The notes under the pieces were generated by a model, which searched no databases, was not told where the DNA came from, and was given only the letters and a program-made list of their open reading frames with translations. From an uncultured virus (IMG/VR IMGVR_UViG_3300037466_004244) (taxonomy: Duplodnaviria > Heunggongvirae > Uroviricota > Caudoviricetes): a stretch of 20,000 bases of DNA. The stretch lies in the IMG/VR virus record IMGVR_UViG_3300037466_004244; one strand, written 5' to 3'. A program made the position numbers and the translations under genes. Positions within the stretch are counted from its first letter, which is position 1. Each line of letters begins with the position of its first letter. Of this stretch, positions 1 through 20,000 are shown piece after piece.

Positions 1-511
1 CTTCCGGCGGGACTGCCGCCGCTGTCCGGAAGGCCCGCCCCTGGCACATCTCGACGAGGCGCCAGAGGAGGGACAGCAGCCCTCGCTTGAGCTCGATGGC
101 GTTCTCGAGCGGGAGGCTCTCGTCGCCGACGAGCCCGCCGCTCACCGCGGCCGTGAGCGTATGGGTCGTGATCACCCGGCTCGCGTCGTAGGCGCGGTAC
201 TCGTCCACCATCCGCAGCAGGGTCCGAAGATGGTGCTCTGCAGAGGCAGGAAGGTCAGCCGGGCCGAGGTACCGGAAGCATGCGCGCTCAGTTGCGTCGA
301 TCTGCCCGGACTTGAAGAGGATCGAGGCGTGGCTGACGGCGAGAATCCCGCGGGTTCGGACCTTGTCGGGAGCGACGTCGCGAAGGGCCCGCTCTTCGAA
401 GACGGCGGCCTCCGCATACTTCGTCCGGGCCTCTGCGATGCGTCCCTCTTCCATCGCCAACGCGGCGGCAGCAGAGAGGATCTGTGCCTCCTGATGCGCC
501 GCGCTGCTCAT
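1..511 (-). CDS. Helical/TPR-like repeat protein, partner of upstream nuclease-like gene (3' end runs off window)
   Basis: Absent from the ORF track. ATG at 511 overlaps the upstream TGA (ATGA). The frame is open to the window edge: MSSAAHQEAQILSAAAALAMEEGRIAEARTKYAEAAVFEERALRDVAPDKVRTRGILAVSHASILFKSGQ..., Ala-rich amphipathic helices. Confidence 0.75.
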   Translation of the reverse strand, partial: MSSAAHQEAQILSAAAALAMEEGRIAEARTKYAEAAVFEERALRDVAPDKVRTRGILAVSHASILFKSGQIDATERACFRYLGPADLPASAEHHLRTLLRMVDEYRAYDASRVITTHTLTAAVSGGLVGDESLPLENAIELKRGLLSLLWRLVEMCQGRAFRTAAAVPPE

Positions 512-1110
512 CTCAAGACCTCCCGCATCCGAATCAGACGAGCGTGAAACCCGATGACCACGGCGTATCCTGGCAGGTCTGAGACGCCATTGCGGAGTTC
601 CTTCTCCTTTTCGTTGAGCCGGCCCTCGATCCGCGCCGGGCTGCCGACCTCGACGCCCGATACCTCAAGTCGGTGGCTCCGTTCAAGATCATCCTCATCA
701 GCATGCATCTGGCCGTCGGAATGCATGTAGTAGTCGGCCCCGCAAGGCTGATCGGCGCGCTCCACCACAAAGAGGCCCGCGCTTGCCTCGATCGCGGCGG
801 CAGCAACCAGGTACGCCGCGTTGCACGTCGCATCCCGGCGGTTGTTGTGCGCCCCGCGAGATCGCTGGTCGGCGGGGCGCCAAGCCAGCGCGCGCCGCTC
901 CGCGAAGGGGCCCCGGAGGCGCGCCTGCTCCAGCGTGACTTCCATGTGGGCCGGCGACTCCCGACACGTTCGGTCAAGCACCACGCTCGCGCATTGAGCG
1001 TCATACTCGACCACCTCCCGGGTGAACGCACGATGGCGCTCGTGAATCCGGTGGAGATCAGGTAGTGGCTCGGCGGGGAGAGGAACAGCAGTGGCGCGTC
1101 GGCGTGGCAT
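508..1110 (-). CDS. Putative PD-(D/E)XK-like nuclease (conserved hypothetical)
   Basis: 200 aa. The motif pattern DATCNAAY...GADYY...RLEVSG...RLNEK...GYAVVIGF fits a restriction-like fold with D...ExS in place of ExK. It has its own promoter and is coupled to the downstream gene. Confidence 0.6.
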   Translation of the reverse strand: MPRRRATAVPLPAEPLPDLHRIHERHRAFTREVVEYDAQCASVVLDRTCRESPAHMEVTLEQARLRGPFAERRALAWRPADQRSRGAHNNRRDATCNAAYLVAAAAIEASAGLFVVERADQPCGADYYMHSDGQMHADEDDLERSHRLEVSGVEVGSPARIEGRLNEKEKELRNGVSDLPGYAVVIGFHARLIRMREVLR

Positions 1111-1118
1111 GCGTCGCG

Positions 1119-1147
1119 ACGATAGAACGCAAGAACGCGCGCTGCAA
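1119..1147 (-). promoter_or_regulatory. sigma70-type promoter, near-leaderless, for 508..1110
   Basis: Minus strand TTGCAG-17 nt-TATCGT, then 8 nt to ATG; no Shine-Dalgarno. Confidence 0.6.
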
Positions 1148-1164
1148 TCGCAGCTATTGACACG

Positions 1165-1371
1165 TCAACCCGGCCACCCCGGAACGTACGCCGCGAGGGC
1201 CGCCCGGATGACCTCGGCGGCTGGCATTCCGCGACGCTCCGCTTCGGCCTTGAGCGCCTCGTCCTGCGCCGGAGTGAGCTTCACGCTCCGCGGCGCAGCA
1301 CCCCCAGGCGTGTAGCTGCCGTCGGCCCGACGAGCCGTCCGCGTCGGGGGCAGTCCCTTCGGTCGCGCCAC
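1165..1371 (-). CDS. Ribbon-helix-helix (CopG/Arc-like) DNA-binding protein
   Basis: RSVKLTPAQDEALKAEAERRGMPAAEVIRAALAAY is a typical beta-alpha-alpha RHH pattern. Confidence 0.8.
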   Translation of the reverse strand: MARPKGLPPTRTARRADGSYTPGGAAPRSVKLTPAQDEALKAEAERRGMPAAEVIRAALAAYVPGWPG

Positions 1372-1372
1372 G

Positions 1373-1474
1373 TCAGACCGCCCGACGCCGATCCCAACGC
1401 CACGCGAGCCACACGCCGAAGGGGATGGCTGCGAGGAAGATGGCTCCGATAATCTCTGTCTGAAGGGTGGTCAT
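1373..1474 (-). CDS. 33-aa single-pass membrane peptide
   Basis: Below the ORF-track cutoff: MTTLQTEIIGAIFLAAIPFGVWLAWRWDRRRAV. GGAG SD upstream; exactly fills the gap between the HNH and RHH genes. Confidence 0.7.
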   Translation of the reverse strand: MTTLQTEIIGAIFLAAIPFGVWLAWRWDRRRAV

Positions 1475-1475
1475 T

Positions 1476-1760
1476 TCAACGTCTCCGCATGTTCGGGGGA
1501 GGAGTAGAGCGCAGCACCGGGAGCGGCGCTGCGGTATCGGCGGTGGGCGCGTTCTGGCGCGTCAGGTTGCAGGGCCGGCAGGCGAGCACGAGGTTCGACA
1601 GGTCGTTCCCGCCACCCGCGTCCTGTGAGACAAGGTGCTCGAGAGTCGCCCGCTCATCATCAGAGCAAGGGGGCTCCTTCAGCACCCGGCGGCACCAGTG
1701 GCACCGCAAGCCGTCGCGCGCGGCGACGAGGCGCCTCAGGGTCTTGTGGCTCCGGGACAT
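1476..1760 (-). CDS. Small HNH endonuclease (94 aa)
   Basis: RDGLRCHWC...ATLEHLVSQDAGGGNDLSNLVLACRPCN. Start moved to ATG 1760, which has a GGAGG SD. Confidence 0.88.
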   Translation of the reverse strand: MSRSHKTLRRLVAARDGLRCHWCRRVLKEPPCSDDERATLEHLVSQDAGGGNDLSNLVLACRPCNLTRQNAPTADTAAPLPVLRSTPPPNMRRR

Positions 1761-1884
1761 CGATCCTCCGGGTAACCGGGACGAGGGTGCCGGGGCGGTC
1801 GGCCCGCCCCGCAGGATGCTGTTGCGTCGTGTCTGGCTGTCCACCTTCCGTCCTGCGGTGGCGCCCGCGTTCAAGTCGCCAGAT

Positions 1885-1913
1885 TGGGTGGGGGCCTTTG
1901 GGGCCCCCACCCA
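1885..1913. other. Perfect 12-bp hairpin just downstream of the 1920..2039 stop
   Basis: TGGGTGGGGGCC-TTTGG-GGCCCCCACCCA. No U-tract on either strand. Confidence 0.7.
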
Positions 1914-1919
1914 GGGTCT

Positions 1920-2039
1920 CTACCTTCTCCGCTTCCAGTGGGAGCGGAGGCGCTTCCCGAGGAAGTAGAGGAGGAACCCAAGTGCGGTCCCAAGGGCGGC
2001 CGCGGCTGCGGTGGCGACGATGAACTCGGTAGGCGCCAT
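1920..2039 (-). CDS. 39-aa single-pass membrane peptide
   Basis: MAPTEFIVATAAAAALGTALGFLLYFLGKRLRSHWKRRR, with AGGAG SD before ATG 2039. Confidence 0.75.
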   Translation of the reverse strand: MAPTEFIVATAAAAALGTALGFLLYFLGKRLRSHWKRRR

Positions 2040-2100
2040 GCAGGTTCTCCTGTTGAGGTTGATGTCGTCGGCGAGAACCACTCTCGCTCTCGACGTTCTC

Positions 2101-2129
2101 AATATGCCTTATGCGAGAAGTTCGCGCAA
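2101..2129 (-). promoter_or_regulatory. Leftward sigma70-type promoter of the moron cassette
   Basis: Minus strand TTGCGC-17 nt-CATATT. AT-rich UP-like tract at about 2140-2165; 5' leader hairpin GCGAGA...TCTCGC at 2071-2087. Confidence 0.6.
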
Positions 2130-2212
2130 GTCTCGACGTGAAGAAACCCGAAAATTTATGAAGTTGTGGTCGATAACGTGTCGGCACGCGCGTTCGTTTA
2201 CATGAGCCAGAT

Positions 2213-2244
2213 CTCTTGACAGGTCAAGAGCACCGCGCCATACT
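2213..2244 (+). promoter_or_regulatory. Rightward sigma70 promoter overlapped by a palindromic operator
   Basis: TTGACA (2216-2221)-17 nt-CATACT (2239-2244). Perfect inverted repeat CTCTTGAC-AG-GTCAAGAG at 2213-2230. Confidence 0.75.
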
Positions 2245-2270
2245 GCGCAGACAAGGCGCGGTTCGATGGC

Positions 2271-3791
2271 ATGCGCGTTCGCCTCCGCAAGACTTCCGCC
2301 CCCGACGGCCTCCCGGCGAACCAGGCGCAGGTCTACCTCTCCTCTGCGGGGGTGATCCGCGTCGCGAAGGGCGACGGCACCGACATCAGCCTCGAAGGGG
2401 GCTCCGGCCCCACGCTCTCCGACGCCACCCCCGCCGACCTCGGCACCGCCGACGCGGGCGCCTCCGACGAAGCCTCGCGCGCTGACCACGTCCACGCGAT
2501 GCCCACGGCGTCGGACGTCGGCGCCGACCCCGCAGGCACGGCGTCCGCCGCTGTCACCGCGCACGCCGCGGCGACCGACCCGCACGGCGATCGTGCGTAC
2601 GCGTCCGGGCTCGTTACGACCGAAGCCTCGTCGCGTTCTTCCGGCGACGCGACGAACGCCGCCGCCATCACCGCCGAAGCCTCTGCCCGTGCCGCTGCGG
2701 ACGCTCTGCTCGTCCCCACCTCCGCCGCCTTCGCCGTCGCCCCGCTCGCCAGCCTGACCCTGACGAGCGCCTACGAGCTCATCGGCCCCCACATCGTCCG
2801 CAAGGTCGTCGCGACGGGCTTCGACGCCGACCCGCCGACGAACTGGACGCTGACGAACGGCAGCAAGCTGACGAGCCACAGCGTCTCCTCCGGCGTGCTC
2901 ACCATGCAGCACGACGGCACCTCGGCGGATGGCTACGGCAGCGGGACCAAGACCGCGCCGTACTACCTCCACACGCTCACGCCCCGCCCGACCGGCGTGC
3001 TCGAGATTGTCTGCCGCGTGCAGATGACCGCGAACGGCGGCGACGGCGACGCGGTCCGGTGGTACCTCGGGAGCGCCGAGGGCGGTGACTCGCTCGGCTT
3101 CGACATCCTCCGCGTGTCGTCCTCGTCGTTCTCGCTGCGGGTGTGGCAGAGCTCCACGGCGAGCACGATCCTCTCCGGCCAGACCTCCACGCAGGCGGCG
3201 ACGGGCTGGTGGACACGCCTGCTGGTGTACCCGAACGGCGACTACACCGCGCACTACGCCACGGGCTCCGGCTCCGAGCCCGCGGACAGCGCGTGGACCT
3301 TCGCGAAGTCCGGCAACTCGGCGCAGCTCGCGACCGCTGCGGCGGGAACGTGGGTGCTCACGCCGGTCGTCACGCGCGCGGCTGGCACGGGCGCGACCGG
3401 CACGTTCTGGCCGACCCGGCTGCGCGTCCTCGGCGGCGTCCCCGGCGTCAGCGGCTACACCCCCGGTGCGCTCCTCTACACCGCGAACAGCGCGCTCACG
3501 ACGCACAGCGACGCCTACGTGGGCGGGACCAGCGACGCGCGGCTCAACGCCTGCGTCCAGGCAATGCTGGCGAACGCGCTGAACCGGCTGCCGAACGACT
3601 CGGCGACGTGGGAGGTCACCGTACAGCGCCGGACCGCGGCGGGCAGCTACGGCGCCGCGTCGTGGACCGGCACGGGAGCGGTCGCATGCACGGGCTCGGG
3701 CGAGTTCGTCCAGATCCAGATCCGCGCGACGGGAACGGGCACGCAGGGGTCGGCCCTCTACGCCGCGCTCGCCTTCACGGTGTCGCCATGA
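2271..3791 (+). CDS. Tail-fibre-like virion protein (506 aa)
   Basis: Ala/Thr/Gly/Ser-rich, with tail-fibre-type motifs SRADHVHAMPTASDVGA and HAAATDPHGDRAYA, and a beta-rich C-terminal region. Strong GC3 bias; lies upstream of lysis-type genes. Confidence 0.7.
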   Translation: MRVRLRKTSAPDGLPANQAQVYLSSAGVIRVAKGDGTDISLEGGSGPTLSDATPADLGTADAGASDEASRADHVHAMPTASDVGADPAGTASAAVTAHAAATDPHGDRAYASGLVTTEASSRSSGDATNAAAITAEASARAAADALLVPTSAAFAVAPLASLTLTSAYELIGPHIVRKVVATGFDADPPTNWTLTNGSKLTSHSVSSGVLTMQHDGTSADGYGSGTKTAPYYLHTLTPRPTGVLEIVCRVQMTANGGDGDAVRWYLGSAEGGDSLGFDILRVSSSSFSLRVWQSSTASTILSGQTSTQAATGWWTRLLVYPNGDYTAHYATGSGSEPADSAWTFAKSGNSAQLATAAAGTWVLTPVVTRAAGTGATGTFWPTRLRVLGGVPGVSGYTPGALLYTANSALTTHSDAYVGGTSDARLNACVQAMLANALNRLPNDSATWEVTVQRRTAAGSYGAASWTGTGAVACTGSGEFVQIQIRATGTGTQGSALYAALAFTVSP

Positions 3792-4021
3792 TCGTGACGA
3801 TCGAGCCGCGCCTCCCCCGCGCCGTGTGCTGGGACGGCTCGTCCGATGCGCTCGCCGCCATCCGGACGCTCGTCCCCGACGTGGACGAGCTCGGCGGCGA
3901 CGTGCTCGGCGCCCGCGGTGCGCTCGTCGCTGTGGGCGACTGGGTCACCGACGGAGCCGGCGCGCCCGACGTCATCCCCGCGGCGGAGTTCGCCGCTCAC
4001 TGGACCGCTCGAACGGAGTAG
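3788..4021 (+). CDS. Phage hypothetical protein (AVxWxG...GDWV pattern)
   Basis: ATGA overlap with the tail-fibre stop; MIVTIEPRLPRAVCWDGSSDAL...VAVGDWVTDG...PAAEFAAHW. Confidence 0.7.
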   Translation: MIVTIEPRLPRAVCWDGSSDALAAIRTLVPDVDELGGDVLGARGALVAVGDWVTDGAGAPDVIPAAEFAAHWTARTE

Positions 4022-4026
4022 AGCCG

Positions 4027-4383
4027 ATGCCCGACCCCACCCCTCCCAACGGCCCCCACGGCGCAGCACAACTGCTCGCGGCCGCCGACCTCGAGGCCCG
4101 CGTGGCCGCGCTCGAGCGACACCCCGCCCTCGCCGGCTGGCTGGCCGTGTCGCCGAGCCTCCGGACCGCGCTGATCTCCGCCATCGTCACCGCGGCGATC
4201 GGCATCATTGGGGCCGGCGGGTCGTGGGCGGTGGCGACGATCCAGGCGCACACGCCGGCGGTGGAGACGGCCGTGCCGGCGCCGACGGTGCCGGACGACG
4301 CCGACGCGATCAGGGCGGCGCTTCCGGACGAGCCCGCGCCGGGGCCGGCGGTCGAGGACGCCCCGCCCTCCGAGGCCCCCTGA
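4027..4383 (+). CDS. Single-TM membrane protein (holin/spanin candidate)
   Basis: LEARVAALE coiled segment, hydrophobic ALISAIVTAAIGIIGAGGSWAVA, Pro/acidic tail. Confidence 0.6.
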   Translation: MPDPTPPNGPHGAAQLLAAADLEARVAALERHPALAGWLAVSPSLRTALISAIVTAAIGIIGAGGSWAVATIQAHTPAVETAVPAPTVPDDADAIRAALPDEPAPGPAVEDAPPSEAP

Positions 4384-4781
4384 TGTCCACCGTCGTCCTC
4401 CTCCCCACCCGTCTCGCCGGTGCCGTCGTCACCGGCGGTCTCGACGTGCAGCCGCCCGTCCTCACCACCACGCGCGGCAACGTGCGCGAGAGCGAGGCCA
4501 CGACCGCCGAGATGACGCCCGCACAGGTCGCGACGTTCCGCGGGCTCCTGCCGCCGGGGCCGAACGAGGCGGACGTGCGGGGCGCGCTGCGGGTGGTCGG
4601 GATCCCATGGCCCCAGCGCGTCGATGTGTCCATCGCCGTCGATGTCGGCCCCTTGGTCGCGCAGTTCGACGCCTTCCGGGCCGCGGTCGCGCAGGTCGAG
4701 ACGGCGTGGGCGGCGCTGTCCCCCGAGGCGCGGCGCGCAGTCGGGACGGTCACGATCACGCTCGGCGAGGTGGCGCCGTGA
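4383..4781 (+). CDS. Hypothetical protein
   Basis: TGATG overlap, MSTVVLLPTRL..., GC3-rich codons. Confidence 0.7.
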   Translation: MSTVVLLPTRLAGAVVTGGLDVQPPVLTTTRGNVRESEATTAEMTPAQVATFRGLLPPGPNEADVRGALRVVGIPWPQRVDVSIAVDVGPLVAQFDAFRAAVAQVETAWAALSPEARRAVGTVTITLGEVAP

Positions 4782-5014
4782 ACGGGCTCGCGCTGCTCCT
4801 CGCCGCCGCGTGTGCGCCCGTCGGCGGTGGCTCCGTCGAGGTCCTCCCGCCGTGTCGGACCCCGCAGCCGTACGTGCCAGCCCGCCGCTTCGCCCGCGAC
4901 ACGCCGGGTGCGGGCGGAGACGCTCCGGCGCCTGGCCGCCACCAGAAGCACGCGTCCCCGGAGCGAAAACGCGCCCGGAAGGCGGCGCAGAAGGCACGGA
5001 GGGCGCAGCGATGA
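4778..5014 (+). CDS. Small Pro-rich basic protein, possible lipoprotein
   Basis: GTGA and ATGA overlaps at its two ends. N-terminus MNGLALLLAAAC resembles a lipobox. Confidence 0.55.
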   Translation: MNGLALLLAAACAPVGGGSVEVLPPCRTPQPYVPARRFARDTPGAGGDAPAPGRHQKHASPERKRARKAAQKARRAQR

Positions 5015-5580
5015 CCTCCCCCTCCCACGCCGACCTCCGCGTCCTCGTCACCTCGCGCGGGCTGCGCTGGTTCACCGGCGCGTACAACCTGAACGTCGTC
5101 GCCATCCGTGGCCCCGCCGTCCTCGACCGCTACGCCGACCTCCTCTGCGTCGCGTGGACCGACGAGCGTGGGCAGGAGCGGATCCTCTGCTTCCCCGCGA
5201 GCACCATCCCGGGCGCCTCGACGTTCGCGACGCTCCCCAACGCCGCGGGGGCGCCGATGGTCGCGCCAGGCCAGTACCCGGGCTGGACCGTCAGCGACCA
5301 CCACGGCCGCCCCTGCCTGCGTCCGCCCGGCGCGATCCCGGTGGTGCGCGACAACGACCGCGACGGCACGCCGGGGAACACGCGGATCGCCTCAACCTCG
5401 GACGGCATCCTCGTCCACGGCGGGAGCACGATCCCGACGCAGTCGGTGGGGGACTGGTCGGCTGGGTGCATCGTCGCGACGCTCGGGGCGTTGGAGGTGA
5501 TCGTGACGCTGATCGGCTGCCAGCGGGCGGCGGGGTTCGGGTCGCGGGTGACCGTGACGGTGGTGGAGGTGTCGTCGTGA
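5011..5580 (+). CDS. Putative endolysin, L,D-transpeptidase (YkuD-like) fold
   Basis: LNVVAIR...STIPG...PGQY...VVRDNDRDG...GILVH-x13-SAGC provides a His/Cys catalytic motif; lysis-region context. Confidence 0.7.
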   Translation: MTSPSHADLRVLVTSRGLRWFTGAYNLNVVAIRGPAVLDRYADLLCVAWTDERGQERILCFPASTIPGASTFATLPNAAGAPMVAPGQYPGWTVSDHHGRPCLRPPGAIPVVRDNDRDGTPGNTRIASTSDGILVHGGSTIPTQSVGDWSAGCIVATLGALEVIVTLIGCQRAAGFGSRVTVTVVEVSS

Positions 5581-5942
5581 CGCGTCTCCCCAACATCGAA
5601 GGACTCGACCCCGGAATCCGGGAAGTCGTCGCGCTCCTCCGCGTCAACGGCTTCGAGACGACCGACAGCGGGGACGGCCGCACGAAGATCGGCAATCCCG
5701 CATGGAATCAGGAGTGCCTGCTCGACATCCCGCATGTGTTCATGCTCACCACGCCGGACCGACTCGTTCAGGAAGCGGACCGGCTGGCAGACCTGATCGC
5801 CGCGCGCGGTGTCGAGGTCGGGACAGCGAGGGTCTGGATCGAGGCGACCTACTCCCCGCGAGACAGGAAGGGGAAGCGGGCGATCCTGGGGCTGCTCGGG
5901 CTGGATGATGCAGGGCTCGCCAAAGCAAGGGTGAGCCCATGA
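5577..5942 (+). CDS. Hypothetical protein with TYW3-like N-terminal motif
   Basis: GTGA overlap. LDPGIREVVALLRVNGFETTDSGDG resembles the D..I..LV..LN..G..T..SC.G motif. Confidence 0.6.
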   Translation: MTRLPNIEGLDPGIREVVALLRVNGFETTDSGDGRTKIGNPAWNQECLLDIPHVFMLTTPDRLVQEADRLADLIAARGVEVGTARVWIEATYSPRDRKGKRAILGLLGLDDAGLAKARVSP

Positions 5943-6214
5943 TCCACCGCCTCCTCCGCTGGTTCCGCTCCCTCGCCGAGCACCACCGCCGCTCCCGTCT
6001 CCGCCTCTCCGGCCCGCTCCGGGGCGTGCTCGTGACGTGGACGCACCCCACGCGCGGCACGTTGACGGCCCGCGCGACGGAGCACGTCCTCGACGGCAAC
6101 GGGCGGACGGTGCGGCTCGTCGTCGCGTGCCCATGGGCGCATGGGAGGCTCATTCTGGCGCCGCGAACCGATCCGAGGGCGTGCGTGGCGGGGACGGTGA
6201 GGAGGGTGGGGTGA
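5939..6214 (+). CDS. Hypothetical protein
   Basis: 91 aa, coupled by overlaps on both sides. Confidence 0.6.
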   Translation: MIHRLLRWFRSLAEHHRRSRLRLSGPLRGVLVTWTHPTRGTLTARATEHVLDGNGRTVRLVVACPWAHGRLILAPRTDPRACVAGTVRRVG

Positions 6215-6429
6215 CGCGGTCGAACTGCCTGCTTGCTGCGCTTCACGTCTGGCGCCGTCTTGGTGGGCAGCTCGTGGTGGTCCGAGGACCCTGCCGCGCC
6301 TGCTGGTGGCCGCACTTCGGGATCGAGGTACGGCCGGGCTGGGTCGTTCACTTCAAGGCGATCCGGATGCGGGATCCGGTACCGTGGTTTCGTGGTCGGC
6401 TGCGTCGCGAATGGATGGGGCCCGCCTGA
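6211..6429 (+). CDS. Hypothetical protein
   Basis: GTGA overlap with GAGGAGG SD; MTRSNCLLAALHVWRRLGG...WWPHF...WFRGRL. Confidence 0.6.
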   Translation: MTRSNCLLAALHVWRRLGGQLVVVRGPCRACWWPHFGIEVRPGWVVHFKAIRMRDPVPWFRGRLRREWMGPA

Positions 6430-6734
6430 TGCCCACCGCCGCCGAACGCGACGCCGCCACCCTGGCCTACCTCCGCCAGCTCGGCCGCGTCGTGGCCGGG
6501 CTCGACGCCAAGGCCGATCAGGTCCTCGCCGTCGCGATCGAGATCCGCGACCTGCTGAAGTCCACGTTCCTCCTCTCGTTCGAGCGGTCCGTGGAGAAGC
6601 ACGGCCCGCTGATGCTCTTCGCGGGCCTCGTCGGCCTCGCCGCGCTCCTGTACGTCGTCGGCGCGATCGTCGTGTCGCTCGTGCAGGGCGTGCCCCTCGT
6701 CACGTTCCCGACCCTCCCCGGAGTCGTGCCATGA
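6429..6734 (+). CDS. Coiled-coil plus C-terminal TM protein (holin-like candidate)
   Basis: TGATG overlap; heptad-like N-terminal half followed by LMLFAGLVGLAALLYVVGAIVVSLV. Confidence 0.65.
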   Translation: MPTAAERDAATLAYLRQLGRVVAGLDAKADQVLAVAIEIRDLLKSTFLLSFERSVEKHGPLMLFAGLVGLAALLYVVGAIVVSLVQGVPLVTFPTLPGVVP

Positions 6735-6904
6735 TCGCCGTCGTGCCCGCGCCGATGCGGCCGCGTCCGTCCCTGCCCCCCATGACGGAGCGCGAGCGGC
6801 TCCTGCTCATGGGGGATCTGCTCGACGCCGAGGACTACGACGGGGTCGTGGCGCTGGAGGAGGACCGGGAGGAGCGGGAGCGGGTGGAGCCGGGGGTGGC
6901 TTAG
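6731..6904 (+). CDS. Small acidic hypothetical protein
   Basis: ATGA overlap; its stop overlaps the stop of the convergent gene (TTAG at 6901-6904). Confidence 0.55.
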   Translation: MIAVVPAPMRPRPSLPPMTERERLLLMGDLLDAEDYDGVVALEEDREERERVEPGVA

Positions 6905-7143
6905 GGGTCGAGCCCCGTCGCCTTCCGCCCAAGCGACCGCAGCCACGCCCCAGCAGCTCCACGCGGCTCCTCGCCCTTCTTCGTGGGCCGCTTGAACCCA
7001 GCAGCGAGCGCCGCCGCCTCGAACGCGTCGACTTCGTCCGTGGCGACACGGATCGTAATCTGCGTGCCCTCGGAGTCGGCAACACGGGGCTTCCGGCCAC
7101 CACCGGGAGCGCGCTTGCGCTGATCGTCGGGAACGCGAGGCAT
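6901..7143 (-). CDS. RHH-like DNA-binding protein
   Basis: RAPGGGRKP basic arm plus QITIRVATDEVDAFEAAA. ATG 7143 is preceded by extended -10 TGGTACCCT; GTG 7167 is an alternative coupled start. Confidence 0.65.
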   Translation of the reverse strand: MPRVPDDQRKRAPGGGRKPRVADSEGTQITIRVATDEVDAFEAAALAAGFKRPTKKGEEPRGAAGAWLRSLGRKATGLDP

Positions 7144-7163
7144 GGGCGGGGAGGGTACCACGG

Positions 7164-7595
7164 TCACGATCCCTCTCGCTGCCGGGGGCAGGGCTTCGCC
7201 GCCCGCTTCCGCAGCGGATCCGGCAGATCCGCCGCGTCAACGATCTCGCGGACGCTCGCAACCTGCTGGTTGAGGAGCTTCTGACAGGCGCGCTGCCAGC
7301 GCCGAAACTCGGCGCGCATCTCGCGCTCCTGGCGGGCGGCCCACTTCTGGCCCGTCCCACAAAGAGCAGCACGCGTGCCACGATGCTCGGCGAGAAGGAG
7401 GCGGGCGATCCTCGCGTTCCGGACGACGTCCTCGGCGAGCAGGGGTCCCGGGATCCCCCAGAGGTTTACGCCGTACGGCCAGTCTCCGTACTCCCATGAC
7501 GCCGAGTAAAGACGCGCATGGGCGCGCTCCTTCTCGGCGGCATCCGCTTCGGCGATGAGGCGCTCGATGAAAGCGTGGCGGCGGTCGGTGCTCAT
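7164..7595 (-). CDS. Hypothetical helical protein (143 aa)
   Basis: MSTDRRHAFIERLIAEADAAEKE...; lies downstream of the promoter at 7635-7663. Confidence 0.6.
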   Translation of the reverse strand: MSTDRRHAFIERLIAEADAAEKERAHARLYSASWEYGDWPYGVNLWGIPGPLLAEDVVRNARIARLLLAEHRGTRAALCGTGQKWAARQEREMRAEFRRWQRACQKLLNQQVASVREIVDAADLPDPLRKRAAKPCPRQREGS

Positions 7596-7634
7596 GTGGG
7601 GCCCCGTCGGGCGGCAGGCGCCTTCGACATTGCC

Positions 7635-7678
7635 ACTATTACGCGCTTGCGAAACACCGTCAATACGAACGTGCGAAA
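7635..7678 (-). promoter_or_regulatory. Leftward promoter with direct-repeat operator
   Basis: Minus strand TTGACG-17 nt-AATAGT. TGCGAAA is repeated at 7648-7654 and 7672-7678, flanking the -35. Confidence 0.6.
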
Positions 7679-7737
7679 TAGTTGCGGCAGGCGACCAGCG
7701 TCGCACCCGGCTACGCTCGCACCCCCACCGAGGCCCC

Positions 7738-8004
7738 ATGGGCGTCCGCGTCGAAGACATCGTCGCCACCACCGACAAGGACACCAGTTCGGGCGTCCTC
7801 ACCCGCTCCGTCCACGTCCGGCAGGACGAGGTCTACAGCGCCGCGGAGTGGTCCGCCGTCCGGAGCGCGGCGGCGACGTCCCTGGCCGCGCTCGACGCGT
7901 GGTACGCGGGGCTGCAGGACACGGCGCGGAAGAACTGGTGGGCGGGGTTGCCGACGGCGACGCGGGAGCAGTTGCGGCAGGCGGTTTTGACGTTGGCGCC
8001 GTAG
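7738..8004 (+). CDS. Hypothetical protein (88 aa)
   Basis: GAGG SD before ATG 7738; GC3-rich; MGVRVEDIVATTDKD... Confidence 0.65.
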   Translation: MGVRVEDIVATTDKDTSSGVLTRSVHVRQDEVYSAAEWSAVRSAAATSLAALDAWYAGLQDTARKNWWAGLPTATREQLRQAVLTLAP

Positions 8005-8017
8005 GGGGCGCCGCAGG

Positions 8018-8046
8018 TTGACGTACGGTGGCGTCAGCGGTAGTGT
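8018..8046 (+). promoter_or_regulatory. sigma70-type promoter
   Basis: TTGACG-17 nt-TAGTGT. Confidence 0.65.
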
Positions 8047-8117
8047 GTGGAACGGGCCGTAACGGCTTGTGATTGCTCAACAACTACTCGTTCCACGAGT
8101 ACAGACGGGAGTACCAC

Positions 8118-8375
8118 ATGCGTGAAAAGAACTACGCCTACGCCGAGGCCGAGGCACGCGTCCTCGGGCAACAGGGGCACGCCTTCTTCGCTGAGATGGG
8201 CCGCACCCTGCTCTTCGCGGAGTCGCGCATCGCGACGAGCCCGAACCCGCGGAAGGAGCGCCTCGAGGTCGTGAACGAGGCGCTTCAAACGTTCGAGGTC
8301 GAGAAGGTGCCCGACGTCCTGCACCAGGTGCACGCCCGCCTCTGCGCCTCCCAGGATGTTCTGTCCGCGAAGTAG
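8118..8375 (+). CDS. Hypothetical protein, monocistronic moron (85 aa)
   Basis: GGGAG SD and its own promoter; MREKNYAYAEAEARVLG... Confidence 0.7.
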   Translation: MREKNYAYAEAEARVLGQQGHAFFAEMGRTLLFAESRIATSPNPRKERLEVVNEALQTFEVEKVPDVLHQVHARLCASQDVLSAK

Positions 8376-8379
8376 CGCC

Positions 8380-8694
8380 TCACCCCACCAACACCCGCCA
8401 AGCCCCCCACACCCGCCCCGCCAGCGTCGGCCGGGGCCTCGGCCGCAACCCCGGCTCGATCTGCCGCGCGGCGTCGAGGACCGCATCGGCGCCGAGCGAC
8501 GCCGTGAGCAGGTACCCGCGCGCCCGCAGCATCCACGCGCGGGCCTCGCCGTCCGTCGTGTCGCGGAGGCACGCGTCGAGATCCGCGATGGCGCGGCTGC
8601 TCTCGGTGCGGGCCGTGACGAGCTCGGCGATCGTCGTCCGGAACGCGCGGGGGAGCGACGGCTGGCGAGGGTCAGTGTGTGCGTCGGCCGTCAT
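8380..8694 (-). CDS. Hypothetical helical protein
   Basis: MTADAHTDPRQPSLPRAFRTTIAELV...; coding-like composition. Confidence 0.6.
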   Translation of the reverse strand: MTADAHTDPRQPSLPRAFRTTIAELVTARTESSRAIADLDACLRDTTDGEARAWMLRARGYLLTASLGADAVLDAARQIEPGLRPRPRPTLAGRVWGAWRVLVG

Positions 8695-8705
8695 GGGAAC
8701 CGGTA

Positions 8706-8930
8706 TCACGCCGGATCGTCGGCACCGAGCCTCAACCGCCACGCGACACACCGCACCTCGAGCAGCGGCACTCCGTCCAGCGCGCACGCAAACCCGGGCG
8801 GGAGCGAGGCGAGGCGTTCGGCCTGCTCGGGGGTCAGGTGACGGAGGTCGACCGGAAATGCGTCACTCGTTGACGAACGCACGACGCGTGCCGGCGAATG
8901 GGGCGCGAAGAGGAGGGGGCGGCGGGGCAT
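8706..8930 (-). CDS. Hypothetical protein
   Basis: 74 aa, with the C-rich start seen in neighbouring genes; start position uncertain. Confidence 0.4.
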   Translation of the reverse strand: MPRRPLLFAPHSPARVVRSSTSDAFPVDLRHLTPEQAERLASLPPGFACALDGVPLLEVRCVAWRLRLGADDPA

Positions 8931-8963
8931 GTGGGGGTGGGGTGCAAGGGGTGGGCCACGGGG

Positions 8964-9161
8964 TCAGGCGTCGGGGTCTCCGTCGCAGTCCTCGTCGTGC
9001 TCCGGATCGTCGTGCCAACAGGTGAAGCAGAACGGCGACTGCGGGAGCGGTCTGCCACGCTCCATCGTCAGGAAGAACGATGCGCCGCACCGAGAGCAGC
9101 GGACGAGGCCGCCAGTGCGGAAGATGTCGGGGTCGCGATGCCGCTCGGTCACATCAGCCAT
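8964..9161 (-). CDS. Small Zn-finger protein
   Basis: CSRC...CFTC and an acidic tail; GAGGTG SD; overlaps the upstream stop. Confidence 0.65.
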   Translation of the reverse strand: MADVTERHRDPDIFRTGGLVRCSRCGASFFLTMERGRPLPQSPFCFTCWHDDPEHDEDCDGDPDA

Positions 9162-9483
9162 TCGCCACCTCGGCAAGCAGACGCAGGGCGGCGAGGCGGT
9201 CCGCGTGGTTGTGCTTGAACAGCAGCCATTCCCACGCGCGGTGAGTCGTGACGCCCGCGTGTTCGGCGGCGACGCGGACGATCTCGCAGGAGTCGGCTGG
9301 GAGCCATGCCCATCCGTCGGGAACAGGTCCGGATTCCCAGAGCACGCGGTCGGGGGAAGGCATCGGGCGCGGCTCCCGGTCCGGTTGAACCAGCCACCCC
9401 GGCCCCGCGCACCCCGCGAGCGCGTGACGGACGGCGGGAGGGAGGGCGAGGAGGGCGGCGATTTCGTCGGGATGCGGGGTCAC
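9154..9483 (-). CDS. Hypothetical protein
   Basis: GTGA overlap, strong SD, 109 aa. Confidence 0.7.
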   Translation of the reverse strand: MTPHPDEIAALLALPPAVRHALAGCAGPGWLVQPDREPRPMPSPDRVLWESGPVPDGWAWLPADSCEIVRVAAEHAGVTTHRAWEWLLFKHNHADRLAALRLLAEVANG

Positions 9484-9782
9484 TCCTCACCTCCCAGGAT
9501 CAGCCGCAGTCCACTCAGGGGCGCCGCCGGCATCGGCATGGCGTGGTCGTCTCGCCATTCCCATCGTGTCGTGCCCCACGTCCATGGCTTCCACCACACG
9601 GCGGCAGAAACGCGACGCCCGGGGCGAGGGTCATCCCAGCCCTTGCCGCCGCACTCGGGGCAGAGAAAGACGTTGGCGGGCGAACAGTTCGGCGCCCGCG
9701 TCGTCCCCTCCGTGTACAACTCTCCGTGGCGACACGTCGTGCACCGGACGCGCATGGCCCACGTTTCCGGCGCTGGCCTCAC
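9480..9782 (-). CDS. Zn-finger protein (DnaJ-type CxxCxGxG motif)
   Basis: CTTCRHG...CPECGGKG; GTGA overlap and GGAGG SD. Confidence 0.65.
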   Translation of the reverse strand: MRPAPETWAMRVRCTTCRHGELYTEGTTRAPNCSPANVFLCPECGGKGWDDPRPGRRVSAAVWWKPWTWGTTRWEWRDDHAMPMPAAPLSGLRLILGGEE

Positions 9783-10588
9783 GTCGTCACCTCCGGCCAC
9801 GGCAGCACCAGCCCATCCCCGTCCGCGAGCGCGTAGCCCGCGGCGAGCGCAGCACGGTCGGCGAGGGAGCGGCCGAGGTCGCCGGTTTCGGGGCCGCACG
9901 CGACGACTCGGCCGCGGGCATACAGGGTCCAGCCTGGCGTCCAATTGCCGGACGCCGGACGGTTCCCGTTCGGCCCGACGTAGCAGACGACCCACCCTTC
10001 ATCGTCGGGTGACACCCGCATGGAGCAGTCGTCGGAGATCGTCCACTCGCCCGCAACGCCGACGATCGACCCCAACCCCCTCGCCACCCTCCACGCCGAG
10101 CACGCCAGCAACCCCGGCGACCACTCCGGCCGAGTCTGTCCGCCTTCGCCCGTCGGGAGCCAGCGGAAGACGTCGGCGGGAGGGCGGAGGTAGCCGGTGC
10201 CAGCGCACCACGAGCACACCGTCGGCGACCCGGAAACATGCTCCTCGGGAACGTCTGCCGCGCGAGGGCACTTCTCTCCTGCCGCCAGCGCGACTGCGAG
10301 GGCGTACCGTCCGGAGCGGTGGGTGAGGTCGAGGAAGAGGTCGGCGATGCGGACCTGATTGCTTGCGCCACGATCGCGCCGCTCATCGCCCCACGGCTCG
10401 AACCAGTGGTAGTCCACCATTGCGACGCGCTTCGGCGCTTCGGGCCGATCGGAGAGGATGTAGTGGACCGACGCCGTGACGTCGTAGCCTTCTGCGGGCT
10501 TGTGCCACGGCGGCGGCGCATGAACCCGCACCCCCTCCAGATCCATGGGCACGAGCGTCGCGGGGATGCGGTCGGTGGGTGGGGTCAT
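9779..10588 (-). CDS. Hypothetical protein with CxxCxGxG motif (269 aa)
   Basis: MTPPTDRIPATL...CSWCAGTGYL; ATGA overlap with the upstream mini-ORF. Confidence 0.7.
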   Translation of the reverse strand: MTPPTDRIPATLVPMDLEGVRVHAPPPWHKPAEGYDVTASVHYILSDRPEAPKRVAMVDYHWFEPWGDERRDRGASNQVRIADLFLDLTHRSGRYALAVALAAGEKCPRAADVPEEHVSGSPTVCSWCAGTGYLRPPADVFRWLPTGEGGQTRPEWSPGLLACSAWRVARGLGSIVGVAGEWTISDDCSMRVSPDDEGWVVCYVGPNGNRPASGNWTPGWTLYARGRVVACGPETGDLGRSLADRAALAAGYALADGDGLVLPWPEVTT

Positions 10589-10650
10589 CGACGCACGCAC
10601 GAGCAGGGCAGGCCGAAGAACACGAGGCAGCGGGGGCGGTGGACGATCAT
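10585..10650 (-). CDS. 21-aa Cys/His mini-protein
   Basis: MIVHRPRCLVFFGLPCSCVRR; GGAGG SD; ATGA overlaps at both ends. Confidence 0.6.
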   Translation of the reverse strand: MIVHRPRCLVFFGLPCSCVRR

Positions 10651-11090
10651 CGTTCCTCCGTGGGCGTGAGGGTGGAGAGGGCGCGGCGGAGGTCGCCGAG
10701 CGTGATCTCGATCTCGCGGTCGCCACACCCGCTGCTCGCGATGACGGTCCAGTCCGGCTTGTCGGCGTCAAAGGCACGGACGAACATGGCGAACGGTGCG
10801 AGGGCTTCGCGCATCCGCTCCCATTCCCGCGCAAGCGCCGGGCCCATGGTGCGGGAGGCGGCGATGAAGGCGGCGTCAGGCCCGAAGACGTCGATGTCGG
10901 GGCTGTACTCGCCGCCCGCCGAGCCGTCGCTGTGGACGCGCATCTCGCCGCTGTAGAGCCCGTCGTCCTCGCCCGTGGGGTCGCCTCCGGTTCGGCGTTC
11001 GCGCCACTCCCACGGCCCCTCCGTCGCCCGCTCGGACTGCTCGAGGTAGGCGCGGACGGATTCGGGGGTGAGGGGGTTGGTCGGGGTCAC
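10647..11090 (-). CDS. Ead/Ea22-like phage protein
   Basis: ERATEGPW...DAAFIAASRT signature; GTGA overlap. Confidence 0.75.
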   Translation of the reverse strand: MTPTNPLTPESVRAYLEQSERATEGPWEWRERRTGGDPTGEDDGLYSGEMRVHSDGSAGGEYSPDIDVFGPDAAFIAASRTMGPALAREWERMREALAPFAMFVRAFDADKPDWTVIASSGCGDREIEITLGDLRRALSTLTPTEER

Positions 11091-11299
11091 GTCGTCTCCT
11101 TCTTCACAGCCTTCTTCCACCGCTTCGCCTTCGCCAGCCGCTCCGCGCCGATCGTCGCCGGCTTCTCGCCCGTCGCGTTGGCCTCGTCGCGGATGTTCTG
11201 CGCGAGCTCGGGCTTGAGGTTCAGGGTCAGCCGGTAGCGGTTGCCCTGCCGGTTGAACCCGTCCAGCGGCGGGAGCGGGCTGGGCTTCGGTTTCGTCAT
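11087..11299 (-). CDS. Small basic RHH-like regulator
   Basis: YRLTLNLKPELAQNIRDEANATGEKPATI; first gene of the leftward operon; extended -10 TGGTACGCT 6 nt upstream of ATG. Confidence 0.6.
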   Translation of the reverse strand: MTKPKPSPLPPLDGFNRQGNRYRLTLNLKPELAQNIRDEANATGEKPATIGAERLAKAKRWKKAVKKETT

Positions 11300-11305
11300 G
11301 GGGCG

Positions 11306-11349
11306 AGCGTACCACGGGGGCGGTTGGATAGCCACAAGATAGCTACAAG
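11306..11349. promoter_or_regulatory. Divergent control region with tandem 11-bp repeat
   Basis: ATAGCCACAAG/ATAGCTACAAG at 11328-11349; leftward extended -10 at 11306-11314. Confidence 0.6.
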
Positions 11350-11405
11350 AAACGTGTGGACGCTCGGGCGTTCGGCGTGGTAGAGGGGGAGGGTAGGAGC
11401 GACAC

Positions 11406-11837
11406 ATGGCAGATCACTGCGCCCACCTCGAATCCATCGCCGAGCGGCTGGAGGATGCCGCCGAGACGGGGCTCACCGCGCACGAGACCGCAGCACTCGC
11501 CGCGCGCATTCGGCGCATGCTTGAGCCTGCCGCTCCCGGGGCGATCTCCCCCGAAGCCCGCCGCGCCTTCCTCGCGTCGAGCCTCCTCGACCACAGGGGT
11601 GCGCTCACGACGAGCATGATCAGCACGCTCCTCAACCGCGGCATCGACTATGTCTGGCAGATGGCGGAGCGCCCCACCGGCTACAAGGCGGGTGAGCGCA
11701 ACGGGTTCATCCGGCTTCCAGGCGTCGGGCGCGTGACCTACGACGCATGCCTCGCGCTGTTGATGGCGCACGGGTGCTCGTTCGGGATGGCGGACGATCC
11801 GGACGTCGTCGCGCTGCGGGCCGAGGGTGCCCGATGA
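11406..11837 (+). CDS. Stand-alone RNA polymerase alpha-CTD-like protein
   Basis: LTTSMISTLLNRGIDYVWQMAER...FIRLPGVGRVTYDACLALLMAHGCSFGM aligns by eye to E. coli RpoA CTD [23 protein letters not shown]...[33 protein letters not shown] SD. Confidence 0.72.
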   Translation: MADHCAHLESIAERLEDAAETGLTAHETAALAARIRRMLEPAAPGAISPEARRAFLASSLLDHRGALTTSMISTLLNRGIDYVWQMAERPTGYKAGERNGFIRLPGVGRVTYDACLALLMAHGCSFGMADDPDVVALRAEGAR

Positions 11838-12118
11838 TCAGGCCCATCTCCCCCAGCGTCATGGACGCCCCGCCGCCGAACCTCGACCCCCACATCGAGC
11901 GCATCAACGCCGCGCTCGCCCGCCCGTGGACCGCCAGCGAGAAAGCGCACGGCCGGTCGATCGGGAGCCTCGGCCCGGATCAGGCGACACAGGAGGCGGT
12001 CGCGGCGGCCTTCCGTCGCGAGGGATGGAGCGTCGAGTACCTGTCGTCGCCTCGGCCGGATGACGGGTGCTGGACCTTCAAGCGGGCGATCGGGGCTGGT
12101 GTGTCGAGGGATTGCTGA
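11834..12118 (+). CDS. Hypothetical protein
   Basis: ATGA overlap; ...VAAAFRREGWSVEY...WTFK. Confidence 0.7.
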   Translation: MIRPISPSVMDAPPPNLDPHIERINAALARPWTASEKAHGRSIGSLGPDQATQEAVAAAFRREGWSVEYLSSPRPDDGCWTFKRAIGAGVSRDC

Positions 12119-12435
12119 TGACCCCCACCCGCCTCACCATGATCCGCACCATCGCCGCGAACTGCCGCGCGTCGGCCCGCCAGATCACGGGCCCGACGGC
12201 CGAGCAGCTGAACGTGGCGGCGGACGTGATCGGGGAGTTGATCGAGGAGACGACGCTGCTCGACCGGGTGAGGGCTCACCTCGGCGATCCTCTCGCGCAC
12301 CTACGTCTCGACCTGAACAGCGAGACGACCCGCTGGGTGCTCTGGACGCGCGAGCAATGGCGCCTCCCCCAGAAGTACGAAGGCGCCACCGAAGCCGAGG
12401 CCCTCGTTGCGGCCCTGGAGGCTCCCCGTGGCTGA
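12118..12435 (+). CDS. Hypothetical protein
   Basis: TGATG overlap; ends GATEAEALVAALEAPRG. Confidence 0.7.
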   Translation: MTPTRLTMIRTIAANCRASARQITGPTAEQLNVAADVIGELIEETTLLDRVRAHLGDPLAHLRLDLNSETTRWVLWTREQWRLPQKYEGATEAEALVAALEAPRG

Positions 12436-12681
12436 CGTCGTCTACGCCGACAACCGCTGGCACTTCAACGCCCCATGGTGGTCCCGGCTCATTCGCCCCC
12501 GCTACGTCATCGTCCGGATGCCATTGCCTCGTGGTGGCGAGGAACGGCGCGACCGAGCCCGCCTGCTCGTGCTGCCGTGGCGCTGGTTGGCCGAGACGGT
12601 CTACTTCCTGACGCGCCCGCGAGCGACGTGGGCCAGCGGGTGGGTGGTCGAGATGCGCAGAATTTCGGAGGCTCCCCGTGG
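12417..12681 (+). repeat. 15-bp direct repeat GGAGGCTCCCCGTGG at consecutive gene junctions
   Basis: Identical copies at 12417-12431 and 12667-12681. Confidence 0.85.
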
Positions 12682-12685
12682 ATAG
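12428..12685 (+). CDS. Trp/Arg-rich hypothetical protein
   Basis: GTG start with GGAGG SD; bounded by a 15-bp direct repeat. Confidence 0.65.
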   Translation: MADVVYADNRWHFNAPWWSRLIRPRYVIVRMPLPRGGEERRDRARLLVLPWRWLAETVYFLTRPRATWASGWVVEMRRISEAPRG

Positions 12686-13142
12686 GCCGACGCTCTACCT
12701 GACCAACTTCGCCAGCCGCAAGCCGCCGTTTCGCGGGCCCGGTCGCCTCTGGACCGCGATGGCCCGCCCGCGCCCGCAGTACGGCGAGTGCGGAGAGGGG
12801 GCGGTGCCGCTGCTGATCCCCACAGGGCGCGAAGTTGAGATGATGACCCGCGCCGTGACGCTCCGAGGCACGCCGGAGGGTCGCGGCATCGCAGCCGACT
12901 ACCGGGCGGTCATCGAGGGCCGTTGGCGCGACATTGGTGCGTCGGGGTTCGCGTCGCCCCTGCTGACGGCGTGGAGCGGCACCAACGCCTACGCGGTGAA
13001 GAGCGGCGACACCGTCTGCTGCGCCTGCGCCCGGTCGGAGCGCGCGGCGGGGCGGTGCCATCTCGCGTGGGCGGTGCCGTTCCTCGTGCGCGCGGGGTGG
13101 CGGGTGGTGCTCGACGGGGAGGAGGTGCGTGATGGCGGGTGA
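12678..13142 (+). CDS. DUF488-like protein
   Basis: LYLTNF...PLLIP...DY...TVCCAC...GRCHLAWAVPFLVRAG matches the DUF488-type L.C...CHR pattern, with Leu in place of Arg. Confidence 0.55.
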   Translation: MDRPTLYLTNFASRKPPFRGPGRLWTAMARPRPQYGECGEGAVPLLIPTGREVEMMTRAVTLRGTPEGRGIAADYRAVIEGRWRDIGASGFASPLLTAWSGTNAYAVKSGDTVCCACARSERAAGRCHLAWAVPFLVRAGWRVVLDGEEVRDGG

Positions 13143-13362
13143 GGGGGTGGTGACGATGGCGGGGCACAAGGCGGTCGAGGGGAGCGAGGCGGCGCGGTTG
13201 CTCCAGAGCGCCGTGGAGTGGCTCAACTGTGCCACGGCGAACGAAGCGTCCGGCTGGACAGGCTGGGCGCGCGGCGATCGGGGGGACGCGGAGAGAGACA
13301 TCGCCCGCGCCCTCACCGCCCCCGGCTACGTCTCGGCGGCGGGGGAGGTGAGTGGTGGGTGA
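13132..13362 (+). CDS. Hypothetical protein
   Basis: GGAGG SD; overlaps its neighbours. Confidence 0.55.
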   Translation: MAGEGVVTMAGHKAVEGSEAARLLQSAVEWLNCATANEASGWTGWARGDRGDAERDIARALTAPGYVSAAGEVSGG

Positions 13363-13747
13363 CGCATGCCTCGAATCGCCGCCGTGGTTGAGTCTTGATC
13401 TCCCCCTGGACCTCATCTGGGCGATCTGGCGCCTTGACCGCGAGGCGTCCGCTGGGATTGCAGGCCCGTGGGAGCGGCACATTCCTGCCGTGTCGTTCCG
13501 CAGGCGCCATCGGGGGCACGTGGATGGCGACGACGCGTGCCAGGCGCTCGCTCTCCGCTGGGGCAAGCGGTGGCGGGCGTGGGTTCGGATGGATGGGGAC
13601 TTTCCGATCTGCGTGCCGTGGTCGCAGAAGGGAGTGCGCCCGCGCTGGGACCCATTCCTGTTCAACTCACGAGAGGAGGCGGAGGCGTGGTGCGACCAGC
13701 GGCTCCGGGCGGCGGCAATCAGACTCGTCGGAGACGCTGATGGCTGA
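13355..13747 (+). CDS. Trp-rich hypothetical protein
   Basis: GGAGG SD; C-terminal FNSREEAEAWCD. Confidence 0.6.
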   Translation: MGDACLESPPWLSLDLPLDLIWAIWRLDREASAGIAGPWERHIPAVSFRRRHRGHVDGDDACQALALRWGKRWRAWVRMDGDFPICVPWSQKGVRPRWDPFLFNSREEAEAWCDQRLRAAAIRLVGDADG

Positions 13748-13844
13748 CTCCCTGACCCGCCCCCTCGACCGCGTCCTCGTGTTCGCCCCGCAAGCCGACC
13801 CCGACACGCTCGCCCGCCTGCGCGCCGCCGGGGTCAGGTGGTAA
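13740..13844 (+). CDS. 34-aa ORF (possibly N-terminal half of a frameshifted gene)
   Basis: GGAG SD; MADSLTRPLDRVLVFAPQADPDTLARLRAAGVRW. Confidence 0.45.
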   Translation: MADSLTRPLDRVLVFAPQADPDTLARLRAAGVRW

Positions 13845-14089
13845 CGGAGATGCCCGCGACGGTGCCGGACTACGTCGTGATGCCGGACGGGCTGTCGCTG
13901 CTGGAGCAGATCCGGCTGGTGGAGGCGGTGGGGCCGGTGCTCCCGGTCGCGGGGCCGGTTGTCCACGAGCCAGAGCCGGAGCCGCCGCTGTTCGAGGGGC
14001 TGACGTGGGGCCCGCAGAAGCGCAGGTCGTTCGGGCCGCGCGAGCTCGTGGTGAAGGGGGCGGCGGCGAGGAGGAAGGATGACGCGTGA
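13838..14089 (+). CDS. Hypothetical protein (possibly C-terminal half of a frameshifted gene)
   Basis: 83 aa, GC3-rich, overlaps the next start. Confidence 0.55.
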   Translation: MVTEMPATVPDYVVMPDGLSLLEQIRLVEAVGPVLPVAGPVVHEPEPEPPLFEGLTWGPQKRRSFGPRELVVKGAAARRKDDA

Positions 14090-14480
14090 CCTCGTGCTCT
14101 GCATTGACGACGACGGCGACCGCTACGAGCGGTTCGTCCCGCTCTGCCGCGAGCGCGAGTGGCTCCCGCTGATCACGGACGAGCCGGCGGCAGCCGGGCT
14201 CTACCTCCGCGAGTACGGCGACCGCATCGTCGGCGTCTGCCTCGACCACGACATGCGCGAGCGGAACGGCGTGTGGTTCGCCCGGTCGCTGCTCGCCGAG
14301 CGGTCGTTCCCGGTCGCGATCGTGTCCGCGAACGTCGTGGGCGCGGAGAACATCGCCCGGGTGCTGACGGACTACGGCGTGATGTGGCTGAAGGCGCCCG
14401 CGTCGCACGACTCGACAGCGCCGCGGGGGCGGTGGGAGGCGCAGGCGGCGGCGTTCTTCGAGGGGCACTGGGATGGCTGA
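14079..14480 (+). CDS. Stand-alone receiver domain, cyclic-phosphate-processing (cREC) type
   Basis: VLCIDDD...VCLDHDM...NG...IVSANVVGAENI. LDHD and S-x-N-x-x-G are the hallmarks of the cREC_REC family. Confidence 0.75.
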   Translation: MTRDLVLCIDDDGDRYERFVPLCREREWLPLITDEPAAAGLYLREYGDRIVGVCLDHDMRERNGVWFARSLLAERSFPVAIVSANVVGAENIARVLTDYGVMWLKAPASHDSTAPRGRWEAQAAAFFEGHWDG

Positions 14481-14850
14481 TCGGCCCTACTACACGCCGG
14501 GCGGATGGAGCGCCGTGGGCAGCGAACCGGGCGGGTGCTGTCCGGTCGAGGCACACGGCACGCTCAACTGCGGCCCGTTCGACGTCTTCACCCGGCACTG
14601 GCACTTCCGCGCGCGGTGGGACCGCTGGACGCTCGCGATCGGGAAGCCGGACCCCGACTGGCCGGGCCTCGTCCGGCAGCCGGAAGAGTTCGTGGTCACG
14701 GCGACGTTCGGCGAGGCGGGAGGCTTCGACGCGAGCAGCATGCCGGACGACGTGGCGCGGGTCTGCATCCTGTACGCGCTTGACCTGTGGGCCACCCGGA
14801 AGCCCCGGCCGGCGGTGCTGGACCTTGGAACATGGCCGCCGAATGCCTGA
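14473..14850 (+). CDS. Hypothetical protein (CPxxAxG...FRAR motif)
   Basis: GCCPVEAHGT...WHFRARWDRWTLAIG; coupled to its neighbours. Confidence 0.7.
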   Translation: MADRPYYTPGGWSAVGSEPGGCCPVEAHGTLNCGPFDVFTRHWHFRARWDRWTLAIGKPDPDWPGLVRQPEEFVVTATFGEAGGFDASSMPDDVARVCILYALDLWATRKPRPAVLDLGTWPPNA

Positions 14851-15268
14851 CCCCTTCGCCACCGATCCCCCGTGGCCGCGTATCGCCGTTGTGGACCGCT
14901 CGAAGCGGAAGGCGAAGGACAAGCGGCCGATCGTTCTCGTGACCGGCGGCCGCGACTACGCCGACGCCGCCCGCGTGGACGCCGTCCTCTCCGAGATCCG
15001 CCCCGGCCTGCTGATCGAGGGCGGCGCGCGGGGCCTCGACACGCTGGTCCGCGAGTGGGGCGAGCGCAACGGGGTCCACGTCTGCGAGGTCCGGGCGCTC
15101 TGGGACGCCTACGGGAAGCGCGCCGGGCCGGTCCGGAACGGGGTCATGGTGGAACTCGCGCGGCGACTCGGCGCCCGGCTGGTCGCGTTCCCCGGAGGCA
15201 CGGGGACGGCAGACTGCGTGGAGAAGGCGCGGGTGGCGGGACTGGACGTCACGGTCGTCGGTCCGTAA
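14843..15268 (+). CDS. SLOG-superfamily protein (DUF2493/YspA-related)
   Basis: VLVTGGRDY...IEGGARGLD...YGKRAGPVRN...LVAFPGGTGTAD. Confidence 0.9.
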   Translation: MPDPFATDPPWPRIAVVDRSKRKAKDKRPIVLVTGGRDYADAARVDAVLSEIRPGLLIEGGARGLDTLVREWGERNGVHVCEVRALWDAYGKRAGPVRNGVMVELARRLGARLVAFPGGTGTADCVEKARVAGLDVTVVGP

Positions 15269-15318
15269 AGGACACGCCCCGCGCGCTGTCCTTGAAGTCT
15301 AAAGGACAGCCCGCGCGC
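15266..15318. repeat. Triple AAGGACA repeat at convergence of two operons
   Basis: AAGGACA 15268-15274; GCTGTCCTT 15285-15293; 8-nt spacer GAAGTCTA; AAGGACAGC 15302-15310. Confidence 0.75.
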
Positions 15319-15321
15319 ACC

Positions 15322-15525
15322 TCAGGACGGGTCCTCCAGCAACTCCCCCGGAATCGCCCGCTCCGGCACAGGCGGCAGGGGCTCCATCTCCAGCTCATCG
15401 AGCAGCCGCTCGAGGTTGAAGAGGGCGCGCTCGATCCGCGCGTGCGTGACGGGGTCGAGGTGGGCACCGTCGAGCGCCGCGAACGCCTCGTCGAGTTGCC
15501 GGCGCATCGTCGCGTCGGGCTTCAC
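15322..15525 (-). CDS. Small helical hypothetical protein
   Basis: GTGA overlap with the VOC stop; MKPDATMRRQLDEAFAALD... Confidence 0.65.
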   Translation of the reverse strand: MKPDATMRRQLDEAFAALDGAHLDPVTHARIERALFNLERLLDELEMEPLPPVPERAIPGELLEDPS

Positions 15526-15980
15526 GGCCGATCCCGGTGGGGCGGCAGGCGGTGGTCCTCGTAGAAGCGGACCAGGTCCGCGTCGGGGAGCAGGCGCGCG
15601 CGGTGCCACGCGTCCCGGTCGAGGATGTCCGCGAGCTCGTCCAGCATCGCCGCACGCTGGCGGGCCGCGCCGCTCTCGACCACGCCCACCCGGTTGCCCT
15701 CGGTGTCGAGCAGCTCGAGCAGCCCGTCGCGCGGCTTCCCGAGGCGCTTCCCGCCCGCGGCCTCGCCACGGCGGCGCGCGTCGTCGAGCGAGGCGACCGG
15801 GATGATGATCAGGGGCCCGGCCGTCGTCGGCTGGTGCCCGGGGCGCAGGCGGAACGCGACGCCATCCGCGCCGCGCAGGGTCGTCTCGTCGAGCGCCACG
15901 AGCCCGAGCGCCTCGTAGAAGCGTCGGGCGCGCGCGGTGTCGAGGACGGGGATGCCGAACGCGATGATGTCGCCGTGCAT
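15522..15980 (-). CDS. VOC/glyoxalase-family protein with short C-terminal extension
   Basis: IPVLDTARARRFYEALG...VASLDDARRRGEAAGG...LLDTEGNRVGV; start reassigned to ATG 15980. Confidence 0.8.
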   Translation of the reverse strand: MHGDIIAFGIPVLDTARARRFYEALGLVALDETTLRGADGVAFRLRPGHQPTTAGPLIIIPVASLDDARRRGEAAGGKRLGKPRDGLLELLDTEGNRVGVVESGAARQRAAMLDELADILDRDAWHRARLLPDADLVRFYEDHRLPPHRDRP

Positions 15981-16031
15981 CTGGGGGGAGGGTAGCGCGG
16001 CGAACGACGGGCCGCTGCCGACGGGGACGGG

Positions 16032-16225
16032 GTGTGGAGATGTGTGGAGAAACTGAGGAGAACCGGGCTCGTCCGGGCGGCGATTCCGGCTCTCCACATC
16101 GCTCCAAATTGACGTCAAGTGGTTGAAATCACATGGCTTCCCGCATGTGGCGGGACAGATATGCCCTGACTCCAGATCAGCCACGAACGCCGGCAATCGC
16201 GGGGTGGATCTCTCCACTGTGGAGA
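16032..16225. other. Putative attachment site (attP-like) with arm-type repeats and IHF-like site
   Basis: GTGGAGA-type repeats at 16032-16040, 16042-16050, 16091-16098 (inverted), 16211-16217 (inverted) and 16218-16225. Minus-strand TTTCAACCACTTG (16116-16128) approximates WATCAAN4TTR. Abuts the integrase stop. Confidence 0.65.
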
Positions 16226-17455
16226 TCAGCCGGTTCCCGAACGGAACGCGATCACGACGCCGAGGCGCGCGGCCGACACTGCTTCGTCCTGGTCCTCGAA
16301 CGTCGGCTGCTGGTACACGGCGTTCATCTCCTCGCTGTGCCCCTGCTGCGCGGACGCGGTCTTGATCGGCACCTTGCTCCGCGCCATCTCCGTCGCGCAC
16401 CAGCGGCGGATCGCGTGCGAAGTGAACCGCTGATCCTCCCCCGAGAGCTTGAGTCGCTCCGCGACCATGGCGCAGGCGTCCGGCAGCAGTTTCATCAGCC
16501 GGGAGACCGCCGACGCCGGCCGCACCCCGAGCACCCATCGCGCGCGCACCTCGGGGGCGATGGGTCGTGACCGCGTCACGGGGTCGGCCTCCCGATCGCG
16601 CCACGCGCGCAGGACCTCGGCGACCTCCGGGTGGATCGCTGCCGTCCGCTCGCCGGTCTTGCGGTTGCCGACGTAGACTCCGAGCCGGAGCGAGCGTCGG
16701 GCGAGGTCCACGTCGCGCCACTCCATCGCCGCGATCTCCCCGACCCGCGATCCGGTCGCGTACATCAGCCGGACGAGGAGGGCGTACCGCAGGGGGAGGA
16801 CCTCGATCAGCGTGAGGAGCTCCTCGCGGCTGGGCGTGCGCGTGGGGCGGACCGGCTTCGGCTTGAGCAGGTCTGGCTCGAGGTGGCGCAGCGGGCCGAG
16901 TTCGCGCTTGCGGCCCCACTTCCACGCCATCAGGAACACGGCGATGTCGTCGTTGATCGTCTTGTGGGCGTGACCCTGCTCGGCGCGGGCGAGCGCGTAG
17001 TCCTCGAGCGTGGAGCTCCGGACGTCCTCGATCGCCACGTCGCCGATCTGGTGGGGGCTCTCGGCGTTCGCGAGCCGACGCACGGAATGGCCGTACGCCT
17101 TGAAGGACCGGGGCTCGATCTCCTCGGCGGCGAGCCGCTTCCGCTGATGCGCCTTCCACGTCCCGAGGAGCTGGCGCACGTTCGCGACCTCACCGGTCGG
17201 GGTCGGGAGCGCCGGTCGGTCGGGCGCGACGACACCCGGGAGGCCCTTCTTCCGCCGGACGAGCGCGACCTCCGCAATCTGCTCCTTCGTGCCGCGGCCG
17301 AGGGTGAGGTGCCGCGTCTTTCCGCCAGCGGTGTAGTGGCCGCGCCACCACCACCGCGCGTCCCGTGTCGTCGGGGGCCGTTCCGGCTCGAGCGTCATCG
17401 CGGGCTCTCCCGGCAGCGCCGGCAGGTGGATCGGGTCAGGTCGGCGCTCAGCCAT
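16226..17455 (-). CDS. int: Tyrosine recombinase / phage integrase (409 aa)
   Basis: TGSRVGEI (R), RKTG (K), HAIRR (HxxR), QGHS (H), AVYQ (Y); N-terminal arm-binding-like and core-binding regions. Confidence 0.95.
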   Translation of the reverse strand: MAERRPDPIHLPALPGEPAMTLEPERPPTTRDARWWWRGHYTAGGKTRHLTLGRGTKEQIAEVALVRRKKGLPGVVAPDRPALPTPTGEVANVRQLLGTWKAHQRKRLAAEEIEPRSFKAYGHSVRRLANAESPHQIGDVAIEDVRSSTLEDYALARAEQGHAHKTINDDIAVFLMAWKWGRKRELGPLRHLEPDLLKPKPVRPTRTPSREELLTLIEVLPLRYALLVRLMYATGSRVGEIAAMEWRDVDLARRSLRLGVYVGNRKTGERTAAIHPEVAEVLRAWRDREADPVTRSRPIAPEVRARWVLGVRPASAVSRLMKLLPDACAMVAERLKLSGEDQRFTSHAIRRWCATEMARSKVPIKTASAQQGHSEEMNAVYQQPTFEDQDEAVSAARLGVVIAFRSGTG

Positions 17456-17461
17456 CTCCGG

Positions 17462-17491
17462 AGGCTACGTCACGCGCCCCGCGGAGGGCAA
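17462..17491 (-). promoter_or_regulatory. Leaderless promoter for integrase
   Basis: Minus strand TTGCCC-18 nt-TAGCCT-6 nt-ATG. Confidence 0.5.
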
Positions 17492-17496
17492 CCCGA

Positions 17497-17817
17497 TCAC
17501 GGCTCCTCGTAGGCCAGCGTGGACGGAGCGGGCCGACGTCGCGGCGGCGCCTGCGGGCTGTCCTCGGCGCCCATCGCGCGGAGCACGTCGCGCCATCGGT
17601 AGAGGTCGCCGCAGGGACCGGCAAGAACGCGGACGTTGCGCTGGACCCATGCGCGGACGTCGACCTCGCGCCCCGGGATGAGTTCGCAGACGTCGTCGAG
17701 GGAGAGGAGGGCGTCGCCGGTCACGGCCGCCCGGCGGATGTCGCGGAGCCACGGCCGCAGCGCGCGCACGAACGGCGCGAGCCACGACGGGGCCGCGGGG
17801 GATCCGCCGTCCGCCAT
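17497..17817 (-). CDS. Excisionase-like winged HTH protein
   Basis: LLSLDDVCELIPGREVDVRAWVQR...LYRWRDVL; directly upstream of int. Confidence 0.65.
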   Translation of the reverse strand: MADGGSPAAPSWLAPFVRALRPWLRDIRRAAVTGDALLSLDDVCELIPGREVDVRAWVQRNVRVLAGPCGDLYRWRDVLRAMGAEDSPQAPPRRRPAPSTLAYEEP

Positions 17818-18219
17818 CTACGTGCCCTCCCCGCTCGCCTGCGACACGTCCACGAACATCGGAAACGGCAGGTCGCGCCGGAACTGCCGCGCGGTCAGGT
17901 CCACGATGACGCCGTCGATCACGGCGACGACGTGGCCGCTGTCGTGTTCTGGGTGGCCCCACTGGTAGCAGCGCGTCCACGTCGGCAGCGGGTCGGCGTC
18001 CTCGACCATCCCGCGTGCTCCGTCCGGGCGGCAGTAGCCGTACACGAAGTCGAGGTAGAGCAGGTCGCCACGCCCTACCCGCTCGACCAGTTCGCGCGAG
18101 GCGTTGCGGCAGAACCCGGCGCAAGCGTCGTCATCCTCAACCAGGGCGCGGAGCCCGCCGTCGAAGATGCGGTCAAGGTGCGGCTCCACGAGCGCGCGAA
18201 CGGTGGCGATCCGGTCCAT
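17818..18219 (-). CDS. Papain/transglutaminase-fold protein (Cys-His-Asp)
   Basis: AGFCRNAS...GHVVAVIDGVIVDLTARQF; TGATG overlap. Confidence 0.65.
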   Translation of the reverse strand: MDRIATVRALVEPHLDRIFDGGLRALVEDDDACAGFCRNASRELVERVGRGDLLYLDFVYGYCRPDGARGMVEDADPLPTWTRCYQWGHPEHDSGHVVAVIDGVIVDLTARQFRRDLPFPMFVDVSQASGEGT

Positions 18220-18419
18220 CACCCCACCCCCATCACAACACCGACCCGCCCCGGCCGGCCCTGCGTCGGCGCGTGGGTCGCGAGCAGCGCGTACGCCTGC
18301 GGCACGTCGTCTCCGAGGCACAGCACGCGCGCGCCGATCCGGACGTGCCAGCCGCAGGGGCGGACAGTCAGGGGCAGGGCGAGGACGCGGGCGACGAAGA
18401 GGAGGTCGGAGGGGGTCAT
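18219..18419 (-). CDS. Hypothetical protein
   Basis: ATGA overlap, GGAGG SD, 66 aa. Confidence 0.6.
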   Translation of the reverse strand: MTPSDLLFVARVLALPLTVRPCGWHVRIGARVLCLGDDVPQAYALLATHAPTQGRPGRVGVVMGVG

Positions 18420-18988
18420 GCGATCCTCCGAAGCGGCGACCGCGACCACTCGTCCCAAGCGCGCCCTACCCCCCCCGTGCCCGGGAAGAGGTCGACGAAC
18501 GTGTCGCCGGGCTCAGCCCCGAGCGCATCGAACAGCCACCAGCACACGGCTTCCGGCTTCGCGCCCGACAGCCCGCGGCGGAGCGTGATGTTCGCCGACA
18601 CCCAGTCCCGCAGGCGAGGACGCGCGCGGCGGCGGGCCACCTGCTGTGGGTAGCCGGCGGCGATCCAGTCGCGGACCGTCGGCAGGTCACGCCCGCGGCG
18701 ACGGGCTGGCTTGATGTAGATCGGTTCCCACGCGTAGGCCAGCGTGACGTTCGGCTTGAAGCTGGCGAACGGCTTGACCCACGGACAGACGCGGACGCCG
18801 TCGGGGAGCAGCGGGATGACGTACCGCATGGCGTCCAGATCCGCGCCGGACGAGAGCGCCCACCCGTCGCTCGTCGCCTCGAGGTCCGCGATCAGGGCGG
18901 CGTGATCCACTTCGGCGCACCGCGGGTCGTGGCTGTAGTGCTTCACCGCCTGCTTCGGGTAGGGCGGGTCGGCGTAGTGGAGGATCAC
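18416..18988 (-). CDS. Orphan amino-DNA methyltransferase (beta-class motif order)
   Basis: N-terminal YADPPY (motif IV) and C-terminal KP...VDLFPGTG (motifs X-I); GTGA overlap at 18985-18988. Confidence 0.85.
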   Translation of the reverse strand: MILHYADPPYPKQAVKHYSHDPRCAEVDHAALIADLEATSDGWALSSGADLDAMRYVIPLLPDGVRVCPWVKPFASFKPNVTLAYAWEPIYIKPARRRGRDLPTVRDWIAAGYPQQVARRRARPRLRDWVSANITLRRGLSGAKPEAVCWWLFDALGAEPGDTFVDLFPGTGGVGRAWDEWSRSPLRRIA

Positions 18989-19629
18989 CGTCCGCCCCCA
19001 TCCGCCGCGAGGGCAGCGTCCGCGGCCTTCATGGCGGAGCGGGCGGTGTCGGCGTCGCAGAGGCGGCGGCATTCCGTCGGGCGCGTGTCGTCCGGCTCGC
19101 CGTTCCAGCGCTTGAACGTCGCGACCCATAGCGCGGGCTTCCAATAGACGGGGTCCGTCTCGTCCGCGGCGGTCGGCATGGTCCGCTCGACCAGTACCTG
19201 CCAGTCGTCCCGCTCCAGCCACCAGCACGTATCGGCGACGTACCACCCCACCGACGGCGGCTCGCCCTCGCCCCGCTCGTTCGCCAGCGTCGCGGCCAGT
19301 TCGTCGCGCTCCCGCGTGCGCTCGTCCAGCGTGGCGAGGAGGCGGGCGATGTCGTCCGTCTCGTGCCGCCCCACTGGGCGCGACCACTCCGAGCGGGCGT
19401 AGTGCTCGTCTGCAAGAGAACGGCCGGGCTGGTCGTCGAACGCCGACCACGCGCCGTTCCGCCAGTCGCCGCCTGGGCAGTTCCATTCCTCGCGGCCGTG
19501 ATCGACGGCCCCCAGAACCAAGGGGCGGCCGCAGACCCGGCATGGAGGGACCGGCTTGCGCGCGGAGCGGGTTGCGTTGAGCCGCGCGCGGATCTCCTCC
19601 ACCTCGGCGTCGGTCAGGGGCGGGGTCAT
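18985..19629 (-). CDS. Phage protein with Ea22-like helical frame and CxxC insert
   Basis: LTDAEVEEIRAR...CRVCG...DDIARLLATLDE plus coiled coil; ATGA overlap. Confidence 0.65.
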   Translation of the reverse strand: MTPPLTDAEVEEIRARLNATRSARKPVPPCRVCGRPLVLGAVDHGREEWNCPGGDWRNGAWSAFDDQPGRSLADEHYARSEWSRPVGRHETDDIARLLATLDERTRERDELAATLANERGEGEPPSVGWYVADTCWWLERDDWQVLVERTMPTAADETDPVYWKPALWVATFKRWNGEPDDTRPTECRRLCDADTARSAMKAADAALAADGGGR

Positions 19630-20000
19630 CGCTTCTCCAAAAGGTGGGCGCCCCGCTCGATCGCCTCCGCCAGCGCCTCGGGCACGTCCCGCAGGCCGCC
19701 GAGCAGGGAGTCGAGGGCGGATCCGGGCGGGTGCTTCTCGTCGAGTGCCGCGACGGCGTCCAAGGCTTCCTTGAGCCCGCAGCGCGTCGCCTCGCGGTAC
19801 GCCTTCACCCGGCGGATCCGGCTGGGCTGTCCCGCCGCTTGCGACACAATGTCGATGAGCGCGGCAACGAGTTGCCTCGCCTCCCCCGCCTCGACCTGCC
19901 ACCGCGTCCGCTCCTGCCGCTCCCGGGTGAGGTCGGCGGCGTAGGCGTCGCGCTCGGCGATCAGTTCGCGGAACCCGAGCCGGAAGAGGATCCGGTGCCC
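19626..20000 (-). CDS. Partial gene (5' end outside window) with ribosomal bL12 CTD-like motif
   Basis: The frame is open to the window edge. RIRRVKAYREATRCGLKEALDAV resembles the L7/L12 consensus KI.[20 protein letters not shown]. Confidence 0.65.
   Translation of the reverse strand, partial: GHRILFRLGFRELIAERDAYAADLTRERQERTRWQVEAGEARQLVAALIDIVSQAAGQPSRIRRVKAYREATRCGLKEALDAVAALDEKHPPGSALDSLLGGLRDVPEALAEAIERGAHLLEKR

What the first reader, a model, noticed from the sequence alone, without database searches (positions are those of the whole stretch)
11406..11837. Phage-encoded RNA polymerase alpha-CTD mimic with DNA-binding residues lost
Seen: the C-terminal ~75 aa keep the alpha-CTD hydrophobic pattern through to G.S.GM. 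In my manual alignment the positions matching E. coli R265, N268 and K298 (UP-element DNA contacts, established) read S, S and V, and a 7-residue loop is inserted before the HhH motif. It is the first gene of its operon and has a short helical N-terminus. Inference: a decoy that titrates alpha-CTD partners (class I activators, NusA, or a defence sensor) rather than binding DNA.
Basis: partly seen in the sequence, partly recalled or inferred. Interest (0 to 1): 0.72.

Follow-up and report, generated by a model that had tools for sequence, protein, structure and literature searches.

The report
Phage alpha-CTD-like protein lacking DNA-contact residues

Summary
ORF 11406-11837(+) is a real 143-aa gene: GC3 is 0.85, an AGGAG lies 6 nt upstream, and three homologues share the frame. 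Residues ~65-129 are a diverged RNAP alpha-CTD. The family profile pulls alpha-CTDs from the PDB (11 of 13 hits). hhalign to E. coli RpoA 260-317 gives E 1e-4. No shuffle out of 3000 matches the real scores. The ESM Atlas model matches PF03118 clusters at TM 0.72.

In addition N294->G and E302->A, and the sigma-contact patch (258-261) is missing.

The family is tiny, with four clusters among 5.8 billion. Its most distant member keeps all DNA-contact residues, so the loss is recent and lineage-specific. All four share the insertion and an invariant tail, ADDPDVVALR.

Free alpha-CTD-like proteins are common in viral contigs (60 loci), and those keep the DNA determinants and the normal spacing.

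The "decoy" reading is only partly supported. DNA reading is probably lost, but the known partner-binding patches are altered too, so faithful mimicry is not shown. A neofunctionalised protein-binding module is my best guess. Residual non-specific DNA binding through the canonical LPGVGR hairpin remains possible.

The parts
11406..11837 (+). ORF of 143 aa (stop included); first gene of the rightward operon
   Evidence: homologues P0002-P0004
11395..11399 (+). AGGAG ribosome-binding site, 6 nt before the ATG
   Evidence: read directly
11406..11597 (+). N-terminal acidic helical region (residues 1-64); no family; possible oligomerisation or partner module (inferred)
   Evidence: helices in both AF2 models (low confidence); only generic helical neighbours in the Atlas
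11598..11792 (+). alpha-CTD-like double helix-hairpin-helix core (residues 65-129), aligned to E. coli RpoA 260-317
11676..11699 (+). Family-specific 7-residue insertion (within residues 91-98) between helix 2 and helix 3, at the place of the E. coli 287 determinant
   Evidence: I275-to-G296 spacing is 28 in 4 of 4 family members, against 21 in 4 of 4 references and in 44 of 48 viral domains
11715..11738 (+). Second hairpin L-P-G-V-G-R-V-T (residues 104-111): canonical HhH motif; N294->G106, K298->V110, S299->T111
11790..11822 (+). Tail A-D-D-P-D-V-V-A-L-R (residues 129-138), invariant in all four family members; E140 is also invariant
11300..11405 (.). Divergent intergenic region holding a tandem 11-bp repeat at 11327-11348 (likely operator/promoter region, inferred)
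   Evidence: no sigma-70 consensus promoter found
11087..11299 (-). Divergently transcribed 70-aa ORF with a basic tail. I read it by eye as ribbon-helix-helix-like; no profile hit
   Evidence: Pfam none at E<=1
11834..12118 (+). Next gene of the operon (94 aa); its start overlaps the stop of the target ORF (ATGA)
   Evidence: no family

Best explanation
This is the first gene of a roughly 3.9-kb early-type operon in a phage or prophage-like element from soil. It encodes an acidic helical N-terminal region joined to a diverged copy of the RNA polymerase alpha C-terminal domain.

Shown: the domain is homologous to alpha-CTD. In this protein and its closest relative, every side chain that alpha-CTD uses to read or hold UP-element DNA is replaced. 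The most distant family member keeps them all. All four members share a 7-residue insertion and an invariant tail, ADDPDVVALR.

Inferred: the lineage gave up minor-groove DNA reading. It now uses the alpha-CTD fold as a scaffold for protein contacts through the insertion-plus-tail surface, which lies where E. coli alpha-CTD has its activator-contact (287) patch. The likely target is the host transcription machinery or a regulator of the phage switch. It is a neofunctionalised derivative, not a faithful copy of the host domain.
For: Homology.

Loss of DNA determinants: at positions 265/268/294/298/302 the residues are S/S/G/V/A in the window protein, A/H/G/V/A in P0002, R/S/G/V/A in P0003 and R/N/N/K/E in P0004. 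The four reference domains read R/N/N/(K or R)/E. The roles of R265, N294, K291 and K298 come from PMC7822876 and PMC5101437.

Charge: the pI of residues 61 to the end is 5.5-6.9 in the three members that lost the residues, and 9.9 in P0004.

Family-specific conserved features: the tail A129-R138 and E140 are invariant, and G92, E97 and G100 in and next to the insertion are invariant, across members down to 39% identity. The 28-residue hairpin spacing occurs in 4 of 4 family members and in 0 of 48 viral alpha-CTD-like domains.

Position: first gene after a divergent intergenic region, with an ATGA overlap into a chain of small + strand genes. The element carries an integrase and an HNH endonuclease.

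Precedent that phages act on alpha-CTD function: T4 Alt and ModA modify R265 (PMC2988021), and phage G1 gp67 blocks alpha-CTD/UP-element contacts (PMC3694059).
Against: - No partner is known and no binding was tested.
- The window protein does not hit PF03118.
- Both AlphaFold2 models were poor (pLDDT 53.5 and 48.6). Fold support therefore rests on sequence profiles and on the Atlas's own model.
- The hairpin LPGVGR fits the canonical HhH motif, and R103 (K291) and R109 (K297) are invariant basic residues, so backbone-level DNA binding may survive.
- E. coli alpha-CTD is itself acidic overall (11 K+R against 15 D+E), so the pI contrast is weak evidence.
- The placement of the insertion and tail on one surface is inferred from E. 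coli numbering, not from a structure of this protein.
- Host unknown.
Confidence: 0.4

Rival explanations
1. Faithful decoy. The domain imitates the host alpha-CTD and titrates its partners, such as class I activators, NusA or a defence sensor.
For: It is an alpha-CTD homologue with the DNA-reading residues lost. It is an early-operon gene in a phage-like element. Phages are known to interfere with alpha-CTD function.
Against: The 261 determinant is absent and the 287 determinant is split by the insertion (definitions). Core identity to real alpha-CTDs is only 13/57 to 17/57. The strongest conservation is in features that alpha-CTD lacks. The host RpoA is not available for comparison.
Confidence: 0.15
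2. Still a DNA-binding protein. A (possibly dimeric) HhH protein binds DNA non-specifically or recognises structure through backbone contacts. It could serve as an early regulator at the switch region or as a DNA-metabolism accessory factor.
For: The second hairpin LPGVGRVT is the canonical HhH motif, and the only non-alpha PDB hits are the endonuclease III HhH. R103 and R109 are invariant basic residues. P0004 keeps the full DNA determinant set, so the ancestral family function probably involved DNA. The gene sits in the 'cro position' beside a divergent small gene and a tandem 11-bp repeat.
Against: R265, N268, N294 and K298 are all replaced. Loss of R265 function alone abolishes UP-element contact in E. 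coli (PMC2988021). The C-terminal half is near-neutral or acidic in the three members that lost the residues. The N-terminal region is acidic (pI 5.5).
Confidence: 0.3
3. A decaying or functionless remnant of a captured alpha-CTD gene.
For: The family is very small. Canonical functional residues are lost.
Against: The frame is intact and the coding GC3 signal is strong. The RBS is good. A 10-residue tail and many core positions are invariant across 39-77% identical relatives. In four other soil or rhizosphere runs the ORF shows only one difference, a synonymous change at 11810.
Confidence: 0.05

Closest known systems
C-terminal domain of the bacterial RNA polymerase alpha subunit (RpoA alpha-CTD, Pfam PF03118; e.g. 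PDB 1lb2, 3k4g, 1coo)
   Same: Same double helix-hairpin-helix core. It aligns to E. coli residues 260-317, including L262, the G-I-x-Y hairpin, G296 and the G-x-S-x-G-M ending. Relative P0004 is 27/57 identical to a genuine RpoA CTD from an rpsK-rpoA-rplQ operon (L002).
   Different: It is not attached to an alpha N-terminal domain. R265, N268, N294, K298 and E302 are replaced, and the 261 patch is absent. It has a 7-residue insertion and an extra invariant acidic tail. The window protein scores below the Pfam threshold.
Free-standing or fused alpha-CTD-like proteins of phages (Bacillus phage vB_BmeM-Goe8 gp005; Ruegeria phage vB_RpoS-V16 gp23; 60 IMG/VR loci)
   Same: An alpha-CTD-like domain outside RpoA, in viral genomes, in small proteins or fusions of 64-793 aa.
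   Different: These keep R265 (48 of 48) and N268 (45 of 48). Both counts are biased, because the search patterns required these residues. At positions the patterns did not cover, they keep K/R298 (42 of 48), E302 (43 of 48), N294 (33 of 48) and the 21-residue spacing (44 of 48). The window family does not. I found no paper on the function of any of them.
Canonical helix-hairpin-helix motif, as in endonuclease III (PDB 1orn, 1p59)
   Same: The hairpin L-P-G-V-G-R-x-T is near-identical to the endonuclease III motif aligned.
   Different: Only this one hairpin matches (E 0.33-0.42). The rest of the domain aligns to alpha-CTD, not to a glycosylase.
Phage factors that disable alpha-CTD/UP-element function (T4 Alt and ModA; S. 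aureus phage G1 gp67)
   Same: Early phage products aimed at the alpha-CTD arm of host transcription (PMC2988021 and PMC3694059; passages seen). This is a functional analogy only.
   Different: They are an ADP-ribosyltransferase and a sigma-binding protein, with no sequence relation. No activity has been shown for the window protein.

Membership tests
RNA_pol_A_CTD (PF03118) | Profile match at or above Pfam's gathering score | tested here: not met
   The window protein has no PF03118 hit at E<=10. Relative P0004 scores 23.5 bits against a cut-off of 23.8, E 4.7e-5.
RNA_pol_A_CTD (PF03118) | Significant profile or sequence similarity to solved alpha-CTDs over the whole domain | tested here: met
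   11 of 13 PDB hits are alpha-CTDs. hhalign E 1.1e-4 over 58 columns. 0 of 3000 shuffles reach the real scores in either direction, except Goe8 gp005 against the family HMM, where 2 of 3000 do.
RNA_pol_A_CTD (PF03118) | alpha-CTD fold (two HhH, four to five helices) | tested here: inconclusive
   The ESM Atlas's own model matches PF03118 clusters at TM 0.72. My two AlphaFold2 models had pLDDT 53.5 and 48.6, and Foldseek on one of them found nothing at E<=0.001.
RNA_pol_A_CTD (PF03118) | DNA-binding '265 determinant' (R265, N268, N294, G296, K298, S299) | tested here: not met
   The window protein reads S, S, G, G, V, T. Only G296 is kept, and S299 is conservatively T.
RNA_pol_A_CTD (PF03118) | '261 determinant' acidic patch (D258, D259, E261) that contacts sigma region 4 | tested here: not met
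   Gap, gap, A66. The definition comes from PMC1874639.
RNA polymerase alpha subunit (RpoA) | N-terminal dimerisation and assembly domain (RNA_pol_A_bac / RNA_pol_L) linked to the CTD | tested here: not met
   Residues 1-64 match no family. No longer form was found, though the tool rates that as weak evidence.
Canonical HhH motif (HHH clan) | Hairpin h-P-G-h-G followed by a helix | tested here: met
   L104-P-G-V-G-R109 aligns to the endonuclease III HhH.
Phage-borne free alpha-CTD-like proteins (uncharacterised group) | alpha-CTD-like domain outside RpoA, encoded on a viral or mobile element | tested here: met
   Integrase, HNH endonuclease and a module shared with viral contigs lie in the window. 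Comparable proteins occur in 60 IMG/VR loci and in two isolated phages.

The most novel reading that the evidence does not exclude
This would be the first alpha-CTD-derived protein to have swapped DNA reading for protein capture. On this reading, a phage early protein uses the alpha-CTD scaffold plus a new insertion/tail surface to bind a host transcription component or regulator. It would thereby reprogramme or blind alpha-CTD-dependent promoter control. P0004 would be the still DNA-binding ancestor-like form, giving a natural series from DNA binder to pure protein binder.
Probability: 0.2. Interest if true: 0.8.

Novelty: new variant of a known kind. Interest (0 to 1): 0.48.

Why it matters
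alpha-CTD is the main docking point for activators and UP elements on bacterial RNA polymerase. Phages are known to attack it chemically (T4 Alt/ModA) or sterically (G1 gp67).

Free copies of the domain turn out to be frequent in viral contigs, yet I found no functional study of any of them. This family offers a natural contrast within one scaffold: one member has the full DNA-contact set and three have lost it, while all share a new invariant surface. That contrast makes the question "what are free alpha-CTDs for?" experimentally approachable.

If the protein binds a host factor, it would define a new class of phage transcription modulators. If it merely binds DNA non-specifically, it is a minor variant of a common domain.

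Tried and rejected
Structure
- AlphaFold2 on the single sequence gave pLDDT 53.5 and on alignment A1 gave 48.6. Both are too poor to use.
- The homodimer test with complex prediction gave no verdict (score 0.38, mark 0.42, collected).

Direct family and structure look-ups for the window protein
- Direct scans gave nothing usable. Pfam returned only Arg_decarbox_C at 17.3 bits, below its 23.3 cut-off and on a helical A/E/R-rich stretch, which I judged spurious. PHROGs, the PDB by phmmer and NCBIfam returned nothing.

Search for family members
- P0005 from the representative search is a 1131-aa repeat protein. It matches residues 68-98 in 8 stretches, and I rejected it as a chance match to a Y-x-W-Q-x-A-x-x-P-x-G-Y string.
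- Pattern scans found no family member in genome contigs or viral contigs. The metagenome scan found only a true rpoA, L002.
- No longer forms were found.
- tblastn of the protein and of P0004 against phage records gave no match.

Context and host
- Megablast of the whole window against phages and plasmids gave no match.
- The integrase has only distant phage relatives at <=30% identity, and none in genome contigs or viral contigs.
- tblastn of the 506-aa ORF against phages gave nothing.
- No whole genome is held for the window, so the host RpoA could not be compared.
- No tRNA and no Rfam family were found to mark an attachment site.
- No consensus promoter or terminator lies in 10900-12300.
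- Earlier notes of this scan held nothing by place or by sequence.

Expression and literature
- No RNA holder was listed among the sequencing runs.
- Literature searches for phage or free alpha-CTD homologues returned no relevant paper.

Full report
THE GENE

The window is 68-77% G+C per kilobase, so most six-frame ORFs are spurious. Codon-position G+C picks out 11406-11837(+): 0.71/0.54/0.85 at positions 1/2/3, and the sliding frame plot agrees. The only start in the open frame is the ATG at 11406, with AGGAG at 11395-11399.

The stop overlaps the ATG of the next + strand ORF (ATGA at 11834). A chain of small, tightly packed + strand ORFs then runs to about 15268. Upstream lie 106 bp of intergenic DNA and a divergent 70-aa ORF (11087-11299, minus strand). 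'First gene of its operon' is therefore right.

In four further soil or rhizosphere runs the ORF is almost invariant. The single listed difference, 11810 C>T, is a third-position Val-to-Val change. One contig carries seven differences in the intergenic stretch 11294-11352.

THE FAMILY

The word-indexed search of 5.8 billion clusters found the protein itself plus two relatives, P0002 (77%) and P0003 (60%). Exhaustive phmmer over 1.84 billion representatives added P0004, 169 aa at 37-39% identity. It also returned a repeat protein, P0005, which I reject as a chance match. A profile search found the same four, and a search for longer proteins found none.

Pattern scans of GTDB genomes and IMG/VR found no member. 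The JGI metagenome scan returned only a genuine rpoA inside an rpsM-rpsK-rpoA-rplQ operon (L002). The family is thus very rare.

All four members share the start of the protein, many core residues, and an invariant tail A-D-D-P-D-V-V-A-L-R followed by E140.

IS IT AN ALPHA-CTD?

The window protein alone hits nothing in Pfam, PHROGs, NCBIfam or the PDB. Five lines of evidence still point to alpha-CTD:
- The four-member profile finds 13 PDB sequences at E<=10. Eleven are alpha subunit or alpha-CTD chains (best E 0.022) and two are the endonuclease III HhH.
- P0004 alone finds six alpha-CTDs among nine hits. It hits PF03118 at E 4.7e-5, 0.3 bit under the gathering score. JGI names it an alpha subunit.
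- hhalign of the family against E. coli RpoA, taken from NC_000913.3, aligns residues 65-129 to RpoA 260-317 with E 1.1e-4 and probability 56%.
- In a shuffle control, the family HMM scores E. coli alpha-CTD at 14.9 bits, the L002 RpoA CTD at 37.3 and Ruegeria phage V16 gp23 at 11.9, with 0 of 3000 shuffles as high. Goe8 gp005 scores 6.4, with 2 of 3000 as high. Conversely, an HMM of those four reference domains scores the window protein 11.7, P0002 10.3, P0003 17.6 and P0004 38.6, against a best shuffle of 5.2.
- The ESM Atlas holds this exact protein. Its own model (pLDDT 0.74) matches three PF03118 clusters at TM 0.72 over residues 60-143.

My own AlphaFold2 runs failed to give a usable model (pLDDT 53.5 and 48.6), and Foldseek on one of them was empty. 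I take homology as well supported. The fold is supported, but not by an independent confident model.

THE FUNCTIONAL RESIDUES

hhalign and MAFFT agree on the register.
- In E. coli, R265 and N294 enter the UP-element minor groove, and K291 and K298 make salt bridges with the backbone (PMC7822876, passage seen; also PMC5101437).
- The window protein has S70, G106, R103 and V110 at these places. It has S73 at N268, T74 at C269, T111 at S299 and A114 at E302.
- P0002 reads A/H/G/V/A at positions 265/268/294/298/302. P0003 keeps only R265. P0004 keeps all five.
- The four reference domains keep R, N, N, K or R, and E.
- The acidic 261 patch that contacts sigma region 4 is missing: gap, gap, A66. 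The patch is defined in PMC1874639 (passages).
- The 7-residue insertion falls between positions 285 and 287, inside the 287 activator-contact patch.
- The spacing from the first hairpin (I275) to the second (G296) is 28 in all four family members. It is 21 in all four references and in 44 of 48 viral alpha-CTD-like domains, where the largest value is 25.

CONTEXT

The window carries several phage-like features:
- A tyrosine integrase at 16226-17455(-): PF00589 at E 3.9e-18 and phrog_1 at 1.8e-44.
- An HNH endonuclease at 1476-1910(-).
- A cREC_REC-like receiver at 14079-14480(+).
- A YAcAr/SLOG protein at about 14927-15268(+).
- The 506-aa ORF 2271-3791(+), whose N-terminal ~150 residues have relatives in 113 IMG/VR stretches. 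By eye it looks like a tail-fibre N-terminus, but that reading is recalled, not tested.

No capsid, portal or terminase gene lies in the window, and nothing matches sequenced phages or plasmids at the DNA level. 'Phage-encoded' is likely but not proven. An integrative element of another kind is not excluded.

The DNA occurs in rhizosphere and soil metagenome runs. The host could not be identified.

HOW UNUSUAL IS A FREE ALPHA-CTD?

It is not unusual. tblastn with the E. coli CTD finds such domains in Bacillus phage vB_BmeM-Goe8 gp005 (210 aa, annotated 'RNA polymerase subunit alpha') and in Ruegeria phage vB_RpoS-V16 gp23 (288 aa, fused to a pyrophosphatase). Many of the other 24 records look like host rpoA fragments.

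A profile scan of IMG/VR found 60 loci. Their ORFs are 64-793 aa, four of them open at the 5' end, and none has the RpoA layout. Among 48 distinct domains:
- R265 is kept in 48 and N268 in 45. These two counts are biased, because the search patterns required those residues.
- At positions the patterns did not cover, K/R298 is kept in 42, E302 in 43 and N294 in 33.

Earlier notes of this scan also report free alpha-CTD proteins in CPR bacteria and phages, with no study found. I confirmed the phage part here.

Five literature searches found no paper on such proteins.

The kind is therefore known from annotation but uncharacterised. What is new in this family is the loss of the whole DNA determinant set, together with the insertion and the tail.

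MECHANISM

Shown:
- Homology to alpha-CTD.
- Replacement of the DNA-reading residues in three of four members.
- Conservation of the insertion and tail in all four.
- Early-operon position.

Inferred: because the features common to all members are the N-terminal helices, the insertion and the tail, while DNA-contact residues are dispensable, the core activity is probably a protein contact made by the insertion/tail surface. DNA tethering would be an ancestral extra, retained in P0004.

I put about 0.4 on this reading. I give 0.3 to residual DNA binding through the canonical LPGVGR hairpin and the invariant R103 and R109. I give 0.15 to a faithful decoy of the host domain, weakened by the altered 261 and 287 patches and by only 23-30% core identity. 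I give 0.05 to a decaying remnant.

Phage precedent for attacking the alpha-CTD arm of transcription exists: T4 Alt and ModA act on R265 (PMC2988021), and G1 gp67 blocks alpha-CTD/UP-element contacts (PMC3694059).

WHAT REMAINS OPEN

The following are all unknown: the fold by an independent confident model, any binding partner, DNA binding, the oligomeric state, the host and its RpoA, and the gene neighbourhoods of the three relatives.

Noticed in passing
window 11327-11348: Tandem 11-bp direct repeat (two units, 10 of 11 identical, one helical turn apart) in the divergent intergenic region. It is a candidate operator. One soil-run contig carries 7 substitutions across 11294-11352, while the flanking ORF is nearly invariant.
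   Followed up: partly
window 11087-11299 (-): 70-aa ORF divergent from the target gene, with a strand-helix-helix-looking core and a lysine-rich tail. By eye it is a ribbon-helix-helix-type repressor candidate, but no Pfam hit appears at E<=1.
   Followed up: partly
window 14079-14480 (+) and about 14927-15268 (+): The same operon ends with a cREC_REC-like receiver domain (PF20274, 27.1 bits against a cut-off of 27) and a YAcAr/SLOG protein (PF10686, E 3.8e-12). Both domains are linked to nucleotide-signal processing, so they may be counter-defence cargo.
   Followed up: partly
window 2271-3791 (+): 506-aa ORF with GC3 0.93 and no Pfam, PHROG or NCBIfam hit. Its N-terminal ~150 residues recur in 113 IMG/VR stretches. 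By eye it is a tail-fibre-like N-terminus joined to a variable C-terminal domain.
   Followed up: partly
window 15522-20000 (-): A run of minus-strand genes surrounds the integrase (16226-17455). By eye these include a glyoxalase/VOC-like ORF (about 15525-15995, Pfam E 0.018), a small excisionase-like ORF (17497-17817) and a DPPY-motif DNA methyltransferase-like ORF (about 18419-18985, Pfam E 0.33). None passes a curated threshold.
   Followed up: partly
L002 1532-2536: A genuine RpoA from a metagenome ribosomal-protein operon carries G-I-E-Y-V-W-Q-L in its CTD, the same string as the family. It scores 37.3 bits against the family HMM, compared with 14.9 for E. coli. This hints at which RpoA lineage the family was captured from.
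   Followed up: no
L113, L114, L118, L132 (IMG/VR): Viral contigs encode 605-793-aa proteins with an alpha-CTD-like domain in the middle, an architecture unlike RpoA. I did not examine them further.
   Followed up: no
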